Below are positions 1 to 64,000 of a DNA stretch of 64,000 nucleotides, one piece after another. The notes under the pieces were generated by a model. The model saw nothing but the letters and a program-made list of their open reading frames with translations. It ran no database searches and was not told the DNA's origin. Made by a program: the position numbers and the translations under genes. Origin of the DNA: Candidatus Cloacimonadota bacterium (GTDB taxonomy: Bacteria > Cloacimonadota > Cloacimonadia > Cloacimonadales > TCS61); the NCBI GenBank assembly GCA_021734835.1, contig JAIPIH010000004.1:96674-160673 (forward strand), read 5' to 3'. Positions within the stretch are counted from its first letter, which is position 1. Each line of letters starts with the position of its first letter.

Positions 1-1013
1 AAGAACTGAAGGCTTGGGCTAAATCCAACATCAAAGGGATCAGTAGTTCTCACTGTGAACACTCCACTTGGAACTCCAACTGAGGCATATTGAGGAACTG
101 GTTCCCAGCCGCTATAACCATCAATGATATTATCACCATCAACATCCAAACTATCATTTGCAGCACACATTGTGTACATAATATTAAAATCCAAACTCAT
201 TACTTCAGAAATATCCCATTTTTCTCTCAGGCCAAAACCCATATTTTGATACATTTCTTTAGTTGTCATAGAACCATCAGGATCATCATCCCCAACTGAA
301 TAATTAGGATTTTCCGGATCAGTAGGATCGAATTCAGTATCTGCAAACCAGAATGCATCAAATGCAAGATTATGCACGTCATTTATGTTTGTATTAAAAT
401 TCAGTGCCCAAGTACCATCTTCAGCTTTGAAATCACCTGTATTCCAATTCCAACCTTGCCAATTTGGTTGCCAGAGTCTTACTAAATTCCATTTCATTCC
501 GCCAAAATGACCTTTAACATAAATACCCTTGGCATTGTCACGATCTATATAACGACGATCTGCCATAAACCATTTACTGAATCCAAGACCCATGGGTGTA
601 CCCAGTTGTATTTGATCTATCGCTTCAGTACCAGGCATCAAGTCAATACGGAAACCACGCAACTTGAACCAGCCGGTATTTGCATCCCAATAAGTTTGCC
701 AGGCAGAGGAATTTGCTTCCACACTGCTATTAGCATCATCGGCATCCCAAATTGTTTTCATACGAAGATAAGCTTTTACATACTTGCTGATCGTAGCATT
801 AACTTCGAATTGAACTTCTGAACGCATAAAGTTACCTTTGTGAATATCAGTTCTGCCTCCATTCCAAGGTGTTTCAGTGTGAGCTCCCATGAAAGCAAGT
901 CCATCAGTCCAGCGGAACTGATTGTAAATAGTAGTTCCTACATCGATCCTAGCTTGTGCCAATACTAAAGAACTAACCAGAATCAATACAACAATAAGTA
1001 GTGTTTTTTTCAT
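1..1013 (-). CDS. Putative outer-membrane carbohydrate porin / beta-barrel protein (N-terminal part; runs off the left edge)
   Basis: Not in the ORF track. ATG at 1013 after an AAGGAGG RBS; I translated 337 codons with no stop. Signal peptide MKKTLLIVVLILVSSLVLA, amphipathic strands (SEVQFEVNATISKYVKAYLRMK), 16 Trp. Last visible gene of the maltodextrin operon. Confidence 0.7.
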   Translation of the reverse strand, partial: MKKTLLIVVLILVSSLVLAQARIDVGTTIYNQFRWTDGLAFMGAHTETPWNGGRTDIHKGNFMRSEVQFEVNATISKYVKAYLRMKTIWDADDANSSVEANSSAWQTYWDANTGWFKLRGFRIDLMPGTEAIDQIQLGTPMGLGFSKWFMADRRYIDRDNAKGIYVKGHFGGMKWNLVRLWQPNWQGWNWNTGDFKAEDGTWALNFNTNINDVHNLAFDAFWFADTEFDPTDPENPNYSVGDDDPDGSMTTKEMYQNMGFGLREKWDISEVMSLDFNIMYTMCAANDSLDVDGDNIIDGYSGWEPVPQYASVGVPSGVFTVRTTDPFDVGFSPSLQF

Positions 1014-1035
1014 CTTTTCCTCCTTTTTTTAGTTA

Positions 1036-1863
1036 CTATTTAAGATATACTAATTTTATTACAGTTAATTTATCTGCTGATGTATCAACAGGGTCCATAC
1101 CGCTTTCCCAATTATCCAGCATATTATATTGAATAGCTGCTTCATCATCAGAACCATCGGCATTGTCAACAAACAGATCAATAACATTAGGATCACCAGC
1201 TCCGTCGGCGCCTCCACCAAAACGATGCTGTCCTTCATATTCATTTACCCGGCGCATCAACACGCACCAGTCTCCGGGAAATCCGGTTGCACTTAACATC
1301 ATGATCCCATAGCCCCATGTAGAGATATCAGCGTTCTTTTTCACGCCCAAATCGGCTTTTTTAACAGTTGCTTTCAATGATTTTCCGATCGGTTTGATCT
1401 TAGACGGCAGTACAATATCATTCTTCATACTTGCTGCTTTTAATTCTATCTCACCATTGATCTTCGGAACAGTATGCGGATCAATAAAGATCACTTTTTC
1501 CCAAGCATTAGCAGGATCCACTAAAACTTGAGTTCCCGGAATTGTTTCTGTTCTACCGGAACCTTCTACTTTATCGAAATCCAAATATATCTGCAGTTGC
1601 TGCACATCCCAAAAATCTCCCCAGTTAAATGTAACCGGTGCATTGAAAGTTATCTTGAAGTCAATTTCTTCACCTTTATCCTCTATCTCTGCTTTTAACA
1701 GATCAAAGGAACCTGCAACATAGATCGGGTCGGTAGGATAAACATAATATCCTGGTCCTTTGTCATCACCTTTCGGATCTTTTAATTCTAATTTAGTTCC
1801 AGCAAAAAGATACGAACTTACGAATGTTAGAATCAAAAAAATCACAAGACTTTTGTACTTCAT
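1036..1863 (-). CDS. Secreted glucodextranase/amylopullulanase DOMON-like carbohydrate-binding domain protein
   Basis: Signal peptide, then DPKGDDKGPGYYVYPTD...FDL, QIYLD and GG...PNVIDL motifs of the DOMON-like (Glucodextran_C) domain. Confidence 0.75.
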   Translation of the reverse strand: MKYKSLVIFLILTFVSSYLFAGTKLELKDPKGDDKGPGYYVYPTDPIYVAGSFDLLKAEIEDKGEEIDFKITFNAPVTFNWGDFWDVQQLQIYLDFDKVEGSGRTETIPGTQVLVDPANAWEKVIFIDPHTVPKINGEIELKAASMKNDIVLPSKIKPIGKSLKATVKKADLGVKKNADISTWGYGIMMLSATGFPGDWCVLMRRVNEYEGQHRFGGGADGAGDPNVIDLFVDNADGSDDEAAIQYNMLDNWESGMDPVDTSADKLTVIKLVYLK

Positions 1864-1887
1864 AAAAATCCTCCTTTAAAATATTTA

Positions 1888-2724
1888 TTAACCCTTAACT
1901 CCACCTGCTGTTAACCCACTTACCAGGAATTTCTGGAAAGCCATGAACATTACAACAACAGGGATTGCAACTAATAACGATGAGGCTGCAAAATTACCCC
2001 ATTCTGCTCCAAACTCTCCCACCATTTGCCGTAAACCGATGGGGAGTGTATATTTTGATTCTGAATCTAAAAATGTAGCTGCCAAGATAAATTCGTTCCA
2101 GGCTGTCATAAAGGAAAACAAACCCGTAATTGCGATGGAAGGTTTACTCAGCGGCAGTATGATCTCCCAGAAAATCCGACTCTTCGATGCTCCGTCTATA
2201 GTAGCTGATTCTTCTAAGGAAATTGGAATTGTATCAAAATATCCTTTCAGAATCCAGATTGAAAAAGGTAGTGCTGTTGTGGAGTATATTATGACCAATC
2301 CCCATAATGAACCGTATAAATGAAGAATTTCTGAGATCAGAATAAATTGTGGAATGATCATCAATACTCCGGGAAACATCTGAGTAACAAGTAATGCTAG
2401 CATACCTTTTTTCTGTCCCGGAAACTTGAAGCGAGAAAAAGCATAAGCTGCAGTTGTAGCCAAAAAAAGGCTAGACAACACTGTCACAAAAGATACAATG
2501 ATTGAATTTCGCAGCCAGATAACAAAAGGTTTATCATAAAATACAGCTCTAAAATTATCCAGATTAAAATTGTCTGGGATCAAACTGAGATTTGTCGACA
2601 TCAATGATTTCCCGCCAAACGCAACCTTGAGCACCCAAAGTACCGGATAAATCGTTATTAAGGTAACTAAGATCAAGATGACGTAAGTAACTATAGTCCG
2701 GGATTTGGAATTCGATGATATCAT
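1888..2724 (-). CDS. malG: Maltose/maltodextrin ABC transporter permease, MalG type
   Basis: LKGYFDTIPISLEESATIDGA EAA loop; QMFP and AWNEF motifs. Confidence 0.9.
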   Translation of the reverse strand: MISSNSKSRTIVTYVILILVTLITIYPVLWVLKVAFGGKSLMSTNLSLIPDNFNLDNFRAVFYDKPFVIWLRNSIIVSFVTVLSSLFLATTAAYAFSRFKFPGQKKGMLALLVTQMFPGVLMIIPQFILISEILHLYGSLWGLVIIYSTTALPFSIWILKGYFDTIPISLEESATIDGASKSRIFWEIILPLSKPSIAITGLFSFMTAWNEFILAATFLDSESKYTLPIGLRQMVGEFGAEWGNFAASSLLVAIPVVVMFMAFQKFLVSGLTAGGVKG

Positions 2725-4514
2725 TCGTAAACTCCTTCAGAAGCTTTGGTGATCCTATTTGTCCAGAAACCATAAGTAAATAGCAGCAGAAAAATAACTA
2801 TACAATACGCAGCGGCATATCCATATCGATATTGTTCGAAAGCAATTTTATAGGCATCTGTTATTAAAAGTTCTGTTGCACCATCAGGACCACCACCCGA
2901 AACCAGATATATAACGTTGAATTGATTGAATGTCCAGATTGTTCCTAAGATAATCGCCGGTACCATCGCTGGCTTTAAAAGTGGAAAAGTTACGTTCCAA
3001 AATGATTGCCAGCGGCTGGAGCCGTCAATAGCACTTGCTTCATAAAGTTCTCTGGGGATACTCTGTAGTGCACCCAGAGCAATGATCATCATAAAAGGGA
3101 ATCCCAGCCAGACATTAGTTGCCAGATTAGCCAGGAAAGCAGTATGAACTTGTGTGAACCAACTTATTGGTTCAATACCGAATAACTCTAGTAAACCGTT
3201 AACCGCCCCAAATTGTTTATGGAACATACCGCGCCAAATCAGAGCTGTGATATAACTTGGAATCGCCCAGGGAAGGATCAGTAACACACGAAATATTGTT
3301 CGACCTTTCAATTGCGGATTATTCAGAATAAGTGCTAGCATCACACCAATTGAAACATGAAGGCTTACATTGATAACTGTCCACAAGATCGTATGAACTA
3401 AAGTATAATAGAAATTATGAGGATCGGTAAAATTGATCGTTTTAAGGATATCTATTAAGTTTCCGAAAGAATAATTCTTTAAATTCCCGAAATACTCTAG
3501 AAGACTACCACCGAAATCATTCAAGCCATAGTTTGTAAATCCAATTAAAAAGCCGTATACGAAAGGAAAAAATACTAATAGGAAAACTCCTAACATAGCC
3601 GGAGTAATATAGGAATAAGCTAAACGGTAGCGGATCAATGAAGCCAGCATTTTTTCAAATAGACCAGAAAGGACGAACCAGATCAAGAGACCACCAATAA
3701 TAGAAAGAGTTATATTCCAGGTTTTAATTGCTCCTCTAATCAAAGGTTGCCATTCAGTAGTTAGCAAATCAAGTGCGGGGAGTAGAAGTGAAGTTTGATT
3801 CTGCAGATCCAGTTGATATTGTACCTGGCTTTGCATCCATAATTTATGATTATTTTCAAGTTGATAAGCTATATTACTGTTTATCAACACTACCAGGATA
3901 ATGAATAATCCTAAACTTAAATAAACACTTAAACGTTTAATATACTTATCCAGAAGTAGTGCAATAACAAAGAAAAGCATAGTGAACAAAATAAGCGGGA
4001 TTTTATTAGCTTTCATCGGCATTAATGTTTGATATTGAATGTCATAGACCACAAATCCAATCATATTTGTACCTGCAAAGATTCCACGGTAAAGCGTATA
4101 GCTTCCTTTATCATTTTCAGAACCTTTCCAAATAAAATTAGAATTCTGGATTTGCGGATCATAATTTTGCTCGATCTCGCGCTGTCGGTCAAAAATCTCT
4201 TTTGTGATGCGCTCTCCGATCATATTCACATCGGAATGAGCTACAAAATTACGTTCATTTACTACAGCCATTGTGTTAATATCCTGATTGTTAGCTAGGA
4301 GAATTTTGAGAACTGCCTGAAGATTTGCAAAGGAAGATTCTTGCTGAGGATTGTAAACTGCTTCAATAGTCTGAATATCTGTTTCAGCAAGATCCTGGGT
4401 GTAGTGGATATTCTGTTGATGAAGAGAATTTGACAACAGCTTTCCAACTAATAGATAAAACAGCATTAATACAACTGCTAATGCGATCATCCTTTGTATT
4501 TTATGTCGCTTCAT
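2721..4514 (-). CDS. malF: Maltose/maltodextrin ABC transporter permease, MalF type, with a long N-terminal extension
   Basis: C-terminal half has ILPWAIP, NVWLGFPFMM, LQSIPRELYEASAIDGS and FNQFNVIYL. About 290 extra N-terminal residues. Confidence 0.85.
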   Translation of the reverse strand: MKRHKIQRMIALAVVLMLFYLLVGKLLSNSLHQQNIHYTQDLAETDIQTIEAVYNPQQESSFANLQAVLKILLANNQDINTMAVVNERNFVAHSDVNMIGERITKEIFDRQREIEQNYDPQIQNSNFIWKGSENDKGSYTLYRGIFAGTNMIGFVVYDIQYQTLMPMKANKIPLILFTMLFFVIALLLDKYIKRLSVYLSLGLFIILVVLINSNIAYQLENNHKLWMQSQVQYQLDLQNQTSLLLPALDLLTTEWQPLIRGAIKTWNITLSIIGGLLIWFVLSGLFEKMLASLIRYRLAYSYITPAMLGVFLLVFFPFVYGFLIGFTNYGLNDFGGSLLEYFGNLKNYSFGNLIDILKTINFTDPHNFYYTLVHTILWTVINVSLHVSIGVMLALILNNPQLKGRTIFRVLLILPWAIPSYITALIWRGMFHKQFGAVNGLLELFGIEPISWFTQVHTAFLANLATNVWLGFPFMMIIALGALQSIPRELYEASAIDGSSRWQSFWNVTFPLLKPAMVPAIILGTIWTFNQFNVIYLVSGGGPDGATELLITDAYKIAFEQYRYGYAAAYCIVIFLLLFTYGFWTNRITKASEGVYE

Positions 4515-4552
4515 CCTACCTCAAAATGAAACTAAACATTTTAATATGACGA

Positions 4553-5743
4553 TCATTTAATATATCCAGCGGCTTTTAATGTTCTCATAACCTTGCTTTG
4601 TGCTTCATCTAAAGTCTGCTTAGGGTCACTACCGTTCACAGCAGCATTTATAGCTGTTGATGCTGGTGACCAAACTGAAGTCATCTGCGGGATACTTGGC
4701 ATTGGTCTGGAATTCATGATCTGAGCTTTGAATTTTGGTAAATATTTGTCATTTTTAACTTCCGGTCTTTCATAAACTGATTTCAGTGCTACAGGTTGAT
4801 TACCAACAGTAGCAAAAATGAAAGCTGCTTCTTTACTGATCAGATATTTCATAGCTTCGAAAGAAGCGCCTTTATTCTTTGATTTAGCGGACATCAAGAC
4901 CCCTTCAGAACTCATAAACGGAATTGCCGGTTTATTTATTTCGCTGATCACTGGTAAGAGTTCTACTTCATACGGAACTCCCTCGATCTCACCACGAAAC
5001 CATGGACCGCTGATCACCATTCCTGCTTTTCCCTCATTGAAGAGTGTTGTAACAAGTACGTTTGATACTTCTGGAGGAACTATTTTTTCTTTTAAAAACA
5101 GATCCTGAGCAAATTGGAAAGATCGGATATTTTCAGGTGAATTAAGTACAGGAATATCTTTGTCATTGAAGATATTACCACCGAAACCCTGCAGCCAGCA
5201 AGCATGATAATAGAAATTGGCAATTTCATAGACGAGACCGTATTTGCCGTTAGCTGAATCAGTGTGTTTTTTGGCCATAGCGATCATTTCATCAGTGGTT
5301 TTGGGAGGTGTTTTGATTATATTTGTATTATAAAACAGGATGATCGATTTAAGCGACATCGGTAGTCCATACATTGAACTTTTGTATTGCATCGGTTTCC
5401 ATGCACCTTCCACAAAATTTCCGCTGATATCTTCTTCCAGGTAAAAATCAATCGGTTCGATAATACCTGCTTCTACCCAACCGCCGATACGATCGTGAGC
5501 AAAAATAAAAATATCCGGTCCTTTTCCTCGAGGTATAGCAGCAGTTATTTTATCAGGAAATGCATCATATGGGATACCCAATGCTTTTATTTTTACTTCA
5601 GAATTGGCCTTGTTGAAGTTATCTACTACTTGCATTATAGCATCTTTCTCATTACCGCGATAAGAATGCCATAACGTTACTTCTGTTTGAGCAGTTAGTA
5701 GAACAGCTATAAATAATAAACAAAATAAAATGGTTCTTTTCAT
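4553..5743 (-). CDS. malE: Maltose/maltodextrin ABC transporter substrate-binding protein
   Basis: GKGPDIFIFAHDRIGGW, ISGPW and MPSIPQMTSVW are MalE-like motifs; signal peptide. Confidence 0.9.
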   Translation of the reverse strand: MKRTILFCLLFIAVLLTAQTEVTLWHSYRGNEKDAIMQVVDNFNKANSEVKIKALGIPYDAFPDKITAAIPRGKGPDIFIFAHDRIGGWVEAGIIEPIDFYLEEDISGNFVEGAWKPMQYKSSMYGLPMSLKSIILFYNTNIIKTPPKTTDEMIAMAKKHTDSANGKYGLVYEIANFYYHACWLQGFGGNIFNDKDIPVLNSPENIRSFQFAQDLFLKEKIVPPEVSNVLVTTLFNEGKAGMVISGPWFRGEIEGVPYEVELLPVISEINKPAIPFMSSEGVLMSAKSKNKGASFEAMKYLISKEAAFIFATVGNQPVALKSVYERPEVKNDKYLPKFKAQIMNSRPMPSIPQMTSVWSPASTAINAAVNGSDPKQTLDEAQSKVMRTLKAAGYIK

Positions 5744-7956
5744 GAGCCCTCCTTTCTATATACATCTTTTATTAAAAATAACAATAAAGCTTTTTCATTG
5801 CAATGAATTTCTAATTTATTTTCCGAAAACTTTACTTCTCCCTCACCCAAAATTGGCTCAAAAATAGTGTTCTCAAAGAAATCGTTTTCAATCAACAAAA
5901 CTCTATCGTGCCTTAATGAGACAAGAGCTAATATTGTGGCTTCATCATTATGGACTGAATAACAAAGTGCTCTACGGCTTCCGGTCAATTCATTTTCTTC
6001 AATTTCGTAGACAGGTAGAATTGTTAATTTACCCGATTCTAATACTGGATATTCATTCCGTAGACTTATCAAGTTTTTGGTGTAATTTAAAATAGATTTC
6101 GGATCCGGTTGTTCTTCTTCCACAGAAATCCCGTCTATATTATCATTCCAAACGGGATACCAGGTGGTCATTTCATCACATTTATTATCAGCGCACCATT
6201 CCATCGGACGGCGTATACCCTCATCATATGGATCTTTCAGTCCCTGCATTCCTAATTCATCTCCGTAATACAACATTGGCATATCCGGGATTGTGAGTAG
6301 CAGAGCTAAACATAATTTGGCTGAAGCTTCATCTAATCTGGTGAATATTCTGTTCATGTCGTGATTATTAACAAAGCGGTTCATTACAGCCTCAGAAGGT
6401 AAAATTTCCTGCTGTTCATTAAAGAGTCGAATTAGTGGCGAAGCTATTCCGCTGGAGATCACCTCCATCATACTTCCCTGAAAAGGAAAATCAAAAGCCA
6501 TATCGAATTCATTATCAAAACTTTCTGCAATGGAAGTAATGCCATCCCAGTTTTCCGCTAAAAGTAGAACTTCAGGATTCACAGATTTGATCTCATATCT
6601 AAATTTTTTCCAGAATGATTCCGGAGGACCTTTTACATAATCACAGCGGAAACCGTCAATACCGTCATAAAAATCTCCATCGCTGTTGGGATCCATCCAA
6701 TATTTTGCCATTGTAAAGAGATAGTCCTGAACCTGCGAGTTATTTACGTTCCAGGCTGGCATATAAGGATTCAGCATTTCGCGGTCAGAAGGTCGGTGCC
6801 GAAACTGCCAATTGTGCCCTCTTGTATTAGAAGGATTTGTGAAAAAGAACCAATCATCATATCTGGATTTGGGATTGTTATAAGCATCGAGAAAAAACGG
6901 ATGTTGGTTGGAACAGTGATTTAAAATAAGATCAGTAAAAACTTTAATACCGCGCTTGTGCGCTTCCTCCAGAAAAAGCTGGAAATCTTCATTCGTACCA
7001 TAGTCCGGATTGATCTGATAATAATCGCTGATGTCGTACCCGTGATAGCTGGGTGAGACAAAGATCGGCATCAGCCAGATTGATTTAATACCTAAGTCGC
7101 TTCGTGAATTGGGATCACCGTCATTAAGATAATCCAATTTGTTTATTACGCCCTGCAGATCACCGATTCCGTCTCCGTCACTATCAGCAAAACTACGTAC
7201 AAAGATCTCATACATCACGCCATCTCTGCACCAACCTGGTGGCGGGAAAACTGAGGGTACTTCAAATTCAGGAATATCATTCTCGCCCGTATCGATAACT
7301 TCATTATCAACTAAAACTAATTCAGAGATCTGCCAATTATCATCAAAATTTCCTAAGGCAAGTTCTAAAAACCGATCAGCTGTTGGATTATAATCTGTCA
7401 GAGAATAGACACAGTATTCCTCTTTCTGTGGGATAAAGCGCAGTGCTTCATAACTGGGAGCTGAAATGATCCACAACATTCTTTGCGGATTTACCGGGTT
7501 AGGATAACGAAAATTTATTCCAACTTCGTCTCCTGAAAAAATTTCGTTACCAAAAATCATACTGTCTGCAGTAACCTCAACCGGCAGCATTTTTAAAATC
7601 GCATTTAAGACAGAATTGGATGATGGCGTGCCGATCAAGATAAGATTGTATTTTTCTATATGTTCTGTACTCACATCGCTGTCGGAGAGAATATCAACTA
7701 CGTTATCTGTATAATTCAACCATCGTTTAATGCGGAAATCAACAACATTATTGGCAATCATTTCATTCATTTCTGATTCTTCTTCAGTTGCACTGCTGTT
7801 TCCCCAAACTATTATAGATTGATGAGCAAAGAATTCATTATGGGGAGCTTCAGTTAAATTTACAGATTTTGAATGTTCTGTGATATAGTCAGCCATTTCA
7901 GTAGCATCGGTAGATATTAAAAAAATAAAAATTATTAAAACTAAAAATAAACGCAT
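5740..7956 (-). CDS. Secreted GH13 alpha-amylase with an extra N-terminal domain
   Basis: YEIFVRSFADSDGDGIGDL and SPSYHGYD; catalytic DGFRCD, AENW and NNHD; signal peptide. Confidence 0.9.
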   Translation of the reverse strand: MRLFLVLIIFIFLISTDATEMADYITEHSKSVNLTEAPHNEFFAHQSIIVWGNSSATEEESEMNEMIANNVVDFRIKRWLNYTDNVVDILSDSDVSTEHIEKYNLILIGTPSSNSVLNAILKMLPVEVTADSMIFGNEIFSGDEVGINFRYPNPVNPQRMLWIISAPSYEALRFIPQKEEYCVYSLTDYNPTADRFLELALGNFDDNWQISELVLVDNEVIDTGENDIPEFEVPSVFPPPGWCRDGVMYEIFVRSFADSDGDGIGDLQGVINKLDYLNDGDPNSRSDLGIKSIWLMPIFVSPSYHGYDISDYYQINPDYGTNEDFQLFLEEAHKRGIKVFTDLILNHCSNQHPFFLDAYNNPKSRYDDWFFFTNPSNTRGHNWQFRHRPSDREMLNPYMPAWNVNNSQVQDYLFTMAKYWMDPNSDGDFYDGIDGFRCDYVKGPPESFWKKFRYEIKSVNPEVLLLAENWDGITSIAESFDNEFDMAFDFPFQGSMMEVISSGIASPLIRLFNEQQEILPSEAVMNRFVNNHDMNRIFTRLDEASAKLCLALLLTIPDMPMLYYGDELGMQGLKDPYDEGIRRPMEWCADNKCDEMTTWYPVWNDNIDGISVEEEQPDPKSILNYTKNLISLRNEYPVLESGKLTILPVYEIEENELTGSRRALCYSVHNDEATILALVSLRHDRVLLIENDFFENTIFEPILGEGEVKFSENKLEIHCNEKALLLFLIKDVYRKEGS

Positions 7957-8177
7957 TATAGCTCCGTTATTTATGAGCTTTCTAAATCAATTAACCTAAA
8001 CAAATTTGCTATAGATTCTATATTAATGTCAAGCCTTAATCTAAAAACTTGCTGAATAATATTTTACAACATCTCTGTTAAGAAAATTATGATTATGATT
8101 TTTTAGATCTTCAATTGAACCAAATCATAATTAATATTTGAATAGTAATACGATATGCAAGAAAAGAAAAAAATAAA

Positions 8178-8516
8178 TTATTCCTTTTCCTGCAATTGCT
8201 CAACGTCTCTGATTAAAAAATAATTTAAAATCGTTCTAATGGCAATTATAGAAGCAAGTTGCCCAATATCATTCCAGGTTGGGGCAATTGTTGTTTTCAA
8301 GATGCTGCCTCCAATCAGAAAACTTAATCCCAGAGTGAAGGAATGACCAATCTCCAGCCTGCTTTCTTTGATCGCTTTACGAGCTTCTTTTTTTGAAAAA
8401 ATATCGACTATAAAAATATAAAATGCTTTAATAATCCCTATTGAAATGACAATTATTGCTGCTATATAAATGAATATTGTGACTATAGTTACAATTGTAT
8501 TAATGATTTCACCCAT
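8178..8516 (-). CDS. DUF1622 family membrane protein
   Basis: RLEIG...LGLSFLIGGSILKT...PTW.DIGQLASIIAIRTILNYFL pattern. Confidence 0.8.
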   Translation of the reverse strand: MGEIINTIVTIVTIFIYIAAIIVISIGIIKAFYIFIVDIFSKKEARKAIKESRLEIGHSFTLGLSFLIGGSILKTTIAPTWNDIGQLASIIAIRTILNYFLIRDVEQLQEKE

Positions 8517-8543
8517 AATTAATATCCCTTTCTCATTGCTTTA

Positions 8544-9809
8544 TTATGTTTCATCCTGAATATATTTTTCAGGTATCTGTTTTTTTGCTGTAGCACCTAA
8601 TTTTTCAATATTCTGTGCTCGTGAAATTAGATTTCCTTTTCCTGTGCAAAGCTTCTTAATTGCATCGTCATAAGCACTTTGAGATCGCTTGAGATTAATA
8701 TCTATTTTTTCCAAATCCTCAATAAAACCATTCAGTTTATCCAGAAGTGCTCCACCTTGTCGGGCAATTTCCATAGCATTCTTAGTCTGACTTTCCTGAC
8801 GCCAGATGAAGGCTATTGTGCGTAAAGTTGCTAAAAGCGTGCTGGGACTTACTATGACTATCTGCTTATTGTAAGCATATTGATAGATTGTCTTATCATG
8901 TTGCATAATAACAGCAAATACACCTTCAATCGGAATGAATAGCATTACAAAATCCGGTGAGTTTAAATCCTTCAGATCATGATAATGTTTTTTATGAAGA
9001 TCATCAATGTGCGATTTCACTGAGAGATTCAATGCCTTAAGATAACCTCTTTTCTGTTTCTCTGTCTCAGAAGATATCATTCTTTCATATTGAACTAAAG
9101 AAACTTTTGAATCTACTATAATATGCTTATTCTCAGGTAACTTGATGATAACATCCGGTTGTTGTCGATGTCCTGCCTCATCGGTCATACTGACCTGTGT
9201 TTCATATTCAATGCCGTTGCGAAGACCTGATTCTTCCAGAATTCTTTCCAGAATTACTTCTCCCCAATTACCCTGCATTTTCACATCACCTTTTAAGGCT
9301 TTTGTCAGATTATTTGCATCATCACTGATCTTTTTATTCAGATCTTTCAAACTTTTTATCTGTTCTATTAAGCTTGTATGACTAGATCTATTTTTTTCGT
9401 CAGTTCGCTCAACTTTAGCTTCAAAATCTTTGATCTTCTCTTTTAAAGGATTTAATAATTCATCAAGATTAGTACGATTCTGTTCCGTAAACTTTTTTGT
9501 TTTTTCTTCCAGGATCTCATTAGCAAGATTTTTAAAAGCATCGGTAAATTTTATTTGCAACTCTTCAATATCCTGTTTTTGAACTTCCAGTTTTTCTTCC
9601 AAATTAAGATTAACAGTAGACAGCTTAGAAATCTCAGCCTGAGAATGAGTATATTTTTCCCTTTCCATATTAAGTTCTGATTCGGTTTTATCCAAATCAA
9701 CCTTTAGCATTTCTGCTTTAGCTACAAGCTTACTTTTTTGAGAAAATAAGAAGAGACCTGTTATAAGACCACCCACTAATAATCCTACAGTTAAGTAAAT
9801 AAATTGCAT
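8544..9809 (-). CDS. rmuC: DNA recombination protein RmuC
   Basis: N-terminal TM helix and coiled coil; KMQGNWGEVILERILE, PDVIIKLP, IVDSKVSL and SPSTLLATLRT. Confidence 0.93.
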   Translation of the reverse strand: MQFIYLTVGLLVGGLITGLFLFSQKSKLVAKAEMLKVDLDKTESELNMEREKYTHSQAEISKLSTVNLNLEEKLEVQKQDIEELQIKFTDAFKNLANEILEEKTKKFTEQNRTNLDELLNPLKEKIKDFEAKVERTDEKNRSSHTSLIEQIKSLKDLNKKISDDANNLTKALKGDVKMQGNWGEVILERILEESGLRNGIEYETQVSMTDEAGHRQQPDVIIKLPENKHIIVDSKVSLVQYERMISSETEKQKRGYLKALNLSVKSHIDDLHKKHYHDLKDLNSPDFVMLFIPIEGVFAVIMQHDKTIYQYAYNKQIVIVSPSTLLATLRTIAFIWRQESQTKNAMEIARQGGALLDKLNGFIEDLEKIDINLKRSQSAYDDAIKKLCTGKGNLISRAQNIEKLGATAKKQIPEKYIQDET

Positions 9810-9820
9810 TCTACCTCAAA

Positions 9821-10894
9821 TTATAAATTATCTGCCATTTTGATCCGGCTTTTCAATTCTTTCTCTTCCAAAATTTCCATTTCATCAAGGGCTTTATTAA
9901 GAATTACAACTCGTTCTCGATATGGAATAAAAGCACTTTTGAAACCATTAATAATTACATTTTTTATATCGGTGTAATCTAAGTTCAGTTCTTTTATAGC
10001 CAGCATATATTCATCTGTTAAAGTTGTGTCGGAAATCAATCTGTTATCGGTGTTAATAGTAACTCTTAGTCCATAATCAAGATAAAAACTTAATGGGTGT
10101 TTCTTCAGATTCGAAACAGATTTAGTATGCATATTACTTTTTAAACATATCTCTAAGGGAATGCGGTGATCATTCACATAATTTAAAAGATCTCCATCTT
10201 CGATAAGCCTTGTACCATGCCCGATTCGGTGGGTACTGCAGTAATGCAGTGCCTGATGAATACTTTCCGGTCCATAGGCTTCTCCCGCATGTATAGTTAT
10301 ATTGATATTATTATTTAAGGCAAGGTAAAAAGCATCCATGTGATATTTTGCTGGATGATTATATTCCGAGCCGGCAAGATCAAAACCAATGACACCTCTA
10401 TTTTTATAAGCAACAGCTAATTCTGCCAAAGTCAAGGAATTGTCCGGGCTCATATTTCTAATACCGCAGATAATTACACCTGTCTTGATATTATATTTTT
10501 TTTCCGCCTCAGCCAGACCTTTTAATACTGCATCAGAAATAACGGTTAATTTAAGACCTTTCTTGGTGTGTAAGGTTGGAGAATATCGTACTTCTAAATA
10601 TCTTATATTCTCTTTTGCTGCATCTTCTGCAAGTTCATATGCAGTTCTTACAAGTGCCTCTTCTGTCTGCATCACACTTAAGGTTATATCAAAAGCTTTT
10701 AAATATTCATCCAAACTTTTACACTCTTTATCACAGCAAATTATTTTCTTTAACTCTGCTTCATTATCAGCCGGCAGCTTTACTTTCTGTTTATCCGCCA
10801 GCTCTAAAAGAGTAGAAATTCTAATAGAGCCATCTAAATGAACATGGAGGTCTGCTTTAGGAAGTTTTTCTATAAATTCTTTTCTCAATTTCAT
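9821..10894 (-). CDS. add: Adenosine deaminase
   Basis: LPKADLHVHLDGS, HAGE, RIGHG and INTDN motifs. Confidence 0.9.
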   Translation of the reverse strand: MKLRKEFIEKLPKADLHVHLDGSIRISTLLELADKQKVKLPADNEAELKKIICCDKECKSLDEYLKAFDITLSVMQTEEALVRTAYELAEDAAKENIRYLEVRYSPTLHTKKGLKLTVISDAVLKGLAEAEKKYNIKTGVIICGIRNMSPDNSLTLAELAVAYKNRGVIGFDLAGSEYNHPAKYHMDAFYLALNNNINITIHAGEAYGPESIHQALHYCSTHRIGHGTRLIEDGDLLNYVNDHRIPLEICLKSNMHTKSVSNLKKHPLSFYLDYGLRVTINTDNRLISDTTLTDEYMLAIKELNLDYTDIKNVIINGFKSAFIPYRERVVILNKALDEMEILEEKELKSRIKMADNL

Positions 10895-10936
10895 AAGTTC
10901 TCCAAATATGTTAGTCTAATATTTAACGCAAAAGAA

Positions 10937-11497
10937 TTAGAAATCCCATTTATCAAAGCTGATAATATCTGTGATGTCATCTCTCTTTTTACATTGCGAA
11001 ATTAACTTTATTGTCTGTTCATAGATCGATTTTTTCTCTTTAGGATACCCAAATGGACTAAGTGCTACAACTCTGATGTTAGCTGGAATCCCCAGGATGT
11101 CTCTTACTTTCTTCTCGTTAAAAGCAGCTAACCAGCAGCTTCCTATCCCATGGTTCCAAGCTGTAAGCATCATTTGTTGAAAAGCTATTGTTGTATCTAC
11201 TAAGTAATAATCTTGATTATTCATTGTTCCACTTTTTTGTGGATCACTACAGGCGATTACTACTACAGGTGCATCTTTTATAAAAAAATTGACTTTACTG
11301 ACCAATCCACTTTTCAGAGCCAATTCTTTAATGGTATTTTTATTTCTTACTACTATAAAGCGCCAGCATTGCTTATTCTGAAATGATGGAGAGACTCTTG
11401 CAGCTTCCATCATTTCAGATAAAATAATGTCAGGAATTTCTTTATCCTGAAAACTTCTAACACTGCGGCGGCTAAAAATTACTTCATCAAATTCCAC
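10937..11497 (-). CDS. Nitroreductase family protein
   Basis: RRSVRSF, SPSFQNKQCWRF and GIGSCW. Confidence 0.88.
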   Translation of the reverse strand: MEFDEVIFSRRSVRSFQDKEIPDIILSEMMEAARVSPSFQNKQCWRFIVVRNKNTIKELALKSGLVSKVNFFIKDAPVVVIACSDPQKSGTMNNQDYYLVDTTIAFQQMMLTAWNHGIGSCWLAAFNEKKVRDILGIPANIRVVALSPFGYPKEKKSIYEQTIKLISQCKKRDDITDIISFDKWDF

Positions 11498-12468
11498 TAA
11501 AATGAAATTCCTATCCCTGCATTAAAAACAGGGTATTTACTAATTGTGTAATCTGCAAAGATTTTCAACAATAATAAGCTATATCTGATGCCGAAAGTTG
11601 CTCTTACATCATTTTCACCATCAACTTCAAACTTAATTTGCTCTTCGCTTTCTTCGATCTCATTAGCTTGATTTAAAGTTTTTAATGTATAAGCATAATC
11701 TGCTTTTACCTTTGTTTGATCATAGCCGACACCTGTATACAAAGTCCACATCAACAATTTCTTACTAACTTCTACATTAGCGTTTAAATTTGTGAATGTC
11801 AGGATATCTCCAACATAGAGATTTTGATAAGCTGCTTGTAATGCAATATCAATTGGGATAAGCGGAATATATTGACTTACACTGTGTTTCAAACCAACAC
11901 CCCAAAAACCAAAATCCCCAATATCTTTATTGATCTCCATTTTAGGGAAACCTCGCACCATGATCTCATTTCCAAACGGTAAGCCCAGGTTGAATTGCGG
12001 CATTAAAAATGGCACAGCAGGGAGATTAGCACCATCCGGCAAAGGAATGTCAAGTTCGGCCGCATCTAATCCGGGGATATCATCCAGAAGCGGATTGTGT
12101 TCAAATGTAACACCATCTTTCCCAAATACGGTAGCTGTTTCCAATTCTTCATCAGGATAAAGATAAATATTAGTACCCGGGTTTAAGGGATCTTCAATAA
12201 AAAGATTCGGCCTAAAAGCCATGAATGTTTTGTCTTCATCTGGTACAAAAGCCAGCATTGTGCTAATATTAAAACCAAACATAAAAGGTTTTAAAACTGA
12301 AGCTGTATGGTACAATGATGTATTCATGGTTGTTCCAAATGCAGTAACCAGCGGCTTCACATATACAATACCGTTCTCCTTACCAAACTTTTGTAACTTG
12401 TCTTGAACACCAGCAAACACAACTGAAAATAGAATCAGTAAAAATAGAACTATAAATAATTTTTTCAT
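11497..12468 (-). CDS. Secreted, probably outer-membrane, protein (DUF6588-like)
   Basis: Signal peptide; GLPFGNEIMVR and WGVGLKHSVSQY; amphipathic strands ending in GIGISF. Confidence 0.6.
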   Translation of the reverse strand: MKKLFIVLFLLILFSVVFAGVQDKLQKFGKENGIVYVKPLVTAFGTTMNTSLYHTASVLKPFMFGFNISTMLAFVPDEDKTFMAFRPNLFIEDPLNPGTNIYLYPDEELETATVFGKDGVTFEHNPLLDDIPGLDAAELDIPLPDGANLPAVPFLMPQFNLGLPFGNEIMVRGFPKMEINKDIGDFGFWGVGLKHSVSQYIPLIPIDIALQAAYQNLYVGDILTFTNLNANVEVSKKLLMWTLYTGVGYDQTKVKADYAYTLKTLNQANEIEESEEQIKFEVDGENDVRATFGIRYSLLLLKIFADYTISKYPVFNAGIGISF

Positions 12469-12696
12469 GTTACCTCCTAATAATTTCGATTTAATTTATC
12501 CTTTCGTTCATAACTTATATTTGTCAAACTTTTTTAATAGTTGACCTGAAAATTCCAGGCAAACAGTGAGGCATTCCGACAATCCTGATGTAAAATTAAT
12601 AATCTCGCTTTCATTGTTGCAAAATGATAGATATCATTCATTTGTAATCAACAAATTTCTTTACAAAATTTGCTCATAGAAATTGGTTGATAATCT

Positions 12697-13887
12697 ATGA
12701 TAATGGAGACTAAGATGCTGAATAATAGAAATATTTTATTGGGAATTACTGGCGGGATTGCAGCTTATAAAGCAGTTGACCTTGCAGGTAAACTTACTAA
12801 AATGGGTGCTAAAATTAAAACAATAATGACACAAAATGCTTGCGAATTTGTAAGTCCGCTTACACTCAGATCGATCACTCATCAGCCAGTTATAACAAAA
12901 ATGTTTGATCTGAATAGTGAAATAGAACATATATCACTGGCTGATTGGGCAGATATAATCGTGATTGCTCCCGCAACAGCCAATATTATTGGGAAAGTAG
13001 CATCCGGAATAGCTGATGATATTTTATCTACTACTATTATGGCATCCACAGCTCCGGTATTTTTTGTTCCAGCTATGAATGGGCATATGTATGTGAATCC
13101 TATTGTGAAGGCAAATATCAACAAGCTTACTGAACTTGGATATTTCTTTATGGAGCCGGAAGCCGGAATGCTTGCCTGCGGTTATGAAGGTAAGGGACGA
13201 TATCCAAAAAATAGGGAAATTCTTTATTTTTTACTTACTTTTTTAGAATACAAAAGAGATCTAACTGGGAAAACAATCTTAATTACAGCCGGTGCAAGTC
13301 AGGAGAAAATTGATCCCATACGTTTTATTTCCAACAGATCTTCAGGAAAAATGGGATTAGCTTTAGCCAGAGCTGCTCATATAAGAGGCGCAAAAGTTAA
13401 ATTTATCCACTCAAACATTAATGATGAAGTACCTGAATATTTAGATTCTTATCAAACTAATGATGCAAAAGAAATGTATGATACAGTTATGAAGGAATCA
13501 AGTAAAGCTGAAACAATCATTATGGTTGCTGCAGTTGCTGATTATGCTCCAGCTCAATATTCTAAGCAAAAAATTAAAAAATCTGACGATCTGATCCTGA
13601 ACTTTAAGAAAACGAAGGATATTCTGTACGATCTTGGCAAGAAGAAAAAAACCGGTCAAATGTTGATCGGATTTGCTGCAGAGTCAGAAAAGATAAAACA
13701 AAATGCACTCATGAAATTGAAAAAGAAAAATCTGGATTTCATTTGTGCCAATGATCTGAAAGTTACCGGTAAGGATGATACAAAAATTCTGCTTTTAAGT
13801 TCCAAGCAGGAAATTGAACTGTCGGGCAGCAAATTTTCCGTTGCTCATCAGATTTTAGATTCAACAATTAATATAAATAAAAAATGA
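12697..13887 (+). CDS. coaBC: Bifunctional phosphopantothenoylcysteine decarboxylase/synthetase (true start possibly ATG 12715)
   Basis: GITGGIAAYK, APATAN, PAMN, LACG..GKGR, IDPIRFISNRSSGKMG and GFAAE. A GGAG RBS precedes ATG 12715. Confidence 0.95.
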   Translation: MIMETKMLNNRNILLGITGGIAAYKAVDLAGKLTKMGAKIKTIMTQNACEFVSPLTLRSITHQPVITKMFDLNSEIEHISLADWADIIVIAPATANIIGKVASGIADDILSTTIMASTAPVFFVPAMNGHMYVNPIVKANINKLTELGYFFMEPEAGMLACGYEGKGRYPKNREILYFLLTFLEYKRDLTGKTILITAGASQEKIDPIRFISNRSSGKMGLALARAAHIRGAKVKFIHSNINDEVPEYLDSYQTNDAKEMYDTVMKESSKAETIIMVAAVADYAPAQYSKQKIKKSDDLILNFKKTKDILYDLGKKKKTGQMLIGFAAESEKIKQNALMKLKKKNLDFICANDLKVTGKDDTKILLLSSKQEIELSGSKFSVAHQILDSTININKK

Positions 13888-14636
13888 AAGAAAAAACATT
13901 TATTATTTCAGGTGCCAACGGAAATGTAGGTTCCTATTTCGCTAAAAATCTTCTTGATAAAGGTGCGAACTTAATTCTTATAGTTCATAATAATGATGAC
14001 AGAATCAAGCTCCTGGCCTCAGAAAATAAGAAAAAAGTAAAAATAATAAAACAGGATATTACAGCTTTTCTCCAACTTAATAATAAGCTTAATGAAGTAA
14101 TCTCAACCACAGGTTGGAGCCCTACACACCTGGTACATACTGCAACCGCCCGAAGTCATGATATCAAATCTCTCGCCGATACCGATCCGGAATTGTGGGG
14201 AAAGATCATACAGGCAAATTTAATTGGCACTTTCAATATTCTAAAGGTTGCTCTTGCTTATTTTAAACTCAATTCTTACGGAAAAATTGTTCTATTTGGT
14301 TCAAATGTTTCACGGATAGGACTTCCAAACGGATCTGCCTATGCTGCTTCAAAAGCTGCAATAGCTAATATTGGCAGGACACTTGCTGCCGAGGAAGCGG
14401 TTAATAATATTATTGTGAATACTGTTTCTCCCGGCCCTATAAAAATTGATGATAGTCAGTTCTCCGAAAGTTACCGTAAATTCAGGGAAGAATATTACAA
14501 AGAAAAGATACGCGATATCCCCTTGAAACGATGTGCCTCTTTTCAAGATATTTTCGGACTTTGTGAATTTTTGTTATCCGATGAAAATTCCTATATTACA
14601 GGAGAAGAATTCTTTATAACCGGTGGAAAGATTTGA
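13884..14636 (+). CDS. Short-chain dehydrogenase/reductase
   Basis: SGANGNVG Rossmann motif, YAASK catalytic motif, NTVSPG, SYITGE. Confidence 0.88.
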   Translation: MKEKTFIISGANGNVGSYFAKNLLDKGANLILIVHNNDDRIKLLASENKKKVKIIKQDITAFLQLNNKLNEVISTTGWSPTHLVHTATARSHDIKSLADTDPELWGKIIQANLIGTFNILKVALAYFKLNSYGKIVLFGSNVSRIGLPNGSAYAASKAAIANIGRTLAAEEAVNNIIVNTVSPGPIKIDDSQFSESYRKFREEYYKEKIRDIPLKRCASFQDIFGLCEFLLSDENSYITGEEFFITGGKI

Positions 14637-15697
14637 AGATTTTTACTTTTATTATTTTGATGTTGATCATAAATATAACACTATTTGCCAATTTCGAAGC
14701 AGCAGCATATCCATCTGCCGGCTACTCAAATGAAACAGGACTTTATGGCGGTGTGATTACTTATTTACGTTTTACGCCTCAGGATTCAATATCATCAAAT
14801 CATAAAAATATGTTCTATCTAACTACATCATACACCGAAAAAAAACAGTTTATTTTAAAACTCAAACCGGAGTTATATTTTAATCAAAGTTTGAACCGCT
14901 TGGAAATAGAACTTCTTTACAAAAAATGGCCGTCAAATTTCTATGGTATTGGCATGAATACTGATCTTCATAACTTTGAACGTTACAGCTCTATTGCAAA
15001 AAGTTTGATCACGACATTCAGCAGAAAGATAAATGATTTTTGGGAAATTTCCTTATACAGCGAGTATGTAAACTACGCTATTACAGAGAATGATGTTGAT
15101 GGAATGCTATCTTCTGCAACTACCCTCGGAGGGAATGGTTCCATTACGACCGGAATGGGATTGATATTCTCTTATGATGATAGAAATGTAACCGCATTTC
15201 CCACGCAAGGTAGTTTGCTAATATTTCAAGTAAACAGCTTTTCAGAAGTGCTAAAAAGTGATTTTGAATTTTCTGAATATATTCTTGATCTCCGAAAGTA
15301 TTTTCCGCTCAATAATGCTAATACACTTGCTTTACAATCCTATTTATCCACTATTCGAGGTGAAGCACCTTTTAATCAAATGAATTATTTGAATGACTAT
15401 ATGAGAGCCGTCACTTCCAATCTTTATATAAATAAAAGTGCTTTCATTTTGCGAGCTGAGGACAGAGTATTTATTTGGAATGATGGATTCAAAAAAAGAC
15501 TCGGTTTTGCTCTCTTTATTGAAATGGGTGAAGTTGCCTCCAGGATAGATAACCTCAATCTTAATAACTTACAACTCAATTATGGTTTTGGATTTCGTTA
15601 CTCTTTCTTCTTGGAGGATAGAATGAATGTAAGACTTGACATAGGATTCGCAGAAGGACAATCTAATATTTCAATCAGTGCAGGGGAAGTATTTTAA
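14633..15697 (+). CDS. Omp85/BamA-TamA family outer-membrane barrel protein (no POTRA domains seen)
   Basis: Signal peptide; YSNETG, FYGIG, YDDRN...P..G and YGFGFRY...NVRLDIG; terminal GEVF. Confidence 0.75.
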   Translation: MKIFTFIILMLIINITLFANFEAAAYPSAGYSNETGLYGGVITYLRFTPQDSISSNHKNMFYLTTSYTEKKQFILKLKPELYFNQSLNRLEIELLYKKWPSNFYGIGMNTDLHNFERYSSIAKSLITTFSRKINDFWEISLYSEYVNYAITENDVDGMLSSATTLGGNGSITTGMGLIFSYDDRNVTAFPTQGSLLIFQVNSFSEVLKSDFEFSEYILDLRKYFPLNNANTLALQSYLSTIRGEAPFNQMNYLNDYMRAVTSNLYINKSAFILRAEDRVFIWNDGFKKRLGFALFIEMGEVASRIDNLNLNNLQLNYGFGFRYSFFLEDRMNVRLDIGFAEGQSNISISAGEVF

Positions 15698-16446
15698 TGA
15701 AGAAATTATTGATTTATATGATAGTATTTTTCTCACTAAACTTGTTTGCATTCCAGGAAGGAGAGAAGTTAACTTTTGATATCAGCTACGGGATAATCAA
15801 TGCCGGAGAAGCTTCTTTAAAAATTAGTTCTGGCTTTTATCAAGAGGTTACTCCATGTTATATTATCGAGTCCCGCGCCAATACAAACTCATTTTTTGAT
15901 AATATTTATAAAGTCAGAGATCGTATCGAATCTATCTGGGATAAAAATAAATTTGTTACTCTTCGGTTCACAAAAAAATTACAAGAGGGCTCCTATAGGC
16001 AATACAGAATACATTTCTATTATCCTGAACAAAACTTCACAATTTATACCAAATTCGGCCGCAAAACTAAAGAATTCAAAGACGAAAAAATGGATATTCC
16101 AGAAGATACTCAGGATATCCTGAGTGCACTATATTATTTAAGAAGAAAAGAAATTAGCGTGGGCGATACAGTAACAATAAACGTAACTGCCGATGGTCGA
16201 AATTACCCGGCTGATGTTATTATTCATAAACAGGAAGAACTTGATACAATTTTTGGGACAAAGATGTGTTTTTTAGTTGAACCTATTTTAGAGGGTGAAG
16301 CAATTTTCAAGCAAACAGCAGCAATTTTTATCTGGCTAACTGCTGATGAATATAAAATTCCTGTAAAAATGAGCAGTAAAATAATTTTTGGCAGCTTTAA
16401 AGCTGTATTGAAAGATGCGGAAAATGTCGCTTACAAAAAAAAGTGA
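15697..16446 (+). CDS. DUF3108 family secreted protein
   Basis: FQEGEKLTFDISYG, YKVRD, QDILSALYYLR and W...D..KIPV. Confidence 0.78.
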   Translation: MKKLLIYMIVFFSLNLFAFQEGEKLTFDISYGIINAGEASLKISSGFYQEVTPCYIIESRANTNSFFDNIYKVRDRIESIWDKNKFVTLRFTKKLQEGSYRQYRIHFYYPEQNFTIYTKFGRKTKEFKDEKMDIPEDTQDILSALYYLRRKEISVGDTVTINVTADGRNYPADVIIHKQEELDTIFGTKMCFLVEPILEGEAIFKQTAAIFIWLTADEYKIPVKMSSKIIFGSFKAVLKDAENVAYKKK

Positions 16447-17455
16447 TTACTGGTATGAGCTTCCACTGGAATTAATTGCTCAATTTCCACTCGAGAACCG
16501 TTCCGAAAGCCGCCTTCTAAAATTAAACAAAACCTCCAGTTTTGTCTCTCATCATAAGTTTTCTGATATCTTAGACTTTATCTCAGCGCAGGATGTGGTC
16601 GTGGTTAACAACACAAGAGTAATCCCCGCTCGTTTATTCGGACATAAATTCACTGGTGCCAAGATTGAAGTATTATTACTCGAGCAAAAGAGAGAAAAAC
16701 TTTGGAAATGCCTGGTAAAACCAGGACGAAAACTGCAGGTTGGAACAGAAATTAAATTTAATGATGACTTAACAGCAAAAATCATAGATAAGACTGAAGA
16801 TGGCGGACGGATAATTGAATTCTATTGTGAAGGAATTTTCTGGGAAATGCTGCAGAAACTTGGGAAAATACCACTTCCTCCCTACATCAAAAGAGAATCA
16901 ACTGAAAAAGATAAAGAAATTTATCAAACTATCTATGCTCAAGAACGAGGTTCAGTGGCAGCACCTACAGCCGGACTACATTTCACTAAACAACTTATGG
17001 ATCAATTGCAGGAAAAAGGAATTGAAATATTGGAAGTTGTTTTACACGTAGGTTTAGGCACTTTCCGCCCGGTTAAAACTGATAATATTAAAGACCATAT
17101 TATGCACAGCGAGCATTGTCAAATTTCAGAGAAAACAGCTGCCAGAATTAATCTGGCAAAAAAAGAAAAGAGAAGGGTTATCGCGGTTGGAACAACAACA
17201 ACGAGAACTCTGGAAAGTTTTGCTCAAAACGGAATCCTGCACAGCGGATCACATTGGACGGATATATTTATTTATCCCGGTAAAGAATTTCAGATCATTG
17301 ATGGACTGATAACTAATTTTCATATGCCGGAATCAACACTAATGATGCTTGTAGCCGCTTTTGCCGGATATGATAATATCATGAAAGCCTACAAAGTTGC
17401 CGTAAAAGAAAAATATCGTTTTTTCAGTTATGGCGATTCAATGTTAATTTTGTGA
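16415..17455 (+). CDS. queA: S-adenosylmethionine:tRNA ribosyltransferase-isomerase
   Basis: ELIAQFP, NNTRVIPARL, PLPPYI, GSVAAPTAGLHF, AVGTT, TNFH and YRFFSYGD. Confidence 0.97.
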   Translation: MRKMSLTKKSDYWYELPLELIAQFPLENRSESRLLKLNKTSSFVSHHKFSDILDFISAQDVVVVNNTRVIPARLFGHKFTGAKIEVLLLEQKREKLWKCLVKPGRKLQVGTEIKFNDDLTAKIIDKTEDGGRIIEFYCEGIFWEMLQKLGKIPLPPYIKRESTEKDKEIYQTIYAQERGSVAAPTAGLHFTKQLMDQLQEKGIEILEVVLHVGLGTFRPVKTDNIKDHIMHSEHCQISEKTAARINLAKKEKRRVIAVGTTTTRTLESFAQNGILHSGSHWTDIFIYPGKEFQIIDGLITNFHMPESTLMMLVAAFAGYDNIMKAYKVAVKEKYRFFSYGDSMLIL

Positions 17456-17537
17456 AAATGATTAGCGAACTTCTCCTTTTTACTGAGAATATAGAACAAA
17501 AGAAGTTTCACAAAGGATATAATGTCAGGAGATATTT

Positions 17538-18287
17538 TTGAAAGATTTCAAGCACCAATTTTTCGACGAAGTATTATTTTATGACAAAATTGCGAGCACA
17601 AGTGTAAGAATAGAAAAGTTGATAACCTCAAATATGGTTAAGGGCAATGTGTTGTGTATTGCGGGAGAACAGACATCTGGAAAAGGGAGAAGTAGTAATA
17701 ATTGGTTTTCCCCACTCGGTGGTTTGTGGTTTACAGCCGCTCTTTATGGGTTTGATTTTCAATCTAACATTACAATTTTTACTGGAATCTGCATTCACAA
17801 AGTGATCACAACATTGTTTCCGGAAACTACCGAACATCTTAAGATCAAATGGCCTAATGACATTTTTCTAGAGGGGAAAAAATTGGGCGGTATTCTTTCT
17901 CATAACCTAAGTACAAGAAATTATCATCTTCTGGGAATTGGGTTGAATACAAATGTCTCTTCTTTTGATTATGATCTCGTTAATAATTCTACTTCAATAA
18001 CTTCAGTACTTAAACATAGGGTGGATAATCAGAGGATTCTTACAAACATATTTGATCTTTTCACCTCTGAACTTCCAGATTTTGTTGAAGGAAAATTTGA
18101 CTTAGAATATTTTAATAAAAACACATTCTTAAAGGAGAAAATTATTGAACTAGACACAAAATATAAAATCTTCAAAGGAATCGTAAAAGGGATCAATAGA
18201 GATGGAGCTCTATTACTTGAGATCAAACCTGGTATGATCCAACCTTTTTATGCCGGGAATGTTATCAGCTGGGAAAACGGGAAATAG
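17538..18287 (+). CDS. birA: Biotin--[acetyl-CoA-carboxylase] ligase without an HTH domain
   Basis: QTSGKGR..N.WFSP, KWPND, KKLGGIL and GIGLN; TTG start after AGGAG. Confidence 0.92.
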   Translation: MKDFKHQFFDEVLFYDKIASTSVRIEKLITSNMVKGNVLCIAGEQTSGKGRSSNNWFSPLGGLWFTAALYGFDFQSNITIFTGICIHKVITTLFPETTEHLKIKWPNDIFLEGKKLGGILSHNLSTRNYHLLGIGLNTNVSSFDYDLVNNSTSITSVLKHRVDNQRILTNIFDLFTSELPDFVEGKFDLEYFNKNTFLKEKIIELDTKYKIFKGIVKGINRDGALLLEIKPGMIQPFYAGNVISWENGK

Positions 18288-18485
18288 CTTTTATTACGGT
18301 TTTTTCATTCTTATTGCATTTGCTTAACTGTTTATTTCTTGACTTTTTAATATTAACTCTTAGTTAGGTAAGGTAGTTGATTATCCAAGATAAATGAGAA
18401 AGATTAAACCGCAAATTCATCGGTCAGGTGGATGTGAGCACAGCAGAGGGCAAGTTATTTTTTATTGTTATAATAGGAAAGTGAG

Positions 18486-19442
18486 ATGATATTACAAACA
18501 TTACTTTTAGTATTTGGATTTCTACTACTAATCATAGGTGCCCAGTATTTTGTTGAAGGATCCTCATCTCTCGCCAGAAAATACAACGTCTCCAACCTTG
18601 TTATCGGTTTAACTCTGGTTGCTTTTGGAACCTCTGCTCCGGAATTGGTGGTTAATACATTCGCTTCGTTTCAGAAACATCAGGATATTGTATTTGGCAA
18701 TATTATCGGTAGTAATAATTTTAACATTTTTATCATTCTGGGAATTACAGGTCTCATCACTCCTCTGGTAGTACAATCCCAAACTGTCTGGAAAGAAATC
18801 CCGATCTCTATCTTTGCTGTTCTGACGCTTTATTTTCTTTCCAATGAACTTTTTTTCTCTAATCTGCGGATTTTAACCCGTTTAGACGGGATAATACTAT
18901 TGATCATATTTGTATTTTTCCTGGTTTATATTTTCAGGCAGATGAAAGCAGATCAAAAAGAACCGAAACTGGCAGCTGTTGTTTTATCAAAAATACAGAT
19001 CTGGACTTTTATTTTAGCCGGTATTACCGGCTTGATCTTGGGAGGAAAATTAGTAGTTGATAATGCAGTTAAACTTGCTATAAATTTTGGTTTTAGTGAA
19101 AAGATAATCGGAATTACAATAATTGCTGCCGGTACTTCACTACCGGAATTAGCCACTTCCGTAACAGCAGCAATTAAGAAGAATATGGATATTGCTGTAG
19201 GAAACATCATCGGTTCGAATATCTTTAATATCTTCTTCGTTCTGGGGATCAGTTCTTTGATTCGACCAATGAGCTATAGAAAAGAGTTCAATTCGGATCT
19301 TTATGTTCTAGCTTGCGGAACTGTTCTGCTTTTTATAGCTATGTTTACCGGGGAAAAGAAGAAATTGGATAGATGGGAAGCCGGAATCTTATTATTACTT
19401 TATATTGGATATTCCATTTACATTGTTTATCAAGAATTATAG
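18486..19442 (+). CDS. Calcium/sodium antiporter (YrbG/CaCA family)
   Basis: Two alpha repeats, GTSAPE and GTSLPE, each followed by GNIIGSN. Confidence 0.92.
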   Translation: MILQTLLLVFGFLLLIIGAQYFVEGSSSLARKYNVSNLVIGLTLVAFGTSAPELVVNTFASFQKHQDIVFGNIIGSNNFNIFIILGITGLITPLVVQSQTVWKEIPISIFAVLTLYFLSNELFFSNLRILTRLDGIILLIIFVFFLVYIFRQMKADQKEPKLAAVVLSKIQIWTFILAGITGLILGGKLVVDNAVKLAINFGFSEKIIGITIIAAGTSLPELATSVTAAIKKNMDIAVGNIIGSNIFNIFFVLGISSLIRPMSYRKEFNSDLYVLACGTVLLFIAMFTGEKKKLDRWEAGILLLLYIGYSIYIVYQEL

Positions 19443-19490
19443 CTTGGTGGGAGTGTTGATGATCGATAAATTTTACAAAAGGAGTTCAAA

Positions 19491-21110
19491 ATGAAATCAG
19501 AAATGTTAGATATTTTTCCTAAACTGTCAGAAATACCTGATAGTTATCAAATAAAAGGAAAAATCCACCAAAAAAAATATATGATCGATGGTGAAATGAA
19601 AACTTGGAACGGACCAATGGAAGAAGTTTTTTCTCCTATCTGTCTCAAAACATCGGAAGGTTTAGAACAGCCGGTAATTGGTTCATATCCGCTTCTCACA
19701 GAAGGTGAAGCTTTAAGAGCATTGGATTCTGCAAAAAAAGCTTATAATAATGGTAAAGGTGTATGGCCGACTATGAGTGTGACAAAAAGAATAGAGCATG
19801 TTATCAATTTTATCAATAAAATGGTTTCAACCCGTGAAGAAGTTGTTAAATTACTTATGTGGGAGATCGGAAAATCACTGAAGGATTCACAAAAGGAATT
19901 TGATAGGACCATTGAATATATGAAAGACACTATTGATGCCTTAAAAGACACAGATCGAGCTTCTGCAAAATTCGAGATCAGAGAGGATGTGATCGGCCAG
20001 ATCCGCAGAGCACCTTTAGGTATTGTGCTGTGTATGGGACCATACAATTATCCGCTTAATGAAACTTTTGCAACTTTACTACCGGCACTTATCATGGGTA
20101 ATACCGTGATCTTCAAACCACCGAAGCATGGAGTTTTACTACATTCTCCCATTTTAGATGCGTTCCAAACTTCTTTCCCGAAAGGAGTTGTAAACACTGT
20201 TTACGGTGACGGAAAACAAATTATCACACCATTAATGAAATCGGGACTGATTGACGTTCTCGCTTTTATCGGTACCAGCCATGTAGCTGACATTTTAAAA
20301 GGATTACATCCCAAACCTCACAGGTTGAAATGCGTGCTTGGTCTGGAAGCAAAAAATGCCGGCATTATTTTACCTGATGCAGATATTTCTCAAACAGTAA
20401 AAGAATGTATTATGGGAACTCTGTCTTTCAACGGACAGCGGTGTACTGCACTTAAAATAATTTTCGTACATCAAGATATTGCAGAGACATTTATTAATGC
20501 ACTGATTACCGCTTTAGAAGAATTAAAACTGGGAATGCCTTGGTCGGAAAACGTTCAACTTACTCCGTTACCGGAAGCAAATAAAACTAATTTCTTATCC
20601 GACTTAATTAAAAATGCTGTTGAAAATGGCGCTAAAGTTGTGAATAAAGACGGTGGTGAAGCCAATGAAACTTTTTTCTACCCTGCCATACTTTATCCGG
20701 TTACTTCAAAAATGAAAATTTATGAGGTAGAACAATTTGGTCCTTTGATCCCAATTGTCCCTTTCACAGATATAAATACTGCATTAGAATACATTGAAAA
20801 TTCTAATTACGGACAACAGGTAAGCATTTTCGGTAAAGATCCCAAAATTCTTTCAGATTTGATAGATCCTTTAGTCAATCAAGTCTGCCGAGTTAATATA
20901 AATTGCCAATGCCAGAGAGGTCCTGATACATTCCCCTTTACAGGTAGAAAAGATTCAGCAGAAGGTACTCTTTCTGTATCTGATGCCTTACGTGTTTTTT
21001 CAATTAGAACACTTGTTGCCGCTAAAGATAGCGATCTGAATAAGCAGCTATTTTCCACAATAACTCAAGAGAGGATGTCAAACTTCCTTTCTACTGATTT
21101 CATTTTCTAG
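19491..21110 (+). CDS. gapN: NADP-dependent non-phosphorylating glyceraldehyde-3-phosphate dehydrogenase (ALDH superfamily)
   Basis: GPYNYPLNE, LGLEAKN, SFNGQRCTA, EQFGP and QRGPDTFPFTGRKDS. Confidence 0.85.
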   Translation: MKSEMLDIFPKLSEIPDSYQIKGKIHQKKYMIDGEMKTWNGPMEEVFSPICLKTSEGLEQPVIGSYPLLTEGEALRALDSAKKAYNNGKGVWPTMSVTKRIEHVINFINKMVSTREEVVKLLMWEIGKSLKDSQKEFDRTIEYMKDTIDALKDTDRASAKFEIREDVIGQIRRAPLGIVLCMGPYNYPLNETFATLLPALIMGNTVIFKPPKHGVLLHSPILDAFQTSFPKGVVNTVYGDGKQIITPLMKSGLIDVLAFIGTSHVADILKGLHPKPHRLKCVLGLEAKNAGIILPDADISQTVKECIMGTLSFNGQRCTALKIIFVHQDIAETFINALITALEELKLGMPWSENVQLTPLPEANKTNFLSDLIKNAVENGAKVVNKDGGEANETFFYPAILYPVTSKMKIYEVEQFGPLIPIVPFTDINTALEYIENSNYGQQVSIFGKDPKILSDLIDPLVNQVCRVNINCQCQRGPDTFPFTGRKDSAEGTLSVSDALRVFSIRTLVAAKDSDLNKQLFSTITQERMSNFLSTDFIF

Positions 21111-21148
21111 TATTTAGATCTTAGATTAACTCAGAGCGCGTGGGATTA

Positions 21149-23578
21149 TCAAAAACTCAATCTTACACCGACAACATAATTGCGTCCTGCAGCAGGCCAG
21201 TAATAACTAGTTTCGCTCCAGGTATCATAATAACCGGCAGTCTCATATTCTTCATCCAAAATATTATTGATCTTTAAATTCAATTCCAGATCAGATGCAT
21301 TGAAAAGTTTTACTATTTTCAATTTTGCGCCTGCATTCACGGTTTTATAAGGATCGATAGTTCTATTTTCATTTTCAGTGTTATCCAAATATTGTTTTCC
21401 AACGTATCTTACCTGAGTGAACAGATTTATCATTTTATTATTATATATTAATTTTATCATCGAAATGAAATTAGGAAAACCAGCAATAGCATTCCCGGAA
21501 AAATCTACTTCATTTCCCCAATCGTACATGATAAAATCAGCAAAATAGTTTTTACTATAACTCAAACTGCTGAGAAGTTTAAAATTAGCTGGTAGTACAA
21601 GATCCATAGATAGTTCCATTCCCATATGCACTGTACGACTCGCATTTCCGCGGATTGGAATTCCGTCGTCATCAGCACCGCCATAAGGTACTATTTCATC
21701 TTTGAAATTCATCCAGTATAAATTTGTTTTAGCATCCAGAACACCGCCAGAATATCCAATTCCAATTTCATAATCAGTAACTTTTTCAGGTTTCACATAC
21801 GGATCAGTCCAATTTATTTTTTCAATCATTCCATCAATGCTGTAAATTGTATCAGCTGTTGCGAAAAGTGGAGATACGCCAAGATCATCAGGTCCATCCC
21901 AAGTATCATAAAGTTCATCATCAGTTGGTTCTCTCTGAGATACCGATAGATTTCCATAGATATTTAATTTATCATTGATGTTATAGTTAAATCCACATCT
22001 GGGATTGAAAAAATTATAATCAACCTGATAAGCATTAAGATATTCATCCTTAAAATTACCCGATTCTAATTGCTCAAAATTGTAATCAATCCGTTGTAAA
22101 TACAAATTTACCATGATTGAAAGTTTGTTAAATGGATGGTAGATCTCATTAACATACGCAGTTAAATATTTTTTTTCTCCAATATAGTTATAATACTTCT
22201 GACCTTTAGAAAACTCTATTCCCAGAGAATCAGCACCGATTACATCAATGATCTTACCTCTGTGATCACTATCAAATAAACTTAGGTAAGTACCGGCTGT
22301 TAACTTCCCTCCGGAATGCTCTAAATTGTATTGTGAAACTATACCGTAATGATTTTTTGTTACCCATTTCTGTCTGATAATATCTGCTTCTTCTCCAATA
22401 TCTTCTATAGTAAGTCCATGTTCCCAAAGATTTCTGTCTTCTTTGTATTGTTCGTAAAAACCATTACCATAAATGTAAAAAATAGAATTACTGATTTCGG
22501 ATGAATCATTGATATAATAGCTATGATGTAGTTCAAAATGAGGTTGTGAAAAATCATCAACATAATTTTTATATGTATAAGGGTTATGCTGATAGTTTTC
22601 TTCCAGATACCCTTCCGCTGATGCTTCCCAGGCCGCATGAGTAAGCTCATGACCGGTGTAGAAGTTGAATTTAGTGATCGATCTATCACCTAATCTGGTT
22701 AAATTTGTGTAAACAGCCCAAAGTTCCGAGGCAGAGTTATCACGGTAACCACCAGAAGAAATTTTAGAAAATCTAAAATTTGTGCTGTATTTTCCAAATC
22801 TCATGGATGATTTTAATCCTGCTTTGTAAGTATTATAACTTCCTACGGCTGAAAATAATTCAGTTCCCGTCTGTTCTGTGAAAGATATTGTCTGCATATT
22901 CAATGACCCGCCAAAGGTTGAAATTCCATATAATGAACTTCCTACACCTCTTTGAAACTGAATATCTGATAAACTCTCCGCAAAATCAGGCATATTTACA
23001 AAATATACCTGGTGATCTTCCGGATCATTTAAAGGAATTCCGTTTATCATCACACCAATTCGTTTTTGATCGAAACCACGTATTTTGAAATGAGCATTGC
23101 CGATCAAACCACCAGCATCCGAATAGGCAAATACTCCTGGAACATCTTCCATAAGCATAGGAATTTCCTGACCAAAATTTTCCTGTCTGATCATCTCCCT
23201 ATCTAAATTTGTAAATGTTATAGGAGTTTCCCTGTCTTTTGCTTTCGTTACTGATACTTTAACTCCCATTAAATAATGAGGTGCTTTTATTAGTTGTACA
23301 TTAACAACAGATGTATCGAAGGGGTTCAGGCGTATAATTTGTTTCTCATAACCAATCCTTTCAAAAGTGATATCAAAATATGCCGGTTTGATAAAAATCA
23401 ATTTATATACACCATTTTCATTGGAAGTGGTAGAAAGATTAATGCTACTTACATAAATACTAACTTGTTCTATGGGCATTCCTGTCTGTGAATCTGTAAT
23501 TTTCCCTATCAATTGATCAGCTAATAAAACATAATTTAATGCAATGAGAAAGAAAATCATCAATATTGCTTTTTTCAT
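21149..23578 (-). CDS. TonB-dependent receptor, predicted thiamine uptake
   Basis: Signal peptide, N-terminal carboxypeptidase-regulatory-like domain, plug motifs (IRGF...MINGIPLND, RGVGSS.YG), C-terminal F. Preceded by a TPP riboswitch. Confidence 0.88.
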   Translation of the reverse strand: MKKAILMIFFLIALNYVLLADQLIGKITDSQTGMPIEQVSIYVSSINLSTTSNENGVYKLIFIKPAYFDITFERIGYEKQIIRLNPFDTSVVNVQLIKAPHYLMGVKVSVTKAKDRETPITFTNLDREMIRQENFGQEIPMLMEDVPGVFAYSDAGGLIGNAHFKIRGFDQKRIGVMINGIPLNDPEDHQVYFVNMPDFAESLSDIQFQRGVGSSLYGISTFGGSLNMQTISFTEQTGTELFSAVGSYNTYKAGLKSSMRFGKYSTNFRFSKISSGGYRDNSASELWAVYTNLTRLGDRSITKFNFYTGHELTHAAWEASAEGYLEENYQHNPYTYKNYVDDFSQPHFELHHSYYINDSSEISNSIFYIYGNGFYEQYKEDRNLWEHGLTIEDIGEEADIIRQKWVTKNHYGIVSQYNLEHSGGKLTAGTYLSLFDSDHRGKIIDVIGADSLGIEFSKGQKYYNYIGEKKYLTAYVNEIYHPFNKLSIMVNLYLQRIDYNFEQLESGNFKDEYLNAYQVDYNFFNPRCGFNYNINDKLNIYGNLSVSQREPTDDELYDTWDGPDDLGVSPLFATADTIYSIDGMIEKINWTDPYVKPEKVTDYEIGIGYSGGVLDAKTNLYWMNFKDEIVPYGGADDDGIPIRGNASRTVHMGMELSMDLVLPANFKLLSSLSYSKNYFADFIMYDWGNEVDFSGNAIAGFPNFISMIKLIYNNKMINLFTQVRYVGKQYLDNTENENRTIDPYKTVNAGAKLKIVKLFNASDLELNLKINNILDEEYETAGYYDTWSETSYYWPAAGRNYVVGVRLSF

Positions 23579-23591
23579 ATTTACTCCTTAT

Positions 23592-23637
23592 AAAAATAAA
23601 AACCACAATTCAGCAGAAAACCGAACTGTGGTTTTTT
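23592..23637 (-). terminator. Intrinsic terminator, expression platform of the TPP riboswitch
   Basis: Minus strand AAAACCACAGTTC-loop-GAATTGTGGTTTT followed by TATTTTT, lying between the aptamer and the RBS of the receptor gene. Confidence 0.8.
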
Positions 23638-23647
23638 AAATTTATTT

Positions 23648-23727
23648 CAGTTTCCTACGCCGGTATTATCCGGATCAGGTCCAAGGGTATGTTCTCAGCT
23701 TAAAAAATCCTTCAGCACCCCTAAATC
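23648..23727 (-). ncRNA. Canonical TPP riboswitch
   Basis: Minus strand AGGGGTGCT...AGCTGAGAACATACCCTTGGACCTGATCCGGATAATACCGGCGTAGGAAA carries all TPP consensus elements (UGAGA, ACCC, CUGAU, GAUAAU, GCGUAGG). Confidence 0.95.
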
Positions 23728-23875
23728 AATTAAGTAGCTTATTTAATGATCTTATAAGGTTAAAATCTTCATTTAGGTTTTAATGTCAATTGAAAAAACA
23801 CTATTTTAGGATCATAAAATCTTGTTTTAATTAAAAATCATTTGACTTATCAACCTAACAAAGAAAGCTTAATTT

Positions 23876-23960
23876 ATTAACAGGGGGGCTAATTGATGGC
23901 TGAGAAGTGATCTTCACTCAACCCTCAGACTTATCGGATAATGCCGAAATAGGAGTTTTA
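23876..23960 (+). ncRNA. TPP-like riboswitch variant lacking the pyrophosphate-binding consensus; overlaps the RBS
   Basis: AGGGGGGCTA-ATTGA-TGGCTGAGA-AGTGA/TCACT hairpin-CAACCCTCAGACTTATCGGATAATGCCGAAATAGGAG. P2, P3, UGAGA, ACCC and the L5 loop are intact, while J4/5 UGAU and J5/4 GCGU are replaced. Confidence 0.8.
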
Positions 23961-23961
23961 T

Positions 23962-25392
23962 TTGAATTTTGATTTAACAGTTGATTACAGAACAATTCTT
24001 AGTAAATTAGATTGGATAATATTTTTTGGCGTTTTATTATTAACTTTTCTTTCAATAATTTATGGTCAGCACTTAAAAAACAAAAATCCCAAAAATACGA
24101 TCAAGAGTAAAGAACTGGGATTTCTTGAACTATTATTAATGGGAAGACAGCTAACCTTACCATTGTTTGTTGCAACTTTAGTTGCTACGTGGTATGGAGG
24201 TATTTTTGGTGTTACAAAAATTGCTTTTGAGCAGGGAGTATTTAATTTTATTACTCAGGGTGTTTTTTGGTATGTTTCTTATATCATTTTCGCTTTTTTT
24301 ATTACTCATAAAGTTGTAAAGTATAAGGCTGTTACCCTCCCCGATCTAATTGAAAAAATGTTCGGTCCCAGATCAGGAAAGTTAAGTGCAGTTTTTAATT
24401 TTTTCAATGTGCTGCCAATAGCTTATGTCATTAGTTTAGGTCTTCTTATCCAAGCTTTATTTGGAATTTCTTTATTACTCAGTATGATCATTGGAATTAC
24501 AGTAGTGATCATTTATACAGTTTATGGAGGTTTCCGCGCAATTGTTTTTTCTGATATAATTCAATTCTTCGTAATGTGTTTAGGTGTTTTTTTAGTAGTA
24601 GTTTTTTCCTACAAATTATTTGGCGGAATAGGTTTCTTAAAAGCCAATCTTCCTGCGGAGCATTTTACACTTACAGGCGGAGAAGGTCTTGCCGCAACAC
24701 TGGTTTGGGGATTTATAGCTTTATCCACACTAGTCGATCCAAATTTTTATCAACGTGTTTTTGCTGCAAAAAGTGTAAAAGTCGCAAAACGAGGAATTCT
24801 TATTTCTACAATTATTTGGATACTCTTTGATATCTGCACAACCAGTGGAGCGATGTATGCGAGAGCGGTGATACCTGAAGCTGCTTCTGACAAAGCATAT
24901 CTCATCTATGCCCTCCAAATTCTACCCAACGGAGTTCGCGGTTTGGTTTTGGCAGGGATTTTGGCAACGATCCTTTCGACACTTGACTCTTACCTATTCA
25001 TAGCTGGTAACACTGTATCTTTTGATATGATGCCCAGGAAATATCGCGGACAAATTACTATGCATAGATTGGGTATTCTTACTGTTGGCATAATTGCTGT
25101 AGTTATGGGAGTCATCTTCGAAGGAAATATCAAAGAAGTTTGGAAAACTCTGGGAAGCTATTCGACAAGCTGTCTTCTCTTGCCAGTGTTATACGGCTAT
25201 ATTTTCCCTGGCAAAATAAAAGATTGGCAGTTTATATTTGCTAGTGTTTTAGGAATTATTTCTGTTAGTACTTGGCGAAATATAACTTTAGGCGGATTCT
25301 GGAAAAATATTGATGAACTTTATATAGGAATTATCGCGACTTCGTTGGGGCTGATATTTTATGGTTTAGCTGAAAAGATTAAAAATATGTAA
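23962..25392 (+). CDS. Sodium:solute symporter family transporter (ThiV-like, predicted thiamine or precursor uptake)
   Basis: ATWYGG, YGGFRAIVFSDIIQ, DPNFYQR.FAAK and AGILATILSTLDS; TTG start after AGGAG; TPP-like leader. Confidence 0.85.
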   Translation: MNFDLTVDYRTILSKLDWIIFFGVLLLTFLSIIYGQHLKNKNPKNTIKSKELGFLELLLMGRQLTLPLFVATLVATWYGGIFGVTKIAFEQGVFNFITQGVFWYVSYIIFAFFITHKVVKYKAVTLPDLIEKMFGPRSGKLSAVFNFFNVLPIAYVISLGLLIQALFGISLLLSMIIGITVVIIYTVYGGFRAIVFSDIIQFFVMCLGVFLVVVFSYKLFGGIGFLKANLPAEHFTLTGGEGLAATLVWGFIALSTLVDPNFYQRVFAAKSVKVAKRGILISTIIWILFDICTTSGAMYARAVIPEAASDKAYLIYALQILPNGVRGLVLAGILATILSTLDSYLFIAGNTVSFDMMPRKYRGQITMHRLGILTVGIIAVVMGVIFEGNIKEVWKTLGSYSTSCLLLPVLYGYIFPGKIKDWQFIFASVLGIISVSTWRNITLGGFWKNIDELYIGIIATSLGLIFYGLAEKIKNM

Positions 25393-25541
25393 ATATTATA
25401 TCTTTGAGGAGATCTTACAGAGACTTTCGACAACTTGTCTCACCGAAAGCTATTCTATGTAAAAAGTCTGCAACAGAAATAATATTTTCCAAACCTAACA
25501 GAAAGAATTACTCAGAATGACTGTTAACAAAAGGAGGAAAT

Positions 25542-25925
25542 TTGAAAATTGGAAAAATTGTTACTTTAGTTTTGGGAATTGGATTGTTTGTTTATTCTGC
25601 TATTCATTTCGTGCAGGGCATCATTCTTTGGGCAGCCGTAAAACTCATCATAGGAACGGGATTGATAACGATCACATTCATGAAAAACCGCTATGGTCAG
25701 ATCATCTTCGGTCACTTGGCAATCGTGGCTGGTTGTATGTTGGTAACTGCTGGGATTTATTACGTACCAATGATAGCTGAAAGCGTAAAAGCAAATAATG
25801 GACAAATCCCGATCTTGTTAATTTTTGCGATGCCGTTGTTCTGGGGATTTTTCTCCATCTTTGGTGGAATCTGCGCAATTTATCACGGCTTTTGCAGATG
25901 CGTTCGGCATGACTGGAGTGTGTGA
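25542..25925 (+). CDS. Hypothetical membrane protein, about 4 TM helices
   Basis: AAGGAGG RBS with TTG start, hydrophobic segments, stop overlapping the next start. Confidence 0.7.
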   Translation: MKIGKIVTLVLGIGLFVYSAIHFVQGIILWAAVKLIIGTGLITITFMKNRYGQIIFGHLAIVAGCMLVTAGIYYVPMIAESVKANNGQIPILLIFAMPLFWGFFSIFGGICAIYHGFCRCVRHDWSV

Positions 25926-26749
25926 TGAATAAGTTTACTGCAGATTTTTTAAAAACAAAAAAAGTAATCGGTATGATCCATGTTAACGCGCTTCCGGGTA
26001 CACCAAACAATAAATATTCGATTTCAAGTATAATTGTAAAAGCAATTCAGGAAGCTGAATTGTATGAGGCTTGTGGTTTAGATGCTGTCATATTGGAAAA
26101 TATGCATGATGTACCCTATCTGAATCGAGAAGTTGGTCCTGAGATCACTGCTGCCATGACTGCAATTACTACTAGAGTTAAATCAAAAGTTTCAATACCT
26201 TGCGGAGTTCAGATATTGGCTGGAGCCAATTTGGAAGCGCTGGCTGTTGCAAACGCATCAGAATGTGACTTTATTCGGGTTGAAGGTTTTGTATATTCTC
26301 ACATTGCCGATGAGGGATTAATGAATGCCTGTGCCGGAGAACTTATGAGGGTCAGAAAATATATTGATGCAGAGAACGTAGCAGTTTTTGCAGATATTAA
26401 AAAGAAGCATTCTTCACATTCCATTACAGGCGATCTCGATCTCCGGGATTTTGCGGATGCTTGTCATTTCTTTCAGGCTGATAGTGTCATTGTTTCAGGG
26501 TCATCTACTGCTAAGGAAGCAAATTTAGAAGAGCTTCAAGATTTATGGAAAACAACAAAACTACCAGTTTTAATAGGATCAGGTATCACTGCTGAGAATA
26601 TTAGTAAATACTGGGATTTTGCTAATGGTTTTATTATTGGTTCTTACTTTAAAAAAGGTGGAAAATGGCAGAATACGGTTTTAGAAGAAAATGTAGTGAA
26701 TCTAATGAACAAAATTAAATCTTTAAGGTCATTAAACATTGATTGTTAA
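25922..26749 (+). CDS. BtpA/SgcQ family TIM-barrel protein
   Basis: IGMIH..ALPGTP, ENMHDVPY, FIRVEGF, ADIKKKHS and PVLIGSG. Confidence 0.9.
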   Translation: MMNKFTADFLKTKKVIGMIHVNALPGTPNNKYSISSIIVKAIQEAELYEACGLDAVILENMHDVPYLNREVGPEITAAMTAITTRVKSKVSIPCGVQILAGANLEALAVANASECDFIRVEGFVYSHIADEGLMNACAGELMRVRKYIDAENVAVFADIKKKHSSHSITGDLDLRDFADACHFFQADSVIVSGSSTAKEANLEELQDLWKTTKLPVLIGSGITAENISKYWDFANGFIIGSYFKKGGKWQNTVLEENVVNLMNKIKSLRSLNIDC

Positions 26750-27220
26750 TTTAATCCCTATCGCCACTAACAGAGTTAACATCAGAGAAAATACCAGATA
26801 GGCCAAATTTGATAAAATCCTAATCCCGGTCGTAAATTTCTTAGTATTAAAGCCGATTTTTTCCATAAAAAGCATAATAATTGCTAAAAATACAAACCAT
26901 ACTGTTCCTAAGGGAAAATGATTTTTAAATGCGAACAACCAACAGAATGGCCACCAAAAAAGCAGATCGTGCAGAAGAAAACCAGAAACAGCAAAAGTAG
27001 CTACAACCCGAAAGGTTCTGGGGACTTTCTTGGACAGAGGTTTGTAGAAATAAAAAAGCATATAATACCCAAAAACAGGATTCCAATAATTCCAGAATTC
27101 TCTAACTGATTTTGCTTTAAATGCTTTGATGAACATTGATCTGATAATTTTAAAATAAGGACCGCGACCTAATCGCAATTGGATGTAGTGTTTAAGTGTT
27201 TTATTCGATTTCAATATCAT
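26732..27220 (-). CDS. Small membrane protein with an MBOAT-like acyltransferase motif
   Basis: S.REFWNYWNP motif, and F.VSG.LHD with a conserved His in a hydrophobic context. Confidence 0.6.
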   Translation of the reverse strand: MILKSNKTLKHYIQLRLGRGPYFKIIRSMFIKAFKAKSVREFWNYWNPVFGYYMLFYFYKPLSKKVPRTFRVVATFAVSGFLLHDLLFWWPFCWLFAFKNHFPLGTVWFVFLAIIMLFMEKIGFNTKKFTTGIRILSNLAYLVFSLMLTLLVAIGIKLTINV

Positions 27221-27283
27221 CTCATCATTTTTTTTGATATGTTTTTTTTATAACTCGAATTGTCAATTTTTTTTCTTGTACAT

Positions 27284-27310
27284 AAAAAACGCTAACCGCA
27301 GTTAGCGTTT
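27284..27310 (-). terminator. Intrinsic terminator of the tRNA operon
   Basis: AAACGCTAAC-TGCG-GTTAGCGTTT with a T-run on the minus strand, right after tRNA-Leu. Confidence 0.85.
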
Positions 27311-27314
27311 AATG

Positions 27315-27401
27315 TGGTACCAGAGGCCGGACTTGAACCGGCACGATCCGAAGATCGAGGGATTTTAAGTCCCTTGTGTCTACCAATTCCACCACTCCGG
27401 C
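27315..27401 (-). tRNA. tRNA-Leu (TAA)
   Basis: GCCGGAGTGGTGGAATTGGTAGACACAAGGGACTTAAAATCCC...GGTTCAAGTCC...ACCA; long variable arm; CCA encoded. Confidence 0.97.
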
Positions 27402-27422
27402 AGGAATTAATAATTACCCAAA

Positions 27423-27496
27423 TGGAGGCGACACCCGGATTCGAACCGGGGATAAAGATTTTGCAGACCTTTGCCTTACCACTTGGCGATGTCGCC
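27423..27496 (-). tRNA. tRNA-Cys (GCA)
   Basis: GGCGACATCGCCAAGTGGTAAGGCAAAGGTCTGCAAAATCTTT...GGTTCGAATCC...TCCA. Confidence 0.97.
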
Positions 27497-27506
27497 TTAT
27501 ATAAAA

Positions 27507-27581
<75 letters not shown>

Positions 27582-27596
27582 TCATTATCTCAAAGC

Positions 27597-27625
27597 AAAA
27601 TCCGGATATATAGTTTTCTTGTCAA
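27597..27625 (-). promoter_or_regulatory. Probable sigma70-type promoter of the tRNA operon
   Basis: TTGACA-17 nt-GATTTT on the minus strand, ending 15 nt before tRNA-Gly. Confidence 0.55.
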
Positions 27626-27626
27626 A

Positions 27627-28445
27627 TCATTTATAAATGCAACTGGAAAAATAGCCAACAACTTGCTCATAATCTCCACTTACATCTCCGGAATTTCGAT
27701 AATCCAATACTGCAGAATTGCTATAATTGAGTAGTTTTGCAATATTCATTAATGTTAAAATACCGCCCATGCCGCAAGCTTCGATCTCACGATGTTCATA
27801 ATTCTTTTCCATCCCAGCAACATCTAATTTCTCAAACAACTCAACTAATTTAGTATCCATCATTTTCGCAATTTTACTGGTATAATAATGGCTCAGATCT
27901 GTACTAATAACAAATTTTGTTTGATCTATTTTATCCTTAAAGAATTCAGCTAAGATATGAGCTAACTTTTTACTGTTTTCCTTTGATTGTGTTCCCAGTA
28001 ATATGGGAACGATCTTAACCTCTGGTTTCACTATCTGTAAAAAAGGTAATTGGACTTCCAGCGAGTGCTCAATATTGTGAGCGTAGTTATGTGATTTCAA
28101 TCCATACTTCCCCTTCAGCTCTTTTACAATATTTGTTGCAATATCCACACTTCCTAATGGCGTTAAATACTTTTCGTAATTCCCGATAGAGAAATCGAAA
28201 TCGGCAAATCTATGGCTGGGAGCGATTATTACAGTATACTTAAAATTCTCATCCTTGAGAGTTTTGAAACTGAAAGCAGCACACTGCCCGGAGTAAACAT
28301 ACCCTGCATGCGGTGCTACAACGCCTAATAATTCACCTGATATCTTTCTTAACTCAACATTTTCCAAAAAATCATTGATCTGGGTTTTTAAGACCTTGCC
28401 GTCTCCTGGGTAAAAACTACCTGCAACTACCGGATTCCTGATCAT
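27627..28445 (-). CDS. AmmeMemoRadiSam system protein B (MEMO1 family)
   Basis: R.PVVAGSFYP, PHAGYVYSG, EHSLEVQLPFLQ, STDLSHY, ACG and VVGY. Confidence 0.92.
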   Translation of the reverse strand: MIRNPVVAGSFYPGDGKVLKTQINDFLENVELRKISGELLGVVAPHAGYVYSGQCAAFSFKTLKDENFKYTVIIAPSHRFADFDFSIGNYEKYLTPLGSVDIATNIVKELKGKYGLKSHNYAHNIEHSLEVQLPFLQIVKPEVKIVPILLGTQSKENSKKLAHILAEFFKDKIDQTKFVISTDLSHYYTSKIAKMMDTKLVELFEKLDVAGMEKNYEHREIEACGMGGILTLMNIAKLLNYSNSAVLDYRNSGDVSGDYEQVVGYFSSCIYK

Positions 28446-28601
28446 AGTACCACCTTATTAATAAATGTAAAAATTAACAACTATCGCTCCTATCAATTAA
28501 CAAAATTACACTTTATAATTATCATGACAACAAATAAATTGACAAATGTAAAGATTTTAAGAAGAAACTTCAGCAGGCAAACCTTTAATTTGTGAGGGAA
28601 T

Positions 28602-30311
28602 ATGAACAAAATTGCTATTACTACTGGAGATCCTGCCGGGGTTGGACCGGAGATTACATCTAAAGCTATACGTTTTTTAAAACTGAAAAAAGATGTGATT
28701 ATAATAATCTACGGTAAAGTTGAATCTTGCAAAGCTGGAAATCGGATAAAAAAAATTGAGAAGGTAAGCGAAGCTGTTTCCCCTAAATATATTTATTGGA
28801 TCGAAATTAATAACAATAAGATCGAGATAGGAAAGCCTAGTGTACTGAGTGGTAAAGTAGCGTATGAAATTCTTTGTCGCTGCACTGAAGATCTAAATTC
28901 TGGGAAATTATCAGCAGTAGTAACTGCCCCTGTTAGTAAAGCAGCTATTCGCCTCTCGTATCAGAGTTTTATCGGTCATACAGAATTTTTTGCAGAAAAA
29001 TCTAACAGTAAAAATGTTGTTATGTCCTTTTGGGGACCTTACTTTAACCTAGCTCTGTTATCTACCCATTTAGCAATAAGTGATATTTGTAATCATTTAA
29101 AAACGACTGATCTTGCAGCAAAATTCAGAGTGATCTATGATCAAACTATAAAAATGATCCCTGATGCTAGAATCGCAATGCTCGGTGTTAATCCCCATGC
29201 CGGTGAAAATAACGCATTTGGTAACGAAGATGAGCTGATCAAATCAGTTTTAAAAGAGTTGAAAAATGAGAATATCCAAATTGATGGTCCTTTCCCGGCC
29301 GATACTTTTTTTTCTTCTAAAGTTACAAGTTACGATATGGTAATTTCCGCTTATCATGATCAGGGACTCATCCCCTTCAAAATGATATCCGCTGAGGAAG
29401 GTGTTAATGTAACACTTGGATTGCCGTTTATTCGTACATCTGTAGATCATGGCACAGCATACGATATAGCTGGGAAAGGAATCGCCTCTGAGAAAAGTTT
29501 AGAGCAGGCAATAAAATTAGCAGAAAAAATGCTCTTGGGAAATAGGGTAGAAACTTCTGGAAATTATGGAATATTTGCTGAGTACTATGATGGTTATATG
29601 CATCATGTGAGTTATGAAAAATGGACAAATTTTATTCTTGAACAGTATAACAGAGCAAATAATAAAAGCCCGGAAAAAATATTGGAACTTGCCTGCGGTA
29701 CGGCAAATGTTGCATCCCTGCTTGTTAAAAGAGGACTTAATGTCGATGCTTCAGACCTTTCACCCGAAATGCTCAAAATAGCCTCCGCTAAACCTTTTTC
29801 TCCAAATTTATGTTTAAACAGTATGATCGATGAAATTCCCATGAATAATTATGACTTGATTCTAACATTATTTGATAGTTTAAATTATCTAAAAGACCTT
29901 AATGAAGTTAAAACATTATTAAAGAACGTTCAGAAATCGCTTCTGGAAAAAGGACTATTTATTTTTGATATTACTACTCCTAAAAATTGTGAAAATAATT
30001 TTAATAATTTCATCAATTTTGACCAGATCAATGAAGATAAATTCATCCATGAAAGTGATTTTGACACTGCCAAAAACACTATAACTTCCAAATTAACCTT
30101 CTTTAGGAAAAAAGGATTTCTCTATTCCAAATATGAAGAGACTCATCATCAAACAATATTTGAGGTTGAAGATATAATCGAACTCATCGATAAGTCAACA
30201 CTTCAATTGCTGGGTATCTATCATATCAACTCAAAGGAAAATCTTATTGATCATGACCCAAGAATACTTGAAGCAAACTTTACGCGATTATTTTTTGTGC
30301 TGAGAGCTTAA
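28602..30311 (+). CDS. pdxA: PdxA-family dehydrogenase fused to a class I SAM-dependent methyltransferase
   Basis: N-terminal GDPAGVGPE, GHTE, NPHAGE, GPFPADT, YHDQGLIPFK and RTSVDHGTAYDIAG. C-terminal FAEYYD, ILELACGT, DLSPEML, FDSLNY and GLFIFD. Confidence 0.85.
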   Translation: MNKIAITTGDPAGVGPEITSKAIRFLKLKKDVIIIIYGKVESCKAGNRIKKIEKVSEAVSPKYIYWIEINNNKIEIGKPSVLSGKVAYEILCRCTEDLNSGKLSAVVTAPVSKAAIRLSYQSFIGHTEFFAEKSNSKNVVMSFWGPYFNLALLSTHLAISDICNHLKTTDLAAKFRVIYDQTIKMIPDARIAMLGVNPHAGENNAFGNEDELIKSVLKELKNENIQIDGPFPADTFFSSKVTSYDMVISAYHDQGLIPFKMISAEEGVNVTLGLPFIRTSVDHGTAYDIAGKGIASEKSLEQAIKLAEKMLLGNRVETSGNYGIFAEYYDGYMHHVSYEKWTNFILEQYNRANNKSPEKILELACGTANVASLLVKRGLNVDASDLSPEMLKIASAKPFSPNLCLNSMIDEIPMNNYDLILTLFDSLNYLKDLNEVKTLLKNVQKSLLEKGLFIFDITTPKNCENNFNNFINFDQINEDKFIHESDFDTAKNTITSKLTFFRKKGFLYSKYEETHHQTIFEVEDIIELIDKSTLQLLGIYHINSKENLIDHDPRILEANFTRLFFVLRA

Positions 30312-30922
30312 TGCCTTTATACAAAGCAGAGCAGTATTATCAGAATAAATTCGGGATCATAGCCGGAGTTGATGAAGCCGGGCGTGGACCGCTTGCAGGG
30401 CCTGTTGTAATCGCTTCTGTAATCCTAAGCTATTCAAAAAAAATAAACGGATTGGATGATTCTAAAAAATTGAATGAGCAAAAACGGGAAAGACTTTTCA
30501 AAGAAATTACTGCAAATGCATTGTGCTGGAATATTGAAATAATTTCTGCAAAAATAATTGATGATATCAATATTCTGCAGGCAACTTTGTTAGGTATGGA
30601 AAAAGCTGTACTTTCAATGAAGATCAAGCCGGATCTATGTTTGATAGACGGTAATATGATTCCTGGTAAATTAAGTGAATTCTCCCAGGCGATTATAAAA
30701 GGCGATTCTAAGATAGCTTCCATTGCAGCTGCTTCAATTTTAGCTAAAGTTTCACGTGATCGTTTGATGTTAAAATTGCATAGTAAGTACCCGCAATACA
30801 ATTTTAAAAAAAATAAAGGCTATCCGACTAAAGAACATCTTACTGCCTTAAATAAATATGGAATACTCGATTGTCACCGCAAATCATACAAACCTGTGCA
30901 GCAGTTAACATTTGATCTATGA
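30311..30922 (+). CDS. rnhB: Ribonuclease HII
   Basis: GVDEAGRGPLAGPV, DSKKL, IAAASILAKV.RD and KGYPT. Confidence 0.97.
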   Translation: MPLYKAEQYYQNKFGIIAGVDEAGRGPLAGPVVIASVILSYSKKINGLDDSKKLNEQKRERLFKEITANALCWNIEIISAKIIDDINILQATLLGMEKAVLSMKIKPDLCLIDGNMIPGKLSEFSQAIIKGDSKIASIAAASILAKVSRDRLMLKLHSKYPQYNFKKNKGYPTKEHLTALNKYGILDCHRKSYKPVQQLTFDL

Positions 30923-30954
30923 AAAATTCTTTGCTTTTTTAATAAATCGATCAT

Positions 30955-30982
30955 AAAAAAGCTCACTTTCGTGAGCTTTTTT
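30955..30982. terminator. Bidirectional intrinsic terminator between rnhB and the RND gene
   Basis: AAAAAAGCTCAC-TTTC-GTGAGCTTTTTT between convergent genes. Confidence 0.85.
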
Positions 30983-31008
30983 CTATTTACTTTTATTATT
31001 GACTAAAA

Positions 31009-34000
31009 CTACTCAATTATACCCATTTTCTTCTTTGCAATGATGCTGTAGATTACCGGTAGTAGTATCAATGTGAGAAATGTTGCGCTGATAAGTCCGC
31101 CAATAACCGTCAAAGCCATTGGAGCTTTTAATTCGGAGCCTTCACTTGTACTTAATGCCATCGGTAACATACCCATCATAGTTGTAATTGCAGTGATCAG
31201 AACAGGACGTAATCTATCTTTTCCGGCTTGAATGATCGCTGCGGTTTTTTCCATCCCTTTAGTACGAAGCTGATTCATGTGATCAATCAAGACTATACCA
31301 TTATTCACCACAATTCCTGAGAGAATTATAGCTCCAACAAAACTTACAACCGATAAGGTTGTACCTGTTAGAGCAAGTATCATCATTACACCTATCACTG
31401 CAAGAGGAATTGTGAACATAACTATGAATGGTTGACGTAAAGATTCAAATTGAGATGCCATCACAATGTAAACAAGAACAATTGCTAGTAATAATGCTAA
31501 GGCAAGAGTTTTAAATGCTTCCATCATATCTTCATATGCACCACTAATGTTGATGAAATAACCCGTTGGTAAATCTGCAACTATATCTTTAATATTTGTT
31601 TGCACATTTTTTACAACTCCGCCCAGATCTTTAGTATCTGTAATGTTAGCTGATATCGTTACTTTCCTGGTTTGCTTTTCATGACTGATCACCCGCGGTC
31701 CCTCAGCAAATTCTATATGGGCAATTTGATTAAGTGGAATAGAAAAGCCAGCAGGGGAAACTATAGAGATATGCATAATATCATCGAAACTGTTTCGGGT
31801 AGATTCTTCTAATCTGACAAATATATTTATTTCTTCTCCACCCTGCCGGAATATTCCTGCTTGAGTTCCCAGAGCTGCAGTTTTTATTGCAGATGCTACC
31901 TGATATGTAGTTAATCCATATTTAAAGGCTTTATCTTTATCGATTATAATATGTGCTTCCGGTTTCCCTACTTTTACAGAATTAATAACATCGCTTACAT
32001 ATTTCACACTTTTAATCCGATCTTCGATCCGGGCAGCAAATTCCCTTAATACGACCATATCCTTACCGAATAATTTTATCTCTATCGGATTTGATTGCCC
32101 TTGCCCCATCATTTGTTCTCGTGATAAAAAGTTAACTTCAGCACCATCAATTTTAGGAAGTTGCATTCGTACTCTGTTTTGGATCTCATCATAGGATATA
32201 TTTCTGTCTTTCTGCATTTCAAGTCTGGCAAAGACTTGTGCTTCATTCACTTCCTGTGGATTTGTTGGGTCAGCTTGAGCTTGTGCATCAGACATAGGAC
32301 CAACCAGTGACATCACATGTTGTATCCCTTCCACCTTCATAAATGCATCTTCACATTGACGCACAATTTGATCTGTTTCTTCCAACGATGTTCCTACCGG
32401 TGCAGTTATATGAAGAGCCATGATCGGGATGTCCTGTCCAGGCATGAATTCTGTTCCGATCATTCCAGAAATTGGTATGATAAGTGAAAGTATAAATAAT
32501 ACTGCAACAATAATTATCGTTTTTAATTTATGATTTAAAGCCCAGTTTAAAACTTTTATATATCTTCTTTTAATGCCTTCAAACATTTGTTCCGATTTAT
32601 CATGAGCCGGTCGAGCAGCTGTTTTACGGAATATTACAGATGCTATTGCAGGAACTATTGTCAGTGATACAAACAAAGATGCTGCCAGCGAAAAAGCTAC
32701 TGTTAATGCTAAACCTCTAACTAAAATACCGGTCATACCTTCTGCAAAGATCATAGGGAAGAAAACAGCTATTGTGGTAAGTGTGGAAGCTGTGATAGCT
32801 GTTGATACTTCCACCGCACCTACTTTTGCCGCTTCTACTTTCTTTTCCCCCATTTCAATATGCCTGTAAATATTTTCGATTACAACGATGGAGTTATCTA
32901 CCAGCATACCAACCCCCAAAGCAAGACCACCAAGAGTCATAATATTCAAGGAAAATTTAGCTAAATATATTGAAACCATAGTGGCAACAACCGAAATTGG
33001 AATTGCTAACGAAATAGCTAAAGTAGGCCGCCAATTACGAAGAAAAACAAACATAATTATCACAGCGAGAATCCCACCAATAATGAGATTTGACATCGCA
33101 CCGGAAGTTACTCTGGAGATAGGTAAGCTCATATCCATTATACTATTAAATTCCACATTGATCTTCATCTCATTCTGTAGTTCGTTAAGTTTTGCTTTAA
33201 CTATTTTTGCCACCGTGATCGTATTTGCTCCTGATTCCTTGGAGATCATCATCATAGCAGTCGGCTCTTTATTCGTTCTCACATGATATCTTTTTTCTTT
33301 AAAGCCATCCTGAACAGCGGCAATGTCCTCAAGATAGATCGTGTTTCCGTTATTAGTTATGCGAATTGGTAATTTTTTAATTTCATCTATAGATTTATAT
33401 TGAGCAACAGTCCGCAAAAGAAAATCATCTTTTCTTTTTTGAATATATCCAGCCGACATATTGATATTTCCAGCAGCTACTATCTGAACAATTTCATCAA
33501 TGGAGATATTATAATGTTCCAATTTATCTTTATCAACTATGATCTGCTTTTCCAGTTCGTCACCACCCATAACCATAACCGAGGCAACACCTGTTAGTTG
33601 CTTGAGTTTAGAAGAAACTTCGTCTTCAAGAATTTTTCGTAATTGATATGTATCTTCTGCACCTGTTACACCATACATCAGAATTGGCATTTGCGCCAGA
33701 CTGTATTTCATTACAAGCGGACGCGAAACATCCTTAGGGAGATAATCAGCAATCTGATCGATCATATCACGTAGATCCTGAGCGGCGAAATCCAGATTTG
33801 TACCCCAATTGAATTCAACCATGACCAGAGAAGTATTTTCCATACTCTCCGATTTCAGGTTTTTAATATTTTTTACAGTAGCTATTGCAGTTTCAATCGG
33901 TTTAGTTACTGTCTCTTCGACATCCTGAGATGATGCGCCATGATAGGTAGTGATAATTGATATGACAGGATAATCCATATCCGGAAACATTTCCAAACCT

Positions 34001-34095
34001 AACTTTGTAAATGATATTCCGCCTAATATTAAGATGAGAATTGTAAGCATCAATATTGTTATTCTTCGATTTACCGAAAATTCTGGTAATTTCAT
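31009..34095 (-). CDS. RND efflux transporter permease (AcrB/MdtB-like)
   Basis: GMLVDNSIVVIENI, QFES...PF, GIVVNNGIVL and RLRPVLIT; 1028 aa. Confidence 0.95.
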   Translation of the reverse strand: MKLPEFSVNRRITILMLTILILILGGISFTKLGLEMFPDMDYPVISIITTYHGASSQDVEETVTKPIETAIATVKNIKNLKSESMENTSLVMVEFNWGTNLDFAAQDLRDMIDQIADYLPKDVSRPLVMKYSLAQMPILMYGVTGAEDTYQLRKILEDEVSSKLKQLTGVASVMVMGGDELEKQIIVDKDKLEHYNISIDEIVQIVAAGNINMSAGYIQKRKDDFLLRTVAQYKSIDEIKKLPIRITNNGNTIYLEDIAAVQDGFKEKRYHVRTNKEPTAMMMISKESGANTITVAKIVKAKLNELQNEMKINVEFNSIMDMSLPISRVTSGAMSNLIIGGILAVIIMFVFLRNWRPTLAISLAIPISVVATMVSIYLAKFSLNIMTLGGLALGVGMLVDNSIVVIENIYRHIEMGEKKVEAAKVGAVEVSTAITASTLTTIAVFFPMIFAEGMTGILVRGLALTVAFSLAASLFVSLTIVPAIASVIFRKTAARPAHDKSEQMFEGIKRRYIKVLNWALNHKLKTIIIVAVLFILSLIIPISGMIGTEFMPGQDIPIMALHITAPVGTSLEETDQIVRQCEDAFMKVEGIQHVMSLVGPMSDAQAQADPTNPQEVNEAQVFARLEMQKDRNISYDEIQNRVRMQLPKIDGAEVNFLSREQMMGQGQSNPIEIKLFGKDMVVLREFAARIEDRIKSVKYVSDVINSVKVGKPEAHIIIDKDKAFKYGLTTYQVASAIKTAALGTQAGIFRQGGEEINIFVRLEESTRNSFDDIMHISIVSPAGFSIPLNQIAHIEFAEGPRVISHEKQTRKVTISANITDTKDLGGVVKNVQTNIKDIVADLPTGYFINISGAYEDMMEAFKTLALALLLAIVLVYIVMASQFESLRQPFIVMFTIPLAVIGVMMILALTGTTLSVVSFVGAIILSGIVVNNGIVLIDHMNQLRTKGMEKTAAIIQAGKDRLRPVLITAITTMMGMLPMALSTSEGSELKAPMALTVIGGLISATFLTLILLPVIYSIIAKKKMGIIE

Positions 34096-34195
34096 TTTAA
34101 GCTCCGTTTTTTATCATAACATTTTTCAGAAATAAATTGTGATTAATGAACAATTTTTGTTTTATCTGAGACTCCGAGTTTATAATTTTCTCCAT

Positions 34196-35209
34196 TTACA
34201 GTTCCTGATCGATAACTTCTACTGCATCACCATCACTTAATCCGATATTTCCGGAAATTATAACTCTTGTATCTTCCTCAATACCTTGCTTAATTTCTAT
34301 AAATTGTTCATTCCCGATCCCTGTAATCACTTCTCTTTTATGAGCAATTCCATCGGTAATGACGAAAACGAGATCATTCTCCAAAACCGCTTTCTGTGGA
34401 ATAATCATGGTTTTTTTGGATGTTTTTGTTACAACAGTGATGCGAGCGAATTGATTATGTCTTATGAGATTTGAGTTAGAGTCAATTTTAATTTCAACTG
34501 GATATTTTCCTGACATTACATCAGCTTCAGGCGAAATATAAGATACTTTCCCGTGAACTACCTTATCAGAATTTTCAATCTTGATTATTGCAGTTTGTCC
34601 TTTTTCCAGTAAATTGATATCTCTGTCAGAAACCATGAATTTTGCTTTGAATTTATTCTGATTGACTATTCTGATCAAGAAAGGATCCATCATAGCATCG
34701 AATTTTTCTCCTTCTTTTTTGTAAATATGTGTAACCATCCCCGGGATAGGCGCTTTCAATTCTATATTATCCAACATATAATTGTAAGAATTTCTCAATG
34801 TGTTGAAGCCTGCTTCTACTTCATCAAAGGTTTTCTGATCAATCGCCTCATTTTCTAATAATTTCTGCATACGGTTATAATTTTTCTGAACATTCTCAAA
34901 CTGTATTCTGGTTTGTTCCAGTTGAGTTTTGTCCAGTTTAACCAAAAGCTGATCTTTAGTCACATGATCACCTATTTCAACCATGATCTTATCGATCTTT
35001 GCTGACATAGCCGGGCCGGTATTGGCAATTATTTCAGCTTCGATCTTACCTGAAAATTCTAAATACTCGTTTATATCTCCTAAATAAGCTGCACTGGTTA
35101 TCACATTACGTTTGCCGGCAAATTCCGATTTTTCCTGTACTGCATCTTGCTGACATGCTGTGATAAAAATGATAAACACTGTGCTTAATAATAATATTTT
35201 CTTTAACAT
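34196..35209 (-). CDS. RND efflux periplasmic adaptor (membrane fusion lipoprotein)
   Basis: Lipobox ITAC; lipoyl halves V..GD.V.K.QLL and LKAPIPG.V. Confidence 0.9.
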   Translation of the reverse strand: MLKKILLLSTVFIIFITACQQDAVQEKSEFAGKRNVITSAAYLGDINEYLEFSGKIEAEIIANTGPAMSAKIDKIMVEIGDHVTKDQLLVKLDKTQLEQTRIQFENVQKNYNRMQKLLENEAIDQKTFDEVEAGFNTLRNSYNYMLDNIELKAPIPGMVTHIYKKEGEKFDAMMDPFLIRIVNQNKFKAKFMVSDRDINLLEKGQTAIIKIENSDKVVHGKVSYISPEADVMSGKYPVEIKIDSNSNLIRHNQFARITVVTKTSKKTMIIPQKAVLENDLVFVITDGIAHKREVITGIGNEQFIEIKQGIEEDTRVIISGNIGLSDGDAVEVIDQEL

Positions 35210-36591
35210 TATTCCTCCATGGAACTCATATATTTTTTAATTTCATATTTTGTAAGAATATAATCATAATATGATGAAATGAGATTCAACTCACTACTAA
35301 ACTTCATAGTTTCAGCATCAAGAAGCTCACTGTTGGTTACCATACCTTGTTCATATAAGTTATTGATTACCTTTTGATTTTCCTTTGCTAACTCCAAAGC
35401 GGTTTTGTTATCCATGATCAGTTTGGCTTTCGTGATCATCCTGGTAAAAACGTTTGCCGCAGCAATTAAGTAATTTTCTCTAGTATATTCTGATTGTTTT
35501 CTGGTTTTCATCAAATCATATTTTGCTTGTTTCACTTTGGAATATCGTGATCCGCTGCTGAAAAGTGGAACAGAAACTGCCGCAACTAAATTCCAATTAT
35601 CCTCTCCTGAAAAATTTAATTTATCATCACTTTCCAGCTGATAATCAAACTGTAAATTCACGGAAGGCAGAAAGCTACCTTGTTCTAACCCGAGCTTTTT
35701 CTTCATCATTTTATTTACAAGATCAATGCTATTTAAGGCAGGACTTGTAGTTTTAACTTTTTGTAGAAACATCTGCTTCTCTTGAGTGATCTGCTCTTCT
35801 GTCATCCCAGCATAAACTTCAATTTCATCATTATAACTTTCTATTTCTATCTTGGCAGGAGACAATTCATCTTCTACTGAGCCTAAAAGATTTTTCCAGT
35901 AAGATTTGATCTCATTCAGATTGTTTTCAACTTCGAAATTTGAAGTTTTATCGTTGTTTAGTTTTAACTGCCATTGCAAAACATCTGATTTTGTAACAGT
36001 TCCCGTTTCGAATTTCGCTTTTGCTTTTTTTAGATGTGAGCTGCTGGAAGCAAGACTTTTCCCTGTAAGTTTCTGGATTTCTTCCAATTTAAGATAATTT
36101 AGATAAGTGGAAGCTATTGTATAAGCAATATCGAGTTCCTTATTCTCTAAAGCAAGTTGTGCCTGATTTTTGGAAAGTGCTGCTAACTGATAGCCCAGTA
36201 TTACCTTACCCCCGTTGAATATTGGTTGTTGTATGGTAAGTTTGTTTGTATAGGAAGTCTGATAAATACCGCTGCCCATCGCTGAAGCAGAAAATGGAAT
36301 AAAATCTCCCGTTGGTATACCCGTTGGGCCTAACACTTGTAGTTGATACATTTCTGTTGCCTGATCGTAGGTTTCATTATCAATTCTTACAATCGTTGAA
36401 TTAAAAGTAACGCGAGGCAAAAAGTTAGCAAATGCATTATATTTACTCCAAGAAGCTGACTTCAAATTATATTCTTCCGCTTGCATCTCTTTGTTCTTTT
36501 GAAGTGCCATTTCTATACTATCTTCCAAATTGATCGGTTTTGCATACAAGGTTGATATTAAAAATGGTATTAACAAAATTAATTTTCTCAT
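35209..36591 (-). CDS. TolC-family outer-membrane efflux protein
   Basis: Start reassigned to ATG 36591 (MRKLILL signal peptide, GGAG RBS). FLP, QPIFNGG, G...SDVL, VPLFSSG and G...ELLDAE motifs. Confidence 0.88.
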   Translation of the reverse strand: MRKLILLIPFLISTLYAKPINLEDSIEMALQKNKEMQAEEYNLKSASWSKYNAFANFLPRVTFNSTIVRIDNETYDQATEMYQLQVLGPTGIPTGDFIPFSASAMGSGIYQTSYTNKLTIQQPIFNGGKVILGYQLAALSKNQAQLALENKELDIAYTIASTYLNYLKLEEIQKLTGKSLASSSSHLKKAKAKFETGTVTKSDVLQWQLKLNNDKTSNFEVENNLNEIKSYWKNLLGSVEDELSPAKIEIESYNDEIEVYAGMTEEQITQEKQMFLQKVKTTSPALNSIDLVNKMMKKKLGLEQGSFLPSVNLQFDYQLESDDKLNFSGEDNWNLVAAVSVPLFSSGSRYSKVKQAKYDLMKTRKQSEYTRENYLIAAANVFTRMITKAKLIMDNKTALELAKENQKVINNLYEQGMVTNSELLDAETMKFSSELNLISSYYDYILTKYEIKKYMSSMEE

Positions 36592-36610
36592 TCTTACTCC
36601 TAAATATTTG

Positions 36611-37210
36611 TCATTCTTTTGATATTCCATTCCAGATCGTATCGAAGAGCTTTTGCCCCATATATTCCAAATCTATTCTCTCATTCAGGATGTTGTAGAT
36701 TATTGTGCCTTCTGCCAAGGCGCTAACCATAAAGCCCAAAGTTGAGCAGTCCACATCTTTTCTGATAGTTCCTTCTTTCTGAGCTTTTTCCAATATTGAT
36801 ATCAGGTGGAGCAAACCTTGACGCTGCGTTTCTGCGTGCCTTTGTTTGATTTCAGGAAATTTTACAAATGCATCCATCATCAGCATATAAAAACTGTCAA
36901 TTTCTACATCATCAGAATTTGCAAATTCCGCAACAAATTTATTGATCTCTGACAGTGAATTAAAATAAGTTTTCAAGATGTTCTGCACATTAGTAAATTT
37001 TGAATAAATTTCTGTTTCTATATTTTCAAATTCAGTGAATAAAAGATCAATTGCTTGAATAAAGAGATCTTGTTTGTTCTTAAAATAATGATAGATGCCA
37101 CCTTTGGAAAGTTGTGATTCTTCTACTACATCATTCACAGAAGTAGCATCATAACCTTTCTTTAAAAACACTTTTATTGCCGATTTGATAATCCTTTCCT
37201 TGGGCTCCAT
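36611..37210 (-). CDS. TetR/AcrR family transcriptional regulator
   Basis: F.KKGYDATSV..V...LSKGGIYHYFKNK.DLF helix-turn-helix. Confidence 0.93.
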   Translation of the reverse strand: MEPKERIIKSAIKVFLKKGYDATSVNDVVEESQLSKGGIYHYFKNKQDLFIQAIDLLFTEFENIETEIYSKFTNVQNILKTYFNSLSEINKFVAEFANSDDVEIDSFYMLMMDAFVKFPEIKQRHAETQRQGLLHLISILEKAQKEGTIRKDVDCSTLGFMVSALAEGTIIYNILNERIDLEYMGQKLFDTIWNGISKE

Positions 37211-37240
37211 CTCTCCTCCAGTTACCTAACTCTACCAGAT

Positions 37241-37254
37241 ACCGACCGTTCGGT
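37241..37254. promoter_or_regulatory. Probable TetR operator
   Basis: Inverted repeat ACCGA-CCGT-TCGGT, between a minus-strand TTGACA (37281..37286) and the tetR start. Confidence 0.7.
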
Positions 37255-37431
37255 TTTGAAGAAATTTTTGGTGGAATTTTTGTCAATTTTTTTTAATTTA
37301 CTCGATAAATTCGAGTTCTTTTTTTTATTAAGTAAAGTTTTGCTTGTTAAGTAATATACCAGAATTTGATGTCTAATATTTGATCATTTTCGCGAAATTT
37401 TATTTAAAATATAAGAGGAAATGTTAAAGAG

Positions 37432-38499
37432 TTAACTAAGAATTTCCGCTAATTTATTTTTGTCTAATTTCTCTACAATTTTCTCAAGCAATTTTATTAA
37501 CTCAGCAAAGTCATCTATAGAAACTATGCAATTATGAGAATGTGCATAACGAACCGGGATACCAAGGACAATTGTCGGAATTCCTCTGTTAGCAAGCTGG
37601 AATTGCCTGCCATCAGTACCACCGCCTTTGCGCACAGTTAATTGAATATTAATTTCATTATTTTCAGCTATTTCGATCACAAAATTCTTCAAGCCCGGAT
37701 TTACGATCATTGTCGGATCATATATACGTACATGAACACCTTTACCAACTTTGGTTTGTGCATTGTACGGAATTCCCGGTATATCATCAGCTGGTGCTCC
37801 TTCCAATACAAAACAAACATCCGCATCGATATAGTTTGCTAAAGTTTTAGCGCCGCGCGTTCCTACCTCTTCCTGAACACTACCAATGCAGTAAACTGTA
37901 TTTGGATGCTCTTTAGTGCTCAGAATCTTCCCTATTTCAATTACAGCAGCAACTCCTGCTCGATCATCAAATGCTTTTGAAAACATCAGGTTATTCTTTA
38001 CTGAATAATGAAAATTTGTGATTGGAACGATGTGATCACCAAGTTGTACCTTAAAATTTTGCCTTGCATCCTTTTGAGAAGTTGCCCCTATATCTACAAA
38101 CATATTATTAATTTCCGGTTTAACACCTTTGTTTTCTGCAAAATGAACAGGTACAGACCCGATAATTCCGGGAAATTCCTGCTGTTTTGAATTAACTACT
38201 AAAACAGGTGAAGATAGTAGAGTATTGGGATCCCAGCCGCCAATAGGCTGAATCTTCAGAAATCCTGATTCAAGGATGTCAGCAACAATAAAGCCGATCT
38301 CATCCATATGAGCTTCGAACATGATCTTTGGTTTGTCACTACTACCTTCATACTCAAATATTACTGAACCCATATTATCTTTATTGATGCTCTTATAATC
38401 TGTAAGTTCAGTTTCCATAAATTTAGCAATTTTACTCTCATTACCGGAAATCCCGGACATTAGAGTAAGTTTTTTTAGTAGATCGATTCTATTCTTCAT
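37432..38499 (-). CDS. M42 family metallo-aminopeptidase
   Basis: SGISGNE, AHMDEIG, KAFDDRAG, QEEVG.RGA, GGTD and RYAHS. Confidence 0.92.
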   Translation of the reverse strand: MKNRIDLLKKLTLMSGISGNESKIAKFMETELTDYKSINKDNMGSVIFEYEGSSDKPKIMFEAHMDEIGFIVADILESGFLKIQPIGGWDPNTLLSSPVLVVNSKQQEFPGIIGSVPVHFAENKGVKPEINNMFVDIGATSQKDARQNFKVQLGDHIVPITNFHYSVKNNLMFSKAFDDRAGVAAVIEIGKILSTKEHPNTVYCIGSVQEEVGTRGAKTLANYIDADVCFVLEGAPADDIPGIPYNAQTKVGKGVHVRIYDPTMIVNPGLKNFVIEIAENNEINIQLTVRKGGGTDGRQFQLANRGIPTIVLGIPVRYAHSHNCIVSIDDFAELIKLLEKIVEKLDKNKLAEILS

Positions 38500-38667
38500 G
38501 GTTACTCCTAATAAAATTTAGATTTCTTTTTTGTATTTGCCTGTCAAATAATTTTGCTAATATAATATTTTTAAACAAAAAAATAAGAGTTAGAAAGCAA
38601 TCAAACTTGAATTGACCGCTCTCAAAATTTAAGTAACTAAGATTAAGTTAGCCTTATTGCCTTAAAT

Positions 38668-39273
38668 CTATAAGGCAGATAATTTAAGTTTACCGGCTTT
38701 TTCCAATTCGATAAGGTATCTCTCGAGTTTGTGTTTAAACCGTTCTTCAATGGATAAAATTATTGTAACATCTACGGTATAATCTATGTTGATAACTTCT
38801 GCATTAAGTTGTTCAATTAGATATTTTAGGTGGTCAGCAAGATCATAACCGCATGAAATTTTGTAATAAGCAAGCTTAACTAATTTTTTTAAGGGAGATA
38901 ATTCTATTGTAGAATTAACAGCTTGTCCATAGGCATTTATAAGTCCTCTAACACCTAATTTTACTCCACCAAAATAGCGAGTAACAACAGCAACAATATT
39001 TGTCATGTGTGATTTAATTAGAGCATTCAACATAGGTTGTCCTGCAGTTCCGGAGGGTTCCCCTGCATCGGAGGCATGCAAGGTTCCACCCTGGTCACCA
39101 ACTCTATAAGCCCAGCAATTATGATTAGCAGTTTTATATTCAGCAGAAATTTGTGAGATATATTTTTTTGCTTCTACTATAGTTTCCGCATAATGCAAAT
39201 GTGCTATGAATGTAGAACGTTTTATTTTAATTTGGTTCATCCTGTCTTTTGCCACGGAATAGTAATACATCAT
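38668..39273 (-). CDS. YigZ/IMPACT family protein
   Basis: IKRSTFI, ANHNCWAY, DAGEPSGTAG.P and VTRYFGG.KLG..GL..AY. Confidence 0.92.
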   Translation of the reverse strand: MMYYYSVAKDRMNQIKIKRSTFIAHLHYAETIVEAKKYISQISAEYKTANHNCWAYRVGDQGGTLHASDAGEPSGTAGQPMLNALIKSHMTNIVAVVTRYFGGVKLGVRGLINAYGQAVNSTIELSPLKKLVKLAYYKISCGYDLADHLKYLIEQLNAEVINIDYTVDVTIILSIEERFKHKLERYLIELEKAGKLKLSAL

Positions 39274-42200
39274 GTAGTTTGATACTCTAGAAGACCGCGT
39301 AACTGTGCAACATCCATTTTTCTAATTACGCTTTGCCCTTCTTCAATAATGTTTTCAAACATCATTTTCTTGTTTTCTTGCAAATCAAGGATCTTTTCCT
39401 CAATTGTTCCCTTAGTTATTATCTTATAAACCATGACTTTATTGGTTTGACCAATTCTGTGAGCTCTGTCTATAGCTTGATTTTCTCCCATTGGATTCCA
39501 CCAAGGGTCGACAATTATCACAGTATCGGCAGAAGTTAAATTCAAACCATAACCACCAGTTTTCAAACTTATTAAAAATGTTCTGATGTTATTATTATTA
39601 TTGAAATTATCAATTACTTTTTGTCTGTTCTTAGTTGAACCGTCCATATATTCAAATGTGATTTTCTCTCTTTTCAACATATCTTTTAATACTTGCAGCA
39701 TCTGGACAAATTGACTGAAGATCAAAAGTTTTTTCCCATTTTCTACCGCATCGACAATTATCTCTCTAAGTAGCTCAACTTTACCCGAAATTTCAAAATT
39801 CTTTTTTATGTTTTCATCTACAAGATGTGGATGATTGCATATTTGACGTAGTTTAGTTAATGCTGCGAGGATATGAATAAAATGTTTTCCTATCTCTTTA
39901 TCGTTCATATATCTCTTTTTTACATCATCCAGGATCTGCAGATACATTTTCTCTTGTATCGGTGTAAGTTTGCACAAAACCTGCTGAACTTGCTTATCAG
40001 GTAATTCGATGAGGACATCAGCTTTTTTCCGTCTTAAGATAAATGGCGAGACTAGCATTTTAAGTTTTTCATTATTTTTTTTCTGTATGGAAGCATCAGT
40101 TTTAAAAGTGTTTGTAAATCCCTTTAATTTTGGTAGATAACCAGGCATGAGGAAATCAAAGATAGACCACAACTCCATTGGATTGTTTTCTATAGGAGTT
40201 CCTGATAATGCCAACCGATGTATTGCTTTTAACTTTTTAACGGCTTTAGTTCTGAGCGCTGACGGATTTTTTATATGCTGCGCTTCATCCAGAATTATGT
40301 AATCAAAGTTAATTTCAGAAAGATCTATAATATCGTTTTGAATAATTGAATAAGATGCAAATAAAAGATTAACATTGAGGTTTTCCAGAATTTTCATCCG
40401 CTCTTTTTGATTTCCTTCATAGATCATATAAGACAGGCTTTTATTGAACTTATTAATCTCTGCTGCCCAATTGAAGAGCAGAGTTTTAGGACAAATGATA
40501 AGTGATTTGCCCGTCACCGGAAGGTCGGACAGTACTGATATAGATTGTATAGTTTTCCCTAATCCCATATCATCAGCTAAAATACCGGAAAGTCCAAAAT
40601 TTTCTAACATCTTCAGCCAGTGATAACCTGCTTTTTGATAGCTTCTCATTATTGGTTTTAATACAGATGAAATTTGTGTTGTTTCCTGAAGTTTCCGTCT
40701 TATGATGGAAGAAAACATATTTTCTAAAAAAGAATCTCCCTCAATCCTGATACCCTGATTTATCGTGTTCATTTGATAAACATAAGGTAAATTATAGATG
40801 GAAAGTTTGAATGCTTTGCTGGGAGTCTTCTTACTTTTGTTAATGAGTTTTTCAACTTCCAGAAATGCACTTTTATTATCGAAATAGAGTAATCTTCCAT
40901 CTTCCAGTTTCAAGAATTTTTCCTTAGTTTCAAAAAATCGCTTTAACTCCTGATGAGTAAATTTTAAATCCTTATAATTGTATTCAATATTATATTCAAA
41001 CCATTCTATTCTCTTGGTCTGTTTGGTTCTAATAACTGGTTTTAAATCAACTTTATAAATAAACTCTTTTTTTAACTCTTCTGAAAGCTCAATCATCCAA
41101 GCAGGATCTGCATTTTCAAAGATGGTTTTTTTTAAAGCATCTATATTTTCTTGTCCCTCAAAAACAAGCTGTGAACTCTCTTCCAGACGATGTGTTTTTG
41201 ACTCCGGAAGTTTATCCACAAAACTAAAGATCTCATACTTGATCTGCGGTGGAATATAAAACCAGGTTATTTTATCATCTTGATCGTATCTGACTAATTC
41301 TACAGGCAGCCTTATAACAGACATTGGTATTTCAATACCTTCTCCGTAATCCAAAATACCTTTTACGATTATTTTACTATCTTCTTTGAATAATTTGTAA
41401 GTAATGATCGGTGTATTGTGATGAACCTCCGGGATTACAATATCCTCATCAAAATCCAGATAGCATTTCATCAATCCAAGCTGTCTTGTTACAACAGAGT
41501 ATAAATAAACAAGATCCGTTTCTTTCAAGACATAACCGGAAGTAAAAATCTGCACGGATACATCTATTTTGAAAGGCAGATTGATTGGATGGACAACGTT
41601 TTGGACAAAAATATAGGTGGTTTTACCGGAAAATACAGCCGATATTTGCTCTGAATTTGGTAATTTGAGGATATATTTATCAGATTCATATCTGCTAACA
41701 TGGAAATTGATCCGAAATTCTTCATCCGAAAATTTGATCCTGTCACCTGTTTCTTTGATAAATATCTTATGCTGCAGATTTTTTAGAATATTGATCACGT
41801 TAATAAATTTGCTTTTATAGATAGTAAAGAAAGTTCCCTTTCGACTATAAGAGCATTTATTTTTATATAATAATTTCAATAATTCTAATTCTTCCGATGA
41901 TAATGCTTTCATTTGTTTTTTCGCTTGATCGAGGAGTAAAAGATCTTCTTCTTTGAAATCTCCTTCAGCACAAATACAAGCTATCACTCTGATCTGGAGA
42001 GGTTTGTAACTTTTCATGATAAAACGGATTTTATCTGTTTTTGTGCTGTAAATATCACTGATCTCAATTTTTGCATTTAAAACAGTCTTCTGCCAAAATT
42101 CATTAAAATCTAACAAGCTTGTATGATAGGTTTGCACGGAACTTTCACCAAGCATATCTGTTGAAAAAAAATTATAGGCATATTTTATCAAAGAGAGGTA

Positions 42201-42458
42201 GTGCCTGCATTCTTTATCTTTGCATTCTGAGCAAGTATGTTTGATTATTTTTTCGTTTTCTTTATCATAGATTATCTCCAGTTTTGGAGAAAAAATGTAT
42301 TTTTTTGGCGGATTGGCTTCAAATCTGAAAACAATGTTCTTATCCTCATCTAAATAATGTTTGTATTCAATATCGTCTTTCATTAATCTGATCAGAGAAC
42401 TTTTGAAGAACCATGAGTTTGAGTGTTCATGGTGCTCTTTACCAAATAATCTTGCCAT
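39270..42458 (-). CDS. SNF2-family helicase/ATPase with an N-terminal SWIM-like Cys/His motif
   Basis: GILADDMGLGKT, DEAQ, SGTPIEN, ISLKTGG.GLNL and QAIDRAHRIGQ; N-terminal CSEC....CRH. Confidence 0.92.
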   Translation of the reverse strand: MARLFGKEHHEHSNSWFFKSSLIRLMKDDIEYKHYLDEDKNIVFRFEANPPKKYIFSPKLEIIYDKENEKIIKHTCSECKDKECRHYLSLIKYAYNFFSTDMLGESSVQTYHTSLLDFNEFWQKTVLNAKIEISDIYSTKTDKIRFIMKSYKPLQIRVIACICAEGDFKEEDLLLLDQAKKQMKALSSEELELLKLLYKNKCSYSRKGTFFTIYKSKFINVINILKNLQHKIFIKETGDRIKFSDEEFRINFHVSRYESDKYILKLPNSEQISAVFSGKTTYIFVQNVVHPINLPFKIDVSVQIFTSGYVLKETDLVYLYSVVTRQLGLMKCYLDFDEDIVIPEVHHNTPIITYKLFKEDSKIIVKGILDYGEGIEIPMSVIRLPVELVRYDQDDKITWFYIPPQIKYEIFSFVDKLPESKTHRLEESSQLVFEGQENIDALKKTIFENADPAWMIELSEELKKEFIYKVDLKPVIRTKQTKRIEWFEYNIEYNYKDLKFTHQELKRFFETKEKFLKLEDGRLLYFDNKSAFLEVEKLINKSKKTPSKAFKLSIYNLPYVYQMNTINQGIRIEGDSFLENMFSSIIRRKLQETTQISSVLKPIMRSYQKAGYHWLKMLENFGLSGILADDMGLGKTIQSISVLSDLPVTGKSLIICPKTLLFNWAAEINKFNKSLSYMIYEGNQKERMKILENLNVNLLFASYSIIQNDIIDLSEINFDYIILDEAQHIKNPSALRTKAVKKLKAIHRLALSGTPIENNPMELWSIFDFLMPGYLPKLKGFTNTFKTDASIQKKNNEKLKMLVSPFILRRKKADVLIELPDKQVQQVLCKLTPIQEKMYLQILDDVKKRYMNDKEIGKHFIHILAALTKLRQICNHPHLVDENIKKNFEISGKVELLREIIVDAVENGKKLLIFSQFVQMLQVLKDMLKREKITFEYMDGSTKNRQKVIDNFNNNNNIRTFLISLKTGGYGLNLTSADTVIIVDPWWNPMGENQAIDRAHRIGQTNKVMVYKIITKGTIEEKILDLQENKKMMFENIIEEGQSVIRKMDVAQLRGLLEYQTT

Positions 42459-42663
42459 TTGAACTCCACTTAATGTTATTGTTTAATCAATTTGCTATTT
42501 AAATGTGATACTTCTGTAAGTCAAGCGATAAAAATCATCTTAGATACGTTTTGATTCCATAATCAAAACCAATTATAAAATCTGGAAATATTTTTGTTTG
42601 ATAACATTTAACTTGCAAATTTTATATTGTTAATAAAATCATCATAAAAGAATAGAGGAAAAT

Positions 42664-43953
42664 ATGAAAGTTGATTTGATGATAATCAAGGCAAAAGAAT
42701 TAGTCACTGTCTCCGGAGCATCTCGTCCCAGGACCGGATCCGAAATGGATGAGATAAATGTTATACCTGATGGTGCAATTGCCATTGTTGAAGACAGGAT
42801 AATTGATTTAGGACCTACAGCTGAAATAGTACAAAAATATCCCCATCCTCACAAATTGATCAATGCTGAAAACAAAGTTGTAATGCCCGGATTTGTGGAT
42901 CCGCATACTCATCCTGTTTTCAAAGAAACCAGAGAGAATGAATTTGAAATGCGCCTCAAAGGAAAATCTTACGTGGAGATTTCAACCAGCGGAGGCGGAA
43001 TTCGCTCCAGCATACAAGGAGTGCGTGAAACCAGCGCTGATAGACTTTTTCAGCTTGCTGTCAAGAGGATCAAAAAAATGATCCTTAATGGAACAACTAC
43101 ATTAGAAGCGAAAAGCGGATACGGTCTTTCTACTGAAAGCGAAATTAAAATGCTGAAAATAATTAGAAGATTGAATGAAGAACTCCCAATTGATATAGTA
43201 GCAACATTTCTTGGGGCGCATGAATTTCCAGTAGAATATAAAGATGATAAAAACGGCTACATCAACTTGCTGATCAATGAAATGCTGCCTGAGATCAAAA
43301 AATTAAATTTAGCAGAATACTGTGATATTTTTACCGAAGAACATGTTTTTACGATTGAACAATCAAGACGAATTTTAAAGCGGGCAAAAGAACTCGGTTA
43401 TAAAATACGAATGCATGCAGATGAGATTCAGCCAATTGGAGGAGCTAGTCTCGCCGGCGAGATAAGAGCTGTTTCAGCTGATCATCTCGGAGCAACTTCC
43501 GATAAAGGTATTACAGCCTTAAAAGAAAATGGAATTATCGGTACACTTTTACCGGCAACGATCTTCTCGCTTGGTTTGAATACCTATGCGAGAGCGAGGG
43601 ATATGATAACAGCTGGAGTTCCGATCGCATTAGCAACTGACTTCAATCCGGGGAGTAGTAATTGCGACAGTATGCAATTTATCAATACTCTGGCTTGTCT
43701 AAAAATGAGGATGACTCCTGCTGAAGCTATAACAGCATCAACTATTAATGCCGCATATTCTCTTGACCGCGGCGATGAAGTTGGAAGTCTTGAGATTGGA
43801 AAGAAAGCAGATATCATTGTCCTGGATATGCCTTCTTATCAATATTTATCCTATCATATCGGATCAAGTAGTGTTGAAACAGTTATCAAAAATGGGAAGA
43901 TCATCAAAAAGAATAAACCCTCAGAAAATTATCCTGAAGGTTTACCAAAATAA
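42664..43953 (+). CDS. hutI: Imidazolonepropionase
   Basis: PGFVDPHTH, GGGI, GTTT.EAKSGYGL, TFLGAH, HADE, ADHL and ATDFNPGS. Confidence 0.94.
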   Translation: MKVDLMIIKAKELVTVSGASRPRTGSEMDEINVIPDGAIAIVEDRIIDLGPTAEIVQKYPHPHKLINAENKVVMPGFVDPHTHPVFKETRENEFEMRLKGKSYVEISTSGGGIRSSIQGVRETSADRLFQLAVKRIKKMILNGTTTLEAKSGYGLSTESEIKMLKIIRRLNEELPIDIVATFLGAHEFPVEYKDDKNGYINLLINEMLPEIKKLNLAEYCDIFTEEHVFTIEQSRRILKRAKELGYKIRMHADEIQPIGGASLAGEIRAVSADHLGATSDKGITALKENGIIGTLLPATIFSLGLNTYARARDMITAGVPIALATDFNPGSSNCDSMQFINTLACLKMRMTPAEAITASTINAAYSLDRGDEVGSLEIGKKADIIVLDMPSYQYLSYHIGSSSVETVIKNGKIIKKNKPSENYPEGLPK

Positions 43954-43960
43954 AAGCTAT

Positions 43961-44701
43961 CTATAATTTTTTGAGTAATTCCTTTGCTTCCTTTTGCATC
44001 AACCTATCACCTGCATCAGCAGGTGTTAGTTCAATCGAATCCATCAGCACTTTTTTTGCTTCGTCATTTTTCTTAAGTTTTATAAGTGCTTTACCTAACC
44101 ATAAATAGTGACGTACTTCATCGGGTTTTGCTTGGATAGCTCTATTGAAAAAATCAACCGATTCCTCAAAACTAGCAGTTGGAGGAGTCTCATAAACTAT
44201 TTTTGCAACTGTTCTTTCCAGCCAGCTTAGATTCGCCAGCTCATAATGCCATCTCCCCATTAAATGTAAAGATCCGTCATAAGCAGGATCTAACTCTATT
44301 GCTTTCATCCCATATTTTTCAACATCGTAAGAATTAATTATCTTCTGTTTAGTACCTTCCAGCATCCCGATCTTTCCAATCAAAGTTGCATACCAGTGAT
44401 TGGCTTTTGCGGATTCAGGATCTAATTTTAAGGCATTCTCGGCAGCTTCAAATCCCGGATAAAAATGTGCTTTATGAACTTCTTCATCATCTGTTTGGTC
44501 AGCAATGTCAAAATTCACTCTGGCATATCTCCAGAGTAATGCAACGTCCTCGGGAAATTCAACTAACATACTATCTAACTTAGCAAGCTCAAGCTCATAA
44601 TCGTGGTTATCATTATAAGCATCGATTTTAGCTATATCAGCAGGAGATACAGCCATTAAAACTGTGCTTACAGCTAACATCGCAATAATTAAATTTTTCA
44701 T
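43961..44701 (-). CDS. Secreted TPR protein resembling eukaryotic RMDN (regulator of microtubule dynamics) proteins
   Basis: Signal peptide; LLWRYAR, ANHWYA...G..EG.KQKI, AIELDP, HLMGRWHYELANLSWLER.VA.I.Y.TPP.ASFEE. Confidence 0.7.
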   Translation of the reverse strand: MKNLIIAMLAVSTVLMAVSPADIAKIDAYNDNHDYELELAKLDSMLVEFPEDVALLWRYARVNFDIADQTDDEEVHKAHFYPGFEAAENALKLDPESAKANHWYATLIGKIGMLEGTKQKIINSYDVEKYGMKAIELDPAYDGSLHLMGRWHYELANLSWLERTVAKIVYETPPTASFEESVDFFNRAIQAKPDEVRHYLWLGKALIKLKKNDEAKKVLMDSIELTPADAGDRLMQKEAKELLKKL

Positions 44702-44710
44702 AATCCTTCC

Positions 44711-45184
44711 TTAATTATTTGTAAGTAATTCTTTTAAATGATCAATATAAACTTCCGCACCGCCATACTGATATCCGGTTTGGGCAATTGCAGATCCATC
44801 CGGATTTAATAATTGTACAGTTGGGAAACCACGGATTCCATATTTATTTGCTAGATTCCTATTATAAGCTTGTACTTCTTTTGGCAGCTGGATTTTTCTG
44901 GGAAAATCAATTTTCACCATAACCAAATTTTGCGCTATGTAATCCTGAAAAACTTGTTTTGAGTAAACTTCTTCTTCCAATTTCCAACACCATCCGCACC
45001 AATCTGAACCTGTAAAATGAATGAAAACAGGCACATCCTTCTCTTGTGCAACTTCCAGTGCTTCTTCTAAATTTGTGTACCATGTTATTCCTTCTTCAAC
45101 CTTTGTTTCTGATACTTCTGCATTACATGCTGTTAAGATGAATAATGAAAACACTGTGATTAAAACGATACTTCTTTTTTTCAT
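44711..45184 (-). CDS. Thioredoxin-family lipoprotein
   Basis: Lipobox LTAC; FTGSDWCGWC; cis-Pro motif GFPT. Confidence 0.88.
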   Translation of the reverse strand: MKKRSIVLITVFSLFILTACNAEVSETKVEEGITWYTNLEEALEVAQEKDVPVFIHFTGSDWCGWCWKLEEEVYSKQVFQDYIAQNLVMVKIDFPRKIQLPKEVQAYNRNLANKYGIRGFPTVQLLNPDGSAIAQTGYQYGGAEVYIDHLKELLTNN

Positions 45185-45606
45185 AGTTCTTCTCCATTTA
45201 TTTTAATTTTTATTGTTAGTTCAGCTGCTTTCTTCAACATATCAGATACTCCACAATACCTCTGTTCTGATAACTCAACAGCTTTTTTAATTTTACTGGA
45301 AGGCAGATCCTTGCCAGTGAATAAAAAAGTAACAGATATAGCTTTATACGGTTTGGGATATTCTTCTTCCGGTTCACCTTCTACTTCTATTGTTAACTTA
45401 TAATCTGTAACCTGCATTTTTTTTAGGATGGAAACCACATCCATACCTGTACAGCCACCAAGTCCGCTTAGAAGTAAACCTTTTGGTCGCGGGCCTCTAT
45501 TCTCTCCTCCAACTTTTTCACTGGCATCGATTGTGAAATGATGATCATTTAACTCGACATCAAAAGCCATCTTATCGATGTAAGTTACTATTGACTTCTG
45601 TTTCAT
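45181..45606 (-). CDS. OsmC/YhfA family protein
   Basis: GG.N.GPRP, LGGCTGMDV and S..RYCGV with both conserved Cys. Confidence 0.9.
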   Translation of the reverse strand: MKQKSIVTYIDKMAFDVELNDHHFTIDASEKVGGENRGPRPKGLLLSGLGGCTGMDVVSILKKMQVTDYKLTIEVEGEPEEEYPKPYKAISVTFLFTGKDLPSSKIKKAVELSEQRYCGVSDMLKKAAELTIKIKINGEEL

Positions 45607-46055
45607 ATAGATTTCTCCTTGCTATCCAAAGCCTGTTCATAAGCATCTATGTAAAGGTTAATCATATCATAGATCTCATTTATTTTATCCTTAGGAAGTC
45701 GATTGAGCACGTCTTCCTGAAGATCCAGAAAATCAATTATTGTGTTCTCTATTGTAGATTTTCCTAATGCTGTTATTTCTCCCAGCCAGCTTCTTCGATC
45801 TTTCTTGGAAGGATACCTGATCACTAACTCTTTATCAACTAAAGTATCGACAATTCTGGTTATTCTACTATAAGATACTTGTAATTTATCTGCCAAAACA
45901 TTCATACAGGCAGCTTCTCCGGATTGATTTAAATAATTTAACAGATCGCATTCCATCCGACCTAATTTTATGCATTCTCTTCGTATTTTTTCTTTCTTAG
46001 AGCATAGTTTATAAAGTCTTCCGCTTAATTTAGCAAAATTTTGTACAGTACTCAT
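45603..46055 (-). CDS. MarR family transcriptional regulator (four Cys)
   Basis: LA..L.VS.SRITRIVD.LV.K.LV.R...DRR winged helix-turn-helix. Confidence 0.88.
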   Translation of the reverse strand: MSTVQNFAKLSGRLYKLCSKKEKIRRECIKLGRMECDLLNYLNQSGEAACMNVLADKLQVSYSRITRIVDTLVDKELVIRYPSKKDRRSWLGEITALGKSTIENTIIDFLDLQEDVLNRLPKDKINEIYDMINLYIDAYEQALDSKEKSI

Positions 46056-46187
46056 TAATCCTCCGCATCTGTTTTATCCACATCGAAAATAAAATATTAC
46101 CAACTAAAACTCCTTTTCATAATAAAATATTTTACAATAACAAATTTTAATATAATGTATATTTAAATTGATTTTTGGCAAGAAATT

Positions 46188-47186
46188 TTATGATAAATCT
46201 GAAATGATCCTGGTTATTATCTTTTGGGAATTGATATTTTCAGCTTCAGCACTGAAAGAAGTAATGATTCTATGTTGCAAGACAATTCTGGCAACATTGA
46301 TAACATCATCGACCGATGGTGTTAATCTTCCGTTAAGAGCTGCTCTGCTTCGAGCGGCATAAACAAGATATTGACTAGCTCTTGGTCCTGCACCCCAGCT
46401 AACCCATTTTTTTATATATTCTGGGGAGTCTTTATATTGTGAGCGGGTTGCTCTAACTATTTTAACAGAAAAATCCAAAACATGATCACTAACGGGTATC
46501 TCTTTTACGGCTTCCTGAATTTGCACAATCTCCTCTGTTCCGATGACAGCATTTACTGCATTGAGGGCTGCATAAGTATCATTTTTTACAATCTTTTTTT
46601 CTTCTTCATAGGTTGGATAATCAATGTTAAGGTAAAACATAAATCTATCCAGTTGAGCTTCCGGTAATGGATAAGTTCCTTCCTGTTCAATAGGATTTTG
46701 AGTTGCGAGCACCAGAAAAGGTCTATCCAGTTCAAAAGTTTTATTACCTGCAGTTACCTGGTATTCTTGCATTGCCTGTAATAATGCTGCCTGTGTTTTA
46801 GGAGGAGTTCTATTGATCTCATCTGCTAAGATCACATTAGCAAAAATCGGACCTTTAATATATTCAAAATATCTTTTACCATCAGCTTTATTTTCCGCCA
46901 GTATATCGGTACCGGTAATATCTGAGGGCATTAAATCCGGTGTAAATTGGATTCTGCTGAATTTCAATGACAGCGCTTTAGCCATGGTAGAGACCATCAT
47001 TGTTTTAGCCAAACCCGGAACACCCTCGAGCAGACAGTGTCCGTTTGAGATAAGAGCGATAAGCAATTTTTCAATAATCTCATCCTGACCTATAATTACT
47101 TTAGCGATTTCTTGCGTAATTTCTTGTTTGATCTGGGGTAGTTTTTCTAATATACTAATATTTTTTTTCATATTGATCCTTTTCAA
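46188..47186 (-). CDS. MoxR family AAA+ ATPase (start possibly 47171)
   Basis: HCLLEGVPGLAKT, RIQFTPDLMPSDITG, LADEINR, ATQNPIEQEGTYPLPEAQLDRF and WGAGPRA. Confidence 0.95.
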   Translation of the reverse strand: MKRINMKKNISILEKLPQIKQEITQEIAKVIIGQDEIIEKLLIALISNGHCLLEGVPGLAKTMMVSTMAKALSLKFSRIQFTPDLMPSDITGTDILAENKADGKRYFEYIKGPIFANVILADEINRTPPKTQAALLQAMQEYQVTAGNKTFELDRPFLVLATQNPIEQEGTYPLPEAQLDRFMFYLNIDYPTYEEEKKIVKNDTYAALNAVNAVIGTEEIVQIQEAVKEIPVSDHVLDFSVKIVRATRSQYKDSPEYIKKWVSWGAGPRASQYLVYAARSRAALNGRLTPSVDDVINVARIVLQHRIITSFSAEAENINSQKIITRIISDLS

Positions 47187-48171
47187 TCTTATTTGCTAAC
47201 AAACGATTAAAATTTATTTTTAATAAAAAGAATGATAATCCACCAGTCAAGAAAATCCAGATTGATGTCAGTAGGTGTGAAAATGCAACAGCAGCACTAG
47301 TAAGGTTTTCATTCACTCCCAGAGCAAAGGAAAAAATCAGCACCCACATAAACTGATTTGATCCGATTTGAGCCGGAGGTGTTGGTAAAATATAAGTTAA
47401 ATTCATCAGAGTATAGCCAAAGAGAATTTTAATAAAAGTTACTTCAGAGCCAAAAGCTCTGAACACAGCAAAAATGTATATAGCTTCTGAGAGTACTGCC
47501 AATGTAGTAAGAATATAAACCATGACATTATCAAACAACCTACCTCTCATTATTGACATTCCATCAACAAAAGTTTCTAGAAAAGTTTCTAATTTATTCC
47601 TAAACTTGTTCGGAAAGATCTTTACTATAAAATGTAAGATATCTGTTGCCGTATTTTTGTGGTTAACTGCAAAAAAAAGAAATCCCAAAAAGATGAGAAA
47701 GATCAGAAATAGTAAACTGATAACAATATAGAGAGTTATATTCAAATTAATCGAAACCAGTGGGATAAGAGTCATAATAAGAACGATTGGGAATAGATCA
47801 GTTAACTTATCAATAAAAATTGATGGTAGACTTTCAGCTAATTTTACATCAGCTTTTGTTTTCAATATTACAGATTTGGCAATTTCTCCAGCTCTAATTG
47901 GGACCAGATAATTTATTAACATTCCGGACATAAATATTGAAAAGGCTTCTAAGATTTGCATTTTATAAATTGGTTTTAAGATAATTCTCCACCTTAAACT
48001 GCGAAGGAGATAAGCAAATATATAAAACAGTGAAAACAATATTACCATCTTGAGATCAAATTTCCTAAAATAGTTTAGGAATTCCTGCCAGTTCACAATT
48101 CGTATCCAAACTATCAGGAAAATAGCCCCAAGAGTTATCCCGACAATCCAATTAAGATTATTCTTTTTCAT
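47155..48171 (-). CDS. Lysylphosphatidylglycerol-synthase-TM (UPF0104, flippase-like) membrane protein
   Basis: LRSLRW, N..P.RAGE.AK, S..IDK..D and P.PPAQIG; many TM helices. Confidence 0.85.
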   Translation of the reverse strand: MKKNNLNWIVGITLGAIFLIVWIRIVNWQEFLNYFRKFDLKMVILFSLFYIFAYLLRSLRWRIILKPIYKMQILEAFSIFMSGMLINYLVPIRAGEIAKSVILKTKADVKLAESLPSIFIDKLTDLFPIVLIMTLIPLVSINLNITLYIVISLLFLIFLIFLGFLFFAVNHKNTATDILHFIVKIFPNKFRNKLETFLETFVDGMSIMRGRLFDNVMVYILTTLAVLSEAIYIFAVFRAFGSEVTFIKILFGYTLMNLTYILPTPPAQIGSNQFMWVLIFSFALGVNENLTSAAVAFSHLLTSIWIFLTGGLSFFLLKINFNRLLANKIEKDQYEKKY

Positions 48172-48329
48172 TTTTTTCTATAAATCCATAACGAAATAAG
48201 AGTGAGTACCAAAGTAACAATAAATGAACCAATCAAAATTTCAATAAGCGATTCCCCATTAGTCCAGATAAATAAATATACTAAAAGAAAAACAAAGGCA
48301 ACAATCGGATAATACCATTTTGTTTTCAT
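48168..48329 (-). CDS. Small 2-TM membrane protein (53 aa)
   Basis: Not in the ORF track. MKTKWYYPIVAFVFLLVYLFIWTNGESLIEILIGSFIVTLVLTLISLWIYRKK. Starts 1 nt after the upstream stop, and its TGA overlaps the next ATG (ATGA). Confidence 0.72.
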   Translation of the reverse strand: MKTKWYYPIVAFVFLLVYLFIWTNGESLIEILIGSFIVTLVLTLISLWIYRKK

Positions 48330-48330
48330 T

Positions 48331-49170
48331 TCATTTCCTATTTTCTGGAATGAACAGAAAATAACGATGATGAGCCCAAAAAGTTTTTAACAATTTTGGA
48401 GCTTTGTTCTCAAACCAGAAATAAGATAACATATGATATGAGAACTCCGGATCATTTCCCTTATAATGATCCAAAATTGAAATTGGACGCTTCTCTTTAT
48501 TTGAACTCAGCCAATTTAACATGAACATCTTTAAAAATTTCTCTTTCGGCATACCAATATCCGGCCAGGGTGGACAATCTATGTAATTTGTGTCTAATAA
48601 CAGCCAACCATTTTTAGACATCTCTCTTTTGATATTCCCGGGCTTGATGTTTTGTTCCATCAATCTTTCTTTCAGCACTTTGTAGCCAAGGATCTTTTGG
48701 GAAAGATATCCCAAACCTCTTTTATTTGGTACAAAAAATAATATTACACGACTGGTAACTCTGCTAAGTTCTTTCAGAAAATTAGACAAATCTTTAACTA
48801 ACCAGAGAGCTGAAAAATTCCAACTTAACTCAAATTGATCAGATTTATAAGAGAGTTTACTATAATTCTCAGAATATGCTATATTAAGAGGTATCTGCAG
48901 ATCAGCCCAGACATTTTTGATCAATTTAATTCTCTTCTTATCGTTATCTAAAAGCGTTATCTTCTTACCACGTTGAGCTAATCCCATGCTGTTAATTCCA
49001 GAAAGACCTGTAAATCCGAAACTTGGAGCTTCAAGTATTGTAGAAACATTAAAATGTTTACAAATCTGGTCTAATTTTTTGTTGATGATTATCCTTTCGT
49101 AGGAAGAGCCTAGACCTTCATCAGAATTACTAAAATACTGTTCCCAGTTATCTAATATTGGTATTGCCAC
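48331..49170 (-). CDS. Putative class I SAM-dependent methyltransferase-like protein (divergent)
   Basis: ILEAPSFGFTG motif-I-like segment, TLLD, and L.Y....FEL.WNF...W....FLKEL.RV, which resembles the Methyltransf_11 fold. GTG start. Confidence 0.55.
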   Translation of the reverse strand: MAIPILDNWEQYFSNSDEGLGSSYERIIINKKLDQICKHFNVSTILEAPSFGFTGLSGINSMGLAQRGKKITLLDNDKKRIKLIKNVWADLQIPLNIAYSENYSKLSYKSDQFELSWNFSALWLVKDLSNFLKELSRVTSRVILFFVPNKRGLGYLSQKILGYKVLKERLMEQNIKPGNIKREMSKNGWLLLDTNYIDCPPWPDIGMPKEKFLKMFMLNWLSSNKEKRPISILDHYKGNDPEFSYHMLSYFWFENKAPKLLKTFWAHHRYFLFIPENRK

Positions 49171-49176
49171 ACTATC

Positions 49177-50160
49177 CTACTTTTTTGATTTTAAACTTTT
49201 GTACCAATCCGTAACAATTTTGAACTCAGGTATTGTTTTAGTTTTTTTTAAACTCAGATCTAAATAGCTGGCTTCAACATCATAATACCAATGTCTTGAT
49301 ATCAGTTGTAAGCGGGCTTTCCAAAGATCATTTTTAAAAAATTCAGCTATTTTCTCACCATACCGGAAATATTTTATATCTATTCTTTTCTTCACGGAAT
49401 AAGGTTTTCCTTTAAGCTCTTTATTGATAAAATCGGCAAGATCTTGGAGTTCTACCGGAATTCTATCAGCAATATTGTAACATACACCTGGCGAGAAATC
49501 TATTTCCATTAGTTTAATTATTGCCTGAATTATTAAATTAATATTCGCAATGTGGATTATAATATCCTGATCAGGCAAATAAAGTAATCCTTTATCTATT
49601 AATTTTGTCAGCGTATAAGGAAATCCATGATCACCAGGACCATAAGTGATCGAAGGCCTGATAATGGCAGCATTTAAACCATATAATACATATTTTTGAA
49701 TAATTGCTTCAGCTTTATTTTTTGTAAAATGATAGTAGTTGTCATCTTGTCGTTCAGTGAAATTATTCGCCGGTAATTCCAAAGGAATAGCTCCGAATAT
49801 ACCAACTGAAGAGCAGAAGATAAATTTCGAGTTATTTCTTTTTGCATTGATAGCTAGTTGTTCTGTTGCATTCGTGTTAGCATTATAATAATCGTTATTA
49901 CTGAATTTTCTTCCACCTCTGATCGCACCAAGATGGATGATAATTTTGAACGAATTAGTCTCAAGGTACTTTTTTAACAGAGAGATATCTGTAAGATCAA
50001 TTTCTTCAAGAGTAACTTTGTTTTCAAAATCCTTTATCCGTGCCGGATCAGTACCTGGTCGGATTATTGCAGTTACGCTGTCGTTATTCATAAGAAGCTG
50101 TTTCAGGACATTCCTTCCCATGAATCCACTAATTCCTGTGATCAATATTTTATTTGTCAT
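49177..50160 (-). CDS. NAD-dependent epimerase/dehydratase (extended SDR)
   Basis: ITGISGFMG, IHLGA, SS.G.FG, Y..TK..AE and RP..TYGPGD. Confidence 0.88.
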   Translation of the reverse strand: MTNKILITGISGFMGRNVLKQLLMNNDSVTAIIRPGTDPARIKDFENKVTLEEIDLTDISLLKKYLETNSFKIIIHLGAIRGGRKFSNNDYYNANTNATEQLAINAKRNNSKFIFCSSVGIFGAIPLELPANNFTERQDDNYYHFTKNKAEAIIQKYVLYGLNAAIIRPSITYGPGDHGFPYTLTKLIDKGLLYLPDQDIIIHIANINLIIQAIIKLMEIDFSPGVCYNIADRIPVELQDLADFINKELKGKPYSVKKRIDIKYFRYGEKIAEFFKNDLWKARLQLISRHWYYDVEASYLDLSLKKTKTIPEFKIVTDWYKSLKSKK

Positions 50161-50927
50161 AATTTTCTCAGAATCTTTTCAAAAATACTTTTCTTATCGG
50201 GTTTTTCTTCTTTTAAATAAAAAAAATCTACTTTTTGATCATCAAATATTTTCCCCGGATTGATCTCGGTAAGTAATCGAGCTGTATAATCATCAATTCT
50301 ATCTCTTATAGCGTTAACTGCCAGAGGTAACAGATACTTATCGATCTTACAATGATTATCAGAAGCTAAAAAATGAACGTAACCATTATCGATTAAATCC
50401 CACACAGTTTTAGTGATCTTACTCCCGTACAGACCGAGAACACTACCCGCATTGATCTGCAGATACACATTTCTATGAAGAAAATCTTCTGCTATCCTAA
50501 TATCATTAATTATATAATTATATCTCTCTGGATGTGCTATAATTGGTTTGAAACCTTTTTTAACCAATTTATAAAGTGTCTCAATGATATCTGGCGAAAA
50601 TTCACTCATATTTGTTTCGACCAAAATATATGATGAATTGCCGATACAATGATCCTGATCAATTTTATTTTCAATGCCCGGATTAAGAAAGATCTCTCCG
50701 CCTTTATGCAGATTTATATCTAGATCGGAAACAGCTGCGGATAATTCAGTAAATCGTTTTTGAATTATCATCTTGTCTGTATCAACGTAAATGTTTAAAT
50801 AATGTGGTGTTAATACAATATCAGTGACGTTCTGTTCGATCATATTTTTGATCTGTGCAATTGATGTTTCAATGCTATTTGAACCATCATCACATCTGTG
50901 AAGAATATGGGTGTGGATATCGATCAT
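50157..50927 (-). CDS. CpsB/CapC-type PHP-domain phosphatase
   Basis: MIDIHTHIL..DDG, TPH, PIIAHPERY, Q.NAGS and ASD.H. Confidence 0.9.
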   Translation of the reverse strand: MIDIHTHILHRCDDGSNSIETSIAQIKNMIEQNVTDIVLTPHYLNIYVDTDKMIIQKRFTELSAAVSDLDINLHKGGEIFLNPGIENKIDQDHCIGNSSYILVETNMSEFSPDIIETLYKLVKKGFKPIIAHPERYNYIINDIRIAEDFLHRNVYLQINAGSVLGLYGSKITKTVWDLIDNGYVHFLASDNHCKIDKYLLPLAVNAIRDRIDDYTARLLTEINPGKIFDDQKVDFFYLKEEKPDKKSIFEKILRKL

Positions 50928-51682
50928 TATCTTTTTACGCTATGTATTGCTTTAGCAAATTCTCTAATTAATTTCGGATCAGGATCTGTTTCCAGGACAT
51001 TTCCGGTAACAATAAAATCTGCACCAGCTATCGCTTTTTGTCTAGCAACTTCGGGGGTTTTTATTCCCCCTCCCAGGATCAAAGGAAGTTCAACATTCTT
51101 TTTAACTGCATTTACCATCGCATCAGTAGCAGGATATTTTGCTCCGCTGCCAGCATCCATATAGATCAGCTTCAAACCGAGATACTTAGCTGCCAGAGCA
51201 TGTGCTACCGCAAGATCATTTTTTTCCCGGGGCAGTGGTAAACTTCCACTCATAAATTGTACAGATGTGCTGTTGCCCGATTCTATTATCATGTATGCAG
51301 TTCCAATCGCCTCTAAATTATAATATTTGATCAAGGGCGCAGCTCTTACCTGCTCACCAATCAGCATTTGTGGATTACGACTGGTAATTACGCTTAGAAA
51401 AAGTATAGCATCAGCATGAGATGAGGAAAAATCAAAAATTCCGGGAAAAATGAGCACCGGGATATTCACACTTTCCTTAATGATCTTCAAATTTGACTGG
51501 AATTTATTGTTAACCATTATACTACCGCCAACCAGTAAGGCATCAGCACCGTTTTCTTCACATGATTTTGCCATGTATTTTGCGTTTTCTCCCTGTAATT
51601 CATCGGGATCGAGAAGGCAAACGTAACTTGCCTGTTTACGTGATAATTGTAACAATTTATCGTAAATTTTCATTTTAATCAA
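50927..51682 (-). CDS. Geranylgeranylglyceryl phosphate (GGGP) synthase, group II-like
   Basis: LLDPD, VGGS, IFPG, ADAILFLS..TSRNP..LIG.Q, Y...ESG, IYMDAGSGA, GGGI and GAD.IVTGN. Confidence 0.9.
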   Translation of the reverse strand: MIKMKIYDKLLQLSRKQASYVCLLDPDELQGENAKYMAKSCEENGADALLVGGSIMVNNKFQSNLKIIKESVNIPVLIFPGIFDFSSSHADAILFLSVITSRNPQMLIGEQVRAAPLIKYYNLEAIGTAYMIIESGNSTSVQFMSGSLPLPREKNDLAVAHALAAKYLGLKLIYMDAGSGAKYPATDAMVNAVKKNVELPLILGGGIKTPEVARQKAIAGADFIVTGNVLETDPDPKLIREFAKAIHSVKR

Positions 51683-52496
51683 CCCATAATATTATTAGTA
51701 AAATTAACATATCAATTTTAATCAACATAGAAGCCCTAGTAAATCTTGCTTTTATGCTTTTATCATATAAATAGTAGATTAGAAAAATTAAAGGTAAGGC
51801 GACTCCTGCTATAAAAGCGGATAATGTAACCATGCTGATTGAATCATAATAAAACAAGTAAAGAGTATAAATGATAATTAATAAAACAGGCAAGATAGCA
51901 ACAATGGCGATCTTTTTCCTGCCGATTCTGACAGCAAGAGTTTTTGCCTTTTGTTTTAAATCTCCCCTGATATCTTCTCCATCCTTCACGATCTCGCGCA
52001 AGAAAGTTCCCAAAAAAGCAAATACAAAAATGATCATTGAATTTTTGAGATTATTATTACTCAATCCGCCGTATAAAAATATACTCGCTGTCGAAAGGGA
52101 GACAATAAGATTTCCAAGCAGTAAACTGACTTTAAAATACCTAGCATAACTAAATAAGAGAATGCTATTGAGAATTGCGATTAATACACAATATAAATTC
52201 TGAGTAAAATAACTAGCTGTTATTCCCAGAATAAAAAGCATTACAGCATAAATATAAGCAGCTTGAGGAGTAATTTTTCTGGAAGGTAGTATACGCTCGG
52301 GTCGATTAACGATATCGATTGGAATATCAAAGAAATCATTGATGACATAGCCGGCAGCAGCTATCAGAAATGCTGAACAAGCAGCAAAAAATACCGGAAG
52401 AAAATTATTTACTTCTGTAAGATAATAAGCACCAAAAAAAACTGAAAGAAAAACAAATATACAGTTAAAAGGACGTATTATCTTAATGAAAGCCAT
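51675..52496 (-). CDS. Digeranylgeranylglyceryl phosphate (DGGGP) synthase-like UbiA prenyltransferase
   Basis: IIRPFNC, GY.INDFFD..ID..NRP.R.LPS, Y...K...L.GN and REIVKDGED..GD...TL; adjacent to GGGP synthase. Confidence 0.85.
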   Translation of the reverse strand: MAFIKIIRPFNCIFVFLSVFFGAYYLTEVNNFLPVFFAACSAFLIAAAGYVINDFFDIPIDIVNRPERILPSRKITPQAAYIYAVMLFILGITASYFTQNLYCVLIAILNSILLFSYARYFKVSLLLGNLIVSLSTASIFLYGGLSNNNLKNSMIIFVFAFLGTFLREIVKDGEDIRGDLKQKAKTLAVRIGRKKIAIVAILPVLLIIIYTLYLFYYDSISMVTLSAFIAGVALPLIFLIYYLYDKSIKARFTRASMLIKIDMLILLIILWVD

Positions 52497-52505
52497 TATT
52501 ATCTT

Positions 52506-53393
52506 TTATGGTAACCTTTCTTTTACTAGATTTACGAACTCTAGTAAGATATCATTTGCTTTCATATTTTTTATCAGATTATAACAATCTCTTAATAATT
52601 TTTCCGCTTTCATTTTGGATTTTTCCAGACCGATAAGCGAAGGGTAGGTTGCTTTATGACTTTTTGAATCTCCGCCTGGGTTTTTCCCTAGAACTTCAAA
52701 GCTCCCGACCTCATCAAGAATATCATCTACGATCTGATACGCCAAACCGAGATTTAGGGCAAAGTTTCCCAGAGTTATGGAAAGATTCTCTTCCACACCT
52801 TCAATTACACAAGCTAATTCAACAGAAGCTTGCAGTAAAGCTCCGGTTTTTTTAAGATGAACATAACGAAGAGTATTAATATTTACCTTTTTCTTTGCTG
52901 ATAAGATATCAACTGCCTGTCCACCGATCATTCCTCTAGTAGAAACAGATTTAGTAAGGACATGAACACAATTGATAGCAGTCTGTTTATTGCTTATTTC
53001 CGTCAATAGTTCAATAGCTTTTGTAATCAAGGCATCACCGGTTAAAATAGCTGTTGCTTCACTAAATTTTACATGACAGCTTGGTTTTCCCCTTCGTTCT
53101 GAAGAATTATCCACACTTGGAAGATCGTCATGGATCAAAGAAGCGGTATGCACAAATTCCAAAGCACAAGCAACCGGCAATAGTCTTTTCAGTCGATTTA
53201 TATTTTTTCTTCTGATCAGCATCTCATAAGTAGCAAAAAACAGCATAGGTCTCATGCGTTTCCCACCGCTAAATACACTGTATCTCATTGCTTCGTGAAG
53301 CTCTTGCGGATATTCATCTGCTGGTGATAAATATTTATCCAGTGCTTTTTCTAAAATCCTTGTTCTTGTTTTAAAATATTCCTGTACTAACAA
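52506..53393 (-). CDS. Polyprenyl diphosphate synthase (probably GGPP synthase)
   Basis: GGKR.RP, FARM ASLIHDDLPSVD, RRGKP, GQAVD, KTGAL, SARM QIVDDILD, KATYP. Confidence 0.9.
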   Translation of the reverse strand: MLVQEYFKTRTRILEKALDKYLSPADEYPQELHEAMRYSVFSGGKRMRPMLFFATYEMLIRRKNINRLKRLLPVACALEFVHTASLIHDDLPSVDNSSERRGKPSCHVKFSEATAILTGDALITKAIELLTEISNKQTAINCVHVLTKSVSTRGMIGGQAVDILSAKKKVNINTLRYVHLKKTGALLQASVELACVIEGVEENLSITLGNFALNLGLAYQIVDDILDEVGSFEVLGKNPGGDSKSHKATYPSLIGLEKSKMKAEKLLRDCYNLIKNMKANDILLEFVNLVKERLP

Positions 53394-53412
53394 TTACTTT
53401 TCCCTCTTTATT

Positions 53413-54444
53413 TTACTTTAACGGAAGGGCAACTTTCTTGCCGAGTTTAGCTGATCTGTACAAAGCCAATATCAGCTCAAGAGATTTTCTGCCGCTTCTT
53501 CCATCGGTATTTGCCGTATCTTCCCCGCGTATCACATCCACAACATTCTGTAAGTAACCCTGATGTCCAAAACCATATATACTTTTCGGATCTGTTTTTG
53601 CAGTTTCAATGAGTTTATCATCGTCGTCATAATCTTTAAAATCCCAATGTTCAATTTGATTTACTGCTATTCCGCCGATCTTGACGGTACCATTCTCGCC
53701 CATAATGGTAATTGATCCTTCTAAATTTTTTGGGAAAGTGTTCATTGTAACTTCAACCGTACCTAAAGCACCGCTTCTAAAACGTATGATACCTGTACCC
53801 ATATCTTCAGTTTCTATGCTGTGGTTCAAGGTTGCTGTGAAAGCCATCACTGCATCCACTGGTCCCATCATCCATTGGATCAGATCAAAATAATGAGAAG
53901 CCTGATTCATAAAAGCTCCTCCATCAAATTCCCAGGTACCTCTCCATTTAGCAAGATCATAGTAACTTTGAGGTCGTGCCCAGCGCACTGTTGCGTTAGC
54001 ACTGAACAACCTTCCGAATCGGCCTTTATCTATTGCTTTTTTTAGCAGCTGGATTGACGGATTTAAACGGTTTTGTTTGACTACAAATAATTTAACCTGA
54101 TTCTCATCACAGGCTTTAACAAGGGCGTCTGCTGAATTTAGATCGATAGCCATAGGTTTTTCTGTGATCACATGGAGCTTACTTTTGGCAGCTTCAATTC
54201 CCATTTGTGGATGCATCCCGCTGGGAGTGCAAATAATAACAGCGTCAATTTTTTCAGAATTCAACATTTTCTTATAGTCTGTATAGTGCGATTTAATGTT
54301 ATATTTTTTTGCTGAGTCGATCGCACGTTGCGGAATTGTATCTGCACAAGCAATAACTTTTGCGCCTTCGATTTGTTCAATTGCTTCAAAATGTTTAGCT
54401 GAAATCCTACCACACCCGATCAGTGCAAAATTTACATTTATCAT
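53413..54444 (-). CDS. Gfo/Idh/MocA oxidoreductase (WbpB/WlbA-like UDP-sugar 3-dehydrogenase)
   Basis: IGCGRIS, TPSG.H, EKP, VKQNR.N, W.RPQ.YY...WRGTWEFDGGAFMNQASHY, YGFGH. Confidence 0.85.
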   Translation of the reverse strand: MINVNFALIGCGRISAKHFEAIEQIEGAKVIACADTIPQRAIDSAKKYNIKSHYTDYKKMLNSEKIDAVIICTPSGMHPQMGIEAAKSKLHVITEKPMAIDLNSADALVKACDENQVKLFVVKQNRLNPSIQLLKKAIDKGRFGRLFSANATVRWARPQSYYDLAKWRGTWEFDGGAFMNQASHYFDLIQWMMGPVDAVMAFTATLNHSIETEDMGTGIIRFRSGALGTVEVTMNTFPKNLEGSITIMGENGTVKIGGIAVNQIEHWDFKDYDDDDKLIETAKTDPKSIYGFGHQGYLQNVVDVIRGEDTANTDGRSGRKSLELILALYRSAKLGKKVALPLK

Positions 54445-54737
54445 ATATTCAAACCCCTATTAAAACATATATCATAAGTTTATCCAAATAAATAATATGT
54501 TTTTAACTGTCAATGAATAATTGCTTGATGCGAGTTGATTATTGCAGGCATAAATTGTAATTTTGCTTACTATTTTTCAACCTGAAAATTTCAAAAAAAT
54601 GATTGAATTCAGCAAGTTAAAAAAGTTCATTATGCTAAAATACCATAATACAAAAAGTTACCGAAAAAGTTCTTGACAGATAAAAGCCTATCTTAAACAA
54701 AGAGATTCGATGATAAATTAATAAGGAGTAATGAATT

Positions 54738-55031
54738 ATGACAAAATCAGATTTAGTAAGGGTTATTTCAGCAGAAACTGGAATTATTCGTAAAGATGTT
54801 GCGCTCGCTGTAGATGCGTTTTTAGATTCAGTTAAGGATTCCCTGAAAGAAGGAAAACACATTGAGATCAGAGGATTTGGGACATATAAGCTTAAACAAC
54901 GTAAATCACGAATCGGTCGTAATCCCAAAACAGATGAGAAAGTAAAAGTTCCGGCACGCATTGTTCCGACTTTCAAATTTTCAAGAGCCTTTAAAGATGA
55001 GGTTAATGACGCAAATCAAGATAAACTTTAA
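54738..55031 (+). CDS. HU/IHF family DNA-binding protein
   Basis: MTKSDLV, IEIRGFGT, R.GRNPKT and P.FK. Confidence 0.93.
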   Translation: MTKSDLVRVISAETGIIRKDVALAVDAFLDSVKDSLKEGKHIEIRGFGTYKLKQRKSRIGRNPKTDEKVKVPARIVPTFKFSRAFKDEVNDANQDKL

Positions 55032-55048
55032 GTAAATTTGGAGGATAA

Positions 55049-55144
55049 ATGCCCTGCGGAAAGAAAAGAAAACGTTATAAAATTGCAAATCACAAAAGAA
55101 AGAAGAGACTTCGCAAGAATAGACATAAGAAAAAAGGTAAATAA
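55049..55144 (+). CDS. 30S ribosomal protein bS22 (AURKAIP1/COX24-like, 31 aa)
   Basis: Not in the ORF track. GGAGG RBS; MPCGKKRKRYKIANHKRKKRLRKNRHKKKGK matches the MPxGKKRKR...HKRKKR...NRHK pattern. Confidence 0.88.
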   Translation: MPCGKKRKRYKIANHKRKKRLRKNRHKKKGK

Positions 55145-55170
55145 TTAATTTTTGCAGGTTTAAATAAATT

Positions 55171-55202
55171 AACCGGGTTTACTAATTAAGCCCGGTTTTT
55201 TT
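55171..55202 (+). terminator. Intrinsic terminator after HU-bS22
   Basis: AACCGGGTTTA-CTAAT-TAAGCCCGGTT followed by a T-run. Confidence 0.8.
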
Positions 55203-55614
55203 ATAGATCATTTTCAGTTATTATTACTAATCCCTTTTGGGATAATAACTTTGCGGTAATACCGATTCCCGCAACGATTCGCCCTGTATGTGAACCATCA
55301 TAAATTTTACCAAATCCGCAAGAGGGTGATCTTTGTTTCAGTATTGCTTTATGGCAACCAAATAACTCTGCGATTCGTAAAGTTTCTTTTGCTCCTTTTT
55401 TAAATTGATTAGTTACATTCTCACCTTTCTTGTTGAAGACCTTATCGTTAATTATTTCTGAAGGTATTCTTGGTGTAGGTAAACCACCTAATTGCTCCGG
55501 GCAAATCGGAATAGCAAGTCCTTTTTTTACTAATTCTATAACTTTACTGTTTTCGTTGCTTTTACCATCATAACGGCATTTCAATCCTGCTAAACACGCA
55601 CTTACAAGTATCAT
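55201..55614 (-). CDS. DUF523 family protein (TudS thiouracil desulfidase-like)
   Basis: LVSACL.G..CRYDG, CPEQLGGL.TPR and KQRSPSCG. Confidence 0.88.
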   Translation of the reverse strand: MILVSACLAGLKCRYDGKSNENSKVIELVKKGLAIPICPEQLGGLPTPRIPSEIINDKVFNKKGENVTNQFKKGAKETLRIAELFGCHKAILKQRSPSCGFGKIYDGSHTGRIVAGIGITAKLLSQKGLVIITENDL

Positions 55615-55626
55615 AAATACTCCCGG

Positions 55627-58254
55627 TTATAACTTTTCTTTCAGCTCAGATAATTTATTTATTGCTTCGATAGGTGTTAGAGAATCGATATCCAGTTCTT
55701 TAATTGCTTCTAAAATTTCATTTTTCTCTTCAGATTTTTCTACTATTGCTTCAAAGATATCCAATTGATTTGAGTAATTATTGGTTAATTGTTTTTTTGC
55801 AGTAGAAGAAAGACCCTGAGGACTTATTTCATGTTCTTCCAGATTTTTCAAGATCTGTTTAGCTCTAGAAATTACCTTCTTGGGAACTCCAGCCAATCTT
55901 GCAACTTGTATCCCGTAGCTTTGATCAGCAGAACCTCTTTCAATTTTTCTCAGAAAAATGATCTCATCATTCCACTCTTTCACTACTATATTGAAGTTTT
56001 TTACTCTGGGCAGGATATTTTCTAATTCAGTTAGTTCATGATAATGAGTCGCAAATAGAGTTTTACCACAAATTTTAGGATTATTATGGATAAATTCCAC
56101 AATTGACCAGGCAAGGCTTAATCCATCAAAGGTACTTGTTCCTCGTCCTATTTCATCTAATAAGGTCAGTGATTTTGGTGTTGCCGAATTTAATATATTA
56201 GCAACTTCTATCATTTCAACCAGGAAAGTACTTTGACCCATTGCTAGGTTATCAGAAGCACCTACTCGGGTAAAGACCTTATCAAATATAGGTAAACTAG
56301 CACTTTTTGCTGGAATATGACAGCCCATTTGTGCCATTATAGCCAGCAGCGCAACTTGCCTGAGATATGTGGATTTTCCGGCCATGTTAGGTCCTGTTAT
56401 TAATGAGATCTGATTATCCTTGTCATTAAGTTTAATATTATTAGGAATAAAGTCCTTATCGGATAGCAGCTTTTCAATAACAGGATGTCGGCTATCCACT
56501 ATATTGACAATTCCCTCATCGTTAAATTCCGGCATAATATAATTATTTTTATAAGCAAGTTGAGCCAAGTTTGCTAGAACGTCAATATCTGCAATAACTT
56601 CAGCATATTGTTGTATAGATTCGATTTTATTGTAGAGTATTTCTCTGATCTCAGTAAATAATTCGTATTCCAGGTTTTTGATCCTTTCTTCGGCACCGAG
56701 CACTTTAGATTCATAATCTTTTAACTGTGGGCTGATAAATCTTTCTGAATTTACCAGTGTTTGTTTTCTGATGTAGTGTTCAGGAATTTGATCTTTGTAT
56801 TTCTTCGTAACTTCGATATAGTACCCAAAAACTTTATTATAATTTACCTTCAGGGACGAGATCCCTGTTGCATTTCTCTCTTCCGCTTCTAGTTTAGCGA
56901 TCCAGCTTTTACCATTATTACTAACTTCTTTTAACTCATCCAGGTTATTATTATATCCCTCTTTAATAATATTTCCTGCAGTTATTAAGAGGGGCGGTTC
57001 TTCCTGCAGTGATTCATTGATCAAATTGATTATATCGGTATAATCAAGAATTTTACTGTTTAATGATTTGATATAATCATTTTCAATTCCCTTCAGCATT
57101 GTAGAGAGTAAACTTGCAGTTTCGAGATAATCTTTTAAAGCTGCGACATCTCTGGGATTAACGCGCTTTGTTCCAATCTTTCCTAAAATTCTACTAAGAT
57201 CACCAATTACTTTTAACAATGTACGTATATCTTCCGTCACGGAATAGTTATTCTTCAAAGCTTGAACAGCGTTCAAACGCTGTTCTATATGCATTTTAAT
57301 TATAAGGGGATTTAACATCCATTCGCGAAGTTTACGAGCTCCCATAGGAGTTTTGGTTTCATCTAAAATTGAGATCAGACTGCCAAAAGAACTATTATAT
57401 CTGATAGATTTGATCAATTCCAGATTTCTACGCGATATCTCGTCTAATTGCATAAAATGTTTTGTTGTATAAAATTCAATTTTACCGATATGTTTAAGTT
57501 CATTATTTTTTAATGATTTCAAATAGGATAGAACAGCACCTGCAGCTGTAGTTGCAAACAATTTGTTCTGTAGTCCAAAACCATCTAAAGATGCAGTTCC
57601 AAAATGCTTCAGTAAGGCTTGCTCTGCTTCTTTTGAATCAAAATACCAACTATCAAAAATTGTAACTGTCGGGTTATATTCAATTTTTAGTGAGGAGATC
57701 AAAGTTTCACTTTCTTCATTCTGCACTACTAATTCAGCAGGTTTTAATCTTAATATCTCATTTTTAAGCTCTTCTTGGTTTAATTCTGTACAATTAAAAT
57801 CTCCGGTAGATGCATCGATTATTGCAAAACCGAATAATGTTGATTTTTTCCCTTTATAAACGCAACCCAGATAAGTATGATCAACAGAATCTATATATCT
57901 GTCATCAATGATAGATCCCGGAGTAACTATATCAGTGATTCCTCTTTTTACCAAACCTTTGGCTTTTTTTGGATCTTCAATTTGATCGCAAATTACAACT
58001 TTAATGCCATTTTTTACCAACTTATCAAGATAATTTTCTAACGCATGATATGGGAAACCCGCCAATGGGATGGGGTTATCGACTTTTTTGTTTCTGGCTG
58101 TAAGTGTAATGCCTAATATTTTGGAAGCAGTTTTGGCATCTTCGAAAAAAGTTTCATAAAAGTCACCCATTCTAAATAAAACTAATTTATCCTGATGTTT
58201 CTCTTTGATAGCAATAAATTGCTTAAGCATGGGAGTTAAGTTTTCTGTTTTCAT
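55627..58254 (-). CDS. mutS: DNA mismatch repair protein MutS
   Basis: TPM..Q, FRMGDFYE.F, ITGPNMAGKSTY, STF.VEM, DEIGRGTST, FATHYHEL and SYGI.VA.LAG.P. Confidence 0.98.
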   Translation of the reverse strand: MKTENLTPMLKQFIAIKEKHQDKLVLFRMGDFYETFFEDAKTASKILGITLTARNKKVDNPIPLAGFPYHALENYLDKLVKNGIKVVICDQIEDPKKAKGLVKRGITDIVTPGSIIDDRYIDSVDHTYLGCVYKGKKSTLFGFAIIDASTGDFNCTELNQEELKNEILRLKPAELVVQNEESETLISSLKIEYNPTVTIFDSWYFDSKEAEQALLKHFGTASLDGFGLQNKLFATTAAGAVLSYLKSLKNNELKHIGKIEFYTTKHFMQLDEISRRNLELIKSIRYNSSFGSLISILDETKTPMGARKLREWMLNPLIIKMHIEQRLNAVQALKNNYSVTEDIRTLLKVIGDLSRILGKIGTKRVNPRDVAALKDYLETASLLSTMLKGIENDYIKSLNSKILDYTDIINLINESLQEEPPLLITAGNIIKEGYNNNLDELKEVSNNGKSWIAKLEAEERNATGISSLKVNYNKVFGYYIEVTKKYKDQIPEHYIRKQTLVNSERFISPQLKDYESKVLGAEERIKNLEYELFTEIREILYNKIESIQQYAEVIADIDVLANLAQLAYKNNYIMPEFNDEGIVNIVDSRHPVIEKLLSDKDFIPNNIKLNDKDNQISLITGPNMAGKSTYLRQVALLAIMAQMGCHIPAKSASLPIFDKVFTRVGASDNLAMGQSTFLVEMIEVANILNSATPKSLTLLDEIGRGTSTFDGLSLAWSIVEFIHNNPKICGKTLFATHYHELTELENILPRVKNFNIVVKEWNDEIIFLRKIERGSADQSYGIQVARLAGVPKKVISRAKQILKNLEEHEISPQGLSSTAKKQLTNNYSNQLDIFEAIVEKSEEKNEILEAIKELDIDSLTPIEAINKLSELKEKL

Positions 58255-58264
58255 AGTAAAATAT

Positions 58265-59233
58265 TCAATATCGCTTTATCACATAAAAGCTGAAGTCGTT
58301 TGCTCTAAGTTTTTGCATAATTTCTTTTAAATCATCTTTTTCATCAAATGGTCCAGCAGCAACAACGTAAAGCTTGCTACTGTCTTTAATTTTTGAGAAA
58401 ACAATGTGGTTATAACCTACTACTTTGATCTTTTCTCCATATTGTCTGGCGCTGGCTTCAGAACTGAATGCCCCGACTTGAAGGTAGATCTTAAGATCTT
58501 CACCTGTTGCGGCTTTAGTGTCATCCTCAATATCATTTTTTCTAAAGGAGGTTATATCTAATGGATCAAGTTCCAATTTTTTTTCTTTACCGAGATTATA
58601 GATCCTATCATCTGCTAAATAACAGTATTGATCATACGGAAAGTCTTGTTTTAACTTTTTATAAAACATAAGAGCTTGGGTATATTTACCCTGCTTTTCT
58701 TTACAAATTCCCATTGTGTAATGTAATAAGGCGATGTTATTATTAATATATTTCGAGGTTCTCAAACTTTCTAAAGTATTATAGGCACGCTTATACATAT
58801 TTTGTTGTAAATAAGCATCTGCGATCAGAAAATAAGCATTTTCAATTTTAGCTCTATCGTCTGATTCTGCTATATAAATTTGGCTGGAAACAATAGCGAG
58901 TTGATTTTTACCTATTTTTAAATATGCTTTTGCCAGCCAGTATTGTTTATCTGTTATATTTTCATGGTAGATTTTTTTTAATTTGGATATTGAACTTTTA
59001 AAATCACGTTCAAAGTAAGCAAGTTTGGCTAATTCAAATAGAGATTGTTGACCATATAAAGAGGAATTGTCTTCCTGATAAACACCTTCTAAAATCTGTT
59101 TCATTTTGATAGTATCTATTTCTTTTTTTGCTGCATTATATTGATCTTTTTGTGTGGTGTTACCGTAAACAAATATTATTGTATTAACTAAAATTAACAA
59201 AATTAAAATTTCTTTTTTCATATTAATCTTCAT
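58265..59233 (-). CDS. Secreted TPR-repeat protein with a C-terminal SPOR domain
   Basis: Signal peptide, TPR-like helices, YLQVGAFSS...A and Y.V..GPF. Confidence 0.8.
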   Translation of the reverse strand: MKINMKKEILILLILVNTIIFVYGNTTQKDQYNAAKKEIDTIKMKQILEGVYQEDNSSLYGQQSLFELAKLAYFERDFKSSISKLKKIYHENITDKQYWLAKAYLKIGKNQLAIVSSQIYIAESDDRAKIENAYFLIADAYLQQNMYKRAYNTLESLRTSKYINNNIALLHYTMGICKEKQGKYTQALMFYKKLKQDFPYDQYCYLADDRIYNLGKEKKLELDPLDITSFRKNDIEDDTKAATGEDLKIYLQVGAFSSEASARQYGEKIKVVGYNHIVFSKIKDSSKLYVVAAGPFDEKDDLKEIMQKLRANDFSFYVIKRY

Positions 59234-60422
59234 TATTTTTTTTTCTTACAATACCCCAGTTAGGAATTTTATTGTCAAGGTCAAGTCTAATGGTCGTGTT
59301 CGGTTTTGCTGATTGAATAGCGATATTCTCTTCATCAAATATTTCTTTTACAGTATATTGAAAATCATCCTCAAAATCGGGAAAAATAAACTCCAAAGTA
59401 TCATCTACAGAGAATTTTGATCTTATTGCAATAAAGGCTGACTGTTGGATAGTTTTGGTTATTTCGCCAATAAATTGATACTCTCTAATGTAAGCTGATG
59501 AACCGTAATATTGTGTTTTCTTACTGTCATTACTATTAAAGAAAGATTCGCTGTAACGTCTGTGACTGATTTTATTCAATTCATTTTTGATATTATCAGA
59601 TATTTTATTATTTCCTATATCTATAGCTGATCTGTATGCTCTGGTAACTGCAGCTACATAATAGATACTTTTCATCCTCCCTTCGATCTTCACGCTGTCG
59701 AGTTCTAATTCGGTTATCTCCGCTATTCGATTTATCAAATTCAAATCCTTGGAATTAAAAAAGTAGGAACCGTACTTATCTTGCTCAATTCGGAATTGTT
59801 CTCCGGGTCTTGATCTTTCTACCAAGTCATATTCCCATCTGCATGGCTGAGTACATAGACCTTGATTTGCGCTACGATCGTTAAGAAATGCACTGATCAA
59901 ACAACGTCCTGAATAAGACATACACATGGCTCCTTGCACAAAAATTTCTAACTCGATCTCTGGAACTTTCTGCTTGATCTCAGCGATATCCTTAATATTT
60001 AATTCTCTTGCTAAGATAATCCGTGCTGCACCTTGATCAAACCAGAATTTTGCAGCACTCCAGGACGTCACGTTTGCTTGTGTACTAACATGAATTTTGA
60101 TTTGAGGAGCATATTCCCGTGCTAAGGCAAATACACCCGGATCCGAGATAATTAAGGCATCAACCTGAATAGATTGCAAAAATTGTAAATACTCTGGTAG
60201 AGCTTTAATATCACGATTGAGAGCAAAAATATTTACCGTAACATAAATTTTACGATGATGATCATGGCAAAATTTTACAGCTTTTTTTAATTGTTCTCGA
60301 TTAAAATTAGTACTTTTTGCTCGTAATCCAAAATACTGCCCTGAAGCATAAACTGCATCGGCACCATAATATACGGCATATTTTAGTTTATTCAGATCAC
60401 CAGCAGGCGACAAAAGTTCCAT
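59223..60422 (-). CDS. U32 peptidase family protein (TrhP/YegQ-like, tRNA hydroxylation)
   Basis: ELLSPAG, GADAVY, H.STQAN, GAMCMSYSGRC, N.G.CTQPCR, SKDL and KIEGRMKS.YY. Confidence 0.88.
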   Translation of the reverse strand: MELLSPAGDLNKLKYAVYYGADAVYASGQYFGLRAKSTNFNREQLKKAVKFCHDHHRKIYVTVNIFALNRDIKALPEYLQFLQSIQVDALIISDPGVFALAREYAPQIKIHVSTQANVTSWSAAKFWFDQGAARIILARELNIKDIAEIKQKVPEIELEIFVQGAMCMSYSGRCLISAFLNDRSANQGLCTQPCRWEYDLVERSRPGEQFRIEQDKYGSYFFNSKDLNLINRIAEITELELDSVKIEGRMKSIYYVAAVTRAYRSAIDIGNNKISDNIKNELNKISHRRYSESFFNSNDSKKTQYYGSSAYIREYQFIGEITKTIQQSAFIAIRSKFSVDDTLEFIFPDFEDDFQYTVKEIFDEENIAIQSAKPNTTIRLDLDNKIPNWGIVRKKNNED

Positions 60423-61687
60423 TAACGACTCATTTTTTTTAATAATTCATCATTATTTTTTGTTGCTAACATCTTATTTTTAAGCATTTCAATTCCTTTT
60501 AATGGACTCATACCTTTCAAGAATTGACGTAAAACGAACATGCGTTGTACTTCTTCTTTTGTTAAGAGAAGATCTTCTCTTCTGGTTCCGGATTTGACGA
60601 GATCAACTGCCGGATACATTCTATAATCACTGATTGATCTATCGAGAACCAATTCCATATTTCCTGTTCCTTTAAACTCTTCAAAAATTACCTGATCCAT
60701 TCTACTGCCCGTATCTACAAGTGCAGTTGCGATAATGGTAAGACTTCCTTGCTCGAGAGTATTTCTGGCAGCACCGAAGAACTTTTTTGGTTTATGCAGT
60801 GATCCTGCATCCAAGCCGCCAGATAAAACTCTTCCGCTGGAGGGTTGAGCCATATTGAACGCTCTAGCAAGTCTTGTTATACTATCAAGCATTATTACAA
60901 CATCCTGACCAAGTTCTACCATTCTTTTGGCTTTTTCGATGATCATTTCAGAAACCTGAATATGATTTTTTGGTTGTTCATCAAACGTTGAGGATACAAC
61001 TTCAGAATTAGTCGGGATCAAGATTTTCTTCATCTCAGTAACTTCTTCCGGTCTTTCATCAACCAGCAGCACTATTAAGTAAACTTCTTGATGATTAGTT
61101 AAAATTGAATTCGCGATATGCTGCATTAGGATTGTTTTTCCGGTTCTGGGAGCAGCAACTATCATACCTCTTTGTCCTTTACCAATTGGAGTAAAAAGGT
61201 TAATGATTCGGGCTGACACATTTTTTTGAGTCGTTTCCAGGTTCAGTTTTTGTTCCGGGAAATAAGGCGTTAATTTTTCAAATTTTTTCACCTCTATCAC
61301 AACTAAAGGGTCTTCATAATTAACTGAATCAACTCTGATCAAGGCGAAATATTTTTCTTCATCCTTTGGCGCTCTAGCGGGACCGGAAATAACATGGCCT
61401 TTTTTAAGACCAAATCTCTTTATTTGAGAGCTGGAGACATAAATATCATTTTTCCCGTGTGTATAATTATTCTCCCGGAATCTCAGGAATCCATATCCGT
61501 CATCTACAATTTGCAAACAACCGGACACAAACGCCAACCCTTCTTGCGTTGCCTGCATTTCAAATATTTTATGGATTAATTCCTTTTTCTTTAATCCTTT
61601 TATGTCATCTAATTCTAATTTTTTAGCTATATTATTTAAGTCTGACATATTTAGATCGAAAAGATTCTGTTCTTTTTCGTTATTCAT
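60422..61687 (-). CDS. rho: Transcription termination factor Rho
   Basis: [40 protein letters not shown] and [11 protein letters not shown]. Confidence 0.98.
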
Positions 61688-61901
61688 AGATTTCTCCTCA
61701 AATTGTTATTAACTTATAAATACTTATGAGTTACGTAAACAATGTTTGAATGCTTCTCGTTGATGTCAAGTCTTTTAGGTTAGTCTGCCTATAATCGTAA
61801 ACTGATCTTAATTATCAGCAATAATAAATAAATCTTGACATCATAATTATTTTATTAAATATAAACGAAGTGTATAGATACAAATAAATTGGAGGAATAC
61901 T

Positions 61902-62885
61902 ATGAAGAAGATTTTTGGAATTTTAATTTTTACATTCGTGATTTCTGTTTTATTAGCAACCACTATTTACGATATTCAATACACAACAGAACCCGGACCT
62001 GATGGCTATTACCCGTCACCTTTAGATGGCCAGGAAGTAACCGTAATTGGAATCGTTACAGGTGAAAACTATAATAGTGATAACAAATTTTATTTATCTG
62101 ATCCAGAAGGTGGCGCTTGGCACGGAATTTACGTTTATGATTATACCGTTGGACCTGCATTAGGTGATGAAGTAGAAGTTACTGGTACTGTTAGCGAATA
62201 TTATGGTCTTACCGAATTAGGTTATTGCACTATAAATATTTTAAGCAGCGGCAATCCAGTACCGGAGCCTATTTCTGTTACAACTTTAGACTTGGTTGTA
62301 CCAGCAATAGCCGAGCAATATGAAGGCTGTTTGGTTGAAGTTACAAATGTAGAAGTTACAGAAGCTCAAAACGACTATGGTGAATGGTATATCGATGACG
62401 GTTCAGGTGAATGCCAGGTTGATGACGGTTTCTTTTATTTAGATACTGTTGTGCCGCCCATTGAAATAGTTATTGGAATGGAGTGGGCAATTATCAGAGG
62501 GTGTGTTGATTTCGGTTTTGATGAATATTCTATCAACCCCAGAACACCAGATGATCTGATCGATGTGGTCTCCTCAGAAGAGAATACAGTTAATCTTAAT
62601 TCCGAGTTTGTCGGCTGTTATCCTAATCCTTTTAATCCTAGTACTACTATCTATCTCAATTTGAAAGAAGATGGGATGGTGTCTGTTAATGTTTACAATT
62701 TAAAAGGCGAGAAGATCAAAACATTGATCAATCAAAATCTTACAAGTGGAGAACATCATATCGAATGGAATGGAACTGCTCAGAATAATGTTAATGTCTC
62801 TAGTGGCATCTATTTCGTTCAAACCGGAATAGCCCATGACGATAGTGACTATACAAGTGTTAAGAAAGTGATCCTGCTCAAATAA
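61902..62885 (+). CDS. Secreted OB-fold protein with a C-terminal FlgD-Ig/T9SS-like sorting domain
   Basis: TIYDIQ...SP..GQ.VTV.G.VT, GIYVY, GDEV.VTG.V.EYYG.TEL (nuclease-associated OB fold); C-terminal YPNPFNP.T.I...WNG...SSGIYF...K..LLK. Confidence 0.75.
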   Translation: MKKIFGILIFTFVISVLLATTIYDIQYTTEPGPDGYYPSPLDGQEVTVIGIVTGENYNSDNKFYLSDPEGGAWHGIYVYDYTVGPALGDEVEVTGTVSEYYGLTELGYCTINILSSGNPVPEPISVTTLDLVVPAIAEQYEGCLVEVTNVEVTEAQNDYGEWYIDDGSGECQVDDGFFYLDTVVPPIEIVIGMEWAIIRGCVDFGFDEYSINPRTPDDLIDVVSSEENTVNLNSEFVGCYPNPFNPSTTIYLNLKEDGMVSVNVYNLKGEKIKTLINQNLTSGEHHIEWNGTAQNNVNVSSGIYFVQTGIAHDDSDYTSVKKVILLK

Positions 62886-62907
62886 AGAGTAGAATTGTGA
62901 ATTTACA

Positions 62908-63234
62908 ATGAAAAAATTCTTAAAGTTTATTTTTACTTTAGCTAGTATTGCTGGTATTGGATATATTAGTTTAAAATTATATCAGTTGATTAAAGGTCTT
63001 ATTGAATTAGATAAAACCTTACCTCAATATCTAGGTAATATTATTGGTGATGTTCCCAAGATTTCGATTTCCAGTAATTTGAATAATATTTCAATTACGG
63101 TAATTTACAGTAAAGAAGTTATTGAGAAAAATGAAAACTTGGAAAATATCGTAAGAGATTATGTTACAGACTTTTATCCGATATTCAAAGCCGATAAAGT
63201 TACTGTCGTAATTGAAGAAGAACAACCGAAGTAG
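62908..63234 (+). CDS. Hypothetical protein with an N-terminal TM helix
   Basis: ORF between the upstream gene and a terminator; hydrophobic N-terminus. Confidence 0.6.
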   Translation: MKKFLKFIFTLASIAGIGYISLKLYQLIKGLIELDKTLPQYLGNIIGDVPKISISSNLNNISITVIYSKEVIEKNENLENIVRDYVTDFYPIFKADKVTVVIEEEQPK

Positions 63235-63258
63235 AATTAAACATTTAGAGATAAAGAT

Positions 63259-63291
63259 AAAAAAAGGCGCTGAGAAATCAGCGCCTTTTTT
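63259..63291. terminator. Bidirectional intrinsic terminator
   Basis: AAAAAAAGGCGCTGA-GAAA-TCAGCGCCTTTTTT between convergent genes. Confidence 0.9.
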
Positions 63292-63311
63292 ATTGCTTTA
63301 AAAGCTTAACT

Positions 63312-63998
63312 TTAGAATTTATACTCTATTGTTAAGAACACATTCAATAAGGGAGCAGGACTCAGATACGGATAGTAACCTCCTCCAGTAGAATTACCAC
63401 TGGTAGCACCTTCACCGAATACCGGATCATTCCAGCCTATAATATTTCCATCATCATCTTTAACAGGGATTTGCATTCCATAAGCTCTGCCTATATATGC
63501 CTTGGAATAATTATCATCTTTATTCAATATATTATTTACATTCAACTTGATAGATGTTTCATGATTACCAATATAGAAATTATAAGACAACGAACCATTC
63601 AATTCAAAGAATGCTGGTAATTTGGAACTACGCATAATCCATTCTCTATCGAATTCTCCAGTATTTGAAAAATTGATATAGTATTCACCTGAAGCATCAT
63701 CATAATCGTAATGTCCTGTGCCATCGGGATTTTCTACAAACTCATGCTCACCAATGGATTGGAAATCACCATTATCATCATAGTAATAGAGTTGTTTGCA
63801 GTATACATTATCGTATGTCGTATAATAATCATCTGTCCATTTTGCATTCATACCGATCCTAAGTTTACCATTGAGCGGCATTTCCTGGAAAGTATAACCA
63901 AATCCACCGGAAGCCATTTTTTCAGGAGAATAAGGTACTGTCTTGCCCTCTACATCAGCTGCGTTTTCATAGAAGATATTTTGGAAGTTAAGATCACC
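63312..63998 (-). CDS. C-terminal part of a TonB-dependent receptor (runs off the right edge)
   Basis: The frame stays open upstream of the listed ATG 63917 to the window end (…EGKTVPYSPEKM…). LP.F..LN...SY, LNVNNILN and terminal EYKF. Confidence 0.75.
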   Translation of the reverse strand, partial: GDLNFQNIFYENAADVEGKTVPYSPEKMASGGFGYTFQEMPLNGKLRIGMNAKWTDDYYTTYDNVYCKQLYYYDDNGDFQSIGEHEFVENPDGTGHYDYDDASGEYYINFSNTGEFDREWIMRSSKLPAFFELNGSLSYNFYIGNHETSIKLNVNNILNKDDNYSKAYIGRAYGMQIPVKDDDGNIIGWNDPVFGEGATSGNSTGGGYYPYLSPAPLLNVFLTIEYKF

Positions 63999-64000
63999 CC

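Follow-up and report, generated by a model that had tools for sequence, protein, structure and literature searches.

No riboswitch class is more common than that for TPP, and its members are annotated as TPP sensors throughout. The locus described here raises the question of what such an RNA senses, or whether it senses anything, when the site that receives the pyrophosphate is no longer there. It lies in a stretch of 64,000 nucleotides from a Candidatus Cloacimonadota bacterium (assembly GCA_021734835.1, contig JAIPIH010000004.1, positions 96,674 to 160,673), hereafter the window. An earlier note, made from the letters of this stretch alone, had pointed to a TPP-like aptamer lacking the pyrophosphate pocket in front of a transporter gene, and had proposed that the RNA was retuned to another ligand rather than decaying.

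In the canonical aptamer, as described in PMC2018614, J3/2 holds the pyrimidine ring, the P4/P5 interface takes the pyrophosphate via metal ions, and L5 docks on P3; TPP clamps both arms together. According to PMC3764141, G60, C77 and G78 of the thiM aptamer touch a metal ion and G78 touches the pyrophosphate directly, and much the same roles are assigned to these three nucleotides in a 2025 bioRxiv preprint. A permissive scan of positions 23780-24020 of the window gave a full-length plus-strand alignment to RF00059 at 23872-23971 (44.2 bits, E 8.3e-8), with the aptamer itself, from P1 to P1, at 23875-23957 and model positions 1-105 covered. The score fails the RF00059 gathering score of 54.3 bits, and at gathering thresholds the window has a single TPP riboswitch, a canonical one of 63.4 bits. 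The match is far above chance, because its E value is 8.3e-8 locally and still 2.2e-7 over the whole 2.67-Mb genome, and no other Rfam family convincingly matched the aptamer in the permissive scan. The source genome (2.67 Mb, 86.9% complete) contains two RF00059 matches in total, one canonical and one variant.

P1, P2, P3, the J3/2 motif, P4, P5 and L5 are all retained in this alignment. The P1 helix is 3-4 bp long, with AAC at 23879-23881 paired to GTT at 23955-23957 in the window, and its pairs (7-103, 8-102 and 10-101 of our alignment A2) are 88.2% paired over 17 distinct variant leaders. P2 pairs AGGG at 23882-23885 with CCCT at 23922-23925, and is 100% paired over the same leaders. The J3/2 motif CUGAGA, the pyrimidine sensor, is found at 23900-23905, matches the model consensus and is invariant in the 19 variant leaders that we aligned, and ACCC follows at 23921-23924. 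The single-sequence minimum-free-energy fold of the variant leader differs from the aptamer fold (z -0.46).

The P4-P5 arm occupies 23930-23953 of the plus strand and reads CTTAT-CGG-ATAATG-CCG-AA-ATAGG, or CTTATCGG-ATAATG-CCGAAATAGG, with its internal loop collapsed. We parsed it into P4 (CTT/(T)AG), a J4/5 consisting of A 23933, P5 (TCGG/CCGA), L5 (ATAATG, 23938-23943) and a J5/4 consisting of AA at 23948-23949. Two positions of J4/5, whose consensus is gAU, are deleted in the RF00059 alignment, and the AA of J5/4 replaces the consensus CG; the pyrophosphate-sensor nucleotides equivalent to G60, C77 and G78 of thiM (the J4/5 G and the J5/4 CG) are accordingly deleted or replaced by A. The inspection of both junctions proposed in the earlier note found both sites altered. 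Its reading that the pyrimidine-sensing half and L5 are canonical agrees with the RF00059 alignment and with the 19-leader alignment, and its reading that the J4/5 G and the J5/4 CG are absent agrees with the RF00059 alignment and with our parse of the arm. We therefore regard the observation of a pocket-less TPP-like aptamer as confirmed.

The collapsed loop is not a one-off. We gathered 80 genome loci and 37 metagenome loci with transporter homologs 60-90% identical, from Cloacimonadota and Bdellovibrionota, and parsed 97 leaders, the window included, with the pattern GGG...YYGAGA...AYYS...AYYT within 330 nt upstream. The variant arm was found in 23 leaders and a canonical arm in 30, in a set that contains near-duplicates (e.g., L083/L003 and L092/L015); one further leader was decayed (L087), one was truncated at the end of its contig, with a remaining 3' half of the variant type (L091), and 42 had no pattern match, a class that may include riboswitches lying farther upstream, such as the one ~680 nt upstream in L051, outside the parse range. 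The J5/4 CG was present in all 30 canonical leaders and in none of the 23 variant leaders, whereas the J4/5 G was present in 30/30 and 5/23, respectively. The two classes also differed in their RF00059 scores: 38.7-55.0 bits for variant leaders, 8 of 10 falling below the cut-off, and 55.1-72.6 bits for canonical ortholog leaders, all 20 above it. A covariance model derived from the variant leaders (R1) scores the aptamer of the window 89.7 bits. The survey of orthologous leaders suggested in the earlier note thus showed that the collapsed loop recurs, is conserved and covaries.

In canonical ortholog leaders the arm has the form ACTT-GAT-stem-loop-stem-CG(T/A)A-AGGA, and in the variant clade it reads CUU-(A/U/G/GC or nothing)-(U)UCGG-RUAAUG-CCGA(A)-(A/C-rich 1-3 nt)-AAG, a near-continuous helix broken only by a single bulged base or by a small mismatch, A·A or G·A. 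The earlier note had drawn this closure as an exact pairing of CUUAU with AUAGG that leaves AA bulged. The clade as a whole does close the internal loop; the exact helix of the drawing needs U 23950, which among the variant leaders that we read occurs in one other (L134), and it was ruled out as a conserved feature because most relatives have A at this position. In the register of the relatives, U 23950 of the window makes a U·U mismatch, or else it permits the shifted helix of the earlier drawing, and L134 shares the U with a compensating A opposite, so that it has A-U where the others have U-A. One variant leader, L139 (G050:C8:3900-4073), has a P3 and P3a region ~80 nt larger and scores 46.1 bits with the variant model.

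The gene behind the leader (23962-25392, plus strand) begins with TTG at 23962-23964 and encodes a 476-aa protein of the SSS family (Pfam SSF PF00474, 1.1e-28). Its top NCBIfam matches reach the superfamily level only, and the name ThiV was on none of 120 listed transporter homologs. The protein combines the SSF fold with membership in a TPP-riboswitch regulon, as canonical TPP leaders precede its orthologs, and in this sense the ThiV-like transporter named in the earlier note holds good. The Shine-Dalgarno sequence AGGAG at 23951-23955 runs from the P4 3' strand across the junction to the first base of the P1 3' strand, and 6 nt separate it from the TTG start. It is invariant in the 19 variant leaders and is also found in the canonical leaders of orthologs; the placement of the Shine-Dalgarno sequence within the 3' strand of P4, or more exactly of P4/P1, was read correctly from the start, as the sequence and the leader alignment agree. 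Such a position fits a translational OFF switch, and no terminator was found downstream of the variant aptamer, unlike the canonical neighbour described below.

A scan for sigma-70 consensus promoters gave 4 matches against 3.4 in shuffles, no excess. A conserved TTGACTT at 23842-23848, ~30-35 nt upstream of P1 of this leader and not called by the consensus scan, may be a -35 element; the same motif occurs in L007, L087 and L139, and it is kept also in loci that lost the aptamer. Downstream of the transporter gene, a 127-aa hydrophobic ORF (25542-25925, plus strand; TTG start, own Shine-Dalgarno sequence, no Pfam match) shares its last 4 nt with the start of a BtpA/SgcQ-family gene (25922-26749, plus strand; Pfam BtpA 5.5e-73). 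A BtpA homolog lies directly downstream of the transporter gene in 15 related loci, all of the variant-leader clade, and in none of L017-L082, and the BtpA-family gene may belong to the same riboswitch-controlled operon. Three consecutive tRNA genes (70.5, 64.0 and 55.2 bits) lie farther on at 27318-27581 of the minus strand, and the trio is also downstream in L003, L005, L006 and L011.

Our best explanation, which we hold with a little more confidence than doubt, is that the RNA derives from the TPP riboswitch, is functional and conserved in its lineage, senses the thiamine pool and acts as a translational OFF switch on a likely thiamine importer. The 5' arm, with P2/P3 and the aminopyrimidine pocket of J3/2, and the L5 that docks on P3 are kept, while the asymmetric P4/P5 internal loop, the Mg2+-pyrophosphate site of the canonical aptamer, has given way to an almost unbroken helix in which a single base is bulged or a few A-rich positions are mismatched. 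The RNA would then still bind thiamine-type ligands by the pyrimidine ring, the phosphorylation state would no longer be read, and the response to thiamine would be about equal to that to TMP and TPP, making the total thiamine pool the signal. Folding stabilised by the ligand would close P4 and P1, whose 3' strands hold AGGAG, and the occlusion of this sequence would block translation of the Na+/solute symporter, which in a thiamine-auxotrophic lineage most likely imports thiamine itself. The anatomy, its conservation and covariation and the gene context are observed, whereas the ligand specificity, the OFF logic and the transported substrate are what we infer. The residues that fill the former loop vary among the variants, both in J4/5 (none, A, G or GC) and in J5/4 (AA, AAA, CA, AC or AAT), so no new conserved pocket is visible; the simplest reading is that discrimination among thiamine, TMP and TPP has been lost, and that the variant probably works as a general thiamine sensor.

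The locus provides an internal control. A canonical TPP aptamer ~150 nt away had been mentioned in the earlier note; it exists (RF00059, 63.4 bits), with the correction that it lies on the opposite, minus strand, at 23637-23732. Its arm reads ACCT-GAT-CCGG-ATAATA-CCGG-CGT-AGG. It is followed by a terminator-like hairpin at 23598-23636 (minus strand), 17 pairs and then the T run ATTTTTATAA, in a scan that found one such hairpin against 0.3 expected from shuffles, and then by the gene that it controls, encoding a TonB-dependent receptor (21149-23578, minus strand; Pfam Plug and TonB_dep_Rec_b-barrel). The receptor gene is divergent from the transporter gene in 16 related loci, and in 15 loci the divergent aptamer keeps the canonical GAT...CG(T/G) while the leader of the transporter keeps the variant. 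The pocket-less arm is thus under constraint while a true pocket is kept ~150 nt away, which argues for two different sensors and not for decay. In a sample of the phylum, 63 of 101 Cloacimonadota genomes had a canonical TPP riboswitch, nearly always one per genome, which fits a minimal thiamine regulon in this phylum.

The neighbour also bears on the idea that the RNA is physiologically still a TPP sensor, its pocket change being tolerated because TPP dominates the intracellular thiamine pool, so that the RNA would have no need to discriminate and would in practice report TPP. McCown et al. 2017 (PMC5473149) list this as a possible reading of such variants; it agrees with the canonical TPP control of transporter orthologs in other lineages, and the hosts of both leader types look like auxotrophs dependent on thiamine pyrophosphokinase. 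Over the same divergence, however, the neighbouring aptamer kept a strictly canonical pocket, from which we argue that selection still maintains discrimination wherever it is useful and that the difference between the two sensors is no accident. We consider a TPP sensor in practice possible but unlikely. A stronger version of lost TPP sensing, in which the closed P4/P5 helix actively excludes pyrophosphate and the RNA is a true sensor of free thiamine (or of a free vitamer) that ignores TPP, strikes us as decidedly improbable. If it were true, a two-signal circuit would occupy one intergenic region: TPP would terminate transcription of the gene for the outer-membrane receptor, and the inner-membrane importer would be blocked at the level of translation by unphosphorylated thiamine.

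Returning to the general thiamine sensor, its pairing and its distribution tell whether the collapsed arm is maintained. For covariation we aligned 19 variant leaders, 17 of which are distinct. Among the distinct leaders the eight pairs of the arm were 91.2% paired, with 4 of the 8 changed on both sides, and an extra pair closing the loop was present in 7/17 leaders (5 U-A, 1 A-U and 1 U-G). Over the whole structure 92.2% of cells were paired, none of 500 shuffles equalled the observed pairing or covariation, and pairing fell to 37-68% when the register of the structure was slid. RNAalifold recovered P2, P3, P4 and P5 from the 19 leaders unaided, and 36 columns were invariant over them, among them GGGG, CTGAGA, ACCC and TAAT. 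In the 14 loci with both aptamers, mean pairwise identity reached 0.81 in the variant aptamer and 0.78 in the canonical one, against 0.54 in the spacer that separates them.

In a tree of 90 transporter proteins built by maximum likelihood (quick search, LG+G4, root not inferred), all 19 variant-bearing proteins fell into one clade of 23 rows (SH-aLRT 99), the other four being 3 rows without an aptamer and 1 decayed row, and the neighbouring rows carry canonical leaders. Being the consensus of the whole family, the canonical form was taken as ancestral. The members of the clade come from one Cloacimonadota family and from two Bacteriovoracaceae MAGs. A search with the variant-leader model found the variant in 15 of 41 genomes of the family of the window, in 8 genera; with stricter filters, a sample of the phylum gave 9 of 121 genomes, all from that one family (8/17 plus the source genome), and no match in 103 genomes of the other 12 Cloacimonadota families. 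The two MAGs (L017 and L018, Bdellovibrionota) have a variant-type leader and transporters 72% identical to that of the window, which branch as sister to the Cloacimonadota clade; this placement points to a joint transfer of gene and leader between phyla.

The aptamer was lost inside the clade in L007, L010 and L014, and in L087 it is degraded, with GGAG for GGGG and a mutated P5 5' strand; all four retain the canonical aptamer of the divergent receptor gene. These three losses and one decayed copy indicate that the constraint on the variant aptamer is not absolute. Together with the very short P1 and the sub-threshold scores of most variant leaders (8/10 below 54.3 bits), they are what one would expect if the RNA were a relic in decay, once a TPP riboswitch but no longer under ligand control, that now only holds the ribosome-binding site in a weak structure. 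A relic, however, does not account for the 36 invariant columns and the compensatory changes in the stems, for an aptamer as conserved as its canonical neighbour and far more than the spacer, or for the persistence of the variant in 8 genera of the family, and we give this explanation little credence. Of the interpretation given in the earlier note, which is supported in part, retuning looks the better reading, since the change is conserved with its pairing across the clade while the canonical aptamer that shares the intergenic region has retained its pocket.

The thiamine metabolism of the hosts bears on the ligand and on the substrate. Profile searches of the source genome (86.9% complete) did not find ThiC or ThiE, and ThiD gave only a sub-threshold match of 25.2 bits; thiamine pyrophosphokinase (TPK) was clearly present (84.9 bits). 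Among family genomes ThiE was found in 2/21, ThiC over the cut-off in 2/21 and TPK in 17/21, and a 98%-complete genome of the same genus (G108), which carries the variant, lacks ThiE and has the same enzyme pattern as the source genome. HMP is of no use without ThiD and ThiE. Thiamine is therefore likelier than HMP as both substrate and signal, as the host lineage lacks ThiC and ThiE but has TPK. The same absence counts against the HMP-type signal that the earlier note had entertained, and a sensor specific for a pyrimidine precursor (HMP, or the vitamers AmMP and FAMP), paired with an HMP-importing ThiV like that of SAR11, has very little chance of being right: the pyrimidine pocket alone is retained and the SAR11 ThiV is a likely HMP transporter (PMC11452348), but the lineage lacks ThiC and ThiE, and PMC6593275 counts ThiV among the vitamin B1 transporters.

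We also considered whether the variant goes along with a change of pathway in which thiamine salvage replaces HMP salvage. In the Bacteriovoracaceae hosts, ThiE was over the cut-off in 0/5, including 3 with canonical leaders, and TPK in 2/5. Since hosts of canonical leaders are also ThiE-negative, this correlation was ruled out in our sample, and a change of substrate does not account for the variant.

Two aptamers, one canonical and the other without the pocket, lie back to back at this locus and make a clean natural pair; they control the outer- and inner-membrane steps of probably one uptake route, and ~20 distinct natural variant sequences are available for comparison. Because sub-threshold variants are missed by Rfam cut-offs, as 8 of 10 were here, vitamin-B1 regulons in uncultured lineages are under-annotated.

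Compared with the canonical TPP riboswitch (RF00059, or THI element, as in the E. coli thiM aptamer), the RNA described here has the same three-way junction of P1-P5, the CUGAGA of J3/2 and an L5 UAAU for docking on P3; it governs a thiamine-related transporter, and its Shine-Dalgarno sequence lies in the 3' strand of the aptamer, as in the canonical leaders of orthologs. It differs by lacking the J4/5 G and the J5/4 CG, by the closure of the P4/P5 loop into a helix and by a score below the cut-off. The HMP-PP riboswitch (thiS motif; Atilho et al. 2019, eLife 8:e45210) is likewise a sensor of the thiamine pathway with a ligand other than TPP, but, as described there, it is an unrelated small aptamer within a terminator, whereas the RNA here is a derivative of the TPP aptamer with putative translational control. 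On the side of the transporter, ThiV homologues are said in PMC11452348 to import both thiamin and HMP; the SAR11 ThiV/SSSP symporters resemble our protein in belonging to the SSS family, in their size of about 480 aa and in the TPP-type riboswitch ahead of the gene, but the host here lacks the enzymes for HMP use, and ThiV-like means in this paper SSS family plus TPP-type leader only.

Among the closest known counterparts of this RNA are the TPP variants with mutations in P4-P5 to which McCown et al. devoted two paragraphs (2017, RNA 23:995, PMC5473149), whose text reports a thiamin affinity similar to that for TMP and TPP and an occurrence in many bacteria, sometimes in the same genome as canonical representatives, and cites Roth et al., in preparation. 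In the literature that we searched there is no full account of them. Judged by this text description, our variant shares with them a mutated pyrophosphate-binding core in P4-P5 and the presence of a canonical TPP riboswitch in the same genome, here one of each, ~150 nt apart, and the reported binding of thiamin, TMP and TPP alike fits the anatomy that we read from the RNA. In the Cloacimonadota form the loop is fully closed and the leader is that of a ThiV-like gene. The kind of variant has thus been in print since 2017, if barely documented, and this one adds a new case to it.
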